Assembly (NCBI GenBank): GCA_965216565.1
Contig: OZ244170.1
Span: 1,536,001 to 1,600,000 of the forward strand
Length of the DNA stretch: 64,000 bases
Direction: 5' to 3'
Origin: Bythopirellula sp.
GTDB lineage: Bacteria; Planctomycetota; Planctomycetia; Pirellulales; Lacipirellulaceae
The translations under genes were made by a program, and so were the position numbers. Below, piece by piece: positions 1 to 64,000 of the stretch. Position 1 is the first letter of the stretch. Each line of letters begins with the position of its first letter. A model generated the notes under the pieces. The model saw only the letters and a program-made list of their open reading frames with translations. It did not search any database and had not been told where the DNA came from.

Positions 1-345
1 GGGGTCGTTGTCAGTTTGTTTATCGATCCCGATGACAAGCATATCGAAGCCAGTGCCGCAACCGGGGCGACCGCGGTGGAGTTGCACACGGGCGCCTACG
101 CAAACGCGAGTGCTAAATTTTCTGGAGAGGCCGAGTTGGAAACCCTCCAAACTGCGTCCCAAAAGATTAGCTCCGCCGGACTCACTCTTCACGCGGGCCA
201 TGGACTTACATATCGCAACGTCCGACCCGTAGCACAGATCCCCAATATGTGTGAGCTAAACATCGGCCACAGCATCATCTCGCGAGCCATCATGGTGGGC
301 CTTGAACAAGCGGTTCGAGATATGAAGAAGCTAATTACCCTTTAA
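1..345 (+). CDS. pdxJ: Pyridoxine 5'-phosphate synthase, 5'-truncated by the window start
   Basis: The frame is open from base 1 ([11 protein letters not shown]). Motifs [17 protein letters not shown] and ELNIGHSII are typical of PdxJ. Confidence 0.95.
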
Positions 346-440
346 TATCCTACCGATTGCCGAACAACTCTCGAAATGGCTATGATGGATAGTTCACAGA
401 CCCTATTTCATTGACTCGAAAGAGCATTCGGAGAATCGCA

Positions 441-1328
441 ATGGCTGCCAAGGGAAAGGCTTTCGCAGGATTATCGGTGGCATTGGTCACCCCCTTCACC
501 GACGGTGAGGTGGATTACGATGTGTTGCGGGACCAAGTCGAATTCCAGATATCAGCGGGCACCAACTGCTTATGCCCAGTAGGAACAACTGGCGAATGCC
601 CCACACTTTCGCACGCCGAGCACGAAAAAGTCATCGCCTTCGTTTGCGAAACCGCGGCGGGACGCATCAAGGTGATGCCCGGCACCGGATCGAATAGTAC
701 GCAGGAAGCATTGCGGCTGACAAAGTTTGCAGAGTCTGCCGGTGCCGACGGAGCGCTGCAAGTGGCACCGTACTACAACAAGCCAACGCAGCAGGGTTTT
801 TACGAGCATTTCAAGTGCCTAGCGGAAGAAACAGGCTTGCCGCAATGCGTCTACAATATTCCTGGTCGCACTGGAAAAAATATCGAACCCGAAACAATCG
901 GACGGCTGGCAGAGCTGGAAAATATCCAGATCGTTAAAGAAGCAACAGGTTCGCTCGATCAAGCTTCGGCCATTCTTTCCAGCACGGACTTAACAGTCCT
1001 TAGTGGGGACGACAGTTTGACTCTGCCGTTAATGTCCGTGGGTGCTTCTGGAGTCATCTCCGTAGTGGGCAACATGGTGCCGCAAGATATGCTCGCACTC
1101 ACAAAGGCCGCGCAAGCAGGGGATTTTCAAGAAGCTTTGAAGTGGCACCGCAAGCTCTTCCCGCTTTGCCGCGATATGCTGGGATTGTCGACAAATCCGA
1201 TTCCAGTGAAGGCAGCCATGAAAATGCTGGGACGCGATTCGGGCGAACTTCGTTTGCCGATGACCCCGCTTTCAGCCGATGAGGAAACTGCTCTGCGGAA
1301 CACTCTGGTTGGCTACGGCCTATTGTAG
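441..1328 (+). CDS. dapA: 4-hydroxy-tetrahydrodipicolinate synthase
   Basis: Motifs [36 protein letters not shown] and NPIPVK. ATG at 441 follows GGAGA. Confidence 0.95.
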
Positions 1329-2294
1329 AACTTCGTTCATCACTTCCAGACGGGCTCCTTCGTTGCACGGAGCAGAGATCGTCAAGTTGGCCGAGGAAAA
1401 TTCCGCCAATCCACGAAGACGGGCAACCAATTCAGCAGCAGCATTTTGATCTGGGCAAAAAGCAAAGATTGTAGGCCCCCAGGAAGATTGGCCCACGCCT
1501 CGAACTCCCAGCCCTCGTAGCGTGTCAACCGCCTGCTCCACCTCCTGCGAGACGAACGGACTTGCCTGGATTGTCTCAAAGCAACTCCCTGCGAGTAGAC
1601 CGTATTGATAGATTCCTTCGGAAAACTGGTCGCAATCACCTGACTCAGCAGCGGGAACGATCGTCTTCTCAGCCAATTCAACAAGGCGATCGGTGACATG
1701 TTTTTCAATGGAAGGCAATGCTCCGAAAGCGTCGTTCTCACTTTCGCCATGCAGCCCCCCCTTGCCGGGCAAGCGGATCAACACAACTCGCCAGCCCTCT
1801 GGCAACGCTACTCGTTTGGCTAATTCACCCAAAGTTTGTTGAGGGAGCTTGCCGGTTTCCCAGATAAGTCCCCCGAGCTGAAATCCGTGGCTACCCACAG
1901 AGCTGCGTTTGCCGCGGCTCATGGCAGAGACTATCTCCTCGAGGTCGTATGGACCCTCACTGGTCAAAGTGTGGACCCCGGCAGCAATGGACAGAGCCAA
2001 CTGGGTACCGCTTCCCAATCCGCTATGTGCCTCTGGCTTTTTGAGAATTCGAAGTTGCATCGCCCCTGGGTCCGCTTGGCATAACTCACTAACCGCCTGC
2101 TGAGCGTAATTCAGAGACCGTTCGCAGTCTTCGCCCCAGCATTTCCATTCATTCGCAAGAGACATCTCCATTGCTAAGCAAGGCTCTGCGATCATCAATC
2201 CCAGGCCCCCATAGCTGCGGCCCGCTTGGTTTGCGAAGCTAAGCAACCCAAAGTGCAAGCGACTTGGTGCAGTAATACGAATTACTCGTTGCAT
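1320..2294 (-). CDS. mptG: Beta-ribofuranosylaminobenzene 5'-phosphate (RFAP) synthase family, GHMP fold
   Basis: N-terminal [13 protein letters not shown] motif [12 protein letters not shown] and GQSSWGPT. It lies in a cluster with pabAB and a DHPS-like gene. Confidence 0.85.
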
Positions 2295-2911
2295 GGTTCC
2301 TGCGTTGATGCTGAATGGGCTGCGTTGATGTACTCGCGAAGAAAGTCAAAGGCAGATTGCTCAGAGCTACTTGCCGTCTTCTTAACGATCACCGCCAGCC
2401 GGTTCATGTCACTGGCAACGTCTTCTTTCGAAATGAGTGAAATCCTAGTGGCCAAGATCGCCGCCTCCAGCACAGCATGTTGTGCTCGATTGAAACCGAA
2501 GAAATTTCGATTGTCTACTTTTCTCACCGTCTGGCCGATCAAGATTGCCCGTTCTTCGCGATCGTCAATAGATTCAATTCTGAATTCGTGCCAGCGACAG
2601 GCACCGACCAGAGCCTTGCCGACGATTTCTTTGGCTGCACCAAGTTGCGGAAGTGGTTCCGGCATTCCCACCGCGGTGCTGGCGATGAGCCCAACGTCGT
2701 CGGTGATATGAAATATCCCCTCGCGTTGACGCACCAGATTGCGATACGTGAGCGAGGATTGAAAGGGTCGGAAGACAAACTTGTTGCACTCCGCGTCCAC
2801 GATTGGCCCCATGGGCGAAATGTTTACGACACCATCTTCATCGAGCGTTGTGACCAGACCCTCTAAGATCTTGCCATCTTTACCCAATTGTGGTGTGTCC
2901 ATCTTTGTCAT
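2282..2911 (-). CDS. DUF447 family protein (flavin-reductase-like, associated with H4MPT clusters)
   Basis: Motifs ILEGLVTT..NISPMG, RPFQSSLTYRN and GFNRAQHAVLEAAILATR. It overlaps or abuts its neighbours in an operon. Confidence 0.8.
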   Translation of the reverse strand: MTKMDTPQLGKDGKILEGLVTTLDEDGVVNISPMGPIVDAECNKFVFRPFQSSLTYRNLVRQREGIFHITDDVGLIASTAVGMPEPLPQLGAAKEIVGKALVGACRWHEFRIESIDDREERAILIGQTVRKVDNRNFFGFNRAQHAVLEAAILATRISLISKEDVASDMNRLAVIVKKTASSSEQSAFDFLREYINAAHSASTQEPCNE

Positions 2912-2914
2912 TGT

Positions 2915-3580
2915 TCAAAACGTGACGGGTTGGTTTGTCACAACGTCCACCACTTCTTTAGGTTGATTCATTTCGCTTAACTGCAAACCTTGGCTCTGCT
3001 CTGTAACGTTTATGCCTGCTAGTTTCAAGAAGTTGTGCAGTAAACGATACCCACAACCGGTGAGAATTGCCTCGGGATGAAATTGAAGTCCAGCCACCGG
3101 AAAATGAGCGTGCTCAATCGCCATGATGGTTCCATCCTCGCAGCGAGCGGTGTCTGCCAATTCTCGCGGGAGCGTATTGTGTTTGACGGCCAGTGAATGA
3201 TATCGACAGGCCTCGAATTGTTGAGGAACATCGCAAAACAGCGCCGTGTCATCGTGCCACACCTCAGACGTGCGACCATGCATGGGTTGTTTCGCTCGAA
3301 CAATCCTACCGCCCAGCGCAGAAGCGATTGCTTGATGACCGAGGCAGATGCCTAGAATGGGAAACTCTTGATGAAGCTGCTGCACCAACTCGACGCAGAT
3401 CCCCGCTCTTTCTGGAATTCCAGGCCCTGGTGAAAGCACGATCGCCTGCGGGCGAAGCTTGCGAATCTCTTCTACGGAGATTGCATCATTTCGTACAACT
3501 CGAGTCTCAAGGCCCAGTCGCTGAATGTATCTCGCCAGGTTGAAGACGAAACTATCGTAATTATCAATCAGTAGGATCAT
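2915..3580 (-). CDS. pabA: Aminodeoxychorismate/anthranilate synthase component II (glutamine amidotransferase)
   Basis: Motifs LIDNYDSF, SPGPG, GICLGHQ, RYHSL and QFHPE. Its start overlaps the pabB stop. Confidence 0.9.
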   Translation of the reverse strand: MILLIDNYDSFVFNLARYIQRLGLETRVVRNDAISVEEIRKLRPQAIVLSPGPGIPERAGICVELVQQLHQEFPILGICLGHQAIASALGGRIVRAKQPMHGRTSEVWHDDTALFCDVPQQFEACRYHSLAVKHNTLPRELADTARCEDGTIMAIEHAHFPVAGLQFHPEAILTGCGYRLLHNFLKLAGINVTEQSQGLQLSEMNQPKEVVDVVTNQPVTF

Positions 3581-4983
3581 GCTTTAATTGCATCCAACAT
3601 GCTGCGGGCTTTGTGCCACGTCTCGCGGTACTCTTGCTCGGGAATGCTTTGAGCGACGATACCTCCACCCACAGGCAATTGCCACCAGCTTCCACCGGCC
3701 GTCACTGTCCGAATCAAGATGTTGCTATCCATTTGACCATCAAAACCCAGGTAAGCCAAGCTACCACAGTATGGACCTCGGCAGGTCGGTTCGAGTTCCG
3801 CAATGATTTGCATCGCTCGAATCTTCGGGGCCCCCGTGATCGATCCTCCTGGAAAACAAGCGCGGAACAAGTCCAGGCTCGAAGCACCATCGCGTAACGT
3901 CCCGCAAATACAGGAAACAAGGTGTTTCACCGAGGAATACGTTTCCACATTGCAAAGCTCCGTCACACGTACGCTATCTGGTTCGCAGACTCGCGAAAGG
4001 TCGTTCCGCAGCAAGTCGACGATCATCACATTCTCGGCCCGATCTTTCTCGCTCTGCTGAAGAACATTTCCAGCAAAAAGATCAGCCTCGGCAGTGCCAA
4101 ATCGTCCGGAGGTGCCTTTGATGGGTCGGGTCTCTACTTGATTGCCACGAACGGTTAGGAAACACTCGGGCGAGGTGCTGCACACTTGCCAGTCTCCAAC
4201 ATCTATGTAGCCAGCGTATGGTGCCGGGTTTTTCTCGCGAAGTCTCAGGTACAACTCGTGTGAACTCGAGCGAGCCGGGCAGAGGAGTCGTTGGGCCAGA
4301 TTGACCTGAAAAACTTCGCCGCTGTGAATGTACTCCACAGCTTGGCGAATCATATTCAGATAGCTGTCTCCCGACATGTTGCTTGTTACACCCTCTAGTT
4401 CAACTTCGAATTGAGGAGCAACATTCAACTTTTTTGCGGAAGCTTGTGAAGGAACGTCACCAGGGGAGGGTGCCTCGGCAAGCCAGGACTTCAATTCTTC
4501 GAGGCGATGCCGTGCGCGATGCTTTCTTTCATCGGGATCAGATTCCGGGAACCCTTGAGAAATCATCCACGCTTCGTCCTTCTGGTGATCGAAAGCCACG
4601 ACCAGATCGTATAGACCAACTGCCATTGCCGGCACGGGCAGATCATTGGCTTTCGCCGGGGAGAGTCTCTCAAGGCTCAGAGCCAGTTCATATCCAAAGA
4701 TTCCCGCAGCACCTCCTTGGAAGGGAGGCAATCCCGGCACGGTTTGTTCCTGATAGCCATTGAGAGCCAGCTGCAGCTTTCCAAGTCCATCGGAGCCGTC
4801 TGCTGGAGCCGTTATCCACTGGAATGGATCGACAGCAACGAATGAGTATCTCGCATCGTTGATTTGGGAATCGCAATTATCGAAAAACACCACATGAGGA
4901 TGATTCCGCAGACGACAGAATACATCGACCGCCGAAATACCTCGCGGCAAAGCCTCAACAAAGGGTAAAGAACTTCCTGTCAC
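3577..4983 (-). CDS. pabB: Aminodeoxychorismate synthase component I
   Basis: Motifs PFQGG, FQVNL, TRPIKGT, KDRAENVMIVDLLRNDL and PGGSITGAPK. PIKGT points to PabB rather than TrpE. Confidence 0.9.
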   Translation of the reverse strand: MTGSSLPFVEALPRGISAVDVFCRLRNHPHVVFFDNCDSQINDARYSFVAVDPFQWITAPADGSDGLGKLQLALNGYQEQTVPGLPPFQGGAAGIFGYELALSLERLSPAKANDLPVPAMAVGLYDLVVAFDHQKDEAWMISQGFPESDPDERKHRARHRLEELKSWLAEAPSPGDVPSQASAKKLNVAPQFEVELEGVTSNMSGDSYLNMIRQAVEYIHSGEVFQVNLAQRLLCPARSSSHELYLRLREKNPAPYAGYIDVGDWQVCSTSPECFLTVRGNQVETRPIKGTSGRFGTAEADLFAGNVLQQSEKDRAENVMIVDLLRNDLSRVCEPDSVRVTELCNVETYSSVKHLVSCICGTLRDGASSLDLFRACFPGGSITGAPKIRAMQIIAELEPTCRGPYCGSLAYLGFDGQMDSNILIRTVTAGGSWWQLPVGGGIVAQSIPEQEYRETWHKARSMLDAIKA

Positions 4984-6404
4984 TTTTCACTATTCCTTGT
5001 ATCACTCTTCCTAGGTCTTCGTTTCAAGTAATGCCTAGGTTCCGCTTCGGTAGCTAAACCCCAGTTGAGTGCTTCGTCCTGTGTGTAGTTCTTGCCGAGT
5101 GTCATGGCAGTCTTCGCCTTGCACATTTCATAACCTAAATAGAACGCATGGCTCGGGTCGAGGTTCTTGGGGTGAGAGCCACCGTCCCCGGAACTTCTCA
5201 GTGAATCCATTAATGCAAAGGGATCGCTGTCGTGTAAGTGAAGATCGCCATTAATAAGATGAATCTCCCCTTCCGAAACGAAGATGCGGTAATTTGAATC
5301 CCGAACCTCACTTGCCAAGTCTGAAAGCTCCTTGGGGGTGACCTCCGTCTTCCACTCATCAGTCAGCATGATCAGTCCCGGCTCAATATGCTTAGGCAAA
5401 ACTTGATTGCTAATGGCATGAAACACGAGCCGACGCGCCAGATCGCATTCTCGAACGCTTGATCGCGCCCAATTGATCACCTGGGTCGTGAGCACACTGC
5501 GGATTCCCAGTTCCTGGCAAAAGCCGAGCAGTACCGTATTGATCCCGACCGAGTCGGCATCGGTTAGTTCAGTAAGATTTCCGATTCCCATCATCATCTC
5601 GGCATCGGGGTAGCGCTCCCTGACATCCAAATAGCGGCCCAAACTCTCTGCGAAGCCAAAAGAGATTGGTTCCAGAATAGGATCGATTCTTAACGCGACA
5701 TCATGCTTCGCCAGATAATCGATAGTTTCATCGAACCCTAGAAGTGTCTTCGGGTCATCGGGGATTGCCACGACTTCCACGCCCCAATCCAGGGCAGCTT
5801 CTCTATTGGAACTGTTGACACTCAGAACCAATTCGGCTCCCGCTGCTACCGCTGCTTCAATTTCTGCGCTGTTAAGACTATCTACCGATACGCGATGCCC
5901 CTCACCTCGCAATGCTTGTACGGCTTCCGTGACGCCAATCCATGTGTGTCCTGGTTCGCAGCCCACATCGATGACATCTGCCCCTGCCTCAGCGTATTCT
6001 TGCGCGAGGGCTTGGATTTCAGCGAGAGATAGCCGCGGGCAATGGTTTATCTCGGCTATGATCTGGATATCGTAACTGCCGTAGTCAGAATCGCTTGAGG
6101 GCTGCTCAAAGTACTGCGGCAACTGCCGAAGATCTTTTGGACCGCGGACGATTGGTAGGCTGACAACATCTTGCAGAGCAGTCAAATCGCCTTCGCAATA
6201 GCCAGGCAGAAACAGTTTTGTCGTGCCTGCTGGAATCTCGAGACGACGTGAGATCCATTCTGGCGTCATCAAGGCAGCGACAGTGATCGGCATCACCTGC
6301 AGACTGTATTGAAAGTTCGCCTGGGGCGCCACTTTTTCCAGGACGGCCCTCAAAGCATGTTGGGCCAAACGACCGGTGACAAAATGGTACACTTCTTGCG
6401 ACAT
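4980..6404 (-). CDS. Dihydropteroate-synthase-like protein of H4MPT biosynthesis (Orf20-like)
   Basis: N-terminal HFVTGRLA, GPKDL, GADVIDVG, DPILEPI, GNLTELTDADS and C-terminal HAFYLGYE..YTQDE. Likely start is ATG 6404, not the upstream 6521. Confidence 0.8.
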   Translation of the reverse strand: MSQEVYHFVTGRLAQHALRAVLEKVAPQANFQYSLQVMPITVAALMTPEWISRRLEIPAGTTKLFLPGYCEGDLTALQDVVSLPIVRGPKDLRQLPQYFEQPSSDSDYGSYDIQIIAEINHCPRLSLAEIQALAQEYAEAGADVIDVGCEPGHTWIGVTEAVQALRGEGHRVSVDSLNSAEIEAAVAAGAELVLSVNSSNREAALDWGVEVVAIPDDPKTLLGFDETIDYLAKHDVALRIDPILEPISFGFAESLGRYLDVRERYPDAEMMMGIGNLTELTDADSVGINTVLLGFCQELGIRSVLTTQVINWARSSVRECDLARRLVFHAISNQVLPKHIEPGLIMLTDEWKTEVTPKELSDLASEVRDSNYRIFVSEGEIHLINGDLHLHDSDPFALMDSLRSSGDGGSHPKNLDPSHAFYLGYEMCKAKTAMTLGKNYTQDEALNWGLATEAEPRHYLKRRPRKSDTRNSEK

Positions 6405-6415
6405 AGAAAGTCGGC

Positions 6416-7180
6416 CTAAGCGCGTCCGCCATTCACGGGAAGAACATGTCCGGTAATAAAATTGGCGGCTGGCGACACCAAGAAACAGGCTGCCTGGGCG
6501 ACGTCCGCAGGCGTTCCCCACCGAGCTAGTAGCGATTCCGCTTCAGCTCTCTCCTGCCAATAGTCACTGGCATTGTCCCCCCATGCTGTCTTGATCCAAC
6601 CGGGGGCAAGGCAATTTACCCGCACTTCGGGAGCAAGTGATTTGGCCGCGCTACGCGTAAATGCCATGATGGCACCTTTGGTCGTCGAGAACATTTCACC
6701 ACTTTCTCCAGCCATGCCAAATTCAGCTTGATCCCAACCTATGTTCAGAATCACCCCTTCTCCGCGCTCTTTCATTTTCTCACCGACATAGCGAGTAAGT
6801 TGGACCGTTGACAAGACATCCGTTTTCCACAGTCGGTCGATCTTCTCGTTGAACGGCAGTTCCGCCGCCGACCCCGTCAGTACATCGGCGCCGGCGTTAT
6901 TAATCCAAATGTCAATTGAAGCTACCTGCCACGCTTTCTCAGCAAAGTCTGCCAGCAGACTTTCGTCGGATAAATCGCAGGCAATAACTTCTGCCTGAGT
7001 GTCACCCGCGCGAAGATCTGTGGCTAACTGTTTCGCCGCATCCAGATTGCGATACCCGTGCAGAATAAGATTGGCCCCAGCGGACGCCAACTCGATCGCT
7101 ATGGCCCGGCCAATCCCACTGGAACTACCGGTGACAACTGCCCATTTGTTTTCGAAACTAGATGAAGAGGCTGAGGTCAT
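6416..7180 (-). CDS. SDR-family oxidoreductase with atypical active site (FolM/pteridine reductase-like)
   Basis: Motifs TGSSSGIG, NNAG, APEVRVNCLAPG and ITGHVLPVNGG. The catalytic YxxxK reads FSTTK. Confidence 0.85.
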   Translation of the reverse strand: MTSASSSSFENKWAVVTGSSSGIGRAIAIELASAGANLILHGYRNLDAAKQLATDLRAGDTQAEVIACDLSDESLLADFAEKAWQVASIDIWINNAGADVLTGSAAELPFNEKIDRLWKTDVLSTVQLTRYVGEKMKERGEGVILNIGWDQAEFGMAGESGEMFSTTKGAIMAFTRSAAKSLAPEVRVNCLAPGWIKTAWGDNASDYWQERAEAESLLARWGTPADVAQAACFLVSPAANFITGHVLPVNGGRA

Positions 7181-7351
7181 AGGCTCGCGAGCGGGCAGAT
7201 TGTGATCGACGAATGTTGACGCATGTTGGTGGTAATGATTCTGCTGAGCAATTGGAGGCTGTCATCAAGGTCAGCTTGTCTCTATTTGGCAATCGACCTA
7301 GGATATCTGCGGAACAACAGTCCCGGCTTCGAAACTGACGAAGGTAGAAAG

Positions 7352-9049
7352 ATGTCGTCTGAAATCCCTAGCGATTCTCCAGCAAAAGACCAACCAACGA
7401 AACGCCGCATTCGCTGGTTTCCCATCATCTGGGTTTCGCTACTAACCGCAATTGTAGTCCAATCCAGGTACTACTTCGAGGACCCCGGGATTTACAACAG
7501 CATTACCCACTTTGCGGTAATACTGGGTGTGGTGGGAATCGCTTTGTGGGTCCTGGTTCGTAGCCGATGGCAACTGACAACTAGATTCGCTGCCGCCGGG
7601 GTACTCTTACTAGCGATAAGTGCTCACTATCTGCAATTCTCTCCAATCGAATTCGTCAACAACGGCGATGTCGGACTAGTTGATTGGCGGTGGAGATGGG
7701 TTGATCCCGATCGGCAACTTACAACCGTCGCCGCGGAAAACGAACAACAGATCGATTGGCAACCCACAGAATGGGATTACCCCCGCTTCTTGGGCAACGG
7801 GTATTGGGCAGAAGCCGAGGGAGTGACGCTTAATACCAATTGGAAAGCGAATCCTCCCGAGGTCATATGGGAGCAACGGATTGGTGCCGGCTGGTCGGCA
7901 TTTGCCGTGGTGGGCCACTATGCCGTCACGCAAGAGCAACGCGGCGAGCAGGAGATGGTCACGTGCTACGACATCGAAGACGGCTCCTTAGTTTGGAGCC
8001 ACGCCGACGACGTCCGATTCGATCCCAGCGGCGGAGGATCACTGGGAGGTGTTGGCCCCCAAGCCACGCCGACCATCCACGAAGGGCGCGTGTACACGCA
8101 TGGAGCCACGGGTGTCATCAACTGCATGGAAGCAACGAGCGGCACACTTCTATGGTCTCACGATGCAGTCACAGAGTTTGAAGTCGAAACACTCCTCTGG
8201 GGAAAATCTGCTTCGCCATTAATTGTTGACCACATGGTAGTCGTTAGCATCGGCGATGCACGTGCGAGTATTTCTGAAGCAATAGTACAAGAAGGCAATT
8301 CACTCGTGGCTTTCGACCAGCTTACTGGCGAGGTCATTTGGAAGGCAGGGAACCGCCGAAGTAGTTATGCGAGCCCCATCCTCACCACACTCGCAGGCGT
8401 CCGGCAAATAGTAGTTGTGAATGAAGACTACATTACATCCCATCGCGCAGACGATGGCACAATTCTCTGGGAGCACCCTTGGCCCGGTCGCAGCGACACA
8501 AATGCATCGGCATCTCAGCCGGTTCCCGTGGGAAAAGATCGGATATTTGTTTCTAAGGGATACGGAATCGGTTCGGAACTTATTCAGATATCTCGCGCAG
8601 ACGATCGATGGGATGTCGAGACAGTCTGGAAAAAGAATGTTATGAAAACAAAAATGTGCAATGTCGTCGTCCACGAAGGCTACATCTATGGCATCGACGA
8701 CGTGCATCTTGCCTGCGTTGAATTAGAATCGGGCAAAAAACAGTGGAAGAAACGCCGCCGACCGACCTTTGGTCATGGGCAGATCATGCTGGTAGGCGAG
8801 CAATTGCTAGTAATTTCCGAAGAAGGCGAAGTGATTCTTGCTGCTGCAAATCCTGACGAATACTCAGAACTGGGTAGCTTTCAAGCCATTGATGGGATCA
8901 CTTGGAATAACCTTGCTCTAGCAGGTCCGAATCTTCTTGTGCGGAATGCTGAGTGGGCTGCCTGCTTTGAGTTGCCCCTAGCCAATCCGAATTCGAGCGA
9001 AGCTTCTGACCCCAACAAAGACTCTTTAGAGGGCACAGCTCAGCAATAA
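7352..9049 (+). CDS. Membrane protein with PQQ-binding-like beta-propeller
   Basis: Three N-terminal hydrophobic segments, then YPRFLG, PEVIW, GPQATP, SASP, SYASP and TWNN. These are typical of planctomycete PQQ-like repeat proteins. Confidence 0.8.
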   Translation: MSSEIPSDSPAKDQPTKRRIRWFPIIWVSLLTAIVVQSRYYFEDPGIYNSITHFAVILGVVGIALWVLVRSRWQLTTRFAAAGVLLLAISAHYLQFSPIEFVNNGDVGLVDWRWRWVDPDRQLTTVAAENEQQIDWQPTEWDYPRFLGNGYWAEAEGVTLNTNWKANPPEVIWEQRIGAGWSAFAVVGHYAVTQEQRGEQEMVTCYDIEDGSLVWSHADDVRFDPSGGGSLGGVGPQATPTIHEGRVYTHGATGVINCMEATSGTLLWSHDAVTEFEVETLLWGKSASPLIVDHMVVVSIGDARASISEAIVQEGNSLVAFDQLTGEVIWKAGNRRSSYASPILTTLAGVRQIVVVNEDYITSHRADDGTILWEHPWPGRSDTNASASQPVPVGKDRIFVSKGYGIGSELIQISRADDRWDVETVWKKNVMKTKMCNVVVHEGYIYGIDDVHLACVELESGKKQWKKRRRPTFGHGQIMLVGEQLLVISEEGEVILAAANPDEYSELGSFQAIDGITWNNLALAGPNLLVRNAEWAACFELPLANPNSSEASDPNKDSLEGTAQQ

Positions 9050-9085
9050 GACCTCAGGGGAACTTGAGAATCGCGCCAGCAATTT

Positions 9086-10231
9086 TTACTTGGGAGCGTT
9101 CTCAATGAGCCAGTCTTCTAAGATAACGTGCTCAACCTGCGGAGCACGCAGCAGGGCCGTATTGGCCGGCAGTAGCGACGCCAACCAAGGTCTACGGGCG
9201 AGACCTGAGACAGCTCGCATTCGTAAACTTCCAATGGAACTTCCGGTAGTTTGTTGTTCGACATTCTCGCTAAGCCTTCGGAATGTCGCTGGGATGACAT
9301 TTGGCTCAGGACCGATATGCAACACGGTATCCACCTTTGCCGAGAGGGTTTTCATCACCGCGTCCCAGAGTCTTTGAGGATGGTCTATCCATTTCCTCAA
9401 CACTTCCTGGGCTGAGTGGTCATCGTAGCTCATCTGTCCCGTGGCCAAAGACATCAGAGGAGGGCAGGGCGGTACGACCCCGCCTTGCATGGTCTCCATC
9501 AGCACCGACGCACGGTCGGGAATTTGCTTCTGTCTAACGATGGCAGTGTGTAGCGGAGGCCATTGATAGGAATTCATGCGTAAGTGCGCCTTGTGTGGCA
9601 ACAACTCATGCATCACTTCCCTGAAACGTTCGACCGTTTTATTTTGTCCGATGAGCAGCATCGAGTTGGGAGATAGAATAGCCGACACGCCGATGGTTCC
9701 TTTGCCTTCGGAAGTCACTTTCAAACACAGCCGAACAACCTGTTCCTCTTCGATTTTTGGGCCTCTCGAAAACAAGACGCCCATAAAAGCATCTTCCGCC
9801 AGTGCCACACAATCGCGTGCCATCGCTAGCGGGATCCGAATCATATCCTCCAGATTGAACATGCCACCACATCCAAGCGCGGTGAGTTCGCCTAGGCTAT
9901 AGCCGAAAGCTAGCTTGGCTTGGTTGATTTCGACGCCGTGAATCTCGGTAAGCAGACGTATTTGCGCCACCTCGGTAGCCATGATCAGCGAGATGGCTTC
10001 TTCGTAGTGCTCAAGTGACAAGTCGAACTGCGCCTTGACCCGATCGACAAGGCTAACGTTATAGTCCACATATTCGTTACAGATGGTCCCGAACCTGTTC
10101 AGCTCGTCCTCTACAATTCGCTGATAGCTGGGAACGGCTAGTAGTTCTCCGGTCCGGCCAAGATTCGTAATGTTATATCCACGGAAAGCCAGTGCCGTGT
10201 CCGCGATATTGAGCGTATGTGGTGATTCCAA
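9086..10231 (-). CDS. Malonyl-CoA:ACP transacylase-like (FabD-like) acyltransferase
   Basis: GYSLGE nucleophile elbow, PPLHT (GAFH equivalent) and LHIGP. TTG start. Confidence 0.7.
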   Translation of the reverse strand: MESPHTLNIADTALAFRGYNITNLGRTGELLAVPSYQRIVEDELNRFGTICNEYVDYNVSLVDRVKAQFDLSLEHYEEAISLIMATEVAQIRLLTEIHGVEINQAKLAFGYSLGELTALGCGGMFNLEDMIRIPLAMARDCVALAEDAFMGVLFSRGPKIEEEQVVRLCLKVTSEGKGTIGVSAILSPNSMLLIGQNKTVERFREVMHELLPHKAHLRMNSYQWPPLHTAIVRQKQIPDRASVLMETMQGGVVPPCPPLMSLATGQMSYDDHSAQEVLRKWIDHPQRLWDAVMKTLSAKVDTVLHIGPEPNVIPATFRRLSENVEQQTTGSSIGSLRMRAVSGLARRPWLASLLPANTALLRAPQVEHVILEDWLIENAPK

Positions 10232-10513
10232 GAGCGATCCCCTTCAAACGCTGGGCTAGAGAGCAATAGAACAAATCCTGCTGTCTATTATATCGGCTTC
10301 GGTCTAAACAATCAGTTCTCTCGTACCGAACAGAGCCAACCGCTCACTTCCTAACGGTTATTCCGGTGTTAGGACATTCCCGGAGGCAATCATTGGGCTG
10401 CCCGTAGAGGCAGTCACTATCTTGCCCCCAGCAGAGGGATCGTGAACTAAGTTTTCTGAGGAGTTCTACCTACCTACGACTGAAAAAGAACATCGAAAAA
10501 CTCAAGGGGTGTA

Positions 10514-10912
10514 ATGATGAATGCTGTGAAATCGATCATGACTGGTGATTTGGTAACTGTTTCGCCAGAATCTTCGATCCAAGATGCCATTGAGCTCTTG
10601 CTCAAGGAAGAAATCAGCGGATTGCCCGTAATCGACAACCAGGGCAAGCTGGTTGGGATTCTCACCGAGTTTGCAGTCCTGGGACTTGCTTACGACGACA
10701 AGATCCGACAAGACACCGTTTCTCAGCACATGACACCCAACGTACTTACAGTTCAAGCCGATGAACCTGTTAGCAAAGTTGCTGACTTGTGCCTTGTTCA
10801 TCGTGTACGACGTGTTCCCGTTATGAATGGCGAGAAGCTTGTTGGGTTGGTAGCACGGAGAGACGTGCTTAGGTCGCTCTACGAGAGCCAAGCTCCTATT
10901 TGCGCATCTTAA
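10514..10912 (+). CDS. CBS domain pair protein
   Basis: Motifs ISGLPVID..LVGILTE and RRVPV..LVGLVARRD. AAGGGG SD-like sequence upstream. Confidence 0.9.
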   Translation: MMNAVKSIMTGDLVTVSPESSIQDAIELLLKEEISGLPVIDNQGKLVGILTEFAVLGLAYDDKIRQDTVSQHMTPNVLTVQADEPVSKVADLCLVHRVRRVPVMNGEKLVGLVARRDVLRSLYESQAPICAS

Positions 10913-10988
10913 GTCACTTCTGTATTCCTAACTCTCCAAATGCATCAGCATTGCCGAGGTAGATAGCTGCTTACAGCGACCCCGAGAT

Positions 10989-12506
10989 ATGTCCGCAACC
11001 GAAAGAACCACGCACTCAACATTCCATAAGCAACACAGAACCCTAGAGGTTCTGTTGGTGCTTTTGGTGCTCAGCATTTCGATGTTGATGTGGCGTCATT
11101 CGGTCAATGATCCGATTCTGCTCCACTTATACTATGTTCCCGCAGTTCTAACAGGCTTCTATCTCGGCGGTTACCGAGCCCGCTTGATTGCACTGCTGTG
11201 CATCGTCACTGGTTTCATACTTTTTGTGCCAGATGTCAGTTCTGTGAGCGATGGCATCCCGTTATTGACCGTACTCGCATTCTTGCTGTGGTCGGGCACC
11301 CTATTCCTGGTAGCAATGCTCATCGGCACGCTAAGCGATGGGCTTCGCAAAGTAATGAGGGAAACAGAGACTACGCTCAAAAAAGATGCGCTGACCGATT
11401 CATTGACTAGTGTTGCCAATCGAAGAGGCTTCGATCTTGAACTCCGCTCTCAGTTAGGCCACGTCACAACCGATACCGATCAACTAGCGCTTGTACTCAT
11501 CGATATTGATTATTTCAAGAACTTCAATGATCGATATGGGCACCAGACTGGCGATCAAATCCTCAAGCAAGTTGCTCACGTCTTCAAGCAAGTCGCCAGA
11601 AGTGCCGACTTGGTTGCCCGCTATGGGGGAGAAGAATTCGCATTGATTCTTCCTCACACGACGAAGAAAAGCGCTTTAGAGATAGCAGAAAAGACCCGCA
11701 GCCTGATAGAAGAGCATCGCTTCGACTATCAAGGGCTCGTGCATCGCCTCACGGTGAGCGTGGGGGTAGCATTTGCAAGTGACCAGGACGATGACAAGTC
11801 GTTTTGCGAGCGTGTCGACGCGGCCCTCTATAGCTCGAAGGAGTCTGGCAGAAACAGCGTGCACTATCACGATGGCAAAGCGTGTGTCCGGTTTGGTCTG
11901 GGATTCGCAGCTCAACGTGCTGAAAAGGACAAACCACAAGCCAGTTCTGACGCGAGCAATGCGTTTCACGATTTATCGACCGGACTACCGACTCAGTTGG
12001 TGTTGGTGGAAGAGCTACGCCGCAGGGTTCTGGAAAAGCAGAGATACGGTGGCACTCTCTCGATGGCTCTCATTCAGATTGATGATATGCCCGAGCTAAT
12101 TAGTGCTGACGCAAAAATGAGGAAGAGCTACACAGCCAATGCGGCGCGTATCATCCAATCCGCAGTTCGCGATTCCGACTTTGTGGCCAACTGGTCTGAG
12201 GACACATTCGCCGTCTTACTGCCCTGTACAGACATCCAGAATTCGCTTGTGCCGCTAAGTCGCCTTTGTCGTCATGCAGAGGAATTTGAAGATGTGCAGT
12301 TCCCGACTCTCTCGTACTCTATGTCTATCGGAGCCGTGGAGGTTCAAGACAACGAGCAATATGGCCAGGTGGTCGAACGCACTAGAAGTACACTGGCTAC
12401 TGCTAGATCAGTAAGCACCGGGAACTTAGCTTACGAGAAAGATGGCAAAGCCAATTGCATGTCGGGCATCGGGAAAGAAAGCCGAGAAGTGTGCGATATG
12501 GTGTAG
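10989..12506 (+). CDS. Membrane-bound diguanylate cyclase with a second, degenerate GGDEF domain
   Basis: Hydrophobic N-terminal helices, then DSLTSVANRR, DIDYFKNFND and RSADLVARYGGEEF. The second domain reads RDSDFVANWSEDTF. Confidence 0.9.
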   Translation: MSATERTTHSTFHKQHRTLEVLLVLLVLSISMLMWRHSVNDPILLHLYYVPAVLTGFYLGGYRARLIALLCIVTGFILFVPDVSSVSDGIPLLTVLAFLLWSGTLFLVAMLIGTLSDGLRKVMRETETTLKKDALTDSLTSVANRRGFDLELRSQLGHVTTDTDQLALVLIDIDYFKNFNDRYGHQTGDQILKQVAHVFKQVARSADLVARYGGEEFALILPHTTKKSALEIAEKTRSLIEEHRFDYQGLVHRLTVSVGVAFASDQDDDKSFCERVDAALYSSKESGRNSVHYHDGKACVRFGLGFAAQRAEKDKPQASSDASNAFHDLSTGLPTQLVLVEELRRRVLEKQRYGGTLSMALIQIDDMPELISADAKMRKSYTANAARIIQSAVRDSDFVANWSEDTFAVLLPCTDIQNSLVPLSRLCRHAEEFEDVQFPTLSYSMSIGAVEVQDNEQYGQVVERTRSTLATARSVSTGNLAYEKDGKANCMSGIGKESREVCDMV

Positions 12507-12620
12507 GCGTGGCCTTGCCAGTGCAATCGGTTTTTCGTCGCGATCCTCACTCACTAGTACTGTTAAGAATTGCCTATCGGCAGGACTTGACCCCACAGGC
12601 CCTCTAAGCAGACTTCTCTA

Positions 12621-12680
12621 CGGGTGCTTACGAAGCTAAGAGGGTGCTGACGCAGCTAACTGGGTGCTTGAACAGCTAAG
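12621..12680. repeat. Three tandem imperfect 20-bp repeats, consensus nGGGTGCTnnnnnAGCTAAn
   Basis: CGGGTGCTTACGAAGCTAAG / AGGGTGCTGACGCAGCTAAC / TGGGTGCTTGAACAGCTAAG, in the gap between convergent genes. Confidence 0.85.
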
Positions 12681-12822
12681 TGGGGACGCTGTCGCCCCAA
12701 TTGCTACAGATGCCGCGACGTAACAAACCAACCAGCCGAATTGCTGGCGCGAGGCTACCGCCGTCGGCTCGAGTCACACTCGAAGCCCGTAGAATACGGT
12801 GTTTCACAAAAGTGCAGATGGC

Positions 12823-13176
12823 TTAGTGATCGCCGGGTGCCGTAGAAGACGTGTGGCCGCTTACTCTCTTTGTCGTAGCATCAAGTGTGTAACTATTACC
12901 AGTCACGGGGCAGACAGGTAAACCAGCTGGGAAATAGTTGACATCTGCACCCAGGTCGGAAAGATCGCTGGCGGGCCAGCTGTTCTTGTCTACATACCAC
13001 CGTTCGATGGCGGAATTTATCTCAGCTCGGTTGTGCGAGCAGCTGCTCGTCTTGGCGAAGTCCACTCCCGGGGCAATTCTGTAGATCACCAAGCTGGCGA
13101 TGATTCCAATTATTGTCACCACGGCAAGCAGCTCGAGTAACGAGAATCCTCTTCGACCTTTACAGAACACACTCAT
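12823..13176 (-). CDS. Type IV pilin/pseudopilin (prepilin cleavage motif)
   Basis: RRG|FSLLELLAVVTIIGII with E5. ATG 13176 is preceded by GAGGAAG. It is a paralogue of the pilins at 16889 and 17362. Confidence 0.9.
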   Translation of the reverse strand: MSVFCKGRRGFSLLELLAVVTIIGIIASLVIYRIAPGVDFAKTSSCSHNRAEINSAIERWYVDKNSWPASDLSDLGADVNYFPAGLPVCPVTGNSYTLDATTKRVSGHTSSTAPGDH

Positions 13177-13481
13177 TTCCGTCTTCCTCATTCGTATCTG
13201 GGAGTATTCGAAATTCACTACAAAAAACTAGCTTTGGCTGGCACATGGGGCTCCCAGAACCCGGAAACGAGATCGTATTGCCCCCTGTTATGTAGGTCTC
13301 GCAGCACTTATTCGCTCTGTGACGATAGTTCCGCCTACGCAGGATGCGTCGAAAACGACAATTCCCACCGATGTTGCTTTGACTCAACAATTCTACGAGC
13401 TACTTTTGCATGGAATTATCTGCGTTCAGGAATACCAACGCGCCGCCCTAGTTGGACGTGCCCTTTTTGAATCGACCCATT

Positions 13482-13865
13482 ATGAAAACACAAACCGCCC
13501 ATATTTTGCTCGTTGAGTTCGATGCAACGCTCAGAGATATCACCGGATTTCGCCTCGAACTCCTGGGCTACCAGGTGACTATCAAAGAATCGGCGGACGT
13601 CGCTACCAATTGGCTGAAAGATAACGTGCCCGATTTGATTGCCGTAGGGCACCTGGAAGATATGGAGCCCGTGGAATTCCTGAACGTATTGAGCAACGAT
13701 CCCAAAACGTGCGAATTGCCCATCATTTTTGTTTCAGCTGAATCGGAACTCCACGAAGTACAACGAGCATTTAATGCCGGGGCTGATGAGTATCTTGTCA
13801 CTCCCTTTGATCCGCTGGTGCTCGAGAAAAAAGTCGAAGGACTCCTGAAGGCGGTCCAACAATAG
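13482..13865 (+). CDS. Stand-alone receiver-domain protein (atypical, pseudo-receiver)
   Basis: CheY-like pattern ILLVE..., PDLI, LPIIFVSA and AGADEYL.PF. The phosphoacceptor Asp and the conserved Lys appear substituted. Confidence 0.85.
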   Translation: MKTQTAHILLVEFDATLRDITGFRLELLGYQVTIKESADVATNWLKDNVPDLIAVGHLEDMEPVEFLNVLSNDPKTCELPIIFVSAESELHEVQRAFNAGADEYLVTPFDPLVLEKKVEGLLKAVQQ

Positions 13866-13960
13866 TTTTCACACACAAGTTTTCGCACATAGAGCAATGA
13901 AGTCCGGCGATGGATTCGTCGCACAAGATTACTAAAACACTTACATGTGGTATTTGATTG

Positions 13961-15649
13961 ATGGCTAGGTTAGGCGACATTCTGGTGAAAAAGGGCTGGG
14001 TCACAGAAGGCCAGATCCAGAGTGCTCTTACTGCGCAAGGCTCTGAACGGGGCCTGCTGGGAACGATTCTGATTCGTCGAGGACTGATCGACGCCGATCA
14101 ATTGGGCGAAGCGCTCTCCGAACAGTACAGCGTGCCCTACCAGGACATTATCCCAGAAAGCATCCGTCCCCAGGTTGTCCGGCTCATTCCAGAAGAGCTA
14201 GCCCGATCTCGCGAAATTGTGCCTCTAAGCGTCAGCAGTAGCACGATGAAGCTGGCGATGACAGCCCCTGACGACATGGATGCCATTTGCGAAGCCGAAC
14301 TAATCACTGGCTACCACGTGGAACCAGTTGTGGCTATGCAATCGGGCGTGAGAGACGCGCTCGATCATGGCTTCGACGAGCGTGTCATCGCTCGGCAAAC
14401 CATTGTCGACATGAAAATGGCGGACCTCGACGCCGCTGAAGAGGCTATCGATCAGGAACTGACGGAGGAAGCTCCCGACGAGGAGGACCAAGCCCCCGTC
14501 GTGAGGCTCGTAAAAGCGATCCTCATGGGTGCCATCAATGCGGGAACGAGCGATATTCATCTGGAGCCTTATCATCCAGAAATGCGAGTTCGCTACCGCG
14601 TCGACGGACAACTTCAGCCCGTGATGACGATTCCAACGCACATCGAAGAGTCTGTGGTGGCTCGCATCAAGGTCATGGCCGACATGGACACCACGGAAAG
14701 CCGTAGGCCACAAGACGGTCAGCTCAGTATCGAAGAGGCTGGCAGCCGGGTGAATTTCCGGGTAAGCACCATTCCGACAGTCAACGGCGAGAAGGTTGTA
14801 ATGCGACTACTCGACGAAGGCTCGCGGAGCTTCACCTTGGAGAATCTGGGGCTCAACAAGCGAGACCTTAAGAGCATTGAAGCCTTGATTGACAAGCCGC
14901 ACGGCATGATCGTTGTGACTGGGCCCACCGGGTCCGGTAAAAGCACAACCATGTACTCCGTGCTGGCGACTTTGAACTCAGACAGTCGCAATATTGTGAC
15001 GGTTGAAGATCCAGTCGAATATCGTCTGGCAGGGGTCAATCAAATTGCGTCCGACAACGATCATGGCCTCGGATTCGCAAACGCACTGAAATACATCATG
15101 CGGCAAGATCCCGACGTGATTATGGTTGGTGAAATCCGCGATCACGAAACAGCGGCTACCTCGGTCCAAGCCGCCTTGACGGGTCACCTGCTGATTAGCA
15201 CGCTGCATACCAACGATGCAATTGGAGCTGTCGCTCGGCTAGGCGATCTGGGCATCGACAATTTTAAAACCGGCGGCGCCTTGCTGGGTGCGGTCGCTCA
15301 GCGTCTGCTGCGGGCGATTTGTCCCCACTGTAAAGAGACCGTGGAACCGAATCGTCACTACCTCAACTCCCTGAATCACGCCGCTGAGGTTGGAAAAGAC
15401 ACGATCTTCTACGCTGGTAGAGGTTGCAAGAAGTGTTTGGGAACCGGTTATCTCGGTCGAATTCCCATCTACGAAATCATGACCGTCACCCCAGCCTTGG
15501 CATTTGCCATCGAGCAGGGGCTGCCGAACTCGAAGCTGCGAGAAATCGCATTGGAAGAAGGCATGGTCGAATTGGCTACCGCGGGTGTCGAACAAGTAAT
15601 TGCTGGCAATACGACAATTGAAGAAGTCTTCTACAAGGTATCGGGATAG
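13961..15649 (+). CDS. GspE/PilB-family assembly ATPase with N-terminal MshEN motif
   Basis: Motifs SDIHLEP, RYRVDG, RRPQDG, Walker A GPTGSGKST, TVEDPVEY, RQDPDVIMVGEIRD, TGHL, STLHTN and CxxC...CxxC. Confidence 0.95.
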   Translation: MARLGDILVKKGWVTEGQIQSALTAQGSERGLLGTILIRRGLIDADQLGEALSEQYSVPYQDIIPESIRPQVVRLIPEELARSREIVPLSVSSSTMKLAMTAPDDMDAICEAELITGYHVEPVVAMQSGVRDALDHGFDERVIARQTIVDMKMADLDAAEEAIDQELTEEAPDEEDQAPVVRLVKAILMGAINAGTSDIHLEPYHPEMRVRYRVDGQLQPVMTIPTHIEESVVARIKVMADMDTTESRRPQDGQLSIEEAGSRVNFRVSTIPTVNGEKVVMRLLDEGSRSFTLENLGLNKRDLKSIEALIDKPHGMIVVTGPTGSGKSTTMYSVLATLNSDSRNIVTVEDPVEYRLAGVNQIASDNDHGLGFANALKYIMRQDPDVIMVGEIRDHETAATSVQAALTGHLLISTLHTNDAIGAVARLGDLGIDNFKTGGALLGAVAQRLLRAICPHCKETVEPNRHYLNSLNHAAEVGKDTIFYAGRGCKKCLGTGYLGRIPIYEIMTVTPALAFAIEQGLPNSKLREIALEEGMVELATAGVEQVIAGNTTIEEVFYKVSG

Positions 15650-15687
15650 TTTTTCTATCCGCACCGTAACTCATAAACGAATCGCTC

Positions 15688-16869
15688 ATGTCCAGACGAA
15701 AACGATATTCCGCAGCAACGGGCAATAGCGGCGCAACTGCTGCGCATACAACCTCGTCCGCCGCAGCCGGTATGGCTGATATTGGCCAATGGTTAAATGG
15801 ACTGACTAGCACTCGCAAGAAGACCGAAAAATTCAAGTCCCACGAGCTCACCTTTATTTTGCGCACACTGTCGACACTGCTCGACAACGGCGTCTCACTA
15901 CCCAAGGCTCTCGCCACACTTGCTAAAGAAGAGACACTTGCAAAGCATGGCGACGTACTAGAAGCTCTGAGACGAAAAGTGGAGTCGGGGACGTCGTTTA
16001 GTGCCGCGCTCGTTGATTATCCTCACGTCTGCGACAATGTCACTGTTAGCCAGCTTAGAGTGGGTGAACAGTCCGGCACGCTCAGCAATACGCTACGCCA
16101 ACTCTCTGAAAGTCGAGACCAGACGGCTGAGCTCAAAAAGGCAGTCACGAAGAAGCTAGCTTATCCCGCGCTACTCGTATTTTTTGGTAGCGGACTGATA
16201 ACGTTCTTGCTGCTCTACGTGGTTCCCGTGTTTGAGGAAACCTACGACAAAGCGGGGGTGGCCCTGCCGCTCATTACCAGGTTGCTCATCGGCTTTGGCG
16301 GCTGCGTGAAAACCTATGGCATCTTTGTAGTCATGGCATTGGTCGTGGCGATTGTAATCCTCAAGCAACTCCGTCGACGTCCTGCTTTGGCAGAGAAGAT
16401 GGATCGCAACATCTTGAAAGTGCCGCTTTTTGGCAATTGGCTTCGTGACATCGCGGTTCTTCAAATGATGGATGTACTGCATCACTTAATGGCAGCCGGA
16501 TATACCCTGGCGGAAGCTCTCAAGGAAACAGGCGATACCGTGGGCAATCGTGCCATGAAGCATGGTGTGCATACGCTCCAGCATGCGGTTCAACGTGGCG
16601 AACGCTTTAGCCGCGAGATTGAACGACTCGAATCGCTATTTCCGCCTATCGTCCACCAACTAGTTATCGTAGGCGAAAGCACCGGCAAGCTCACGAGAGC
16701 AACCAGCGATATTTGCAATCACCTACGTCGTGAAATCGAACGCAAAACTAACCTGATGGTCGGAGCGCTTGAACCCATTCTTACCATTAGTTTGGCCGTG
16801 GCGATTGCCATGGTTCTCATGGCGATCTACCTGCCGATGTTCGACATGGTGAATACGGTCTCGGGGTAG
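15688..16869 (+). CDS. GspF/PilC inner-membrane platform protein
   Basis: Motifs LSTLLDNGVSL, VGEQSGTL, LAYP, VVPVF, LPLIT, VGESTGKL, LEP and IYLPMF. Confidence 0.95.
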   Translation: MSRRKRYSAATGNSGATAAHTTSSAAAGMADIGQWLNGLTSTRKKTEKFKSHELTFILRTLSTLLDNGVSLPKALATLAKEETLAKHGDVLEALRRKVESGTSFSAALVDYPHVCDNVTVSQLRVGEQSGTLSNTLRQLSESRDQTAELKKAVTKKLAYPALLVFFGSGLITFLLLYVVPVFEETYDKAGVALPLITRLLIGFGGCVKTYGIFVVMALVVAIVILKQLRRRPALAEKMDRNILKVPLFGNWLRDIAVLQMMDVLHHLMAAGYTLAEALKETGDTVGNRAMKHGVHTLQHAVQRGERFSREIERLESLFPPIVHQLVIVGESTGKLTRATSDICNHLRREIERKTNLMVGALEPILTISLAVAIAMVLMAIYLPMFDMVNTVSG

Positions 16870-16888
16870 CGAAGCTAGATCTAGGACA

Positions 16889-17215
16889 ATGAAAATGACA
16901 TACCAGAGCAAAGGATTCTCCCTACTCGAATTGATGGTTGTAATCTCTGTACTAGGAGTACTAGCTATGGTGATTGTGCCCCGGGTATTCGGTGAGAACG
17001 ACGCTGCAAAAACGGCGGCGTGCCACACGTACCAAGGAGACATTGAAATCCAGGCAGAACTCTGGATGCATAACACAGGAGGCTGGCCCAATAACAGCCT
17101 GTCAGATATCGGGGCTGTAACAGCTTACTTCCCTGAGGGACTGCCCACGTGCCCGGTTGATGGCTCAGCCTACACAATCGATGGTTCAGGGCGTGTCGTA
17201 GGGCATAATCACTAG
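16889..17215 (+). CDS. Type IV pilin/pseudopilin
   Basis: SKG|FSLLELMVVISVLG. Its C-terminus is shared with the paralogues (YFPEGLPTCPVDG). Confidence 0.9.
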   Translation: MKMTYQSKGFSLLELMVVISVLGVLAMVIVPRVFGENDAAKTAACHTYQGDIEIQAELWMHNTGGWPNNSLSDIGAVTAYFPEGLPTCPVDGSAYTIDGSGRVVGHNH

Positions 17216-17361
17216 AAAAAAGTCCGAGAAGTTGTTTTTTTAACACGCTGTTGGCTTTTTTGTAACCTAGCTTTAACTATCACCGCGAAGGCGTGGTGCA
17301 AAAAAACACAATACCGACTACGCAATATGCGGTACTTTTTTAACTGAGGAGAGAACCACCA

Positions 17362-17685
17362 ATGAAAGCGTTCCAACCAAAGAAGTCTTCCGGCTTCTCG
17401 CTACTCGAGTTGTTAGCGGTTGTTACCATTTTGGGTATCATCGCAGCGATTATTGTTCCTAGAGTAACAGTATCCAGCGATACAGCCAAGCAACGAGTCC
17501 GTGACCATCACAAGGCGACCATCAACGCAGCTGTTGAACGCTGGTACATCGACAAGAACTCCTGGCCAGCCAACGATCTCTCGGATATCGAGGCCGATGT
17601 TAATTACTTCCCCGAAGGGATCCCAACCAATCCAGTTGATGGAAGCGATTACACGCTTAACGGCACAACGCACCGAGTCAACTAG
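17362..17685 (+). CDS. Type IV pilin/pseudopilin, candidate major subunit
   Basis: SSG|FSLLELLAVVTILGII. It has a strong SD (GAGGAGAG) and its own upstream intergenic region. Confidence 0.9.
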   Translation: MKAFQPKKSSGFSLLELLAVVTILGIIAAIIVPRVTVSSDTAKQRVRDHHKATINAAVERWYIDKNSWPANDLSDIEADVNYFPEGIPTNPVDGSDYTLNGTTHRVN

Positions 17686-17702
17686 ATAAGAATAGATACT
17701 TG

Positions 17703-18200
17703 ATGAATGCAACGTGGAAATCTCTCTGCAAGGCTCGGCGTGAGCAATCACGTCGGGCCTTCAGTCTTTTGGAACTGATGACGGTCGTGGCGATAATCGG
17801 CCTCATGGCCCTGGCTGGAATCTCCCGATTCGGGAACACCACCTTGTCCAACAGTTCTGCCGACGGATTTGCCCGTAAGCTCTCACTTTCTCTGGCACAC
17901 GCTCGCCGAGCCACAATTTCTACCGGCGACAATCATTATGTTCAGCTCGCACCTGCCTCGGGTGTCATTACGAACTTCGCCATTATTCGAAAAGCCTCGG
18001 GAGGCGATGTCCAAGTCGATCAGAGCCATGCGGTGCCGCAGGACGTAACCGTCTCGTCGGCAACGCGGACTTTGGAATTCGACTTCGATGGGACTGCTCT
18101 CGCGGCATACACCATCTCGATTACGGCCCCCGAAAGAAGTTGGGACGTAACGGTTGTGCAGTTGACCGGCTCAATCGCTGTGACCGAAACAACCCCCTAG
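17703..18200 (+). CDS. Minor pilin (FimT/GspH-like)
   Basis: RRA|FSLLELMTVVAIIG, L..ARR.AI helix and a C-terminal FDFDG beta region. Confidence 0.85.
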   Translation: MNATWKSLCKARREQSRRAFSLLELMTVVAIIGLMALAGISRFGNTTLSNSSADGFARKLSLSLAHARRATISTGDNHYVQLAPASGVITNFAIIRKASGGDVQVDQSHAVPQDVTVSSATRTLEFDFDGTALAAYTISITAPERSWDVTVVQLTGSIAVTETTP

Positions 18201-18328
18201 CCACAAGCTTTGCTTTGCGACTAGCAATCTGGGGGAGAGGTCTCTTTTTTAAGCTACGTTTATTAGGAAACGTGCGCTCATTTTTTGAAACCTTCCTGAC
18301 CAAATAAGCAACGAACGCTGTAGCAAAA

Positions 18329-18775
18329 ATGAATCCCCACAGGCAAGCATCTAGACGTAAGGGCTATTCCTTACTCGAAATGATCTTCGCGACGGCCCTG
18401 ATGGCAGGCACTTTAGTTCCTGCGCTCGGCGTCATGCGGGATTCTATGGCTGTGAGTCGCGAGACCACCACTCGAGCTCTGTTGGCAAACTACGCTGTGC
18501 AGAAAGTCGAACAACATGCGTCTCTCGCTATCGCTACATGGAGCACGGGAACAACAACCGAAGACTACACGGCTGAAGGGCGTGCGGACATCGTCAGCAT
18601 TGCTATAAGTTCGGATGATCCGAGCGACGGCGGCATTGTCGATTCGCTCATGTCCGTTGACGTGACGATTTTCGAGGACTTGAATGCGAATTCAGCCCTA
18701 GATTCAGGCGAGCTGTCTGTGAACATGCGGACTAAAGTTGCCAAGCTAAACACATACGAGAATGAAGAACAATAA
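18329..18775 (+). CDS. Minor pilin (PilV/GspI-like)
   Basis: RKG|YSLLEMIFATAL. Confidence 0.8.
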   Translation: MNPHRQASRRKGYSLLEMIFATALMAGTLVPALGVMRDSMAVSRETTTRALLANYAVQKVEQHASLAIATWSTGTTTEDYTAEGRADIVSIAISSDDPSDGGIVDSLMSVDVTIFEDLNANSALDSGELSVNMRTKVAKLNTYENEEQ

Positions 18776-19286
18776 CCAACAACCTCGAACAGGGTTTTCC
18801 CTGATCGAGCTGACAGTCACCATGTCGATGCTGGCGATTATTTCGACAGCTTCGATGGCGCTGGTGCGCACCTCCTACACTGCCTGGAATCGTCATGACG
18901 ACGATCAATCGCAGCGTCGCGAGGCATTGGCCTTGCAACGTCACTTGGGGCGACACATTCGCCAGGCCACTTCAGTCATGGAAATATCCGCTAGCTCAGA
19001 TGTTTCTGGGAACATCTCGTTGTTGATGTCCACCGGCGAAGTTTATGTCTGGGATCACAACGCGACTACCAAACAGGTCTTATTTGGCATCGATACGGCA
19101 ACGGCAGTCCTAGCAACAGATATTGAGGAATTGAGTTTTACCGGTTTCAGCGCTGACGGCACCACCGAAGTTGCGGAGGTGGGGCTAGTTCATGCGGTGA
19201 CTCCCCTCGTGAAATACAACCTTTCACGTCCAACAGGAAATGTCACTTACACGACATCCTGCCAATCGTGGTTAAGGTCTTGGTAA
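18762..19286 (+). CDS. Minor pilin (PilW/GspJ-like)
   Basis: RTG|FSLIELTVTMSMLAII. Confidence 0.8.
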   Translation: MKNNNQQPRTGFSLIELTVTMSMLAIISTASMALVRTSYTAWNRHDDDQSQRREALALQRHLGRHIRQATSVMEISASSDVSGNISLLMSTGEVYVWDHNATTKQVLFGIDTATAVLATDIEELSFTGFSADGTTEVAEVGLVHAVTPLVKYNLSRPTGNVTYTTSCQSWLRSW

Positions 19287-19305
19287 TTACGAGGGCTCGA
19301 AACAC

Positions 19306-19686
19306 ATGGTGTATTTTAAACGACAACATGGGACGCAGCCATCACGGCGAGGCGCAGCATTGTTGCTGTGCCTGTTTGTGATATTTATTGTCACAGTGAT
19401 GGTCGTAAATGTTCTCGACACGACAACACTACAGTTATCCACGGTGAGGAATACGGCAGACTATGAACGAGCTCTCTACCTGGCCAACGCCGGCGTTCAC
19501 CATGCCGCGTCGATGCTAGAAGCGGACACCTCCTGGAGGGGAACCGTAACAGAGGGCACCTATCCCGCGAACGATTCTTACACCGCAACCGCGGTGAATG
19601 GATCCGATTCCTACACGGCAGTTGTGACGGCAAGCGGATCTGCCGGGGAAATAAGACGAACAGTAACCGCACTAATCGAACTATAA
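19306..19686 (+). CDS. PilX/GspK-like minor pilin (short)
   Basis: RRG|AALLLCLFVI lacking E5, followed by the RALYLANAGV motif typical of the PilX N-terminus. Confidence 0.8.
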   Translation: MVYFKRQHGTQPSRRGAALLLCLFVIFIVTVMVVNVLDTTTLQLSTVRNTADYERALYLANAGVHHAASMLEADTSWRGTVTEGTYPANDSYTATAVNGSDSYTAVVTASGSAGEIRRTVTALIEL

Positions 19687-19707
19687 CAAGAATACACGGC
19701 ACCTATC

Positions 19708-21276
19708 ATGGCAGACAGAAGATCGAATGAAGGCCGACGAAACGGTTTCGAGCGACGTTCGCGACGCGACAAGCAGCGCGACGGATACGAAACAACGGCT
19801 GTAGTTGAAATCACAACCTCAGAATTGCGCGTTGCCATACTCGAGCAACGCGGCAACGACTCGCCAGATCTAGTCCAGGCTTCCACGACCAACTGGAAGG
19901 ATGCCTCTACCTCGTTCAATTCTGAAGAAGGAATGCGAGAGCTATCCGAGGCGCTCAGCACTCTAGTTGAAGAGCACTCATTGCAGACCGCCGGATTCCA
20001 TTTCGTGCTCGGTGGTGAGCTTTGCGTCACTAAGACAGTGCGAGGCAGCTCTGAAGAAGTGCGTGACGAACTGCGTAAGATCGAAGAACGCAGCCGGCTG
20101 TATCTTTCTTTGGGCCCTGGCGAAAAAGTGATGGTCAGCAACAAGCAGGCAATCGATGCCCGTCACGATTATGCCGTGGCTGCGGTTTGCAACCAACGAA
20201 CGCTCAATAACATCCATGCCGCAGCAACCAGCGCTGGCATCGAGGCTGTCTCGATCGAACCAGCCCTAGTGTCAGTCAATCGAGCCGTCAGTCGGCTCCC
20301 CGACACGCCCTCCGAACCCTATCTCATGATGCACGTCGATGGCGAAGCCGTAGAAGTAGGAGTCTGCCACGAAGGCAAACTGCTACTTGAGTTTCGACCC
20401 GCAGGCCGCGGAGAGAGTTCAGATATCGGGGAAGTACTCCATACACACTTGAGCAGACTCAAACGACACGCAGGACGGGTACTTCGCTCGGCGCCTCCGA
20501 AGCTCAATATCGTCTATTTGTGCGGCGATCAGGATTCTGTCCAACAGACGCTTCGTAGGTTCGAGAGCCACAAAGAATTTCAAGTACGAGTCATTGCACC
20601 GAGTAGGATCCAAGCAACGTGGGAGATGGCTCAGGAAGTGGAAGGATCAGCCATAGTCCCCGCATTGGGAAGGTTGCTCTGTTCGTATTTACCAAAGAAC
20701 GAACATGCCGCTCCCAATTTCATGAAACATATTATCGCAAGCACGAGAGACCCAGTCGGCCCCATAATTGTCCGTAGCCTCATCCCCTTAGCAGCAGTGC
20801 TGTTAGTGGCGGTGGCTGGATTTCTCTTCAATTGGCAGCAAAGTGGGCAGGTCGCCGTATTGCAGACCCAGCTCGATGAGCTGGAAGGAGCGAAAGCGAG
20901 GCATCGCGAGCTTCGACTCAAACTAACTTCCATCGAGCAAAAGGTGAAACAACAGAAGCGTCTGCTTTCGGCGCTGAAAACAACTTCTAGTAGTCATTTA
21001 GTCCAGCGGGTCGGTCATTGCATGCCCAGTGACGTTTGGCTCAATGATTTGACCATCGTCGAGATGAATACGATTAAGCTCTCGGGGAGTTCGCTCTTGG
21101 AGTCCGGCGTATTCGATTTTACCGAATGGCTAGACCAAGCACCTGAGTTCAACGATGTGGCGTTAAAAAGCACCTCACCGGGAAATTCTCCGTCGGGACC
21201 CATCGTTGACTTTAATTTAGAGATAAACTTTGACGGTAGTGTCGATACCGTAAAGGAGGTAGCTAGTAATGAGTGA
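19708..21276 (+). CDS. PilM-PilN-like fusion (GspL architecture)
   Basis: An N-terminal PilM-like region (VEITTSELRV...VYLCG), one TM helix, a coiled coil, then PilN-like MPSDVWLNDL..IKLSG. Confidence 0.75.
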   Translation: MADRRSNEGRRNGFERRSRRDKQRDGYETTAVVEITTSELRVAILEQRGNDSPDLVQASTTNWKDASTSFNSEEGMRELSEALSTLVEEHSLQTAGFHFVLGGELCVTKTVRGSSEEVRDELRKIEERSRLYLSLGPGEKVMVSNKQAIDARHDYAVAAVCNQRTLNNIHAAATSAGIEAVSIEPALVSVNRAVSRLPDTPSEPYLMMHVDGEAVEVGVCHEGKLLLEFRPAGRGESSDIGEVLHTHLSRLKRHAGRVLRSAPPKLNIVYLCGDQDSVQQTLRRFESHKEFQVRVIAPSRIQATWEMAQEVEGSAIVPALGRLLCSYLPKNEHAAPNFMKHIIASTRDPVGPIIVRSLIPLAAVLLVAVAGFLFNWQQSGQVAVLQTQLDELEGAKARHRELRLKLTSIEQKVKQQKRLLSALKTTSSSHLVQRVGHCMPSDVWLNDLTIVEMNTIKLSGSSLLESGVFDFTEWLDQAPEFNDVALKSTSPGNSPSGPIVDFNLEINFDGSVDTVKEVASNE

Positions 21277-21880
21277 ATCAGCCTTATATGCCTTTTGTGA
21301 TAGCAAATATCGCAAAATTATCGTTGCAATCGTTACCAGCGTGATTGGACTAGCGCTGCTACTGCCGTTAACCGATGAGTATTCTGACATTAGCGATAGT
21401 CGTGCGGCTCTCGCGGAAGAATTGTATCAGGCACAGGAAATAGAACGCAATTTACCCGAGTTTGAAGAGCAGGCTGCCAAGTACGTTGCCAGTGCTAAGG
21501 ATTGGGAAAAGCTGACGATCACCGAGGAATCGCTGACTGGTTATCGTGATGCGTTGCTGGAAACGGTGCGAAATTCTGGTTGTCAAATTAGAAGCTTGGA
21601 GGCCTCTCAGCCGACGAGTCGGACTTGGCTAAAGAAGGACGACCCACTGAGCAAAGAGGCGCCGCCGAAAAAAGTAAAGAAGACCCCGTTCAAATTAGAA
21701 AAACGTGTGCTTACCCTGCTCGTCGATGGCGACATGGTGAGTATCACAAAGCTACTTGAGAAGATTGGAAAAAGCGAGCAAGCGGTATTTCCTCATCGTG
21801 TGAAACTGAATTCAGCGAATGGCCGAGGAAACACCACAACCTTAGAAATGAATCTATGGTTATTTGCGCTAACTCGCTGA
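21269..21880 (+). CDS. PilO/GspM-like alignment-complex protein
   Basis: Single N-terminal TM and coiled coil, positioned between the PilN-like gene and the secretin. Confidence 0.6.
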   Translation: MSESALYAFCDSKYRKIIVAIVTSVIGLALLLPLTDEYSDISDSRAALAEELYQAQEIERNLPEFEEQAAKYVASAKDWEKLTITEESLTGYRDALLETVRNSGCQIRSLEASQPTSRTWLKKDDPLSKEAPPKKVKKTPFKLEKRVLTLLVDGDMVSITKLLEKIGKSEQAVFPHRVKLNSANGRGNTTTLEMNLWLFALTR

Positions 21881-21943
21881 TTGTCGCTGCGTAGTTCCTA
21901 CTCGCGACGACAAGAATCGAATTGAAAGTGTCAGGGAGGACAC

Positions 21944-23845
21944 ATGCAGAGCACAAAGTGCTATCTGTGGCTTGATATAGTGTTGCGGAAGACCATGCTC
22001 TGCTTGCTGGTTTTTGCGACATTGCTGGTCTCGATTTCATCGAGTCCCTCTCTCTTTGCGCAACAGAGGGACGAAGATTCCCCTCTTGCTGCTATTCTCA
22101 ATAAGAAGGGCGATCTTTCCCTACAAGACACTTCCATGGAGAAGGCCCTTATTGCTATCGGTGCGACTTGGAATGTGAATGTCGTCGTCGGTAAAGACAT
22201 CCAAGGCACGATCAGCTGTGTGTATCATCAAACTCCACTGCATGAAGTTCTCGACGCCATTCTCCTTGCCAATGGCTACAGCTATCGAGCTGTGGGCGAC
22301 AGCATTGTCATCCAAAAGGCCACCGAAGTTGGCAGTGCGAATCCACTCTTCGAGTCGGCCGCCATTCCCATCGAAAACGGTGACCTGGGCGAAATTGTCG
22401 AAGCCACCCAACTTCTGATTAGCAAGCAAGGACAGGTCCGTTCGCTACCGTCCGCTCGAAGCGTGCTTGTCATCGATTACAAAGACCGTGTCGAATCGAT
22501 CAGACAGTTTATAGCGAAGATGGACGCGGCTGCCTTGCGTGCGACTTCACCTCAGCTTGGCGGTTCCTACAAACAACTAACGGTTGCCTACTTTCACACA
22601 CAATACATCCCCGTCGATAACGCCCGGGAACCCATTGCCTCGGTGCTGAGCCAGTTGGGCCGGGTCTCTACAATGCCTTTGGAAAACCGGCTGGTCGTGG
22701 TCGACTATGCAGCAAACATTGACGTGGTGCGTAAGGTGCTAGAGAAGATCGACCGCCCACGTCCCCAGGTGAGAATCACTGCTCTGATCTACGATATCAG
22801 TTTGAAAGACGCCGAGAAGCTGGGCGTAAACTGGGACCATGACGCTAAAGGTAGAAATCTCGACGCTAGTGGCGACGCGCAACAGGTGTTGAGTTTCGAT
22901 AGCACGACAGTGGCCCCGTTTGCCACGGGATCCTCGGGCGGAACGATGACCTTCAAGAGCCTGACCCGTAATTTCGACCTCAACGCCGTCGCACTACTGC
23001 TCCAGACGGCAGGTGACTCGCGTTTGCTTGCCGACCCGAACGTCACTGTTGTGGACAACGAAACCGCTGAATGGCGGAGTGTATCGGAAATACCCTTCCA
23101 GCAAATCACTCAGTCGGAATTGGGTGGCCAGATTGGTACGACGGCGTTCAAGCCGGTTGGTATCACATTGCGAGTCAAAGCGACAATTGCCGCCGATCAA
23201 ACTATTGAAATGCTCGTCGAACCCGAATTCAGCCGGCTTGCCGGATTCACCGAAGGCGATGGTCAACCCATTGTCGACACCCGAAGTGCCACTACCGTCG
23301 TCCGTATTGCCAATCGCCAAACCCTGGTCATCGGCGGGCTGCGACAGCGTAGCGATACAGGTGATTTCAATGGAATTCCAGGACTCAAAGACATCAAGTA
23401 TCTGGGGAATCTGTTCCGCTCTCGTGATACAACCGTTCAAGAGAGCGAATTGATCGTCTTTATCATGCCCGAGATCGTCGATTACGATCAGGACAGCCAT
23501 CACCGCGAGTACATGGCGGAAGAAACTATCGGCTGCCGATTGGCTAGCATCCCCAAGGCCGAAGGGTGCAACACCGGCGGTTGCTCCGGGGCATTCCCGT
23601 CCGACCGTCTGCTTCAATTGCCTAGTGTCGACTCCGGTGTGCCAGCCTACATGACTTCTCAATATGAAGAGAAGGAAGCATCGCCAAATAGCGAGCGTCT
23701 CATCTTCAGGGAACCGTTCGAAGATCGCTATCGGGCGCGTGGAGGATTCGAATCTCCCAAGCAGCGCGTACCAGAGACGGCAAGCAACCCGCGTGCAAAG
23801 AAGAGCGCTAAGCGAAGCTACCTGGAACGGATGTTCGGGTCGTAG
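21944..23845 (+). CDS. Secretin (GspD/PilQ family)
   Basis: Signal peptide, STN-like domain, N domains, IDRPRPQVRITALI, LADPNVTVVDN, VGITLRV, TLVIGGL, GIPGLKDI..LGNLFRS and ELIVFI.P. Confidence 0.92.
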   Translation: MQSTKCYLWLDIVLRKTMLCLLVFATLLVSISSSPSLFAQQRDEDSPLAAILNKKGDLSLQDTSMEKALIAIGATWNVNVVVGKDIQGTISCVYHQTPLHEVLDAILLANGYSYRAVGDSIVIQKATEVGSANPLFESAAIPIENGDLGEIVEATQLLISKQGQVRSLPSARSVLVIDYKDRVESIRQFIAKMDAAALRATSPQLGGSYKQLTVAYFHTQYIPVDNAREPIASVLSQLGRVSTMPLENRLVVVDYAANIDVVRKVLEKIDRPRPQVRITALIYDISLKDAEKLGVNWDHDAKGRNLDASGDAQQVLSFDSTTVAPFATGSSGGTMTFKSLTRNFDLNAVALLLQTAGDSRLLADPNVTVVDNETAEWRSVSEIPFQQITQSELGGQIGTTAFKPVGITLRVKATIAADQTIEMLVEPEFSRLAGFTEGDGQPIVDTRSATTVVRIANRQTLVIGGLRQRSDTGDFNGIPGLKDIKYLGNLFRSRDTTVQESELIVFIMPEIVDYDQDSHHREYMAEETIGCRLASIPKAEGCNTGGCSGAFPSDRLLQLPSVDSGVPAYMTSQYEEKEASPNSERLIFREPFEDRYRARGGFESPKQRVPETASNPRAKKSAKRSYLERMFGS

Positions 23846-24045
23846 CGTTTGGGTGTTTTCTAACCTTATCAACTCTTCATAATTCTTCACTAAGCTATAG
23901 ATGGTGAAGGACGCGAATTCTCTTCTCATCTTGGCTCCCGAGATTCTCAGCACGTCGGCCAACAAAGCCGCCGAGCAAGGAATGTGCTACACTTTGGCGG
24001 AGAATTCTCCATAATCCCCGCCCAAGATTCTAGAGAGCGTTCTAG

Positions 24046-24564
24046 GTGATGAGTCAGAAGCTAAAACTAAATTGGTATCTACTATTGCTGTCATGCTGCC
24101 TGGTCGTTTCGGGCTGCGATTCGGCTTCGAACTCATCCGGCACATCGGAGTCTGAGGGCCCCGAGCTCATCAGCAGTGGCCAAGAGCAAGATCAGACATC
24201 TCCCGAAGCTAGTACGAACCCCGAGTCCGCAGACTCCGATCCCAATAATGGCGATTCTTCTGCAGAAGACTCGGACGAGCCTCAAGCCTACAAGCCACCA
24301 TTTCCGGATCGAGTCGACCTGTTCCTCCCTCCTAAACGTGGGGCAAAATCGATTGCCCAAGGACGCAAAGAGGGAGAAAGCGCTGTTCAACTACTGGGAT
24401 TCTCAAACGTCAACGAGGCCCTAGTCGTACTTTCCATTGACGGCTATGTGTACCCAGTGGCCGAAGGCGAAAGAAAATCGGGGATCGAAGTTGTCTCCAT
24501 TAAGCCACCAGCGGTAGTCTTGCAGCGCGGTCGGCAAGTGTGGCAGGCATCGCTGGAGAACTAG
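24046..24564 (+). CDS. Lipoprotein, PilP/GspC-HR-like
   Basis: Lipobox VSG|C, a disordered linker, DLF.PP, then a small beta domain (VQLLGF...VVSI..PAVVL). Confidence 0.65.
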   Translation: MMSQKLKLNWYLLLLSCCLVVSGCDSASNSSGTSESEGPELISSGQEQDQTSPEASTNPESADSDPNNGDSSAEDSDEPQAYKPPFPDRVDLFLPPKRGAKSIAQGRKEGESAVQLLGFSNVNEALVVLSIDGYVYPVAEGERKSGIEVVSIKPPAVVLQRGRQVWQASLEN

Positions 24565-24594
24565 GCGACAGAATTCTTCGCGACCTGCGAGATT

Positions 24595-26241
24595 CTAGTT
24601 CCCAGCCGAGTCCCAAGGACTCGCCGGGCTTGCCGCAACTACAGGCATCAGCTCCGCATCTTCTTCTGCCACACGTTCTGGTAGACTTCGGCGCTGAATC
24701 TGAATTTCAGCAGCTACGTAGCGGAAGTTCAAAAGTAAAACAATCGCAGCAATCGCCGGCAAGACAAAGATCAGAACCCCTGCTTCGAAAGACGAAGAAA
24801 AGCCCGAGGTACCTGCTGCTTCGATTAACGTCCAAAACGGATTCACTCCATGCAACAACGAATAAGTATCGCCCCGTCCGAAAGCGTTGGACATGAGAGT
24901 GATGGCTTGCGGAATTCCACAGGCCATCAGCAGTAGAATCACATGGATCAATGAACCTGCCGTCATCGATATGAAGAAGTACTTACGCAGAATCGCGATC
25001 AGCAGGTGCCCGATTCCGAGGAATACAACAACATAGCACCAAGCAAACAATACGAAGTAGATCGCTTGCACTTGGCTGACTCTTCCCCACAGAATCGGCC
25101 CGGCCACGGCGAGCAAGATCATGGCAGCACCAGCAATGGCTGTTAGATTCGCAACGGCGAACATATAGCCCGTCGCCGGTCCAGGATTGAACCAGGTAAG
25201 TAAGATTTGTCCCAACTTGCTTTGGGGCAGACTCCTCTGTACTCGTCGTGAGAGATGAGGCCATTCACTCGTCAAGAATGAACCCATAGCAAGCCAATAC
25301 CCGGATGCAATGGTCATCGAGACGATCGCCGTACGAAGAAGAGCCCTTTGACTCGGATCGACAATCGGAATCACGGACATCCACCCCACAAAACACGCTT
25401 GCTGCAGCATCATAAATCGACGCAGTGGACTGGATCGATTCTCACTGGGAAAAGCTATCTGGGCTGCAGCCGCCGCATGACACAATAGGAAGGTGGTAAT
25501 GTATAGCGTCAGCAGGGCGGCTCCTACCCACCAAAACTCTCGGCTACGGATGATCGTATCGCTCTCTTCGATAAAGCTATAAGCCAGCCCCACACTTGGC
25601 ATAAAGCTGGAGAATAGTGCCACCACCACCAGCACGCTCGTCAAAGCTTGTGTATGGCGTGCTTTTGCCAGTGTGCCGATCAATAGTGCTACCATCGATT
25701 CGCCTAGTGAGACGACAAAGAAGATCGTCAACAGAATCGCCACCAACAGCATATCGACGCCACGCAAAATAAACGTAAAGGCGATGCAAGGGCTCACAGC
25801 GCTCAAATAAACCAGCATCTGCACCAGGGCACTGCCGAGTTTGCCGGTGACAATTTGTTGAGCCGATAGGGATGTAATCGAAAGCAAATCGTACGTATTA
25901 TCTTCCTGCTCTGCGGCAATCGATCGATAGGCGGAGTACGGCACAACCACCATCAGTGGAAAAGCGAGAATCGCGCAGTAAACGAACAACATCCGATCGC
26001 CAGAGGCCACGAAAAATACCTCGGGACCCACGATTCCAAAGACGGCAAACGTTGAGATCCAGCAAGCCAGCAGTGTGACCATAAAAGTCAGAACAAACTG
26101 CCGACTCTTTAAAGCCTGACGCGTTTCTTTGATCAAAATCGGATTGAAGCGTTCGACACTCGCCAGCAGCCACAGTTCAGCACGTTGCCACCAACTGCCG
26201 AGAGTGTCCATGATCGTGTTTTCTCCAGAGCTCACACTCAT
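24595..26241 (-). CDS. ABC transporter permease (multi-TM)
   Basis: Motifs NPILIKETRQALKS and AEQEDNTYDLLSITSLS..QIV.GKL. It is coupled to the ATPase gene. Confidence 0.8.
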   Translation of the reverse strand: MSVSSGENTIMDTLGSWWQRAELWLLASVERFNPILIKETRQALKSRQFVLTFMVTLLACWISTFAVFGIVGPEVFFVASGDRMLFVYCAILAFPLMVVVPYSAYRSIAAEQEDNTYDLLSITSLSAQQIVTGKLGSALVQMLVYLSAVSPCIAFTFILRGVDMLLVAILLTIFFVVSLGESMVALLIGTLAKARHTQALTSVLVVVALFSSFMPSVGLAYSFIEESDTIIRSREFWWVGAALLTLYITTFLLCHAAAAAQIAFPSENRSSPLRRFMMLQQACFVGWMSVIPIVDPSQRALLRTAIVSMTIASGYWLAMGSFLTSEWPHLSRRVQRSLPQSKLGQILLTWFNPGPATGYMFAVANLTAIAGAAMILLAVAGPILWGRVSQVQAIYFVLFAWCYVVVFLGIGHLLIAILRKYFFISMTAGSLIHVILLLMACGIPQAITLMSNAFGRGDTYSLLHGVNPFWTLIEAAGTSGFSSSFEAGVLIFVLPAIAAIVLLLNFRYVAAEIQIQRRSLPERVAEEDAELMPVVAASPASPWDSAGN

Positions 26242-27185
26242 TGCACGCGCCCCTCCGTGACATGCAGAAACACGTCTTCCAGGCTCTTGTTCTCACTGGC
26301 AAATTCCAAAACGGCGAAGCCAGCCTGGACAATCTCACTAAGCAGCTCCGCCTGTTGCTCAGGCCCCCCATCGTGGGTCAGCATCACACGCTGACCATCG
26401 ACTAAGACGTCTCTGACATCCTCCCTTTCGGCAAACCAATTCAGCAGAGGCTCGCATTCGCCGAGCAGTCGCAGGCTGACGCGGCTAAATGTTTCGCTAC
26501 GCTTGCTAATCTCTTCCACAGTGCCCACGGCAAGTAGTTGCCCCGTTTCTATAATGGCAACCTTGTCGCAGATCTCTGCCAGCTCGGTAAGAATGTGGGA
26601 GCTAATCAGCACTGCCTTGCCTAACTCCGCTAGCTGCGAAATCATATCGCGCAATTCGATGCGAGCGCGTGGATCGAGCCCCGCGGCTGGCTCGTCGAGA
26701 ATTAGCACTGCGGGATTGTGAATCATGGTTCGACCCAGACTCAGCCGCTGCTTCATCCCCTTGGATAGCCCATTCACCGGCTTCTTCGCCAAGGCATCGA
26801 GTCCCGTGAACTCCATCACCATGTCAATCGCCTGCTGACGCTCGGTGCCCCACAGACCGTATGCACGGGCGAAGAAATCCAGATACTCCGTCACGTCGAC
26901 ATTTTCATAGGTCCCAAAATAGTCTGGCATAAAGCCCAGTCGTTTACGCACGCGGTCGGGATCATCGACAACCGAGAAACCATCGACAAAGGCATCCCCG
27001 TACGTCGGTTCATCGAGGGTCGCTAGTATTCGCATACTCGTGGTCTTACCCGCTCCGTTCGGGCCGATGTAGCCGAATACTTCCCCAGCGTGGACCTGGA
27101 AACTCATATCGTAGACGGCACGAGTGTCGCCAAAATAACGGTGCAAATTGCGGAGCTCAATCAGTGGTCGGGCAGCGTCAATCAT
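26238..27185 (-). CDS. ABC transporter ATP-binding protein
   Basis: Motifs [28 protein letters not shown] and ISSHIL. Confidence 0.95.
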   Translation of the reverse strand: MIDAARPLIELRNLHRYFGDTRAVYDMSFQVHAGEVFGYIGPNGAGKTTSMRILATLDEPTYGDAFVDGFSVVDDPDRVRKRLGFMPDYFGTYENVDVTEYLDFFARAYGLWGTERQQAIDMVMEFTGLDALAKKPVNGLSKGMKQRLSLGRTMIHNPAVLILDEPAAGLDPRARIELRDMISQLAELGKAVLISSHILTELAEICDKVAIIETGQLLAVGTVEEISKRSETFSRVSLRLLGECEPLLNWFAEREDVRDVLVDGQRVMLTHDGGPEQQAELLSEIVQAGFAVLEFASENKSLEDVFLHVTEGRVQ

Positions 27186-29265
27186 ATTGCCAGACTCCCT
27201 TCACCACATGAAAACTGTGGTTCTCCTGGACGGATTCGAGTCCCAACTCGACTTCTATCCCTGTCGCGGTGATGGCAACATAAGTTTGCTTGGCCCATTC
27301 CTTCGAGGTCAAAGTTCCGATCGCCTTGATTTGGGTTTCTAAGAGACCTTGGTCAAGTCGCAGTTGATTGTCCGTGCGACGTCCGCGGATGTCGCCCCCC
27401 GCAGGGAAGATGGGCTCGTTCTCTAGGAACTGCTCGCGAATGACCTTCGATACGTCAGAACAACCTGTTGGATTCAACATCATCGAGGCTCCGTCCTTGA
27501 AGCCAGTGGCAAGATAGTACTGGCCCGCTTCGTCTCGAATTGCCAAATAGAGACATTCAACGCCCAGATTGTTGGTCACTTTGAGTTGCTCTTCGTTCTT
27601 AGAAATACGCAGACGATTCTCAGTGGCGCGAGCAGTAATGGACAAGTATTGCGTGGGAGTCCGCGATGGCAGCCATCCTTCAGTAAAACGGGCCTCGGGC
27701 TCGTCCAATTCCACCTCTCGCCACTGATTGGCGTAGCGTCGTATCGTACGGCGATTCGTGGAAGCCGGCAAAATCGGATAAACGGCCGTATCATTTGGCA
27801 CCGAAAGCCCCTCCGACGGAGCGACACCGGCGTAGTACGAAAGTCTCGCCCAGCTGGAAGCTTCACTAGCTGGCTGATCGAGAAACGTAAAGCTTCGAGC
27901 ACGAACGCGCGTGCCGACGCCCTCGGAGAGAAACCCATAAGCAAAGAGCAGGAACGTCGTCGCCAACGCTGCCGCGGGAACCGTGGCCAGGAGCATCGGT
28001 ATTTTGCCGCTCCGCTTCAGCAGCCAATAGTTCAGCGGACCAATGCCAAGCACAAAAAGAGTAATCAAAAACTGAAACTCAAAGACAGGGGCCAAACCGA
28101 CATCGGGAATCAGGAAATTATTAAAATCCAAGTTGGAGTTCGCAGGGTCGTTGCCATGCCGCCTGGGCCAATACAGCCGCTCGGAGAGCATCGACATATC
28201 GATTTGTCCCTGCACATCGTAATCGAAGTGTCCCTTGAATAGCGTTACCGTCCCTAACCCATACGACCGTGAAATAAAGAATTCGAAAGAGTCTTGGTCA
28301 TCGCTTCTGCCAACCTCGATACCGCCAATGTTCGTTGGTTTGATTCCCCCGTCCGTGTCCGACGTTAATCGGAGCAAGGCATCGATGCCACGTGTTTCGG
28401 CACCTTCTAGCGGCAAGGCTTGCCATCGTACACGAGAGTCTTGGACTTCTTTCAGACCGAGTTGTTGGTTAATCATCGAAAGAGCTTCGTAGCTGTCGCT
28501 TCCTGCAACGAACCATAGATTGCCACCAGCACGAACCCAACGCAGCAACGCACGTTTGCTGTCCGGGTAACTACTGCCCAAAGCCTGTAGTTCCTTGGGA
28601 GTCAACACGGCCACATCAGCTGTCGAGAGCTCAGTCCACCTAGTCGGGAATTCCTCCAGAAGCACCTCATCGATTCGCTCGGAGTTGAGATACTTAGTCC
28701 TTGCACGGGACCAGTTTCGCTTTATCCCAACCGGCAGGCCAACGGCAGATATCAAGTAATTGTTTGCTGAGTGGCTGAACGTCGCATCTCGAAAACTCAA
28801 CTCTTCGTCTTTCACGCCATCGACCCATACCTCCCAATCGATCCTGTCCCAATGCAAAAACTGGGGAACGGTTAGATTTGCTGAAGCAGCTGATGTCCCT
28901 TGCTGCAGCTCAAAATCTTTCTCCACTGAGATCGAGGTGGAACGGTTATAGCCAGATCGCGCAGAAAATCGAAAAGTGATCTGCCGATCTGCTGGGACCG
29001 GAGTCGCGGCAGAAACCGTAACGCCCACGCGACGAAACCCGCGCTCGCCAACACCTCTTGTATCAACCTCAATCTTCAATCCAGATTTCGTTGAAAAACC
29101 AGGATTAGCATTATTCACAGGTCGACCTGCGCCAGGCACATTCCGCGGGAAAGGCCAGATGTTCTTGTCGCCAGTTCCCGCGCTGGCAAATGAGAGATCG
29201 AATAAAGCAAAGCAGAAACACAGTCCTACGACTGCCAGGGTATCTTTCCACTTTCGAATCTGCAT
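27178..29265 (-). CDS. Exported/membrane hypothetical protein associated with the ABC module
   Basis: Signal peptide, WVRAGG, YGLG.V and two internal TM helices (LFVLGIGPLNY). It overlaps the ATPase start. Confidence 0.7.
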   Translation of the reverse strand: MQIRKWKDTLAVVGLCFCFALFDLSFASAGTGDKNIWPFPRNVPGAGRPVNNANPGFSTKSGLKIEVDTRGVGERGFRRVGVTVSAATPVPADRQITFRFSARSGYNRSTSISVEKDFELQQGTSAASANLTVPQFLHWDRIDWEVWVDGVKDEELSFRDATFSHSANNYLISAVGLPVGIKRNWSRARTKYLNSERIDEVLLEEFPTRWTELSTADVAVLTPKELQALGSSYPDSKRALLRWVRAGGNLWFVAGSDSYEALSMINQQLGLKEVQDSRVRWQALPLEGAETRGIDALLRLTSDTDGGIKPTNIGGIEVGRSDDQDSFEFFISRSYGLGTVTLFKGHFDYDVQGQIDMSMLSERLYWPRRHGNDPANSNLDFNNFLIPDVGLAPVFEFQFLITLFVLGIGPLNYWLLKRSGKIPMLLATVPAAALATTFLLFAYGFLSEGVGTRVRARSFTFLDQPASEASSWARLSYYAGVAPSEGLSVPNDTAVYPILPASTNRRTIRRYANQWREVELDEPEARFTEGWLPSRTPTQYLSITARATENRLRISKNEEQLKVTNNLGVECLYLAIRDEAGQYYLATGFKDGASMMLNPTGCSDVSKVIREQFLENEPIFPAGGDIRGRRTDNQLRLDQGLLETQIKAIGTLTSKEWAKQTYVAITATGIEVELGLESVQENHSFHVVKGVWQYD

Positions 29266-29302
29266 CTAAACTCTCAGGTCAGTAAATTGCAAAGGGCAAG
29301 AA

Positions 29303-29599
29303 CTATTCTGACTGTCCACCTGTCTCAACTTGCTCGACCTGTTCGTCCGGGCTCCTTTGAATGCCTCCCTGACTTGTCAGAGCCGGCACCTGTTGAGGGC
29401 TGATGACTCGCGCAAGAAGGCCAATGATTCCGTAGAACACAGCATGAACGAAAAGACATACAGGGATACTTGCGACGGCAATCGTTACACCTGCCGCCCA
29501 AGCTTTACCTTGGAACGCTTGTCCAGCGACGACAAAAATGACCGTACTCACGGAAAGCAAAGTCAAAATCGTCTTCAGGGAAAATCTCGGCAACAGCAT
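29303..29599 (-). CDS. Small membrane hypothetical protein
   Basis: PRFSLKTIL N-terminus and two hydrophobic helices. It is co-oriented with the ABC operon. Confidence 0.65.
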   Translation of the reverse strand: MLLPRFSLKTILTLLSVSTVIFVVAGQAFQGKAWAAGVTIAVASIPVCLFVHAVFYGIIGLLARVISPQQVPALTSQGGIQRSPDEQVEQVETGGQSE

Positions 29600-29740
29600 A
29601 GTCGTTTTTAGTGGAAAAAGGACGATTCAAATAGCGATCGAAAGGGCCAGCACTGTCCCGGTAAGTGCCCGCCCGGTAGGATGACAACGTCAATTTGGAC
29701 TAACTATTTATATCGATCCTGACTCAAACAATTCGTTGCC

Positions 29741-32416
29741 ATGTTTTATTCTCGACTTCATGATACCAAATCTTTCGCTCTCCGTGCCATTCGTGCGATC
29801 TTGCCAATTCTTGCCATTTCTTTGGTAAGTAGCGAACACACATGCGCTGCCCCACAGGTGGAGGCCGTGGCCGGTGAGCCCTTTGGCGTGGGCAAAGTCA
29901 CAATCGACGTCCTCCGCGGCGAACCCTCCATTCCACTCAGCGACGAGCGTTTCACCATTTGGCAAGAGGCCAGCAGAGCCATGTACCCCGTGGTCAAGCA
30001 AGAGCCAGCTAAACGACTCCTTCGCAGGGTGCTCTCGATCGAGTCTCCCCGCAAGGTCACCGTCTATTTTCTGTTCCAAGGCAATGAGCCATTCGATCTG
30101 TCGGTGTTCTCGCCAATCGAACAGGCAGTGCGCATCCAGCCACAAATCAATCCAGAACGTCACCGCAATATGCTCAACGATTGGTGGCAAGCCTACTCAG
30201 GACGATGGAATACGCTCTGCTCCGACCCACAATTCCCACCCATGGCTGAGAATTTCCTGGTCGCATCATTAGGTCGGCGCCTAAACCTCGATTTGGCCGC
30301 TTCCGAACGCGGACTCTTGAAGAAGAAGCGAGGCAAGACCACGGCCCTAGGTGAACTATTTGCCAGCGAATCGCATTTACTGAAGCTCGATCGGGAGAAG
30401 ATTCTGAATCCTACGATACCCACCGAAGAGCGAGTACCGCTACCCGCCACTCCGGTGTGGGAAGATCTAGCCATCGACGACATGCAATTCGTGGACGTTG
30501 CGATTGAACCTATCGCAACACGCGTCCCTGAAGAGTGCTTTTATCTTCGCTTCGGCAAGTTTCTCAATTATCTTTGGTTTCGAGACCTAAGCGCAAAATG
30601 GCAAGGCGATTTGCAAAACATGGTTCTTCGCCGTGCCGTCGATCGCGCCGCCGATCAACGCACTCAGCAGCAACTGTCGCTCAAATACAACGCCATGGCG
30701 AAGATTCTTGGCCCACAGGTGGTGGAAGACCTGGCCATCGTTGGGCTCGATACGAACACAACGCAGGGCGCAGCGATCGGCGTTTTGATGCATGCCAAGA
30801 ACAACTTCTTGCTCAGCCAAGACATGATGCGACAACGTCGCCGGTCTCTTTCTACGTTCTCCGACGCCAAGGAAACGACAGTCAAGATCGCCGAACAAGA
30901 AGTATCGCTCATCGCAACACCCGGAGGAGAAGTCCGATCGTATTATGTGCAACAAGGCGATTTTCACCTAGTTTCGACTTCCGCTACCCTCGTGGAACGA
31001 TTTATTGAGGCAGGGCAGGGCGATCGTGCAATGGCCGCGCTCCCCAGTTTTCTACAAGCTAGAAAGCAATTGACCATCGCTCAGGACGACACAGTCTTTG
31101 TCTTCGTGCCGGAGAAGTTTTTCGAGAATCTCTGCTCGCCGCACTACTTTATCGAAAATGCACGTCGAATTAGCAGTGCTCGCGAGCCACTGCTCTTGGA
31201 ATTGGCTAGCCTGGCTGCCGAGACCGAGAATTCACTGGACGTCGACCTCATGACCAGTGGCATTCTGCCTGCCGGGTTTGGCACGCGCGTCGATGGCAGC
31301 CAGCTCGACGTTATTGACGATAAATTGACCGACTCTCGCCGGGGCACACCTGGATTCTTCGTTCCCATTGCCGACATGCAGGTGGAGGATGTTTCTCAGG
31401 AGGAAGCTTCCGCCTATCAAGATTTCATCACTCGTTTTCGATCCGAGATCGGACGAATGCCACCAGTGGCTGTCGCCGTGAAACGTCAACCCGTGGTAGG
31501 CGACCAAGTCACGATTTCATTCGACGCGTTGGTCCAACCAACGACTGGCACGAAGTTGGAGAACTTAAAAGAATATTTGGGCGAGGCATCCTCCCAACGC
31601 TTGCAGCCGGTGGAGGGAAATATCGCTTCGCTCGAGGCAGCGGTCAAAATGAAGCTTCCCTTCGGTGACGGCACCGAAAAGGCCTTTCATCTCTTCGGCG
31701 GCTTGCGGGACTATCTCTCGCCGCTGGCTGTCAAACAGGGCAAGCTCATGCCGGGCTCAGGCCTGACGGAACTTGTGCGGGGCTACGTCGGCGCTTGGCC
31801 GCGCCCTGGCCTTCTGGATTCACTACTGGGCGGTACCCAACCCGTTCCTGGAGAGCCACAGCGTGTGAACCAACCCTTGGTTGGTGATATTTGGCTCGAT
31901 AGCGAAGACGATTTGGCATTGATCTCCTTCAAGCCCGAGGTGATCGATCAGGTACGTCCACAGCTTGCCAAGACAGAAGCAGATCGGCCCGCACAGGTAT
32001 GGATGTCGATTGACGACCTCACCGGAAAACAGTTTGCCGGCACGGTAAGCGCCCTCGGCTATATGCGAGCCCGCGAAACTTCTGTAGCCGCCAGTCGGAT
32101 GATGAACTCCCTCGCCAACCAATTCCGCATCGGACGACCGGAGTGCCGCGACATTGCCGAGCGCCTCGTCGACGGGACTTTCGTCTGTCCCTTAGGCGGT
32201 GAGTATCAACTGCTTGCACCAGAACGTGATCTAGAAGTGTGGGCCTCGTCCGCGGTGACACCCGAAAATCGATTCTTGCTTACCGAAGTCCCCGAGGATT
32301 TTCAGCTGCCCCTCTTGCAATGGTTTCGTGGTGTGAACGGCGATTTGAGCTACGTGGAAGACGCACTTTCAATTCATCTCGAACTCAACTTGGCAGCCGA
32401 TTCGGTGCCCCAATGA
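29741..32416 (+). CDS. Large exported hypothetical protein
   Basis: 891-aa ORF with a signal-peptide-like N-terminus and no recognised catalytic motif. Confidence 0.75.
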   Translation: MFYSRLHDTKSFALRAIRAILPILAISLVSSEHTCAAPQVEAVAGEPFGVGKVTIDVLRGEPSIPLSDERFTIWQEASRAMYPVVKQEPAKRLLRRVLSIESPRKVTVYFLFQGNEPFDLSVFSPIEQAVRIQPQINPERHRNMLNDWWQAYSGRWNTLCSDPQFPPMAENFLVASLGRRLNLDLAASERGLLKKKRGKTTALGELFASESHLLKLDREKILNPTIPTEERVPLPATPVWEDLAIDDMQFVDVAIEPIATRVPEECFYLRFGKFLNYLWFRDLSAKWQGDLQNMVLRRAVDRAADQRTQQQLSLKYNAMAKILGPQVVEDLAIVGLDTNTTQGAAIGVLMHAKNNFLLSQDMMRQRRRSLSTFSDAKETTVKIAEQEVSLIATPGGEVRSYYVQQGDFHLVSTSATLVERFIEAGQGDRAMAALPSFLQARKQLTIAQDDTVFVFVPEKFFENLCSPHYFIENARRISSAREPLLLELASLAAETENSLDVDLMTSGILPAGFGTRVDGSQLDVIDDKLTDSRRGTPGFFVPIADMQVEDVSQEEASAYQDFITRFRSEIGRMPPVAVAVKRQPVVGDQVTISFDALVQPTTGTKLENLKEYLGEASSQRLQPVEGNIASLEAAVKMKLPFGDGTEKAFHLFGGLRDYLSPLAVKQGKLMPGSGLTELVRGYVGAWPRPGLLDSLLGGTQPVPGEPQRVNQPLVGDIWLDSEDDLALISFKPEVIDQVRPQLAKTEADRPAQVWMSIDDLTGKQFAGTVSALGYMRARETSVAASRMMNSLANQFRIGRPECRDIAERLVDGTFVCPLGGEYQLLAPERDLEVWASSAVTPENRFLLTEVPEDFQLPLLQWFRGVNGDLSYVEDALSIHLELNLAADSVPQ

Positions 32417-32895
32417 GCAAGCCGCCCCGTTACAGTAATCGCGATTTCCCGCCCTACACCTACGTCCCCGGCAAGCAACCGCACCCGATTAGCGACCCCC
32501 GCGGCCACATGCACGGGCACGAAGCCCCCGATCCGCCGCCACTAGATCCCGAGCAGTGGAACCAGTCCGCAAGCTACCTCTTCGCGGTCGACCTATTCAA
32601 CCACGGATTCTATTGGGAAGCCCACGAAGTTTGGGAGTCGCTCTGGATTGCCGCCGGCCGTGCGGGCATTCTGGCCGACTTTCTCAAAGGGCTCATCAAA
32701 CTCGCCGCGGCAGGAGTAAAGGAACTGGAGGGAAATCCCACGGGCATCGACCGCCATCGATCGCGAGCCCTTGAGCTCTTAAGCGATACCTCTGCAAATT
32801 CTCAGTCCTACGGTGGACTGCACTTGCCAGCACTCCTGACCCAAGTGCAAAGAAAACAAAAAATTTCTGAGATCGCCCTCACATTAGGCGAGTAA
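32413..32895 (+). CDS. DUF309 domain protein
   Basis: Motifs PPYTYVPG..PHP and LFNHGFYWEAHEVWESLW..LKGLI. ATGA overlap with the upstream gene. Confidence 0.85.
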   Translation: MSKPPRYSNRDFPPYTYVPGKQPHPISDPRGHMHGHEAPDPPPLDPEQWNQSASYLFAVDLFNHGFYWEAHEVWESLWIAAGRAGILADFLKGLIKLAAAGVKELEGNPTGIDRHRSRALELLSDTSANSQSYGGLHLPALLTQVQRKQKISEIALTLGE

Positions 32896-33114
32896 GCACC
32901 GATTTACAGAACAGGTACCCAGATATTGGTTCGCTATCCAATCCCGGCCTGAAACTTCGAGGCTCCCCCGCAAGTGCCCGTCTCGTCATTACCCTCACAA
33001 CATGTCCGACGCAACATTGGGTCCATTCATGAAGATTTGCGGAAGCGGTGTTTTTGCCAGGTCCTAGAGAGGCAAGCGTTTTCTAAGTTCGCCCAATTGA
33101 CTACAATCTAAGTC

Positions 33115-35181
33115 ATGAAGAAGAAACGTCGACAGCGGAAAAACAAGAACAAGAAACCGGCTCATGCGAAGATGGGAGCCGCTCAGAAGCCTGATGCCGA
33201 GGCTCGATCGGCCGCTGGAAAGAAGGGCCCTGGGTTAGTCATGTTTGCGGGACTGCTGGCCGTGGCACTCGCTATCGCTTTTTATGTGGTGCGCTCGTCT
33301 GAGACTCCACAAGAGACAGACGACCAGCAGGCTGTACTTGCTCCCAGCGAAATCGATTCCTCAGAGAAGGCGGCCCGAGTACCGCTCAGGCAGACTTCTT
33401 CCTGGACAGAGCTCGACGATCCTGCCAGCGATGGCTGGGATACCGAAGTGTTTGCTGAGAAAGCAAAAAAGCAGCTGGTAGCTCTTGGGAAAATAATGGT
33501 GGATGTCGAGGAGGTCGACGCAGCCGATGTGAAAAAACTTATCGCCAAGGAATTCGCTTGCGAACCACTACGGCCTGCTAATCTGGTTGCCGTCCACGAC
33601 GATCCCCACTTGAAGATCGAGCGTGCCCCCTCCTCGTCATCTGGCCTAAGTTCCCTGGACCAGTTGCCAGAATCGGAAGAGCAGAAGTATCACGGGGCCG
33701 ACGGACTTGTGCAAGCACTGCGCGATGCTGCGGCTTCCTTTGCAGAAGCCGAGGATTTGCGATTTGAAGTCAAGATATTTCGAGTCTTTCCCGCCCCGGG
33801 CAAAGTGACCACACGCCAGTACTTTTCCATTACTGGCCATACTGAGTCGGGTACATTGGAACAGCACGCAACCTGGGACATCGGTTGGGAAGTAGGGACA
33901 GGCAAATCAAAACCCCATCTCCAGTGGATCCGCGTAGAAGAATTCGAACAATCGGAAAGTCGCAATGCCGAGGAGACTCTTTTTGCCGACTGTACCGAGT
34001 CTGTTCTGGGTGGCAACGATTGCTACACGGAGCAGTTTTTGCGCGGCATGAACTATTGGTACGAGCGAATTCAAGACCGAAGTCCGTTCGGTTTGTTCGC
34101 AAACCCTGGGTTGGCGGTGGGAGATGTGAATGGTGACGGGCTGGACGACCTATACGTCTGTCAGGAGGCCGGTCTCCCGAATCGGCTGTTCGTCCAAAAT
34201 CCTGATGGCTCAGCAACCGATCAGTCGACCTCTTGGGGAGTCGATTGGCTGGAGTCATCTCGGAGCGCGCTCTTGGTCGATTTGGACAACGATTCCGACC
34301 AGGATTTGGTAGTGGCGATTCTTGGTGGAGTGGTCGTGGCTGAGAACAACGGACAAGGGCAATTTCAAATACGAGACGTACTGGCGACCTGCGACGACAC
34401 CATGTCTCTAACTGCGGTTGACTACGACATGGATGGCCGCCTCGATATCTATGTCTGTGCCTATCATCAGAACAAATCACTGGACTCCACTGAACTTACG
34501 GGCATGCCGGGTGCCGCGGAGGGTTTTGTTGTGCATGATGCGAACAATGGAGGAAATAACAGCCTCTTTCGCAATCTGATTTCTAAACAGGGTGAATGGC
34601 AGTTTGAAGACGTTACCAAAGAAGTTGGACTAGACGAGAAAAACTATCGCTGGAGTCTCGCCGCGGCTTGGGACGACTACGACAAGGACGGCGACCAAGA
34701 TCTTTACGTCGCCAACGACTACGGACGCGACCATTTCTATCGCAACGACCTTCTCGGTTCGTCCTCCTCCGATCAGGAACAGAATACGGGGCCGCAGTTC
34801 GTCGACATTTCCGATCTCGCCCACGTAGAAGACAGTGCCACGGGTATGTCGATTACCTGGGGCGATTACGATCGCGATGGATGGATGGACGCCTTGGTCA
34901 GCAATATGTGGTCCTCTGCCGGCCAGCGCGTAACATATCAAAACAATTTCAAGCCCGATGCACCGCAAGACATCAAAAATAGGTATCAACGTCAGGCTAG
35001 GGGCAACACGCTGCTGAAGAATCAAGGCGATGGAACCTTTAGCGACCTCAGCGGCCCAGCTGGAATAGAAATGGGACGCTGGGCTTGGGGTTCGCGGTTT
35101 GCGGATCTTAACAACGATGGCTGGGAAGACCTGTTTGTTTCGAACGGATACATCACGGCAGACGACACTGGGGACTTGTGA
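33115..35181 (+). CDS. FG-GAP/VCBS-repeat (CRTAC1-like) protein, N-terminal part; probably continues through the in-frame TGA to 37707
   Basis: Basic tail plus a TM anchor. Repeats GDVNGDGLDD, DLDNDSDQD, DYDMDGRLD, DYDKDGDQD, DYDRDGWMD and DLNNDGWED. It ends mid-propeller at DDTGDL-TGA. Confidence 0.85.
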   Translation: MKKKRRQRKNKNKKPAHAKMGAAQKPDAEARSAAGKKGPGLVMFAGLLAVALAIAFYVVRSSETPQETDDQQAVLAPSEIDSSEKAARVPLRQTSSWTELDDPASDGWDTEVFAEKAKKQLVALGKIMVDVEEVDAADVKKLIAKEFACEPLRPANLVAVHDDPHLKIERAPSSSSGLSSLDQLPESEEQKYHGADGLVQALRDAAASFAEAEDLRFEVKIFRVFPAPGKVTTRQYFSITGHTESGTLEQHATWDIGWEVGTGKSKPHLQWIRVEEFEQSESRNAEETLFADCTESVLGGNDCYTEQFLRGMNYWYERIQDRSPFGLFANPGLAVGDVNGDGLDDLYVCQEAGLPNRLFVQNPDGSATDQSTSWGVDWLESSRSALLVDLDNDSDQDLVVAILGGVVVAENNGQGQFQIRDVLATCDDTMSLTAVDYDMDGRLDIYVCAYHQNKSLDSTELTGMPGAAEGFVVHDANNGGNNSLFRNLISKQGEWQFEDVTKEVGLDEKNYRWSLAAAWDDYDKDGDQDLYVANDYGRDHFYRNDLLGSSSSDQEQNTGPQFVDISDLAHVEDSATGMSITWGDYDRDGWMDALVSNMWSSAGQRVTYQNNFKPDAPQDIKNRYQRQARGNTLLKNQGDGTFSDLSGPAGIEMGRWAWGSRFADLNNDGWEDLFVSNGYITADDTGDL

Positions 35182-35219
35182 AGTTTCTGGTGGCGGCAGG
35201 TCGTGTCGCATGGAATCAC
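35179..35219 (+). promoter_or_regulatory. In-frame UGA plus candidate bacterial SECIS hairpin
   Basis: TGA, then 11 nt, then stem GCGGCA/TGTCGC around loop GGTCG. The lower stem TTCTG/TGGAA and GTGA/TCAC can extend it. Confidence 0.65.
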
Positions 35220-37707
35220 GGATAGCGAAGCGAGTGCCACCGATGCGCTTGAGCACGCTGGGACTGCGCTGACAAACATGATGAGAGGGGGTCGCTCCTT
35301 TAGCGGAAACGAGCGGCACTGTTGTTTTCTCAACACGGGCGGAGAGCCGAACGCGGAGGGACGTTTCGCAAACATCTCCGCGGTCAGCGGTCTTGACTAT
35401 CCCGACGATGGTCGGGCGGTGGCTTTAGTTGATTGGGATCACGATGGCAGACAGGACATGTGGATTTCTAATCGCAATGCCCCTCGTCTCCGACTCATGC
35501 GTAACGAAGTGCCAGGCGAGAATCATTTCCTGGCGCTTCGTCTGGAAGGCAATGGAACAGACACCAATCGCGATGGCATCGGAGCTCGAGTAGAAATCAT
35601 TCTAAGACAAGTTGACGTAGCCGCTCCTGAATCACAGGCGGGCAAGCAGAAACCACAAGTTAAGACTCTGCGTGCCGGAGAAGGGTTGTTAGCCCAATCA
35701 AGCAAATGGCTGCACTTTGGCTTGGGGCAGGCTGACACCATCGAAAGTGTGACCGTCTATTGGCCGGGCGGCGAAGCCGAGCAATTTATCGGTTTCGAAG
35801 CTGACCATCGGTACCGGCTCGTCCAAGGTTCGGCCACAGCTCAGGACGCAGCAATGCCTGCTCGCGCGACTAAGCTTGAACGTTCCAACCAAAATGTTCC
35901 CCCCGCGTCGCAGGTTGCCCGAATTCGGATGGTGCAGTTGTTGACGGTACCGGAATCTCCCTATCAAAGCTTCGATGGACGGCGACGCAAACTCCCGACT
36001 AAGCAAGGAGAATTGCTACTGGTAAACCTGTGGGCCAGTTGGTGCCGCCCCTGTTTAGCTGAACTCACCGAGTTTTCTAATCGCTACGAAGAGCTACAGA
36101 ACGAGGGAATCGAGGTTCTTGCGCTTACGGTCGAAGGTCTTAAGGGAGAAAAAGAAGCAGCCAAGCAAGCGGCAAACCTCGCCGCCAACCGAAAGTTTCC
36201 GTTTCTGGTGGGACAGGCAAGCTCAACATTACTCGCAGATTTCAATTACCTCCATAGTCTTCAGATTCCACTGCTTCGAGAACTGCCGCTGCCATGTAGT
36301 TTCCTGATTGATCGAGAAGGTCGTTTAGCTGCAATCTACAAAGGCCCCGTGTCGGTTGATGCATTACTGGAAGACACTTCCTACAGTAAAGACAGTCGAG
36401 CCGAACGACAATTGCGGTCCGCTTCCATGGCCGGCCAATCGATTCAGCACCCACTCGTAGAACAAGTAGAAGACAATTCAGGCGTGTCGCTTCGTTTTCT
36501 GCTCGCAGAGTATCTTCAACATTCCGGACGCAACGACCAGGCGGCCCAGCAATACGCGGACGTGATTAAGCTCAAGCCCGACAACTCGGGTGCCCATAAT
36601 AACTTGGGTAGCACCCTCTTAGAGCTTGGAAAAGTTGAAGAAGCCGTTAAACATCTTCGGCGTGCCCTCGAACTCAATCCCGAACACCCAGGAGCCCACA
36701 GCAACCTGGCAAACGCGTTACAACGCCAAGGGAAGTCGGAAGACGCAATCGAGCATTTACAACAAGCAATAGAGGACGATCCCGATTTCGCGCAGGCTCA
36801 CTACAACCTGGGAAACACACTCTTGCTACAAGGAAAGGCCGAAGAAGCTTCTCCGCATTACGAGCGAGCCCTTGAGATCGACCCAGACTACGCCCATGCC
36901 CACAGCAATCTGGGGATCGCTTTGCAGCGTCAGGGCAAGATTGAAGAAGCTATCGAACACTATCGGCGTGCACTGCAGATCGAACCAGATTACGCGGACG
37001 CGCATTACAACCTGGGAATTGTTCTCCGAGGTCAGGGGAATACCTCAGAAGCGATCAAACATTACCAACAAGTCGTAAGGATCAAACCCAATTACGCTCA
37101 GGCACACAACAACTTAGGGAACGCAATCCAAGCGGAAGGGAAACTTGAAGAATCCATCACGCATTACCAACGTGCCATTCGGATCAAACCCGATTTCGCC
37201 GAAGCTTATAACAACCTGGGCAATGCGCTACTGGGGCAAAAGAAGATCGCAGAGGCGATCAAGTGCTATCAACAAGCTCTAAAGATCCAACCCAGCTACC
37301 CACAAGCGCACACCAGTCTAGCAGTCGCGTATCAAGCTCGCGGTGATGTCCCCAAAGCTATCCAGCACTACAAGCAAGCGCTCGTTCTAAATCGGGACAA
37401 CCCCATGGCTCTGAACAACCTGGCATGGATTCTGGCAACACATTCAGATTCCAAATTACGCAATGGCTCTCAGGCCGTCATGCTAGCCGAGTATTGTTGT
37501 GGACTGGAGGGACTGCGGGTGTTTGCTACGCTCGACACGCTGTCCGCCGCTTACGCAGAGGCAGGCCGTTTTGAAGAAGCAGTTGAAGCCGCCACCGAGG
37601 CGATCGAAGGAGCAACCGCCGCAGGAAACGAAGAAGTAGCCCAAGCGCTTCGCAAGCGATTAGAGCTGTACCGTCAGGGCACTCCCTATCGAGAACCGAA
37701 GAAATGA
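35203..37707 (+). CDS. Last FG-GAP blade + ASPIC/UnbV + TlpA-like thioredoxin (WCRPC) + TPR array; C-terminal part of the same frame as 33115
   Basis: DWDHDGRQD, NHFLALRLEG..NRDGIGARV, LHFGLG..V.WPGG, VNLWASWCRPC and about nine 34-aa TPRs (AHNNLG/AHYNLG). No signal peptide of its own. Confidence 0.85.
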   Translation: MSHGITDSEASATDALEHAGTALTNMMRGGRSFSGNERHCCFLNTGGEPNAEGRFANISAVSGLDYPDDGRAVALVDWDHDGRQDMWISNRNAPRLRLMRNEVPGENHFLALRLEGNGTDTNRDGIGARVEIILRQVDVAAPESQAGKQKPQVKTLRAGEGLLAQSSKWLHFGLGQADTIESVTVYWPGGEAEQFIGFEADHRYRLVQGSATAQDAAMPARATKLERSNQNVPPASQVARIRMVQLLTVPESPYQSFDGRRRKLPTKQGELLLVNLWASWCRPCLAELTEFSNRYEELQNEGIEVLALTVEGLKGEKEAAKQAANLAANRKFPFLVGQASSTLLADFNYLHSLQIPLLRELPLPCSFLIDREGRLAAIYKGPVSVDALLEDTSYSKDSRAERQLRSASMAGQSIQHPLVEQVEDNSGVSLRFLLAEYLQHSGRNDQAAQQYADVIKLKPDNSGAHNNLGSTLLELGKVEEAVKHLRRALELNPEHPGAHSNLANALQRQGKSEDAIEHLQQAIEDDPDFAQAHYNLGNTLLLQGKAEEASPHYERALEIDPDYAHAHSNLGIALQRQGKIEEAIEHYRRALQIEPDYADAHYNLGIVLRGQGNTSEAIKHYQQVVRIKPNYAQAHNNLGNAIQAEGKLEESITHYQRAIRIKPDFAEAYNNLGNALLGQKKIAEAIKCYQQALKIQPSYPQAHTSLAVAYQARGDVPKAIQHYKQALVLNRDNPMALNNLAWILATHSDSKLRNGSQAVMLAEYCCGLEGLRVFATLDTLSAAYAEAGRFEEAVEAATEAIEGATAAGNEEVAQALRKRLELYRQGTPYREPKK

Positions 37708-38416
37708 CCTTCTCTCGTCCGGGGGCAAAGAAATTCCAAAGTCATCATTCTAGCCGCTCTTCAACCGCGCGGTTAACAACCCAACACCGAACTAGGACGG
37801 TGCCTCAAGGGGTCCCAAGGCCTGCCGCAAAACTCGGGAGTATTGCATTGCGTTCTACGTAGTCGAGTCTATTAGCCCCCAGCATCGACAATCCCAAGTA
37901 ATGCAATAGCCTGTTACCTTTTGTTTTTGACCGGGCCCTCTCCAGAGGTGAAAGGCTTGTTGGCTGTGGCTGTCAGCTTTCACATTTTGAAAGAACGCGA
38001 GTGCTTTGTACTTGCTCGATATCCCCATCCGCTGGCTAAAAGACCGGTTAATGTTTGACCGTTTTTTGGTGGTAGTTGGAACCCACTAAGAAAGCCGCAC
38101 TTAAGGATGAAGCTGAGGGTGCTGGTTCACTTCTCAAGATAATTTCGGTCTGCCGCTCCTGAGCATGTTAGTGGGCCTATCCGTTCAACTGAACGTTTCA
38201 AGTGCGGTGAGTAAGTTCGAATTCGAGAGACCGATGCAAGAATTGCAGGTTGTAACGGCTGCAGTTGCGGGGGTCCACCACCCGCCAGTTAACCAATTCG
38301 TTCACATGCAACAGAAAACCTTCGTAGTACCTCAGCGGAATCTCCAACTGTCATCGTAGTGAACTATCTTTACAAGGTAGACCATTGAAGACGTAATTCC
38401 GACTGAGATATCTAGA

Positions 38417-40111
38417 ATGGCAACAAGCATAGAGAACAATCCTTTCTTGGACCAATTCGCAGACCTGAGCTCATTACCAGGTTTTCAACCGCAAGGACTT
38501 TGTCACTTCGACAAGGACCATCGGATCGTGGTGATGAACCGGCAATTTCAAACGCTGTACGGGTTACCCGAGAGTCTGCTCAAGCCGGGCACACATCGGG
38601 ATGAAGTCATCTCAGCAATTGAAGATGCCACCTTGCGTGATTTACTGACGGACGTAACGTCCAACCCATGCGGATTCGGATCGACGAATCGGGTTTGGCA
38701 AACTGAACAAGGACGGCTGATTGCCGTCTCTTGCGAACTCTTGCCCGATGGCAGTTACACAACCTTGCATGAAGACATCACCACGTCGAATCAAGAGAAT
38801 GCGAAATACGCTAGACTTGCGACTCATGACCCTTTGACAGGATTACTCAACCGCCAGGCGTTTGACGATGAATTGCAACGGGTGCTTTCGCAAAACGAGA
38901 GCATGAAAGAACATGCCCTGCTGTACATCGACCTCGACCGATTCAAAATAGTTAACGACACTCTCGGTCACCCCATCGGCGATCAAGCACTGATAGCGAT
39001 TACCGAGCGGATTCGAAATGTCATCCGGTCTGAAGACAAGCTTGCCCGACTGGGGGGCGATGAGTTTGCGTTGCTGCAGGTGGAGGCGCAACAACCAGAT
39101 GCATCACGCTCTGCTGCCCGCCGGATTATTGATACCGTCGCTCAACCTCTCTCAATCAGTGGACACTCCGTGAATCTCGGTGCCAGCGTGGGCATAGCTA
39201 TCGCCCCCTTCGACGCTGATAACGCAGAGCTGCTGCTGCAGAATGCCGACCTGGCTCTCTACCGCGCGAAGCACGATGGCCGCAACACATTGCGTTACTT
39301 CGAGCCAGAAATGAGCAGACGTCTAGTCTTACGGAGAAAACTGGAATGCGAGCTTCGTTCGGCAATTGAGGCGGGTCAGTTCGAAATGCTCTACCAGCCC
39401 GTAATGAACCTTAACTCGCAGACAATCGAGTGCGTGGAAGGGCTCGTTCGGTGGCAGCATCCCGAGCTAGGGCTCGTCTCGCCCGACGACTTCATACCTC
39501 TCGCTGAAGAGACTGGCTTAATCAATCCACTCGGTGAATGGGTTCTCCGGCAAGTTTGTCGAGAAGCCGCTGAATGGGACGAAGGGATTCGCGTAGCGGT
39601 TAATGTATCTCCTGTCCAGCTTCGTTGTCGGATGTTTGCGTCGACTGTACAGAACATTCTCCAGGAAACGGGACTCGATCCTTCGCGCCTCGAAGTGGAG
39701 ATTACCGAAACAGCGCTGGTGGCAGATATAGAATTGACGATCGCAATCCTTACGGAGTTGCGTCAATTCGGAGTAAAAGTCGCCATGGACGATTTTGGCA
39801 CGGGCTACTCCTCGATCAGCTATTTGCGACGCTTTCCGTTCGACAAAATTAAGATCGACCGATCTTTTGTTTCCGGAGTAGATGCCGATCCCGAAGCTGC
39901 TGCTCTGATAAAGATGATCGCTGCTTTGGGGGTAAGCCTGGCGGTCTCGACAACCGCCGAAGGTGTCGAAACAGATTCCGAATTGGATTTGGTTCGTCAA
40001 GCAGGTTGCACCCACATCCAGGGGTATCATCTAAGCAAACCTGTCAACGCGGGAGCAATCGTCGCTCTCCTGGAATCAAACAAAGATGACAAGACTTACT
40101 TGGGAGAATAA
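38417..40111 (+). CDS. PAS-like + GGDEF + EAL bifunctional c-di-GMP enzyme
   Basis: Motifs HEDIT, HDPLTGLLNR, DLDRFK, RLGGDEF, YQP, EGLVRW, AVNVS, EVEITE, DDFGTGYSS, KIDRSF, AEGVET and QGY. Confidence 0.95.
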   Translation: MATSIENNPFLDQFADLSSLPGFQPQGLCHFDKDHRIVVMNRQFQTLYGLPESLLKPGTHRDEVISAIEDATLRDLLTDVTSNPCGFGSTNRVWQTEQGRLIAVSCELLPDGSYTTLHEDITTSNQENAKYARLATHDPLTGLLNRQAFDDELQRVLSQNESMKEHALLYIDLDRFKIVNDTLGHPIGDQALIAITERIRNVIRSEDKLARLGGDEFALLQVEAQQPDASRSAARRIIDTVAQPLSISGHSVNLGASVGIAIAPFDADNAELLLQNADLALYRAKHDGRNTLRYFEPEMSRRLVLRRKLECELRSAIEAGQFEMLYQPVMNLNSQTIECVEGLVRWQHPELGLVSPDDFIPLAEETGLINPLGEWVLRQVCREAAEWDEGIRVAVNVSPVQLRCRMFASTVQNILQETGLDPSRLEVEITETALVADIELTIAILTELRQFGVKVAMDDFGTGYSSISYLRRFPFDKIKIDRSFVSGVDADPEAAALIKMIAALGVSLAVSTTAEGVETDSELDLVRQAGCTHIQGYHLSKPVNAGAIVALLESNKDDKTYLGE

Positions 40112-40114
40112 CAA

Positions 40115-40534
40115 ATGTTTCGACGATTACTTTACACCAGCCATGCGGCAGAAGGCGTGGATTCAAGACAGGTCTTCGATATCATACGAACATCCCACAA
40201 TCGCAATAGCCGTGCTGGTCTGACTGGAGGCCTACTATTCGTGGACGGCTATTTCTATCAGTTGTTGGAAGGACTGCGGGGCGCTGTCGAGCAAAGGTAC
40301 GATCGAATTGCGGCGGACCCAAGGCACCACAGTGTTGAGCTGCGTCTCGACGAGACGGCTGACGAGCCGATCTTCGCCAATGACTGGATGGCACTTCGCG
40401 ATGCTTCTCAAATCGACGATTCGATTCTAGCCCATTTTGGTTGTTCACCAGGGTCGCCACCCGAAGCCATGCAAGACGACCAAGTGTTTGAGTTCTTGCT
40501 CACCTGCTTTGAGAAGGAAATAGTTCATTGCTGA
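40115..40534 (+). CDS. Stand-alone BLUF (blue-light FAD) photoreceptor
   Basis: Motifs LLYTS, N..AGLTGGL, FYQLLEG, I.ADPRH and F..DWM. It starts 3 nt after the GGDEF-EAL stop. Confidence 0.9.
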   Translation: MFRRLLYTSHAAEGVDSRQVFDIIRTSHNRNSRAGLTGGLLFVDGYFYQLLEGLRGAVEQRYDRIAADPRHHSVELRLDETADEPIFANDWMALRDASQIDDSILAHFGCSPGSPPEAMQDDQVFEFLLTCFEKEIVHC

Positions 40535-40667
40535 TTGAAATAGCTGGTCGGAAAAGAATCCATAGCCCGTAACCTGGGTAGCCGGTAGGCGTAACCCCAC
40601 GTCCTTTCTCGCCCTCGTCTTTGTCGTTGTCACTCGCAAGCCAGGCAATACCTGAGGGCGACTCAGA

Positions 40668-41600
40668 TTACGAGTTATGGCTTGTCGCTGCTTCCTGCAT
40701 CAACTGCCCCGCGCGGTACGAGCTGCGGACGAGGGGTCCTGCGGCGACGCCGCCGAAGCCCATCGCGCGGGCTTCGCTTTCCCACTCGGCAAATTGGTCG
40801 GGGTGCACGTAGCGATCGACCGGCAAGAATCGCGTTCCCGGTTTTCCCGGGGCGAGGTATTGGCCGAGCGTTAAGAGTTCCACGCCGGCGTCGCGCAACA
40901 GCCGCATGGCTGAGACCACTTCCTCATCGGTTTCGCCCAGGCCGACCATAATACTGCTTTTGGTCCACATGTCGGGACGCAACCGTTTGGCGCGCTGCAG
41001 AACTTCCAAGCTTTGTGCAAAGGAAGCCTTGGGATCTCGGACAAGGGAATCGAGTCGCGGAACGCACTCCACGTTGTGGGCAAAAACGGCGAGTGGAACT
41101 CCGTCGAGAAGATGTGCCAATGCCTCCCAATTGCCATCCAGGTCGCTGGAGAGCAGCTCCACGTCGGTGTTCGGGAGTCGATTTTTGACTGCCACCACGC
41201 ACTTCCTGTAGTGATCGGCACCACCATCGTCCAGGTCATCGCGATTTACTACCGTGATCACCACATGCTCTAGCTCCATCCGCTCTACGGCGTCGGCCAG
41301 TCTTTCCGGCTCGTCGACTTCAAGTGGCGGCGGTTGTCGCAGGGTTTCGACCGAACAGAATCGGCAGCCGCGGGTACATTCCTTGCCCGCCACCATAAAC
41401 GTGGCCGTCCCTCGTGCCCAGCAGTCGTGAATGTTGGGGCAGCGAGCCTCTTCGCACACGGTGTGTAGCTCGTTGCCGAGCACGGTAAGCTGCGTGCTAT
41501 TGAAGGTACCCTGCGCACGCCCCGTCGGCAGGTTCACGCGCAGCCATTCGGGCAGACGTGGACGGGAAAAGACGATTTCAAGCGGCGGGCTGTTTTCCAT
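40668..41600 (-). CDS. lipA: Lipoyl synthase
   Basis: CEEARCPNIHDC (CX4CX5C), CTRGCRFC radical SAM motif and PLVRSSY. Confidence 0.95.
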   Translation of the reverse strand: MENSPPLEIVFSRPRLPEWLRVNLPTGRAQGTFNSTQLTVLGNELHTVCEEARCPNIHDCWARGTATFMVAGKECTRGCRFCSVETLRQPPPLEVDEPERLADAVERMELEHVVITVVNRDDLDDGGADHYRKCVVAVKNRLPNTDVELLSSDLDGNWEALAHLLDGVPLAVFAHNVECVPRLDSLVRDPKASFAQSLEVLQRAKRLRPDMWTKSSIMVGLGETDEEVVSAMRLLRDAGVELLTLGQYLAPGKPGTRFLPVDRYVHPDQFAEWESEARAMGFGGVAAGPLVRSSYRAGQLMQEAATSHNS

Positions 41601-41607
41601 CAGACTA

Positions 41608-41636
41608 ATTCTACGCTTAGCCTGTCAAACCTTCAA
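41608..41636 (-). promoter_or_regulatory. Sigma70-like promoter for lipA (possibly leaderless)
   Basis: Minus strand reads TTGAAG-17 bp-TAGAAT, and TAGAAT ends 7 nt before the ATG. Confidence 0.5.
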
Positions 41637-42558
41637 ACAGTGGCGTTGAGAGATAACGTTCACCCAGGCTGCACATGATGGTGACAATCCGCTTGCCAGC
41701 CATCTCGGGTCGAGCCGCCACTTTGGCTGCGGCACACATGTTCGCCCCACTGCTGATGCCGCCGAGGATGCCCTCTTCGCTCGCCAATCGTCGGGCCCAT
41801 TGGAAAGCTTCCTCGTTACTGACAGTGACCGTTTCGTCAACGATCGAGGTATCCAAGTTGCCGGGAATAAATCCAGCGCCGATGCCCTGAATTTTGTGCG
41901 GGCCAGGTTCTCCGCCACTGATGACCGGTGAATCGACCGGCTCGACAGCAATCGCTTTGAACTCTGGATTCTTTGATTTCAAGAATCGAGAAGCTCCTGT
42001 AATGGTGCCACCGGTGCCGACGCCGGCAATAATCGCATCGATCTTTTGTCCGGAGTCTTCCCAAATTTCAGGACCGGTGGTCGCTTCGTGGATTGCCGGG
42101 TTGGCTGGGTTCTCGAATTGCTGGGGCATCCAAGCGTTCTTGCCGGTTTCCACCAACTCGGTCGCTTTGGAAATGGCACCTTTCATGCCCTTGGCGGCGG
42201 GTGTCAAAACGATCTCCGCACCGAGAATTCGCAATAGGGCACGACGCTCTAGAGACATCGATTCTGGCATCGTCAATGTCAGCTTGTAGCCCTTGGCCGC
42301 ACAGACAAACGCCAAGGCGATCCCCGTATTGCCACTGGTGGGCTCGATGATGTGCGTGTCGGCGTTCACCTTGCCATCTTTCTCCCCCGCGGCGATCATT
42401 GCGGCGCCGATACGATCTTTCACGCTATTCAGCGGATTGAAAAACTCGCACTTGGCAAAAACGGTTGCGTGGCCTTCGGGGACCAGACGGTTAATCTGAA
42501 TCATGGGCGTATCGCCGACGGCTGCTGCTGCGTGCTCAAAAGTTTTGTTGCGGGGCAT
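41617..42558 (-). CDS. cysK: Cysteine synthase A
   Basis: Motifs SVKDR (PLP Lys), EPTSGNTG, QQFEN, GVGTGGT, HKIQGIGAGF and GERYLST. Confidence 0.95.
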   Translation of the reverse strand: MPRNKTFEHAAAAVGDTPMIQINRLVPEGHATVFAKCEFFNPLNSVKDRIGAAMIAAGEKDGKVNADTHIIEPTSGNTGIALAFVCAAKGYKLTLTMPESMSLERRALLRILGAEIVLTPAAKGMKGAISKATELVETGKNAWMPQQFENPANPAIHEATTGPEIWEDSGQKIDAIIAGVGTGGTITGASRFLKSKNPEFKAIAVEPVDSPVISGGEPGPHKIQGIGAGFIPGNLDTSIVDETVTVSNEEAFQWARRLASEEGILGGISSGANMCAAAKVAARPEMAGKRIVTIMCSLGERYLSTPLFEGLTG

Positions 42559-42710
42559 GATGGCTCCTGGGAGCTAAGGGGGAAATATGGAGAGTGAGAG
42601 AGTCCGCTAAGCCGTCTCTCCCATCGATTCACTGGTAGTTGCCTGGATTATCAACGTTCCCTCTCAGTCGAGCAACCCCGACGTGTGATCCCGACGGGCC
42701 ACCTAGTTGC

Positions 42711-45700
42711 TCATGGAGATTCTCGCAGTTTCCCATAGCCCCCACCGCCCGGTGTCTTGACGATCAGCCGATCGCCGGGTTCCACGTCTAGCTCGCAAAT
42801 ACCGGGGAGTTCCACTTGGTCGCCGCCGTCGGGGAGATAAACATTTCTACCCGCGGCCCCTGGCTCACCGCCTGCCATGCCGTAAGGTGGATGAGGACCC
42901 CGTCGCTGAGAAATCAGCGATAGCTTGAAGGAATCGAGAAACTCCAGCGTGCGGATTACCCCCTCGCCGCCCGACTGGGCTCCCTTCCCACCCGAGCCAT
43001 GCCTGATTGCGAACTGCCACAGCCGAATTGGGTGCCGTCGCTCGAGCACCTCCGGATCGGTCGCCCGCGTGTTGGTCATGTGAACCTGCACTGCTGTGGC
43101 TCCCGGTTGCTCGGCCGTGGCCCCGGAACCCCCGCAGATGGTTTCGTAGTAGCCGAACTTCTCGTTGCCAAAGAGCAGATTGTTCATGGTGCCCTGGCTG
43201 GCTCCGGCAATGCCGAGCGCACCCAACAGGACGTCGACCACACGCTGAGAGGTCTCCACGTTCCCCGCCGCCATGGCAGGAGAATCGATGGGGTCCGCAG
43301 CGGGCCCGGGATTCAACATGCACTCAGGTAGGTAGATCTCGACTGCCCTCAGCACACCCTCGTTGAGCGGGATATCTTCGTCGACCAGTAGTCTCAAAAC
43401 GTACAGCACCGCTGCCGTGACGATCGCCCGATTGGCATTCAAGTTCCCGGCAACGACGGGCGCACTCCCTGTGAAATCGAATATAGCCGCGGGGCTGTTT
43501 AGCTTTTGCGAGAATGTGATCGCTACCTGGATCGGTACGCTCTGGGAGTCGCTTGTCTCGAGATAGTCCACAAACGAACAACTTGTCTTGTGCAACTTGG
43601 CGACAGCAGCACGCACTTTCGATTCGGCTGCCGTTTGGATTGATTCCACATTCTCTTTGACGACCGGCAGACCATAGCTGGCGACCAAACCGAGCAAGTC
43701 GTGGGCGCCATGCAAGTTGGCCGCGACCTGGGCACGGATGTCGGCCAGATTCTCTGCAACGTTCCGGGAAGGGTAGGGCCCGGAAGAGAGGAGAGCTTCC
43801 AATTCCGACTCATGCGAGTTGCCGTTCTTAACAAGTGCGAAATTGCTGATCAAGACGCCTTCTTCGCCCAGGCGTTTCGAGTTGGGCGGCATCGAGCCGG
43901 GACGGATCCCACCGATTTCCGCATGATGAGCTCGACTGGCGGTGAAAAAGATTAGCTCTTGTGAATCTGACTGGAAGACCGGTGTGATGACCGTCACATC
44001 GGGAAGATGCGACCCGCCTCGGTAGGGATCGTTCGTCACAAAGACGTCGCCGGAAGACACATCCGGGTAAGCGGCCAGCGTGGCCCGCACGCTCTCTCCC
44101 ATCGCCCCCAGGTGCACCGGCACATGCGGGGCATTGGCAATAAGTTCGCCCTCTGCCGAGAAGATAGCGCAACTAAAGTCGAGTCGCTCCTTCACGTTGA
44201 CGCTACTCGCCGTGCGACGCAGCACATGGCCCATTTGCTCGGCGATTCCTGCAAATAGATTGCTAAAGATTTCCAGCATCACGGGACTGGATTCTACGAT
44301 CGCTGTGGGTTGCCCCTGCGAATCGGACTGATCAACAAGTAACACTTCGCCGCCCGAGAGCACTTCCGCTTGCCAGCCCGGTTCCACGACCATCGTGGAA
44401 TGAGCATCCGCAATGATTGCAGGCCCCGGGACGGCGTCCCCAGCATCAAGCTCAGTTCGCTCCCAGTAGTCTGCCTCAACTTCTTTGCCTTGGAAAACCG
44501 ACGTCGATCGGTTGGGCGTCTTCGGAAAACTCAGTTTGCATCGTTCCGTTTTCTCATCAGGCGCTGGATTCTTGCCAATGGCTTCCACACGAGCCGTCAC
44601 CAGTTCTAGGGACCGCCCCTGGTGAACATAGCCGAAGTTGCAACGATGTTCCGCTGCGAAGCTTTCAGCCAGGTCGACGTGAGGGGAGTAGAGTATATTC
44701 AGCGGAACGTCGGTTCCCTGGTATCTCACATCGACCGTTTGCCGAACCTCAATTTGCTCGGCAACAAAACCTTCTTCCGCAAGTTGTTGGACCGGCTCTG
44801 TGGACAGCGTATCAAATAGCGAGGGCAATTCTCGCAGCGTGTTTTCGTTGAGCTCTTTGGCAACACCCATGGCGGCATGCCGCGAGGCGTCGGCCTGGCC
44901 GATACCATAAGCACTGAGGATCGCTGCGTCGGGGTGAATGAGAATTTGCGCGATCCCCAATTCTCGCGCGATAGCGCAAGCATGTTGAGACCCCGCGCCC
45001 CCGAAGCAAACCAGCACATACTCGGCGGGGTCCGCCCCCTTGGCGATGGAGACACTGCGAATTGCCCGCACCATGTTCGCGTTGGCGATGTGCAAGAGCC
45101 CCTCGGCCAGTTCGTGCTCCGAGAGTACTTCGCCCGTGGTGGATTGCACGCGAGTAGCCAGTTCGGCGAGTCGATTTTCGGCTGCCCTACGGTTTAGTTG
45201 AAACGGAAAGTGGTCTACGGCGATTCGTCCCAGGAGGAGGTTTACGTCGGTGACCGTGAGCGGCCCGCCCCGTCCATAGCAGGCGGGACCTGGATCGGCT
45301 CCCGCGCTCTCTGGACCCACTACGAGGTTGGTGCCGTCGAAACCGCAAATCGACCCACCCCCTGCCGCCACCGTATCGATGGCCAGGGTGGGCGTCATGA
45401 TTCGCACACCTGCCTTGCGCGATTCGTATTCGTACGCGTAATGACCATCGAAGCGCGAGACATCGGTACTGGTGCCTCCCATGTCGAAACCAATCGCCTT
45501 GGAGAACCCAGCGGCCTGGGCGATTCGCGCGTAACCAACCACGCCTCCCGCGGGGCCGGAGAGCACACTTTGCGAACCGCGAAAATCGTCCGCTGGCACC
45601 AGACCTCCCGCGGAGGTCATGAACCGAATGTGACTTCCCGGCAAAGAATTCTGGAGATCTGCGAGGTAAGTCCTAAGCACCGGGTTCAAATAGGCATCGA

Positions 45701-46544
45701 CCACGGTGGTCTCCGCACGTGGAACGATCTTCACTAGCGGAGCGACATCGCTCGAGCAGCTTACCTCAGCAAAGCCGACCTCCTTGGCCAGTTGCTTGAT
45801 GCGCTGTTCGTGCTCAGGGTACAAATCGGCGTGCAAAAAACAGATCGCCAGAGATTCGATCCCTTGCTGCTTGAGCTTCTCTAAATATGCACGCAGCACT
45901 TCGTCTTCTGGCGTTTGCAAAACCTCACCGTCAGCCGTGACCCGCTCGTTGATTTCTACAGAGCGTTCCGTGAGCGGGGATGATTTACGAACCGCCAGAT
46001 CGAACAACCGTGGCCGTTCTTGGCTGCCAATTTCCAATAGGTCGCCGAATCCTTTGGTGATCAGCAGTGCCGACTTCGCTCCGGTACGGGTCAACAGGGC
46101 ATTCGTCCCCCGAGTGGTACCGAGCCGCAAGCGAACCGGCGGGACTTGCTCGCAAAGGGGCAAGCCTAACAGAAGTCGAATGGCCAGGACGGGGGCCTCT
46201 AAATCGCAGAAGAGCTCATAGTTTATCGCCGAATCCGCCGCGATTGGCTCCGCCAGTTCGATCGCGCCGGCTTTCGAGTCGAAAGAAACCACCTTGGTCT
46301 CGGCAACTGAGGCACCTGCTCGATCAAGCAATCGGCAGGAGAAATCGACCCAAAAGTCGATGGGATCGCCAATGCGTGCTGCGTCGAGAACACGCACCCC
46401 GCCAGAATCTGCACCGACGGTTCCCTTGGTGATGCCCGAGCTGAGGATCTTAAATCGCTGCTGGGTACCCTTGGGATCGCGCGCTACACAGTCGGTAAAC
46501 GTCCCACCGACGTCAATCCAGAATTCCCAGGGCAAAGCTTCCAT
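42711..46544 (-). CDS. Fused hydantoinase A/B / 5-oxoprolinase (ATP-hydrolysing)
   Basis: Motifs [76 protein letters not shown] and TPGGGGYG. Likely start is ATG 46544. Confidence 0.93.
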
Positions 46545-46720
46545 CTGGGAGATCTTATCACAAGAGTTGCCAAATCTGTATGAGCCCCGCGACTGAACTC
46601 GCCGCAAGCGGTGCCAAGTGAACCAGATGCCAGAACGACGAGCCCCCCACAGGCGAGCGAACAATCACAAGGAGTTGTCCGCTGCGCCCTTCGTCGTTCT
46701 GGAATCCTGGCTCAAGAAAT

Positions 46721-47743
46721 CTAGCGTCTGAGATTGCGATTGAATTTTCGCCACGCCGTGGAGATGCCGTTCCCCTGAGAAGACTTGCTACTCCGTTTGC
46801 GGGTTAAATCCGCTAGCGTTCTCCCTGGTGGGGGATCCACAAAGAACTCTGGATCGTCGATGACCCACGGTGTCGACCAATTCTTGCCATTGTCCCAGTT
46901 GGCAACGTTTAGGAAGAACACATCAAAGTAGGTACATTTCGAGCCGTACGGAAAACTCGAATACAGATGGTCTTCTTCGGTCAAATCTTCGACACCTGCG
47001 TGTGCATAGTAATGCACCTGACCGTCGGGCGTGAACGACATGCCGAAGGTCCACCAGCCTGGTTCGTAGATCTTCGGACCGCCGAAGTCGCGACCGTTGG
47101 GTTGGGCCCGAAAGCTGATCTGTGCAAAATCTTTGTCAAACCGCTTACTCGTCTCACTGCGGAACAGAACAAAGAAACCGGGCCAATAGGGCTCGACTTC
47201 GCCGTCGCGAGTTTTACCGCGTACGTCCGCGCGGATTCCAAAGGACGCGCCGGTGCGATTTTCCCATTGATCGAACTCGGGCAGGTAAACCCGCACCGTG
47301 CAACTCGGTTTCCAACTGACGTGAACCGGGCGACCGATTCTGGTAGAAACGCCCATCAACAGGTCGTCTTGCATTTGAATCCCGCTCAGCTTGCCAGGGA
47401 TGCCGGAAAGCCGGGTCCGCATCAACAACGCTCCTTTGCTCCCTGCCAGTCCGCCTGGAGGTGTCTGCACTCGTTTCACTACATCGGGTTGGCCCCGCAT
47501 TCCACTTTCGTACCAGCGGCCATTGTTGGATTTGCCGCCCGGTGGCCGTTGCTGCTCATCCTGCTCGTAGCTCGCCTTGGCTCCGTTCATTTTGTACGAC
47601 CAACGAGGGTCTTCAAAATTGTCGCCCACTTGGGGCACCTTCACGCCTTCGCCAGGGACAAAGGCAGTGTCGCCCTGCGCGTAAGGAGTCGACAGCATGA
47701 ACAAGCACGTCAGCAGCAGAGCAAAAAAACAGCGGTGGACCAT
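46721..47743 (-). CDS. Exported hypothetical protein
   Basis: Signal-peptide-like N-terminus (AQG|D) and a Gly/Trp/aromatic-rich, probably beta-sandwich body. Confidence 0.7.
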   Translation of the reverse strand: MVHRCFFALLLTCLFMLSTPYAQGDTAFVPGEGVKVPQVGDNFEDPRWSYKMNGAKASYEQDEQQRPPGGKSNNGRWYESGMRGQPDVVKRVQTPPGGLAGSKGALLMRTRLSGIPGKLSGIQMQDDLLMGVSTRIGRPVHVSWKPSCTVRVYLPEFDQWENRTGASFGIRADVRGKTRDGEVEPYWPGFFVLFRSETSKRFDKDFAQISFRAQPNGRDFGGPKIYEPGWWTFGMSFTPDGQVHYYAHAGVEDLTEEDHLYSSFPYGSKCTYFDVFFLNVANWDNGKNWSTPWVIDDPEFFVDPPPGRTLADLTRKRSSKSSQGNGISTAWRKFNRNLRR

Positions 47744-47820
47744 CCTTGGTCTCCGGATAGAACAAAAAAGTAGAGTTATCAGACTAGTACAGTGTTTCAA
47801 CTTGAATCATGAGTTTGCTC

Positions 47821-47879
47821 AATAGCCGGACCGCCATGCGGTCCGGATGACTCCGGAGGCAAGTGTGCCTCCGGCTATT
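47821..47879. repeat. REP-like double palindrome
   Basis: Two perfect 9-bp hairpins (CCGGACCGC/GCGGTCCGG and CCGGAGGCA/TGCCTCCGG), framed by a 10-bp outer inverted repeat AATAGCCGGA/TCCGGCTATT. Confidence 0.7.
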
Positions 47880-47966
47880 TAGGCGTACTCCAAATTCTTA
47901 GCTGAGACAGTGTGCTAGAACCAGTATCGGCAGAAACTGCGCAATCGTTAAACCTTTCCAGGCGTG

Positions 47967-48365
47967 CTAGCTCTCCGCCTGGGTACCGAGGGCTTCGGCG
48001 ATACGCAAATCCACAACCTGTAAGAGCAGATCGTGCAATCCCAGCGGGGCGGTTACCACGTGATCGACGCCTGGCTGCTGGTCAGCAGCCTCTTTCACCA
48101 AGCGAGGAATATCCTGAGAAGAATGGCGGCCGGGCCCAAGAAAATAAGGCATCACGACGACCCGCCCGGCCCCTCGCTCCACGCAGCGAGCAAACGCCGT
48201 TGCAATCGAGGGCTCCGCTAGCTCCATGTGTGCCGGTTCAACGATTTCCCAATCAAACTTTGCGCGGAAGGCCTCGGCAATCTCTAGGAGCAACTCGTTG
48301 CTAGCGGCAACTTTTGAGCCATGATCGACTAAAATCACGGCAGTACAAATTGCATCGGTATCCAT
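47967..48365 (-). CDS. Single-domain CbiX/SirB-type sirohydrochlorin chelatase
   Basis: Motifs LVDHGS, AHMELAEPSI, PYFLGPGRH..DIP and PLG.H. Confidence 0.85.
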   Translation of the reverse strand: MDTDAICTAVILVDHGSKVAASNELLLEIAEAFRAKFDWEIVEPAHMELAEPSIATAFARCVERGAGRVVVMPYFLGPGRHSSQDIPRLVKEAADQQPGVDHVVTAPLGLHDLLLQVVDLRIAEALGTQAES

Positions 48366-48566
48366 TCAACCGCAGCCTTCTTAGTGATCTGAGAATGTCC
48401 GCGAATTCAGCGAGGAACTTACCAACGCGGCGCCTGGTGTTACTGCGAGGTTTGCTGAGGAATTTGGCTAGATCCCTCGGCGGATCTCGGGATGACAATT
48501 ACTGACGTAGCTAAACAAGTTCGTTGGATAAAGCACAACGCATCCTCGTCAATACGTCACCAAGTA

Positions 48567-48851
48567 TTAGTTCTTGTAAATCTTGTGCTGGGGTCGACCA
48601 GAGAGAATCTGTTCTTTGCCCCAATTGGTCACGCCGCGGAACTCGTCGCTGCGGATGAAGTTGGTGAATGCCTCTTCGTCGGACCACTCGCTGGTGATCA
48701 GATAAGACGCCCCATCGGCGGTATCCTTCCACAGCGTACTGTTGGTATGTCCCTCGGCCGCATTGAGCGCATCGATCACCGCGGCAAACTTTTCTTCAAA
48801 ATCTTGTTGCTTGCCTTCGATAACGTGATAGTTCATCCCTACGGTGATCAT
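48567..48851 (-). CDS. Antibiotic biosynthesis monooxygenase (ABM) family protein
   Basis: A 94-aa dimeric alpha/beta barrel pattern (F...F, GH, YLITSEWSDEEAF..F.RS..F). GGAGA SD. Confidence 0.8.
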   Translation of the reverse strand: MITVGMNYHVIEGKQQDFEEKFAAVIDALNAAEGHTNSTLWKDTADGASYLITSEWSDEEAFTNFIRSDEFRGVTNWGKEQILSGRPQHKIYKN

Positions 48852-48891
48852 CGAGTTAGTTTCTCCGCTTCAAATGTGAAAAAAAAGTAGG

Positions 48892-49164
48892 TTACTCGTC
48901 TTCTGGCTCACCAACGTCAACCTTCGACCAATCAATCGGCTCTTCGTCGTTGGGGTGATTATCCAGGATCTCCCGTGCCTTTTCGACTTCGCTCTGTTTG
49001 ACGAGGATTTCGACGACTCCGGGTGCCTCGGCCTTGAAGCCTGCCGTAAAGCCGCCAACGGCTTGTGCTTTTACGCCTCCAGCCTCTAGGGCAGCTACGA
49101 TGGCGGCCGCTTCCATATCGTTGGGTGCGGTGATCAGTGTGACGGGGTTGTCGGAGTTTTCCAT
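48892..49164 (-). CDS. DUF2007-like putative signal-transducing protein
   Basis: EA..I...LE..GV...V.ILV...E..KA.EIL pattern. Confidence 0.7.
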   Translation of the reverse strand: MENSDNPVTLITAPNDMEAAAIVAALEAGGVKAQAVGGFTAGFKAEAPGVVEILVKQSEVEKAREILDNHPNDEEPIDWSKVDVGEPEDE

Positions 49165-49172
49165 GTGTCCAC

Positions 49173-49421
49173 CTAAATTAGCCCCACAGATTTACTGCGG
49201 CCGTTCTCTTGGATATCCACCTTACCTTCGCGCGCCAGCCAACCAATCGCCAGCATCACTTGATCCCGGGGGGCGTCGATCTCCTTGGAAACTTGCGTCA
49301 GGGACGAATTCCCTTGTTTGTCGAGAAAATGCCATACTTCGCCGGCAATTTCCCCCACGCGGTCGATGCCGGTAAGCTTGGGTGCCGGGGGCGGTGCCGG
49401 TTTGGCTTTCTTGCGTGCCAT
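49173..49421 (-). CDS. Winged helix-turn-helix protein (DUF2582-like)
   Basis: GEIAGEVWHFL...LAIGWLAREGKV. Confidence 0.8.
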   Translation of the reverse strand: MARKKAKPAPPPAPKLTGIDRVGEIAGEVWHFLDKQGNSSLTQVSKEIDAPRDQVMLAIGWLAREGKVDIQENGRSKSVGLI

Positions 49422-49514
49422 GGGAGTCCCTCATCCGAGTAATGGTGTGCAATACACAGGTCTGACAGCCGATTGTATCCCGCCCAACCCTATTGGCAAA
49501 GCCTGTCGTTGCTG

Positions 49515-50834
49515 TCAGTCCTCTCCGCGGAGTTTCTCTCTGAGCTCTTGCAATCGAGCCGCGATTTGCTGCTCAAACCCCCGATCGGTGGGACGGTAGT
49601 ACTCCTTCTCCACCCCTAAATACTCCTGAGCCACCACACCATCTTCCGAGTTGTGGGCATACTCGTACCCTTGGCCATGTCCCAGACGCTTGGATCCTGC
49701 ATAGTGACCATCTCGCAGATGCATCGGCACGGGGACCGTACGGCCTTGTTGAACGTCTGCCGCTGCCTCCCCGATGGCAACGGTTGCCGAATTCGACTTG
49801 GGCGCACACGCCAGATAGAGCACCGCCTGGGCCAAATTCAGTTGACACTCCGGCAGCCCCACAAATTCGCAGGCCTGCATCGTGGCGACCGCCAAGGGCA
49901 ACGCCTGCGGATCGGCATTTCCCACGTCTTCGCTGGCTAAAATGACAAGGCGGCGAGTCAGGAATCGCACTTCTTCCCCGCCAGCCAGCATTCTAGCCAA
50001 CCAATAGATGGACGCATCGGGATCGCTGCCTCGAATGCTTTTGATCAATGCACTAATCGAGTCGTAGTGCGAGTCGCCATCGCGGTCGTACTGAATCGCT
50101 TTACGCTGCATCGATTCGGCAGCCAACTCCAGCGTGAACTCTACCGGGCTTTCCTCGGTCGACAGAACGCCAATCTCCAAGGCACTCAAAGCTTGACGAG
50201 CATCGCCGTCCGAGGTGGAGCATAAAAACGACAAGGCATCGTCGTCGAGCCGCACGTCGTACCGGCCCAGCCCTCGCTCTTTGTCGGCCAGAGCGCGGCG
50301 GACAACGGTCGCGATTTCCTCCTCTGTCAGCGGGTGGAATTCAAATACACGACTTCGACTCACCAAGGCACTATTCACGGCGAAGAATGGATTGGATGTG
50401 GTCGCTCCGACCAAGATGACAGTGCCTTCTTCCACGTCGGGCAACAACGCGTCTTGCTGCGATTTGCTAAAGCGGTGAATCTCGTCAATAAACAACAGGG
50501 TCCTGCTGCCCTCGGCAGATAGATTCTCCCGGGCTTCGTCCAATACTGCCCGCAGGTCCTTCACGCCACTGGTGACGGCGTTGAGCTGGCGAAACCGGCA
50601 GCGAGTTTCCGTGGCCGAGAGATGCGCGAGCGTCGTTTTTCCAGTTCCTGGTGGACCGTAGAAGAGCAGGGCGGTGAGCCGATCGGCCTTGATTAACCGC
50701 CACAGCAGTTTGCCTTCGCCGAGAAAGTCCTGCTGGCCAACGAATTCTGCGAGCGACCTGGGCCGCATCCGCGCCGCCAGGGGTTGGGCTTGCCGCCGAT
50801 TATCTGCCTCTGCTGCCTCAAATAGAGAAGCCAC
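49515..50834 (-). CDS. rarA: Replication-associated recombination protein A (MgsA)
   Basis: Motifs PLAARMRP, GPPGTGKTT, FIDEIHRF, QQDALLP, KSIRGSD, ASEDVGNADP, PKSN and P.HLRD. GTG 50834 is preceded by AAGGAG. Confidence 0.95.
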   Translation of the reverse strand: MASLFEAAEADNRRQAQPLAARMRPRSLAEFVGQQDFLGEGKLLWRLIKADRLTALLFYGPPGTGKTTLAHLSATETRCRFRQLNAVTSGVKDLRAVLDEARENLSAEGSRTLLFIDEIHRFSKSQQDALLPDVEEGTVILVGATTSNPFFAVNSALVSRSRVFEFHPLTEEEIATVVRRALADKERGLGRYDVRLDDDALSFLCSTSDGDARQALSALEIGVLSTEESPVEFTLELAAESMQRKAIQYDRDGDSHYDSISALIKSIRGSDPDASIYWLARMLAGGEEVRFLTRRLVILASEDVGNADPQALPLAVATMQACEFVGLPECQLNLAQAVLYLACAPKSNSATVAIGEAAADVQQGRTVPVPMHLRDGHYAGSKRLGHGQGYEYAHNSEDGVVAQEYLGVEKEYYRPTDRGFEQQIAARLQELREKLRGED

Positions 50835-51093
50835 CAGCAGGCTCCTTTCAATTAATTGAATATCCCTCACTCCTGTCTGCGGGGCGGGGGCTTCTAGAAC
50901 TGCAATAACCAGCAACACCTTCACAATTGTTGCAAGTGAATCACTTTGTGTCGCTAAGCATAACGGTAATAACGGCAGATTTTGCCTACCTTAAGAAATC
51001 CTAGGCACAGGTCCGATCCTAGAAGGGCGTCGATTTTTCGCCCCCCGCAACGTTCGCCTCAATACTCCCCCCTCCGCACAAAGGCAATTTCCT

Positions 51094-52524
51094 ATGAGAC
51101 ACTATGACTGTGTCGTGATTGGCACCGGACCCGCAGGCCAGAAAGCGGCCATTCAAGCCGCCAAACTAGGCAAGCGCGTTGCTATTATTGAGAAAAACAA
51201 AGTATTAGGCGGAGCTCAGATCAACACGGGCACCATACCTTCCAAGGCGCTGCGCGAAGCCGTGTTGCACCTGACCGGCGGCAACCAGCGCCACATGTTT
51301 GGACAGTCCTGCCAGGCGAAGGAGGAAATCACGATTGCCGACTTGGTGAGTTTCTCGCAGCAGGTCATCCGCCGCGAGTGGGAGGTGATCCGAAGCCAAT
51401 TTGAGCGGAACGGGGTGGAATTGCTGTGGGGCAGGGCGCGATTCGTCGGCCCCAACGAAGTGGTGGTTGAAAGCCAGGACGGTGAGCAAGTCATCTCTGC
51501 CGACAACTTCCTGCTGGGCGTGGGAACCAAACCGGCTCGTCCCACCAACGTCCCCTTTAACGGCAAGACGGTTTTCACCAGCGACGAAGTACTGCATCTG
51601 GACCACTTGCCCAAGACGATGATCGTGGTTGGCGGTGGAGTCATCGGCACGGAATACGCCTGTATCATGGCGACTCTGGGAGTTCGCGTCACGCTGATCG
51701 AAGGCCGCGACAAGGTACTTGGATTTCTCGATCAAGAGATTGCCGACGCCTTCCAATATTTCATGCGTCAAAGCGGAATCACCCTGCGATTGGGTGAAAA
51801 GGTGGAATCGATCGAAGAGGTAACGATCGAGAACGGCACCGTTCGTCACCTGGTTGAAGCTCAGCTTGAGTCCGGCAAGCGACTGCACGCCCAGACGTTG
51901 CTGTACGCGGTAGGACGGCAAGGCGTATGCAAAGATCTGGGACTCGAGAACGTCGGCATCGAGTTTGACGACCGCGAACGATTGCACGTCAATGACTATT
52001 ACCAAACCAATGTGGGGCACGTGTACGCCGCCGGCGATGTGATTGGTTTCCCAGCCCTTGCCTCGACGAGCATGGAACAGGGCCGTCGCGCCATCTGCCA
52101 TGCCTTTGAATGCAAAGACGTTGAGAACTACAACACGTCGCTGTTTCCTTATGGAATTTATGCAGTGCCTGAAATCTCGATGGTCGGCAAGACCGAAGAG
52201 CAGCTCACGGCCGAGGGAATTCCCTACGAATCTGGCGTGGCCCACTATCGAGAAATCGCGCGTGGCCAGCTCTTGGGCGACGAAATTGGCATGCTCAAGA
52301 TGTTGATCCATCAAGACACGCACAAGATCCTCGGGGTCCATGTCATCGGCACCGGGGCCACCGAATTGATCCACATCGGGCAAGCGGTGATGACGCTCGA
52401 CGGCGATGCGGAGTTCTTCGTCAACAACGTCTTCAACTTTCCGACGCTCGCTGAGTGTTACAAAGTGGCCGCCTACCATGGACTGAATAAGCTAAACGAC
52501 GTCTACAGTTTGGCGGCAGTTTAG
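51094..52524 (+). CDS. sthA: Soluble pyridine nucleotide transhydrogenase
   Basis: Motifs GTGPAG, GTIPSKALRE, GGGVIGTEYA, AAGDVIGFPALAS.SMEQGR, ELIHIGQ and FNFPTLAECYKVAA. Confidence 0.9.
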   Translation: MRHYDCVVIGTGPAGQKAAIQAAKLGKRVAIIEKNKVLGGAQINTGTIPSKALREAVLHLTGGNQRHMFGQSCQAKEEITIADLVSFSQQVIRREWEVIRSQFERNGVELLWGRARFVGPNEVVVESQDGEQVISADNFLLGVGTKPARPTNVPFNGKTVFTSDEVLHLDHLPKTMIVVGGGVIGTEYACIMATLGVRVTLIEGRDKVLGFLDQEIADAFQYFMRQSGITLRLGEKVESIEEVTIENGTVRHLVEAQLESGKRLHAQTLLYAVGRQGVCKDLGLENVGIEFDDRERLHVNDYYQTNVGHVYAAGDVIGFPALASTSMEQGRRAICHAFECKDVENYNTSLFPYGIYAVPEISMVGKTEEQLTAEGIPYESGVAHYREIARGQLLGDEIGMLKMLIHQDTHKILGVHVIGTGATELIHIGQAVMTLDGDAEFFVNNVFNFPTLAECYKVAAYHGLNKLNDVYSLAAV

Positions 52525-52677
52525 TAAGGTTCGGGGCGTGAGATTTGCCTCGCAATGGCTTTAAGCCACAACTGAGCCGTCGGCTCACGGAATGGGCCAA
52601 TCCACGGTAGCGACCTCGTCGCCACTTTTCTGCGCTGCGATTGTTGAGTATCTTTCACAGATACCCTGATCCGTTTA

Positions 52678-53088
52678 ATGGAAATCGCGGCGATGAATCT
52701 CTTTACTTATGGAACGCTAACCTTCCCCGAAGTCTGGAAACGGATCGCGGTTCGAGAATGCCCCGCGCAACGGGCGGTCCTGAGTAACTTCGCCATCTAT
52801 CGAGTGCGGAACGCCGTGTTCCCGGGCATCATTCGGTCGGAAGAAAAAGACTCGGTCGAAGGCATTCTTTACAGTGACGTCGACGAAGAAACGCTCTTTG
52901 AATTGGATGCCTACGAATCCGATTTTTACGATCGCGAATCGGTGTGGGTCACCACGGCAAATCTCGAACGAGTCGAAGCGCAGGTCTACCTAGTGCCGCC
53001 ATCGCATCGGCAGATGCTGACCCACGAACCTTGGGACGCGGCCTGGTTTGCGGAGCACGAATTAGAGCGCTATCTGGACGGAACCTAG
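52678..53088 (+). CDS. Gamma-glutamylcyclotransferase (AIG2-like) family protein
   Basis: Motifs LFTYGTL, FPGI, VEG.LY, LDAYE..Y.R and A.VY. Confidence 0.85.
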   Translation: MEIAAMNLFTYGTLTFPEVWKRIAVRECPAQRAVLSNFAIYRVRNAVFPGIIRSEEKDSVEGILYSDVDEETLFELDAYESDFYDRESVWVTTANLERVEAQVYLVPPSHRQMLTHEPWDAAWFAEHELERYLDGT

Positions 53089-53107
53089 TACTACGCGGAG
53101 TTGGCTT

Positions 53108-53282
53108 GCGAAAAATAGGGACTGGCTCGACGCTCGAACACGTTTCGAACCCCCGGCGCACTCAGTGTCGTCGTGCCTGTCCCTTTTTTTCGCTATATGA
53201 AATGGGTACAGGCACGCGATTGCGGCAACGCGCGATCTACCTTCAAACATGACTTGGCAATCACGAGCCAGTCCCCATTTCA
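53108..53282. repeat. Two REP/MITE-like inverted-repeat elements in opposite orientation
   Basis: Arms 53108-53132/53169-53193 (22/25 complementary) and 53198-53223/53257-53282 (22/26). They share the core GGGACTGGCTCG / CGTGCCTGT(C/A)CC and lie between convergent genes. Confidence 0.8.
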
Positions 53283-53303
53283 AGCTCGCACTGCGACAGA
53301 GTA

Positions 53304-54542
53304 TTAAACGGATTCCGACCAGTCTTCCAAGGGCCCGATCGTCACCGTGGTATTCTTGGTGAGCGGATATTTACTCATTACACGGTGGACATCGTCGAGT
53401 GTCACAGAGTCGACCGATTCCAAATCGTCGGCCACGCTGCGATACTCGCTCCGTTGGAGCCAATTGCCTCCAACATTGAACAGCCGGCTGCGGGGACGTT
53501 CGCTACCCAGTACCACCCGCGATTGAACTTTGCTCTTGGCCTGTCGCAGTTCCTCGGCAGTAAAGCCATCCCGCTCCGCACGTTGTTGAACTTCCTGCAC
53601 CTTAGCAAAAATCTCCTGCGCCGTTTCTGGCACGCTGCTCACCCAGGTGAAGAACATTCCTGCGCCCAAATATTCGTAGTGCCCCAGGCTCGCTGATTCG
53701 ACAAGCCCAGGATCAACCAGTTCCCAGTAGAGCCGACTTCCGGAATCATCGCCAAACATCGTGGCAAGGAGTTTAGCGGCGTAGCGATCCTCATCCTCCG
53801 AGGGTGGAGCGTCGGCCAACTGCAAAACATATTGCTGAGTACTCGCCTCTCTGACGACCGAATGGAATGAAGAAGTCGATTTGGCGCTGGGAATCTCCCG
53901 TTGCGTCCCTTGGGGTTTCCATTCGCCACACCTTGTATTGACCTGTTCGACGAGCGAATCAAAATCCACTTTGCCCGCTGCCGCAAGCAGAACGTTTTCA
54001 GGGCTGTATCTTGCCTCGAAGTAGTTTCGCATTTGCTCGACGGAAAGATCACTGACTGTTTCCACCGTGCCCAGGACACTACGAGAGAGGGGATGTGACC
54101 CGTAATGAAGTTCCTTGATTTTGTCATCCATGCCAAACGGGGGTTGGTCGGCGTACATCTGAATCTCTTCCAGGATGACTTTCTTCTCCATCTCGAAGTC
54201 TTCGTCGCGCAGGCTCGGCCGCATGATGTCGGCTAAGATGTCGACGCACTGCTCTTGGCATTCGGGAAGCACTGCCGCGTAGTAGACGGTGTTTTCTTCA
54301 CTGGTAAACGCATTGTAGTGCGCTCCCAGTTCGTCAAACTCCCGATTGACATCCTCGGCGGTTCTGCGCGGGGTACCTTTGAACAACATATGTTCTAGAA
54401 AATGGCTGACGCCGGCTATCGCATCTGTTTCATCACGCGACCCCGTCCGCACAAAAAACCCGAGTCCCAGCGAATGGGCTGCCGAATTGCACTCGGCGAC
54501 GATTTCCAGTCCGTTATCGAGCTGGTGCTTACGAAATTCCAT
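53304..54542 (-). CDS. M16 (pitrilysin) family zinc peptidase, catalytic subunit
   Basis: GSRDE..GVSHFLEHMLFKGT (HxxEH), NAFTS and SRLYWEL. Confidence 0.92.
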   Translation of the reverse strand: MEFRKHQLDNGLEIVAECNSAAHSLGLGFFVRTGSRDETDAIAGVSHFLEHMLFKGTPRRTAEDVNREFDELGAHYNAFTSEENTVYYAAVLPECQEQCVDILADIMRPSLRDEDFEMEKKVILEEIQMYADQPPFGMDDKIKELHYGSHPLSRSVLGTVETVSDLSVEQMRNYFEARYSPENVLLAAAGKVDFDSLVEQVNTRCGEWKPQGTQREIPSAKSTSSFHSVVREASTQQYVLQLADAPPSEDEDRYAAKLLATMFGDDSGSRLYWELVDPGLVESASLGHYEYLGAGMFFTWVSSVPETAQEIFAKVQEVQQRAERDGFTAEELRQAKSKVQSRVVLGSERPRSRLFNVGGNWLQRSEYRSVADDLESVDSVTLDDVHRVMSKYPLTKNTTVTIGPLEDWSESV

Positions 54543-54758
54543 GACTGTTGAAGTCCTATCGTTGATAATATCTTTTTCAGAGGGGGAAGTACCACAGAGG
54601 ATTCTACAGCTTGGGTCCAGCGGGGCAAAGCCAAGCTTCGGCGGGTCTAACCAATTACTTCCCGAATTGTTGCACAACTTTTCTCTATGTGTGGGGTTCA
54701 GCTACCTGTAACATTGCCAGATCATCAGTCCACGACACAGTACAGAGAATCCTTTACC

Positions 54759-55715
54759 ATGCCCCTGTTGTCTTCGAGCAAGAATAAGCCAAAACTCACC
54801 GCATGGGTTGTCGCAGTTTCAGTCATTGCGACAACCGTTCTCGTGTTTGCCCAGCGTCCCCCCATGCGGCGGCATACGGCCACGAATACCAAGCCTCTGA
54901 AACTCGTGCAGGCAACCGAGAAACCGCCCGTTGAAAACAGAAGTATCGTTGAGCATCAGGGGGACCACCGAGTCATCGTCTCCAATGGAATTCCTACGCA
55001 CACCGTTGGGCAGTTCCCCAATCGAGGCAACCCCAATGGTATTCGGCCTCAGCGATACGAGTTTCGCTTACCAGCGGAACCACGAGCAGCCAAAGTAATT
55101 ACGCCACTCCATACAGATACCGGTCGAGGCCCTCCCAACTTGCCGTTTGGGATTGCCGTGAACGGAGTTCTATTTGACCCCGGCACAGCCGAATACTGGC
55201 AAGGCGATCGCCGTGCAGATTGGAACTACGATGCCCTCGGTGGCGCGGTTCCATTGGGCATTGACGAGAATCATGCTCATGTGCAGCCCACCGGCGCGTA
55301 CCATTATCACGGCTTGCCGACGTTGCTCCTGGAGAAACTTGGCTGGAACGCCAACAGCCATTCACCCCAAATTGGCTGGGCCGCGGATGGATTCCCCATC
55401 TATGCAGTTTATGGGTTTGGCGAGCGTGAAGATTCTGATTCCAAGATCGTTGAACTGAAGTCGAGCTACCGGCTGAAAACCGGAACTCGTCCAGGTGGCA
55501 ATCGAGCACCCACGGGTAAGTACGATGGGACCTTTATCCAGGATTACGAGTACGTCGAAGACAGCGGCGACCTCGACGCGTGCAACGGACGGTTTTGCAA
55601 CACGCCAGAATTTCCCGCCGGCACCTATGCCTATTTCTTAACGTCTGATTGGCCTGTTATCCCCCGGGCATTCCGTGGCCAGCCGATCAATATGCGAGGT
55701 CCCAGACACCGCTAA
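54759..55715 (+). CDS. YHYH domain protein (exported)
   Basis: Motifs SNGIP.H..G.FP, GIAVNGV, AHVQPTGAYHYHG, GWAADGFPIY, DLDACNG and YAYFLT. Confidence 0.88.
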   Translation: MPLLSSSKNKPKLTAWVVAVSVIATTVLVFAQRPPMRRHTATNTKPLKLVQATEKPPVENRSIVEHQGDHRVIVSNGIPTHTVGQFPNRGNPNGIRPQRYEFRLPAEPRAAKVITPLHTDTGRGPPNLPFGIAVNGVLFDPGTAEYWQGDRRADWNYDALGGAVPLGIDENHAHVQPTGAYHYHGLPTLLLEKLGWNANSHSPQIGWAADGFPIYAVYGFGEREDSDSKIVELKSSYRLKTGTRPGGNRAPTGKYDGTFIQDYEYVEDSGDLDACNGRFCNTPEFPAGTYAYFLTSDWPVIPRAFRGQPINMRGPRHR

Positions 55716-55726
55716 GTGAAGACACC

Positions 55727-57379
55727 TTAGAATTCCGTCTCCTCCGCGGCCTCGACAACCTCTTGGCAAATGCGCAGCAGTGCCACGCCTAATTCTCGTT
55801 CTTCGCAAACGACTGCATTCGCGCCCAGCTTCTTCGACTTTGCCACATTCGATCCGTATCGACAGCGAACAATGATCGACATCGACGGGTTGATGGATCG
55901 CAACGCAGGCACCGTTTGCAACGCGGCATCGTCGTTCGGTACACAAACAACGGCCAGGCGACAATATTCGGCTCGGGCTCGCCGCAAGACGTCCGGATCT
56001 CGGGCATCGCCGGCGATAGTGTGAAATCCTTGTTGGGCATAGTCATGCAGATTGATGGGGCTTTGATCGATCAGGCACACATCCACCCCTAGCATTTCCA
56101 GTCGCGACGATATCTGACGTCCAACCGCTCCAATACCGATAACAAGTGCTTGCGTAACCGGCGAATCGACCTTGATGGCGGTTTCCTCTTGGTCATCCTC
56201 CAAAGGATCTTCGCCTCCGGCCCACCGTAAACCGAATTTGATAAGTTGTGGCGACAAAATCAGCGTTCCCATCGCCAGAAAGAGCATACGGTTATAGGTT
56301 TCGGAACTGATGAGATCGTGGGACACTCCCTCGGACAGCAGCAAGAACGAGAATTCGCCCAATTGCGCGAGGCCGATTCCCATGCCGGCAGCAACTTTCC
56401 AATCCAATCCGGTAAACTTCAAGGCTACGGTTGCCGCAGTAGCCTTTAACAACAAAATCGCCACCAACCCGCCAGCAAGTAACAACGGTGCCTCGAAGAA
56501 CTCCATGGGCTCTAGCAGAGTCCCCAACGTGACAAAAAACACAGCTGCAAACGATTCGCGAAATGGCAGCGACAGTGTATCGATTTGCTTGCTCAGGTTG
56601 TTACCGCCCAGGACCAATCCTGCTGCCAACGCGCCCAGGGCACTCGACAAACCCAATGCAGATGTGCCCAAGCACACACCTCCCAGCATGGCAAGCGTGA
56701 ATAGCACCACCAGTTCCAGGCTCCGCAATTTCATTAAAAGGGGCACGAACACATCGGTTACTAAGCGTCGTAGCAATAAAATGGCGAGCAGAAATAGCAT
56801 CGTTTGCACACCTAGCCACCCAAATTTTTGCAACAATGGATCGTCACTAGTTGAAGTGAGCAATGGCACCAGCAGCATCAACGGCACCAGAGCCACGTCT
56901 TGAAACAACAGCAGCCCGACACCGCGACGTCCTGCAGGCGTAGCTGTCTGGCCCCATTCGGCTAACGCTTTAAAAACCAGGATCGTCGAACTCAGCGCGG
57001 CTGCACCTCCGACGATCACCGCCGGCTGCCATTCCATTCCCGCCATCATCGCGACAAATATCACCGGCAATGCAACCAGTGCCATCTGGACAGATCCGCC
57101 CAGGAAGATCACGCGGCTCATGCGACGGAGCAACGGCAGCGAAAGCTCGATGCCCACTGAGAACAACAGCAATAAGGCACCCGTGTGCGCCAGGAGCTCC
57201 AGCTCATGGTTATCCTGAGACACCAGGCCCAGACTCCCTTCGCCGATTAGGGCACCGATTACCAGATAGCCAACCAAGAGCGAAACGCCGATTCTTCGAC
57301 AAATAACTCCCGCCACAAACCCTGCTACCAGGACAATGAGCACGTCGACTAGCAGTTGATTGATATCGAGAGAGTTCAT
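55727..57379 (-). CDS. CPA2/Kef-type cation:proton antiporter with C-terminal TrkA-N (RCK) domain
   Basis: Motifs LFSVGIE, LSST, LFQD, FFVTLG, LAQLGEFSF, GIGAVG and GDA. Confidence 0.9.
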   Translation of the reverse strand: MNSLDINQLLVDVLIVLVAGFVAGVICRRIGVSLLVGYLVIGALIGEGSLGLVSQDNHELELLAHTGALLLLFSVGIELSLPLLRRMSRVIFLGGSVQMALVALPVIFVAMMAGMEWQPAVIVGGAAALSSTILVFKALAEWGQTATPAGRRGVGLLLFQDVALVPLMLLVPLLTSTSDDPLLQKFGWLGVQTMLFLLAILLLRRLVTDVFVPLLMKLRSLELVVLFTLAMLGGVCLGTSALGLSSALGALAAGLVLGGNNLSKQIDTLSLPFRESFAAVFFVTLGTLLEPMEFFEAPLLLAGGLVAILLLKATAATVALKFTGLDWKVAAGMGIGLAQLGEFSFLLLSEGVSHDLISSETYNRMLFLAMGTLILSPQLIKFGLRWAGGEDPLEDDQEETAIKVDSPVTQALVIGIGAVGRQISSRLEMLGVDVCLIDQSPINLHDYAQQGFHTIAGDARDPDVLRRARAEYCRLAVVCVPNDDAALQTVPALRSINPSMSIIVRCRYGSNVAKSKKLGANAVVCEERELGVALLRICQEVVEAAEETEF

Positions 57380-57449
57380 AGAGAGACCGAGCCAACCGCA
57401 GTAGTGAGGCAATCACCAGAGACTACTATCCTAGCATCGCAGAGGATTG

Positions 57450-58706
57450 CTAGGCGGGCAACTCAAGCGGCGTGGGGCCGAGAGTGGCAAATGTGAAGTT
57501 CGCTGGCGGTTGACGCTTGAGATATTCGTTAATGGCATCACTGGTAAGCTTGTCGACCATTTCACTAACTTCATCAAGCGGACGAACTCGGGCCAAATGG
57601 TACCAATCGCGCGCAATGGCCCCGCTCCGGGCGCTGGTCGACTCTTGTTGCATAATCAGCCCGCTTTTAATGCGTGCCTTGAGCCGATCCAGTTCATTGG
57701 CCTCGATTCCTTGGCCTAGACGTATTAATTCGGCGTAAGTCACATCGAGGGTTTCTTGGGCTCGTTCTGCCGTCGTGCCGGCATAGCATAGTACGCGAGC
57801 ACGATCTCGCTGCGTTTGGAGCGAAGCACTCACCGTGTAACAAAGTCCCCGCTTCTCCCGGACTTCGGTAAATAGCCTGGAACTCATGCCACTGGACAGA
57901 ACTCCCACCGCGGCCCAAGCCCGCAAATACTCCGCATCGCGGTAGGGAACGCTGGGAAAAGCGATGCCAATGTGGGATTGGTTCGATTCGTGCTCTGTGT
58001 GGAGCAAGTCGGAAGCGGGGTCGGTTTCAACAGGTGGCTTGGTCTCAACTCGCTGCCAATCGCCGAATAGGCTCTCGACATGGGCGATTAACTCATCCCA
58101 GTCGAAAGAACCAGCTACGCCTAAAATGGTTCCGTTCGGTCGGTAATTTGATTGGAACTGTTGTTGGACCGATTCGATGTCACATTGCCCGATGCCCTCG
58201 ATAGTTCCGTGGCTGGGTCGGCCCCATGGTTCTGGGTACGCTCTTCTTCTGAGTGCGATCATCAATTGTTGACTTGGCTCGTCTTCGGCTCCGTAGATTT
58301 CTTGGAGGCAAACCTGTTTGCCGGCGTCCAGCTGATCGGCAGGTATATGGGGCCTACGAACAATGTCGGCGTAAATCTCCAGCGCCGAATTCAGATTGGC
58401 CGCAAGTGTTGCCGCACTAAAGCTAGTTTGAGACGCCCCGACCGACTCGCCCCGTTCGACACCCAGATTTTCTAGATCGGTAATCAATGCTCGACTGTCG
58501 CGACTGCCGGCTCCACGCAAAACCATGTCGCACAGCAGCGACGAGAGTCCAAGCTGGTCGGCTGGGTCGGTACTGTATCCACATGGCGTCAGCAGTGTGA
58601 TTGCTGCCGATTGGACGCCCGCGGTTGGTTCGCCGATAATCACCATCCCGTTTTCGAGTTGGTGACTCTGCGCCTGTCGAGTTTGGACTTGTGAGGTAGT
58701 GCTCAT
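57450..58706 (-). CDS. M16 family peptidase-like subunit (lacks HxxEH)
   Basis: M16 fold motifs (LENG, YRPN, GMSSRLFTEVREKRGLCY). The zinc-motif position reads LLCDM. Confidence 0.88.
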   Translation of the reverse strand: MSTTSQVQTRQAQSHQLENGMVIIGEPTAGVQSAAITLLTPCGYSTDPADQLGLSSLLCDMVLRGAGSRDSRALITDLENLGVERGESVGASQTSFSAATLAANLNSALEIYADIVRRPHIPADQLDAGKQVCLQEIYGAEDEPSQQLMIALRRRAYPEPWGRPSHGTIEGIGQCDIESVQQQFQSNYRPNGTILGVAGSFDWDELIAHVESLFGDWQRVETKPPVETDPASDLLHTEHESNQSHIGIAFPSVPYRDAEYLRAWAAVGVLSSGMSSRLFTEVREKRGLCYTVSASLQTQRDRARVLCYAGTTAERAQETLDVTYAELIRLGQGIEANELDRLKARIKSGLIMQQESTSARSGAIARDWYHLARVRPLDEVSEMVDKLTSDAINEYLKRQPPANFTFATLGPTPLELPA

Positions 58707-58808
58707 CGAATGCCAGGGTTTCAGAGATTCGTCGAAGGAGTCTGCGGCACAGGCGCGTCGAAAGTGACGCCCAATAGGCAAAATCCTGTTTCCACGTCGT
58801 TCCGCAGG

Positions 58809-59390
58809 TTACCTTGCGGGAAGACTAGGAGCAAGCTCAACCGCTTTGTAGAGAGTGCGCGTTGAACGGAAACCCAGCTTTTTGTACAGCCGCACCGCAT
58901 CCCCATTCTCTGCCGTAACCTCCAGGCTGATTCTTGGAACGCCGAGATATTGCAATCCACCCAGAGATGCCAGTATGAGCGCGGTACCAATGCTCCGTCC
59001 GCGATGGAAAGGCACGACACCAATGTTCTGGATATTCGCCCGCTGCCGATGGGTGCGAACCGCCTGAATCGTCCCGCAGTATTCGGTCTTTCTTGGTCCA
59101 GCACCAATATATTCGGCTAGCCAGGTAGCTTCGGGCAGGAAGCCTTCGCGTGCGTGAATCTCTTGCATCAGCTTCCAGCAGCCCTCGTACTCGCCCAAGC
59201 AAGGGAACACCTGGGCGTCTAGCTCGCCGCGGAAGCTCTGGTACTTGATCTCTGCGTGCTCTTCCAGCAGAGCATCGCTCCAGGCCACCAGCCGATAGTC
59301 TCGTGGCAAACGGAAGTCGGGGCGCCGCCAACGGCTTACATCCAACTCCATCCGATAGCGCTTTATATATTGATAATTCAAGAAACGCAT
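58809..59390 (-). CDS. GNAT family N-acetyltransferase
   Basis: Motifs IGVVP.HRGRSIG..L, LEVTAEN..A..LY.KLGF. Confidence 0.88.
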   Translation of the reverse strand: MRFLNYQYIKRYRMELDVSRWRRPDFRLPRDYRLVAWSDALLEEHAEIKYQSFRGELDAQVFPCLGEYEGCWKLMQEIHAREGFLPEATWLAEYIGAGPRKTEYCGTIQAVRTHRQRANIQNIGVVPFHRGRSIGTALILASLGGLQYLGVPRISLEVTAENGDAVRLYKKLGFRSTRTLYKAVELAPSLPAR

Positions 59391-59543
59391 GACGGACCAA
59401 CTTGACCTTTGGTGAGGGATCATTTAAGGATACCACAACAGGCAGAACCGAACAGCAATTCTTTCGGCCCGAACCTCGCTGCGAAGCAGTATTTTAGCCT
59501 TCGGCAACGAATTTTCGCTGTAACCCCACCTGCCGACTCTACC

Positions 59544-59588
59544 TTGACCTGAATGGCTGCAGGCATTAGATTTGTAGCCGATGCTAAA
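59544..59588 (+). promoter_or_regulatory. Sigma70 promoter with adjoining palindromic operator candidate for the metal ABC operon
   Basis: TTGACC (59544)-17 bp-TAGATT (59567), followed directly by TGTAGC-CGAT-GCTAAA (59573-59588). Confidence 0.55.
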
Positions 59589-59609
59589 CTTTTGACGAGA
59601 GACCCTTCC

Positions 59610-60623
59610 ATGACATTGAGAGCCTGTTTTCCTAGCCTTTTTTGCCTGATCCTCTTCCTGGGTTGTACCCAAGCTGGATCTCACGATCATCGGCCTGCCG
59701 ATGTTTCGCCGCATACCTTCTCCGGCGACTATCCGATAAAGATCGTTTGCACGACAGAGCATATCGGCGAAATGATCTCTCACATTGGCGGCGACCACGT
59801 AGAGGTTGAAACGCTCATGGGCCCGGGGATCGATCCGCATCTGTACCGTCCGGTTGCCTCCGATGTTCGTAAACTTTCAGCGGCAGACGCCATCTTTTAC
59901 AACGGCTTGCACCTGGAAGGCCGCATGGGTGAACTCTTCGTGCAGATGGCACGTCGCAAGGCAACCTATGCCGTGACCGAAGGCCTCCAGAATCGCAAGG
60001 ATGAGCGGCTCCGCGAGCCCCCCGAGTTTGCTGGCATGTACGATCCTCATCTATGGCACGATGTTTCGCTCTGGGCCGATTGTGTGAGTGACATGACCGA
60101 CGTGCTGGCGAAGTTCGATCCCAAGAACGCAGCCGACTATAAGAAGAATGGCGCATTGTATGCCAACCAACTCAGGGAACTTTCTGCGTACTGCAAAAAG
60201 CAAATCGCCAGTATCCCTGAAAACCGGCGTGTCCTGGTAACCGCACACGATGCGTTCGGCTACTTTGGCGAAGCGTACGATCTAGAAGTTTTTGGATTAA
60301 AAGGAATTAGCACCGAAGAAGAAAAAGACATCTCTCACCAAGAAGAATTACAAGAGATGATCATCGAACGACAGATACCGGCCGTGTTTGTGGAATCAGC
60401 CGTTTCGAACCGCACCGTCGAAGCCCTCATCGAACCTTGTCAGGCTGCGGGTCACGATCTCAAGCTTGGCGGCGAACTCTATGCGGATGCGCTCGGCGAG
60501 AAAGGCACTTCCGCCGACACCTACGAGGGTATGATCCGCCATAACGTAGATACCATCGTTTCCGCGCTGAGTGGCCAAGAGACGAAGACCGCCCGACAAG
60601 ATTCGGACGCGGCAATCAATTAA
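59610..60623 (+). CDS. Mn/Zn/Fe ABC transporter substrate-binding lipoprotein (TroA/MntA-like)
   Basis: Lipobox FLG|C, GPGIDPHLY, NGLHLE, DPHLW, TAHDAFGYF, FVES and LYADALG. Confidence 0.93.
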   Translation: MTLRACFPSLFCLILFLGCTQAGSHDHRPADVSPHTFSGDYPIKIVCTTEHIGEMISHIGGDHVEVETLMGPGIDPHLYRPVASDVRKLSAADAIFYNGLHLEGRMGELFVQMARRKATYAVTEGLQNRKDERLREPPEFAGMYDPHLWHDVSLWADCVSDMTDVLAKFDPKNAADYKKNGALYANQLRELSAYCKKQIASIPENRRVLVTAHDAFGYFGEAYDLEVFGLKGISTEEEKDISHQEELQEMIIERQIPAVFVESAVSNRTVEALIEPCQAAGHDLKLGGELYADALGEKGTSADTYEGMIRHNVDTIVSALSGQETKTARQDSDAAIN

Positions 60624-60659
60624 TCCCATGCACCCTTCGTCCTTTCACGATTCACCGCA

Positions 60660-61424
60660 ATGTCGCAAATCGCGCTGGAATATCACGATGTTACTGTTGC
60701 CTACCACCGTCGGCCGGTTCTTTGGGATATCGATCTTACGGTCCCCGAAGGCAAGCTTGTGGGCATCGTGGGTCCCAACGGTGCTGGGAAAACAACCTTA
60801 ATCAAATCCGCTCTGGGGCTCGTGCCACTGGCGAGTGGCAAAGTGGAAATCTACGGCGAGAGCTATGAAGACCAACGGCATCTTGTCGGGTACGTGCCGC
60901 AGCGCGAGTCCGTGGATTGGGATTTCCCTGTTACGGTCCGTGATGTTGTGCTGATGGGCACTTATGGTCGGCTTGGTTGGTTCCGTCGTCCTGGCAAAGC
61001 GGAACGCGAAATCGCCCAGCGTTGCTTGGAAGAAGTCGACATTGCCGAACTTGCCAATCGGCAAATCAGGCAGCTCTCTGGAGGGCAGCAACAGCGGGTG
61101 TTCCTCGCCCGAGCATTGGCCCAAGAGGCCCAGGTCTATTTTCTCGACGAGCCTTTTGCTGGGGTCGATGCCGCCACCGAATCGGCCATCGTCCAGCTTT
61201 TGCACTCGCTCCGCTCCGCCGGCAAGACCGTGCTAGTGGTGCATCACGATCTGCAAACCGTCCGCGAATACTTCGATTACGTCATCCTGCTCAATATGCG
61301 ATTGATTGCTTGCGGAGACATTGAAGAAACGTTTACCACAGAAAACCTGCAGAAGACCTACGGTGGTCGGCTTACCATACTCGACGAAGCGGCAGAAGCG
61401 ATGCGGAAGCAGGAGCCGCTGTGA
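60660..61424 (+). CDS. Metal ABC transporter ATP-binding protein (TroB/MntB-like)
   Basis: Motifs [44 protein letters not shown] and VHHDL. Confidence 0.95.
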
Positions 61425-62719
61425 TGTTCGGCTTATCTCTCGGCGAAAAAGTCACGATTGGTACCGCTCTGCTGGGCGGCATGGCTGGTGTCGTGGGCAG
61501 CTTTGCGGTGCTCCGCGGAAGAGCCTTGGTGGGAGACATGCTTTCCCACGCTGCGCTGCCCGGCGTCTGTCTCGCCTTTCTGTTCATGGAGAGCCGCAAC
61601 CTGCTCGGACTGTCGTTCGGGGCACTGGCTAGTGGGCTACTTGCCGTGGGAGCCGTGACACTGATCGTCCGTTGGACTCGAACCAAACAGGATGCCGCTA
61701 TCGGAATTGTACTCAGCACCTTTTTCGGTGCCGGGGTAGTACTACTTTCGGTCGTTGCCAAGTCCGACCGGGTGACAAAGAAAGCCGGAATTGATCACTA
61801 CATTTTTGGCGAACCTGCCAACATTCTCACTAGCGATCTCTACCTCTTAATCGGTGTAGCTCTCGTCGTGATTCTGACGGTGATTGTTTGTTTCAAAGAA
61901 TTTCAAATCGTTTGCTTCGATCAGGATTTTGCCCAGACACAAGGCTGGCCAACACTCGCCTTGGATTTATCCATGATGAGTGCACTGACCGTCGTGACGA
62001 TTGTCGGCTTGCCGATCGTCGGTGTCATTCTCATGGCCGCAATGATCATCCTGCCTGCGGCCACGGCTCGGTTTTGGACCAACCGATTGCAAATCTTGTT
62101 GCTGCTGTCTGGGGCGTTTGGCGTGGCCTCCGGGGTGATTGGCACTCAGGTCGGGCGTCGCATCCCCGCGGCAGGTGCTTCGATCGTGCTGAGTGCGGCA
62201 GCAATGTTCCTGGTCTCGCTACTCTTCGCCCCGCAACGAGGCGTGGTCGCTAGGATCTATGCCGATTGGCAACTCCGCAAGCGAATTGCCCGCGAGCACC
62301 TGTTGCGTTCCCTTTATGAGCTGGGTGAGTCGGAGCTCCCCGAGCTTGTTGAACTGCCCATCGAACAGCTTCGCAACTATCGCTATTGGGGCCCGCGTGC
62401 TATGGAACGGCTGCTGAACTGGGCCGTTGACGATGAACTGGTGAAGACACGTCAAGACGTAGTCCAGCTAACGCCCTTGGGCCTAAAGCGAGGGGCAGAG
62501 CTCACGAAGGCACATCGATTGTGGGAGATGTATCTTATGGAATACGCCGACATCGCTTCGGATCACGTGGACCGCGATGCCGACGAAACCGAGCACCTAC
62601 TCCCCGACGCGCTTTTGATTGAACTAGAGAAGCAGCTGTCCGAAGAAGGCCGCATGCCGCAGGTTGTCGAAGAAGTGCCCGTCTCCCCCCACGAATTAGA
62701 CGCGGGTGAAGAAACATGA
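61421..62719 (+). CDS. Metal ABC permease fused to a C-terminal DtxR/MntR-like domain
   Basis: Motifs [15 protein letters not shown] and [10 protein letters not shown]-terminal LTPLG...[20 protein letters not shown]. Confidence 0.9.
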
Positions 62720-64000
62720 TGGGTTACATCTCACAACACGCGCTGCTTATTGCCGCGAACGCACCCTGGACGGCTGACGAAATGTGGATCGTTGCCACCG
62801 CTTGTGCCACGAATGTCGCTTGCGCAATCGTCGGATGCTTCTTGGTCTTACGCCGCATGAGCATGATGGGCGATGCGATTGCCCATGCGGTTTTGCCTGG
62901 ACTTGTGCTGGCCTTTCTGTTCTCTGGTTCGCTGGGAATCATTCCCTTGTTTATTGGTGCCGCCATTATGGGTTTGGCCACTACGTTTCTCACACAAATG
63001 CTGCACCAGCACGCCCGCGTTCCCAGTGATGCCAGTATGGGCGTGGTCTACACCTCGCTGTTTGCCGTGGGCGTTGTGTTGCTGAAGCTGAATATCACCG
63101 GAGTCCATTTCGACGTTGCCTGCGTTTACGAAGGTTCGCTGGAATTCGTCTCCTTCTCTGAATTCATCCTGGGCATCCCCCGGCCATTGCTAACGACGTT
63201 GATTGTTTTGGTGCTTAATCTTTTCATACTCGTGATCATGTGGAAAGAGCTCAAGCTCAGCACATTCGATCCGGGGTTGTCCACAACACTCGGATTCTCA
63301 GCAACCGGCCTGCACTATCTACTGATGACGTTGGTCGCACTCACCACCGTGGCTTCGTTTGAAGCGGTGGGGTCCATTCTGGTGGTGGCCATGCTAATTG
63401 TGCCAGCCGCGACGGCCCACTTACTCTGCGATCGGTTTGGGCTGATGGTTGTGCTCTCTGCTGTTGTGGGAATCGCAGCAGCCGTGCTTGGTTTTCTGCT
63501 TGGTCGATACTTCGACACCAACTATGCCGGCATGATGACTGTCGCAGCCGGAGGCTTATATAGCTTGGCCGTATTGTTCTCGCCGCGTTATGGCTTGGTC
63601 TCCGCAGTAGTGAGGAATGTGCGTCTTTCGACCAAGGTGCTTCGCGATGATCTGCTGGCCATGCTCTATCGAATCGAAGAGCTCGCCAGCGAAAAGCCCC
63701 TCTCTGCCACCCAGGCGCGGTCGGCCGTCGGCGGAGGCATCCTGGCCTACTGGGGTCTGGCGGGCTTATTACGAAATGGTCGCGTCGCCTCCCACAACAA
63801 TCACCTCCAACTCACCGAAAGCGGCAGGAAAATCGCTCAAAAGCTAGTCCGCTCGCATCGGCTTTGGGAAACCTATCTCGTTGAGCATCTGGGGATGCCA
63901 TTGGACCACGTCCACGAACCCGCGCATCGCGTCGAGCACTTTATCGATGATAGACTCCGAGAAGAACTTGAAGCCGAAGTCGATACCACCAGCGGTGATC
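62716..64000 (+). CDS. Second metal ABC permease fused to a DtxR-like domain, 3'-truncated by the window end
   Basis: Read from the sequence (absent from the ORF track): GCFLVLRRMSMMGDAIAHAVLPG ... LVRSHRLWETYL..DHVHEPAHRVEHF. ATGA overlap with the previous gene. Confidence 0.9.
   Translation, partial: MMGYISQHALLIAANAPWTADEMWIVATACATNVACAIVGCFLVLRRMSMMGDAIAHAVLPGLVLAFLFSGSLGIIPLFIGAAIMGLATTFLTQMLHQHARVPSDASMGVVYTSLFAVGVVLLKLNITGVHFDVACVYEGSLEFVSFSEFILGIPRPLLTTLIVLVLNLFILVIMWKELKLSTFDPGLSTTLGFSATGLHYLLMTLVALTTVASFEAVGSILVVAMLIVPAATAHLLCDRFGLMVVLSAVVGIAAAVLGFLLGRYFDTNYAGMMTVAAGGLYSLAVLFSPRYGLVSAVVRNVRLSTKVLRDDLLAMLYRIEELASEKPLSATQARSAVGGGILAYWGLAGLLRNGRVASHNNHLQLTESGRKIAQKLVRSHRLWETYLVEHLGMPLDHVHEPAHRVEHFIDDRLREELEAEVDTTSGD

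Follow-up and report, generated by a model that had tools for sequence, protein, structure and literature searches.

The locus at 33115-37707 raises the question of whether two neighbouring open reading frames (ORFs), parted by one TGA codon, encode two proteins or a single protein in which the TGA is read as an amino acid, and, if the latter, which amino acid is inserted. All positions refer to the window (the whole 64,000-nucleotide stretch of Bythopirellula sp. DNA that was analysed) unless a contig is named.

An in-frame TGA within a predicted CRTAC1-like protein

The ORFs 33115-35181 (688 aa) and 35203-37707 (834 aa, GTG start) lie in the same frame, and translation of 33115-37707 gives 1530 residues with the TGA at 35179-35181 (codon 689) as the sole internal stop, in the peptide context DTGDL*SFWWRQVVSHG; the original prediction had described such an in-frame pair, split by this single TGA, with a joint product of about 1530 aa, and retranslation agrees with it exactly. 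Pfam matches in the read-through product are FG-GAP repeats, UnbV_ASPIC (821-900), an AhpC-TSA/thioredoxin-like domain (951-1073) and many TPRs, so that an FG-GAP propeller is followed by PF07593, the arrangement that defines the CRTAC1/ASPIC-UnbV family. The thioredoxin and TPR parts had been absent from the earlier description. The features, in the domain order anchor, unnamed N-domain, FG-GAP propeller, ASPIC/UnbV, TlpA-like thioredoxin and TPR, are as follows.

33115..37707, + strand: gene for a predicted 1530-aa membrane-anchored exported selenoprotein (translation, Pfam, homologues, AlphaFold2 model)
33235..33291, + strand: hydrophobic stretch (aa 41-59) behind a basic N-terminus, predicted to anchor the protein in the membrane or to direct its export (mean hydropathy 2.7)
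33382..33948, + strand: N-terminal domain aa 90-278, of no named family (NCBIfam, Atlas)
33958..35832, + strand: CRTAC1-like unit (FG-GAP beta-propeller and ASPIC/UnbV), aa 282-906, with the TGA inside it (AlphaFold2 model, 9etn alignment)
35179..35181, + strand: in-frame TGA, the candidate codon for Sec689, which opens the predicted helix aa 689-699 (translation, conservation, model)
35179..35286, + strand: predicted helical hairpin aa 689-724, inserted in the propeller (structure models)
35193..35209, + strand: SECIS-type hairpin within the ORF, 6-bp stem (35193-98 with 35204-09) and 5-nt loop GGUCG
35575..35814, + strand: ASPIC/UnbV domain PF07593, aa 821-900 (Pfam)
35965..36333, + strand: TlpA/ResA-like thioredoxin domain aa 951-1073 (Pfam, Foldseek, NCBIfam)
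36043-36054, + strand: C977-x-x-C980 of the thioredoxin domain, an intact CxxC
36493..37623, + strand: TPR array, about aa 1127-1503 (Pfam)

An AlphaFold2 model of aa 279-1109, made from a 104-row alignment with the selenocysteine (Sec) entered as Cys, reached pLDDT 91.5 and pTM 0.94, and its residues 4-628 superimposed on CRTAC1 (9etn) with Z 42.9 and rmsd 2.3 over 465 aligned residues (Foldseek E 4e-28). As the model aligns to 9etn on both sides of codon 689, one fold is predicted to span the TGA. A total of 3056 uninterrupted proteins match aa 560-830, with the whole architecture common to most of the best 120, and the existence of thousands of uninterrupted full-length homologues shows that the two halves belong to one protein. 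On this comparative and modelling evidence the two ORFs are one gene, and the single polypeptide proposed for them in the original prediction is borne out by both the homologues and the predicted fold. Identity to CRTAC1 is 15-21% over the shared propeller and ASPIC/UnbV fold, to which the 1530-aa protein adds a membrane anchor, the N-domain, the helical hairpin bearing the predicted Sec, the thioredoxin domain and the TPRs. For the N-domain (aa 90-278) an NCBIfam search gave nothing over cut-off and the Atlas matches were unnamed hypothetical clusters (best score 0.94), while a hydrophobic segment of the kind seen here is present in 71 of the 95 TGA-bearing members with a complete upstream frame.

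The TGA codon is genuine and is conserved in several phyla

The TGA was confirmed in other data: a separate study yielded a contig (run X5) that spans 34600-35505 and shows 8 differences, all of them outside the TGA; runs X1 and X4, which probably represent the source sample, were left out of this independent support. No RNA data set was among those listed for the sequence, a result that says nothing about expression. The related strain in run X5 also carries a 15-base in-frame insertion at 35650, in the UnbV linker. A protein collection holds two 688-aa products ending at codon 689 (the Logan one is probably the same record as the X5 contig), and the storage of this half as a finished protein means that the gene is indeed cut in two by annotation.

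Both paralogs in the genome have a TGA at the same place, with 52-55% identity around the site, followed by the same 19 bases as in the 33115-37707 gene. In a sample from the same phylum, probably Planctomycetota, the family was found in 53 of 301 genomes and 97 of 106 matches had one TGA (its position being checked in the fetched loci); among 79 GTDB loci, labelled mostly Planctomycetota, Verrucomicrobiota and Acidobacteriota, TGA stood at 82 of 85 sites, the other three being Cys in a distant short paralog; and 40 of 50 matches had one TGA in a sample of 201 genomes around an Acidobacteriota MAG, a count from which two unpublished genomes were left out. When the codon aligned to position 689 was tabulated over 171 distinct sites, as had been proposed, TGA was found at 149, a sense codon at 22 and TAA or TAG at none, so that the TGA is conserved in several phyla. 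The original prediction would have been overturned by a TGA unique to this genome, and the opposite was found, the codon recurring in the two paralogs and at 149 distinct sites elsewhere. A nonsense mutation or sequencing error, making the locus a pseudogene, has next to no probability and is refuted by the same codon in three paralogs and at 149 distinct sites in other loci, and by the independent contig.

Some members are clustered or numerous: divergent TGA-bearing members lie in tandem, two to three within a few kb, at L184-L187 (genomes G286, G176, G290 and G229), and genome G200 has seven family matches. Two close homologues, L057 and L128, come from MAGs whose titles name Cryomorphaceae and Akkermansia muciniphila; they fall among sequences labelled Verrucomicrobiales, and their labels or bins may be wrong.

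A rival reading is a conserved real stop separating two proteins, the second starting at the GTG eight codons on, whose halves then assemble. A GTG, TTG or ATG does stand at codon +7 or +8 in 129 of the 149 TGA sites and the 688-aa half is present in public collections, but 20 of the 149 sites lack any start among codons 1 to 12, neither TAA nor TAG ever takes the place of the TGA, and the amino acids of codons +1 to +4 are kept with synonymous variation (Ser as AGC in 69 and AGT in 65; Trp in 149/149). Moreover, the GTG sits in the 3' arm of the stem described below, and, as no export signal is present in the second half, the parts of a single fold would probably end up in different compartments. 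We thus regard a conserved real stop as very improbable.

A SECIS-type hairpin follows the TGA

Counting the T of the TGA as 1, bases 15-20 pair with bases 26-31 around the loop GGUCG. The bSECIS model of PMC13188914 describes a loop of 3-9 nt with G in its first two positions, a stem of 4-16 bp, a spacing of 16-37 nt and an MFE of at most -7.5; the hairpin at 35193..35209 has a 5-nt loop, 6 bp and a spacing of 17 nt after the UGA, and the first 50 nt after the TGA fold at -10.9 kcal/mol, all within that model. Over 83 distinct sequences 89% of cells pair, and two-sided changes were found in 30 cells compared to 9.0 in shuffles (0/500 shuffles reach this), with every slid register scoring lower, although the structure was derived from the same sequences and relatedness inflates such counts.

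The full 6-bp stem is present at 123 of 149 TGA sites compared to 2 of 21 sense sites (L175 being dropped as misaligned), and this difference holds where the encoded peptide is identical (WRQVV: 81 of 89 TGA sites compared to 1 of 7 sense sites). A synonymous-recoding null gave the stem in 3.6% of cases, against 84% observed, and at 13 of the 149 TGA sites three positions or fewer are paired in this register. The 102 nt after the TGA fold no more stably than shuffles (z 0.58), so the hairpin is supported by comparison and not by energy, and an Rfam scan at the TGA site gave no SECIS-type match. In these alignments the hairpin covaries and is mostly lost once the TGA becomes a sense codon. The original prediction had pointed to a hairpin after the TGA as a reason for suspecting selenocysteine, and the bSECIS features, the covariation and the loss of the stem at sense sites all strengthen that reasoning.

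Selenocysteine machinery and genome context

The genome was searched for selA, selB, selC and selD, a check proposed at the outset, and all are present: selA, selB and selD score over their cut-offs and tRNA-Sec gives 72.6 bits with Rfam, all in one cluster (C1:683.7-689.6 kb). In this cluster (G000:C1:683687-689624) selB-selA are on the minus strand, divergent from a 747-codon frame containing SelD; this SelD is a Cys form fused behind an extra N-terminal part, which we take to be oxidoreductase-like, and tRNA-Sec lies just after it.

In the same-phylum sample selA was found in 49 of 49 TGA-carrying genomes compared to 172 of 252 others (221/301 in total), a difference whose Fisher test (p 7e-8) is overstated because kin are not independent. 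In the Acidobacteriota sample selA was found in 28 of 29 TGA carriers, against a background of 162/201, the exception (G386) having the TGA gene and selB with no selA found. The two genomes in which neither selA nor selB was found (G404 and G474) have sense codons at the site (Ala in one, Ser/Gln in the other), and of the sense-only Acidobacteriota carriers 7 of 9 still have selA. In genome G326 a family member (L166:6324-11340) lies 437 bases upstream of selA on the same strand, with no tRNA in the gap; it is a shorter form with propeller, UnbV and thioredoxin parts and no TPR.

Readthrough of the UGA as Trp, Cys, Gly or another residue, by a variant code or by leaky suppression, would also yield the full-length protein, and the lack of a Cys-dominated class of homologues counts in its favour. 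Yet TGA ends 447 of the 1576 long open frames in the genome and is thus an ordinary stop there, and no tRNA other than tRNA-Sec has a UCA anticodon. With the agreement between the hairpin and the SelB-type model, and with selA or selB in the carriers, insertion of some other residue is highly unlikely. Selenocysteine at codon 689 is supported by the conserved TGA, the covarying SECIS-type hairpin, the complete Sec machinery and the co-occurrence with selA, and from this comparison the TGA at 35179-35181 is almost certainly read as selenocysteine, in line with the original prediction that codon 689 is recoded in this way within one polypeptide. SelB bound to the hairpin 17 nt downstream would bring Sec-tRNA to the UGA, and the product would be a 1530-aa selenoprotein, membrane-anchored and presumably exported, with its body outside the cytoplasm.

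In an unbiased scan of 35,158 TGA codons in the genome for coding potential on both sides and a hairpin, which was not exhaustive, the three paralogs took the top places, with another FG-GAP gene in fourth. The scan also recovered a gene of known type, of the AhpC/TSA family (G000:C1:1637274, + strand), whose in-frame TGA lies in a UxxC motif with a hairpin and which served as a positive control. A Sec formate dehydrogenase was looked for in the genome and was not found.

No conserved gene neighbourhood was found across the 79 GTDB loci, where the biggest clusters turned out to be alternative frames of this same gene and the rest were limited to at most 7 close relatives. In the window the gene is preceded on the + strand by an 891-aa protein with no Pfam match (29741-32416) and a DUF309 protein (32239-32895), and is followed by a PAS-GGDEF-EAL gene (38417-40534, + strand) and then by a 139-aa protein, presumably a BLUF light-sensor domain.

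Sense-codon homologues and the rarity of cysteine

At the Sec position the best 120 of the 3056 uninterrupted homologues, a sample in which one clade predominates, have Asn in 51, Ala in 21, Ser in 20, Gly in 15, Glu in 4, Cys in 3 (P0003, P0023 and P0091), Asp in 2, His in 1 and Gln in 1, with 2 rows unaligned. Among the 22 sense sites Cys occurs at 3, all in the distant short paralog. These short paralogs (L101, L115 and L134) have about 200 aa after the site and no thioredoxin domain, carry Cys at the Sec position and adjoin TGA-bearing genes.

Nearly all known selenoprotein families have Cys homologues at the Sec site. The original prediction had looked to a conserved TGA or to Cys in homologues for support: the TGA is conserved, and Cys does occur but is rare (3/120). 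This rarity may explain why screens for Cys/Sec pairs missed the family.

A FastTree tree of 281 rows was computed after removal of the site, the SECIS peptide and the thioredoxin domain, with L175, P0002, P0004, L138, L143 and fragments left out and the root not inferred. Sec changes state 13 times on it, and Sec forms are found on deep branches around groups with sense codons, a pattern in these sequences that fits repeated loss of Sec.

The thioredoxin domain and a possible redox function

Of 139 scored Sec forms, 138 have an intact TlpA-like CxxC (the single Sec form with a degenerate CxxC being L032), as do 8 of 129 forms with neither Sec nor Cys and the one scored Cys form (1/1). Lineages that lost Sec recently tend to retain the CxxC, whereas it is gone after older losses. 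When kinship was taken into account on the FastTree tree, the link between Sec and CxxC came down to 9 independent pairs (4.2 in the same direction, 0 in the opposite one and 4.8 without a difference) and was not significant (median p 0.125). This retention of the CxxC in Sec forms, and its loss in most forms with neither Sec nor Cys, suggests a Sec/thiol redox module.

In the AlphaFold2 model the predicted Sec is at the start of the helix aa 689-699, within the helical hairpin that interrupts the propeller. Such a helix start favours an anionic selenolate, and it also tolerates capping residues, among them Asn, Ser, Asp and Gly. When the natural Cys homologue P0003 was modelled as two chains, its thioredoxin domain docked on the propeller with a score of 0.92 (best control 0.00), above a mark that 116 of 157 solved pairs and 2 of 215 mismatched pairs attain, though a pass was to be expected as propeller and thioredoxin are parts of one natural chain. 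The runs agreed in at least 96% of contacts, with partner pLDDT of at least 88, and the interface involves the second helix of the hairpin, a residue six positions ahead of the site and the segment that leads into the PLPTSF loop; the contacts listed for this complex model include neither the site itself (C637) nor the CxxC (C905/C908).

A mechanism can be proposed in which the selenol at the helix start would react with an extracytoplasmic substrate (a disulfide, a peroxide or a metal), which would sit on a protein held by the propeller and the TPRs, and would then be re-reduced with help of the fused TlpA-like CxxC. Lineages that swapped Sec for a small helix-capping residue would keep the scaffold and later lose the CxxC. 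If Sec is indeed inserted, the models and the CxxC pattern make it somewhat probable that the protein is an exported Sec/thiol redox module recharged via its own CxxC.

It is also conceivable, albeit unlikely, that Sec is inserted and is not catalytic, the UGA and SECIS acting as a selenium-dependent switch for the full-length form, so that the UnbV, thioredoxin and TPR parts are made only when selenium is available and the residue merely caps the helix. The site is the first residue of a predicted helix and its replacements are mostly Asn, Ala, Ser, Gly, Glu and Asp, several of which commonly cap helices, with Cys rarely used, as such a switch would allow. However, a pure switch does not predict the near-constant presence of the CxxC in Sec forms and its near-constant loss elsewhere; Cys is found at the site in some homologues, P0003 among them with its CxxC preserved; and the truncated product would be an incomplete propeller. 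Overall, the sequence data are very probably explained by one gene with a SelB/SECIS-decoded UGA that encodes a 1530-aa anchored selenoprotein, with a redox module as its most likely function.

Relation to known systems

Four ASPIC/UnbV FG-GAP selenoprotein candidates, from planctomycetes P1 and P2, are listed in Table S9 of Kim et al. 2016 (PMC4807772), and these very likely belong to the same family as the 33115-37707 gene, the two being set together by description and not by sequence. They fit the Gly/Ala/Ser/Asn clade of the present homologues. In that paper they appear as a table entry, the terms being absent from its main text and S2 Text, and no range, covariation, structure or thioredoxin link is given for them in these parts. 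Table 1 of the 2026 catalogue (PMC13188914) holds 119 families and no FG-GAP/ASPIC propeller. Term searches of the main texts of PMC13188914, PMC12013277 and PMC13326102, and of the supplements to the latter two, did not find the family, and a literature search by term for selenoprotein with ASPIC or UnbV gave no relevant paper among the titles and abstract starts listed. NCBIfam 20.0 has no model for the Sec region, aa 279-930 giving only a weak XAC2610 match below cut-off. The original prediction placed this fold outside the described bacterial selenoprotein families as far as was known, which stands as far as the 119 families of that table go, but candidates had already been flagged in Table S9 of PMC4807772.

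Like the bSECIS genes of PMC13188914, the gene has a UGA, an in-ORF hairpin with G at the first loop positions, a 17-nt spacing and selA/B/C/D in the genome; unlike them, it has no CxxU or UxxC motif and its Cys homologues are a small minority. With TlpA/ResA it shares a thioredoxin fold with a WCxxC motif (C977/C980), a likeness at the domain level only, as the curated cut-offs of the TlpA/ResA equivalogs were missed (55.2 vs 170 and 52.9 vs 230 bits), but here the domain is fused inside a large protein and the predicted Sec lies about 290 residues from the CxxC rather than in it. Judged from its sequence, then, the gene behaves as an ordinary SelB/SECIS gene but falls outside every family in the catalogue and is an exception to the Sec/Cys rule.

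A second FG-GAP family and wider implications

The second FG-GAP candidate (G000:C1:3110859-3109336, - strand; L197) is distinct from the gene described above, being a predicted lipoprotein with a TGA at 3110400 directly followed by Cys, and it lies next to a gene presumed to encode a DsbD N-terminal-type protein. Its family was found in 61 of the 301 same-phylum genomes, with one TGA in 82/82 matches and selA in 60 of the 61 carriers; 30/30 fetched loci keep the TGA-Cys and a 4-5 bp hairpin with compensatory changes, and an NCBIfam search of the candidate gave no family. Together the two FG-GAP families account for four of the five selenoprotein candidates in the genome.

It is quite possible, if somewhat short of an even chance, that FG-GAP beta-propellers are a major overlooked Sec scaffold in planctomycetes and relatives, with at least two exported families, and that in the 33115-37707 family Sec caps a helix, is redox-active, is recharged by the fused thioredoxin domain and is lost to Asn, Ser, Gly or Ala rather than to Cys. 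If this is true, screens requiring a Cys partner miss a whole class, and the Sec machinery is kept largely for the cell envelope.

With the family at 33115-37707 the bacterial selenoproteome would gain a large, multi-copy group of exported proteins whose fold lies outside those tabulated in the 2026 catalogue, and which breaks the working rule that Sec sites pair with Cys, the basis of most discovery screens. It would mean that many database entries are half-proteins, and would show what the Sec machinery may serve where a Sec formate dehydrogenase was not found and SelD is of the Cys type. As natural Sec, Cys and Asn/Ser forms of one scaffold would be available, the question of why Sec is kept would become testable.

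Follow-up and report, generated by a model that had tools for sequence, protein, structure and literature searches.

In the passages of PMC8659212 that define it, the minimal SECIS element of Escherichia coli fdhF is a 17-nt stem-loop that occupies nucleotides 15-31, counted from the U of the UGA codon, lies 11 nt from that codon and includes U17, G23 and U24. The bSECIS model, as given in the legend to Figure 2A of a 2026 review (PMC13188914), allows a loop of 3-9 nt on a stem of 4-16 bp, with a G in the first two loop positions, a distance of 16-37 nt from the UGA and an MFE of -7.5 or below. The locus analysed here carries a hairpin of this general kind inside an open reading frame, just 3' of an in-frame UGA. 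Its elements are as follows, with positions counted in the window, i.e. the whole 64,000-nt stretch of Bythopirellula sp. DNA that was analysed:

35176-35178, + strand: Leu codon TTG directly before the UGA, synonymously constrained (103/115 Leu copies)
35179-35181, + strand: in-frame TGA, the inferred selenocysteine (Sec) codon U689 (172 of 192 homologous sites are TGA)
35182-35192, + strand: 11-nt spacer, its first codon constrained to AGY
35193-35198, + strand: SECIS 5' arm GCGGCA (folding, conservation, covariation)
35199-35203, + strand: SECIS apical loop GGUCG (loop G/U conserved in TGA copies)
35204-35209, + strand: SECIS 3' arm TGTCGC (folding, conservation, covariation)

The coordinates given in the preliminary description for a SECIS-like hairpin 11 nt past the UGA were confirmed, as were its 6-bp stem with one G.U pair (35196/35206) and its loop, which opens on GGU and begins 17 nt after the UGA. 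RNAfold predicts that this hairpin forms, at -8.7 kcal/mol, and with 5 nt in the loop and GG at its start the RNA agrees with all four constraints of the bSECIS legend, showing no difference from that model. Compared with the minimal fdhF element, the hairpin occupies the same nucleotides 15-31 after the same 11-nt spacer (PMC8659212, same passages), and the comparison drawn earlier holds on the real fdhF sequence, in which the GCAGGUC apex common to both RNAs starts at +16 rather than at +15 as here. The present hairpin differs from the fdhF SECIS in lacking the bulged U17, its 6-bp stem being uninterrupted below a 5-nt loop, in having the loop G and U one base nearer to the UGA, in showing no conserved long lower stem at the register proposed previously, and in the additional constraint seen at codons -1 and +1. 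By analogy, it is a hairpin that would work like the fdhF SECIS rather than a copy of it, and it falls outside a strict fdhF-type definition, which asks for the bulged U17.

Taken alone, this copy is barely above chance, and one hairpin proves little: 4 of 200 shuffles of a 23-nt piece fold equally well (z -2.31), and pieces of 47-91 nt are not better than their shuffles (z -1.67 to +0.70). The shared GCAGGTC heptamer is indeed present, but it occurs 10 times in the window versus 9.1 expected and is by itself not evidence. A SECIS-like fold follows 29/357 TGA, 27/374 TAA and 54/414 TAG candidate junctions genome-wide (approximately 7-13%) by a filter that is a crude approximation, and Rfam at gathering thresholds gives no match within the window. 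Results of this kind would be expected if the TGA were a true stop, separating two genes or interrupting a decayed one, and the hairpin were either a chance fold or a consequence of the conserved RQVVS peptide; TGA is moreover an ordinary stop here, ending 447 of the 1576 ORFs of 400 or more codons, and the truncated 688-residue product is the version present in public collections. This reading nevertheless appears most improbable in view of the homologues. The same stop-codon count rules out a genome-wide reassignment of TGA.

Homologous loci were gathered from a phylum search (29 loci plus 60 hand-picked regions) and from the best 80 of 557 GTDB hits. At the 192 aligned sites, TGA is found in 172 cases, Cys in 8, Glu in 5, Asp in 2 and Arg in 2, with 3 gaps; all remaining rows without a stop are among the 60 picked regions, such that sense copies are over-represented in these figures. 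TAA, TAG and Trp do not occur at any of the 192 sites, where a true stop would be expected to drift to TAA or TAG. Ahead of the first codon at which translation could restart after the TGA, residues S690, W693 and R694 show 95-100% conservation across 81 rows, as would not be anticipated if translation ended at the TGA, and 335 uninterrupted full-length homologues were found in the protein database. The TGA is also present in complete assemblies from public runs (X1 and X4 may derive from the source sample). The stretch is unchanged in two public runs of a single sample, which may be the source, and a relative that differs at 11 of 1106 bases covers the TGA site with none of the differences listed at the site. 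The three paralogues of this genome share both the position of the TGA and the 17-nt hairpin, which is identical in all of them. A sequencing error or assembly artefact is ruled out by the paralogues, the conserved TGA in homologues and the public-run assemblies, and a frameshift or restart across the site by the closure of the other two frames within about 60 nt past it and by the conserved residues preceding the first restart codon.

The preliminary description had cautioned that the hairpin overlaps the RQVVS codons, so that protein constraint might account for it. This was assessed at 177 sites, remaining after removal of 3 gap rows and 12 duplicates, by resampling synonymous codons according to each gene's own usage. 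Among the 160 distinct TGA copies, 109 have all six base pairs, where protein constraint predicts 4.8, and 152 have a bSECIS-like fold versus 48.5 expected, the fold being scored by an approximation of the bSECIS model. The sense-codon copies show no such excess: the 9 copies with Asp, Glu or Arg have all six pairs in 1 case (1.2 expected) and the bSECIS-like fold in 5 (4.1 expected), and the corresponding counts for the 8 Cys copies are 0 (0.0 expected) and 1 (0.3 expected). The caveat is thus not borne out, and the hairpin is more conserved in TGA copies than in sense-codon copies, the comparison on which its interpretation as a Sec signal had been staked. In 44 TGA copies fewer than five of the six pairs are present, and most of these, from divergent clades, fold a hairpin in a shifted register. 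The loop bases are more uniform, with G at +19 in 156/160 and U at +20 in 154/160 distinct TGA copies.

Support also comes from compensatory change. In 116 same-register rows, 98.3% of the stem cells are paired, a percentage inflated by the hand selection of these rows for register, and two-sided changes occur in 39 cells versus 7.5 in shuffled alignments, a number reached in 0 of 500 shuffles; one stem pair is seen as GU, AU, CG, GC, UG and UA across the 116 rows. The proposed downward extensions of the stem fared differently. The T35191-A35210 pair and the TTCTG/TGGAA helix can form in the present copy, but across the 116 homologues the corresponding positions are paired in 47.8% of cases versus 47.4% after shuffling, and a long lower stem is rejected as a family feature; the closing GTGA/TCAC stem recurs at this copy's register (+35) in just 1 of 160 TGA copies. 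For a subset of the family, pairing of the UGA with a UCA at +31 to +33 is more frequent than expected (30 of 70 Ser copies have TCA, versus 5 expected), a register that the present copy does not use.

Codon choice around the site is skewed from codon -1 to codon +11, with the dominant codons near expectation at -12 to -2 and at +12 to +15. Within the hairpin, Ser+9 is TCG in 83 copies (24 expected) and Val+8 is GTG in 104 (45 expected). Outside it, 103 of the 115 copies with Leu at -1 use TTG (17 expected), sense-codon copies with Leu there using CTC or CTG, and 123 of the 129 copies with Ser at +1 use AGY (45 expected). The upper stem does not account for the constraint on these two codons. 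The stretch 35173-35210 is an island of DNA conservation across the UGA and the hairpin; these 38 nt alone recruit contigs of unrelated organisms at 85% likeness. The base at +1 is A in 138 of 160 TGA copies, and UGA followed by A is leaky in E. coli. Together with the constrained AGY and TTG codons, this context would suit a selenium-independent programmed readthrough, in which hairpin and UGA-A delay termination and a standard residue is delivered by a near-cognate tRNA (Trp or Cys). Such a process is very unlikely, given that Trp occurs at none of the 192 genomic sites and at none of the sites in the best 120 of the 335 uninterrupted proteins, that the codon is never TAA or TAG, and that the conserved loop G/U lie at the position read by SelB. 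Decoding as Sec is also favoured over readthrough by the tight association of TGA copies with the genes for Sec synthesis and insertion, which in this genome (G000) are represented by the first of the following loci:

G000:C1 683702-689622: selA, selB, selD fused to a pyridine nucleotide-disulphide oxidoreductase domain, and tRNA-Sec, in one cluster
G000:C1 1243248 (-) and 4509442 (+): two TGA-bearing paralogues with identical hairpin
L188:481-1107 (G000:C1 about 1636980-1637606): Prx-like lipoprotein gene, UxxC from an in-frame TGA, 7-bp hairpin with GUU loop

The selA, selB and selD genes score above their cut-offs, the adjoining tRNA-Sec has the anticodon UCA, and SelB has the C-terminal winged-helix domain. 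Of 300 other genomes of the phylum that were searched, 66 match the gene and 59 carry a TGA copy; 15 of the match rows are without a stop, and all others have exactly one, which is always TGA. Among the 59, selA is present in 56 and at least one of selA, selB and tRNA-Sec in 58, compared with selA in 164 of the 241 genomes lacking a TGA copy (220/300 overall). For 60 closer relatives, selA or tRNA-Sec is found in 20/20 TGA-bearing genomes, and a TGA copy in 0/29 of the genomes with neither. Within the genus, selA is present in 9/9 TGA-bearing genomes and the gene is matched in 0/13 selA-negative genomes (Fisher p 4.6e-4, overstated because kin are not independent). The exception, and a point in favour of readthrough, is a genome that is 90% complete (G228) and contains a TGA copy, yet in which none of selA, selB, selD and tRNA-Sec was found; the hairpin of that copy (L131, G228:C36) is strong, and a Cys lies two residues downstream. 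In another genome (G142), where no Sec genes were found, there are Cys copies only. Low-scoring selA-like genes unaccompanied by tRNA-Sec occur in G190 (also without selB and selD), G327, G329, G330, G331 and G335 and are probably orphan SelA homologues.

The Prx-like UxxC gene, whose hairpin resembles the present one, likely encodes an ordinary selenoprotein of known type and is another likely client of the Sec machinery. A Sec-type formate dehydrogenase was not found in this genome, and the three family genes are therefore among the few identifiable clients of its machinery. Two ad hoc scans of the genome for further selenoproteins were crude, the first missing all three family genes and the second the Prx-like gene.

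Considering the conservation in excess of protein constraint, confined to TGA homologues, the compensatory changes and the co-occurrence with the Sec machinery, the earlier interpretation of the hairpin as a selenocysteine signal is supported, and there is little doubt that it is a real bacterial SECIS, marking an apparently uncatalogued and widespread selenoprotein family. In the mechanism envisaged, the hairpin acts as an in-ORF SECIS in the frame of UGA 35179; SelB loaded with Sec-tRNA(Sec) would bind the G/U-bearing apical loop 11 nt past the UGA, and this complex would outcompete termination, converting the UGA into Sec689 of a single 1530-residue protein. Binding by SelB and insertion of Sec, extrapolated from the established biology of SelB, would be expected with equally little doubt, and the explanation as a whole, SECIS decoding of UGA 35179 as Sec689, is highly likely. 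The ribosome is thus very probably made by the hairpin to read a 'stop' as Sec, which fuses two annotated genes into one large predicted exported protein with the following features:

33115..37707, + strand: full reading frame, 1530 codons with TGA 35179 read as Sec (U689)
33115-35181, + strand: upstream called ORF, 688 aa
35203-37707, + strand: downstream called ORF, 834 aa
33235..33291, + strand: lone hydrophobic segment, residues 41-59, behind a K/R-rich N-terminus (hydropathy)
34102..35514, + strand: FG-GAP beta-propeller, limits approximate (Pfam FG-GAP_3/FG-GAP, structure model)
35575..35814, + strand: ASPIC/UnbV domain (PF07593, E 1.1e-14)
35965..36333, + strand: TlpA/ResA-like thioredoxin domain (PF00578, AhpC/TSA; ResA/TlpA fold matches)
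36043-36054, + strand: CxxC of the thioredoxin domain (C977, C980), in WASWCRPC
36577..37446, + strand: TPR array, limits approximate (domain search)

Past TGA 35179 the frame stays open for 841 more codons. Hydropathy peaks at 2.7 at residue 41, and beyond residue 80 no other 19-residue window exceeds 1.6; the hydrophobic segment is a probable membrane anchor, with a predicted N-in topology. A structure model of residues 104-1089, calculated with Cys in place of Sec, has a pLDDT of 93.5 and a pTM of 0.94, and in it both halves around the TGA fold as a single CRTAC1-like core. Its top fold match is murine CRTAC1 (9etn_A; 16% identity, E 8.8e-27, TM 0.73 over the target), with ResA and TlpA next in rank. 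The TGA lies within the propeller, the last repeat of which is encoded downstream of it, and a helix begins at the recoded site (model residue 586). As in CRTAC1, an FG-GAP propeller is followed by an ASPIC/UnbV domain, which places the protein in that family; in contrast to CRTAC1, it adds an N-terminal anchor and alpha/beta domain, a Sec-bearing helical insertion, the TlpA-like CxxC domain and the TPR array. Thioredoxin-fold selenoproteins (Prx-like UxxC, UGC-containing TlpA, and NF041054 with WAxxUGC) likewise combine Sec with a thioredoxin-fold domain, but in the present protein the CxxC of the thioredoxin contains no Sec, which is instead located in the propeller, about 290 residues upstream; the NF041054 model reaches 90.8-99.5 bits, versus a cut-off of 300. 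The decoding mechanism is the standard SelB/SECIS one, and it is the host fold that is unusual.

The invariant residues outside the propeller repeats (N597, M598, S600, R605, W656, W658, D687, W693, R694, E733 and R767) suggest a pocket on one face of the propeller. The CxxC of the fused thioredoxin is kept in 128 of the 129 TGA copies that possess the domain, compared with 0 of 5 Asp/Glu copies and 6 of 117 non-Cys full-length proteins (among the best 120 of 335). This loss of the CxxC from most non-Cys sense homologues suggests a relay between Sec and thioredoxin, with the qualification that the co-loss represents few independent events, 111 of the 117 non-Cys proteins belonging to one clade and the Asp/Glu copies reflecting approximately 2-3 changes, as counted from FastTree trees, which flag long-branch joins. 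The thioredoxin domain is absent from 20 of 149 complete TGA copies, and in seven TGA copies that lack the CxxC domain a Cys follows the Sec at a distance of 2 or 5 residues. One copy (L032) retains TGA and hairpin and has lost both thioredoxin Cys residues. From these patterns a redox role of the Sec appears plausible. Put more specifically, there is slightly better than an even chance that an inner-membrane anchor holds the protein facing outward, that Sec689, at the start of its helix amid invariant CRTAC1-like propeller loop residues, is a redox-active nucleophile, and that it is re-reduced by the fused TlpA-like CxxC.

A competing view of the residue, compatible with the SECIS and at odds with the redox role only, is that of a selenium-dependent switch, in which UGA and SECIS set the balance between the full-length and the truncated 688-residue form and the selenol has no chemistry to perform. 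In the best 120 of the 335 full-length homologues the site is occupied by S (33), A (31), N (31), G (13), Q (5), C (3), E (2), D (1) and H (1), i.e. 117 of 120 are non-Cys and tolerate other residues; Cys forms do exist (8/192 genomic sites, 3/120 proteins), including a close full-length homologue with 56% identity and a CxxC (P0003), and their rarity speaks for a switch. This pattern of sense homologues is unlike the usual Sec/Cys pairing. A switch is nonetheless unlikely: the loss of the CxxC in most non-Cys forms fits the loss of a chemistry, the seven copies without the CxxC domain have a Cys near the Sec, and the truncated form would miss the last propeller repeat.

Members of the family are also carried by GTDB records labelled Verrucomicrobiota and Acidobacteriota. 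One genome (G345) has 16 copies, and in three genomes tandem arrays (L137, L138 and L169, family f86) hold 4-5 TGA-bearing paralogues within 16-20 kb. At another locus (L108) the codon is absent in frame and the hairpin sequence is retained.

The family is absent from all 119 families of Table 1 of the 2026 review, where the families of Haft and Tolstoy (2025) appear as rows, and six family terms gave no hits in the text of that review (PMC13188914), nor were hits obtained in text passages and one supplement of BSepDB (PMC13326102), or in the text and four supplements of deep-Sep (PMC12013277); passages of PMC4807772 and PMC3174227 do not mention it. NCBIfam has no model for the propeller/ASPIC region, with nothing better than E 0.0067. 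The literature sources searched yielded no report of Sec in the CRTAC1/ASPIC-UnbV family and none of a biochemical function for this fold.

Tentatively, and at somewhat less than even probability, the protein may typify a large class of exported beta-propeller selenoenzymes, often present in multiple copies, that bring their own thioredoxin reductant, have a Sec centre outside the listed Sec folds and are missed by Cys/Sec-pair screens because most sense homologues would be dead S/A/N/G forms. If so, the family, which is common (a TGA copy in 59 of 300 sampled phylum genomes), may be one of the main causes for the retention of the Sec machinery in planctomycetes that have no Sec formate dehydrogenase, and the Sec would mark the first candidate active site for the CRTAC1/ASPIC-UnbV fold, making its function directly testable. 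Gene callers split the gene in two, and selenoproteome counts for these phyla are consequently probably too low, with both halves misannotated.

As regards the surroundings of the gene, the upstream region at 27178-32895 of the window contains a DUF309 gene and two long ORFs, of 695 and 891 aa, that match nothing in Pfam. Just downstream, at 38417-40534, a PAS-GGDEF-EAL gene is followed by a BLUF-domain gene, likely a light-controlled c-di-GMP pair, and the ORFs at 40668-42558 are, by their sequence motifs, putative lipoyl synthase and cysteine synthase genes.
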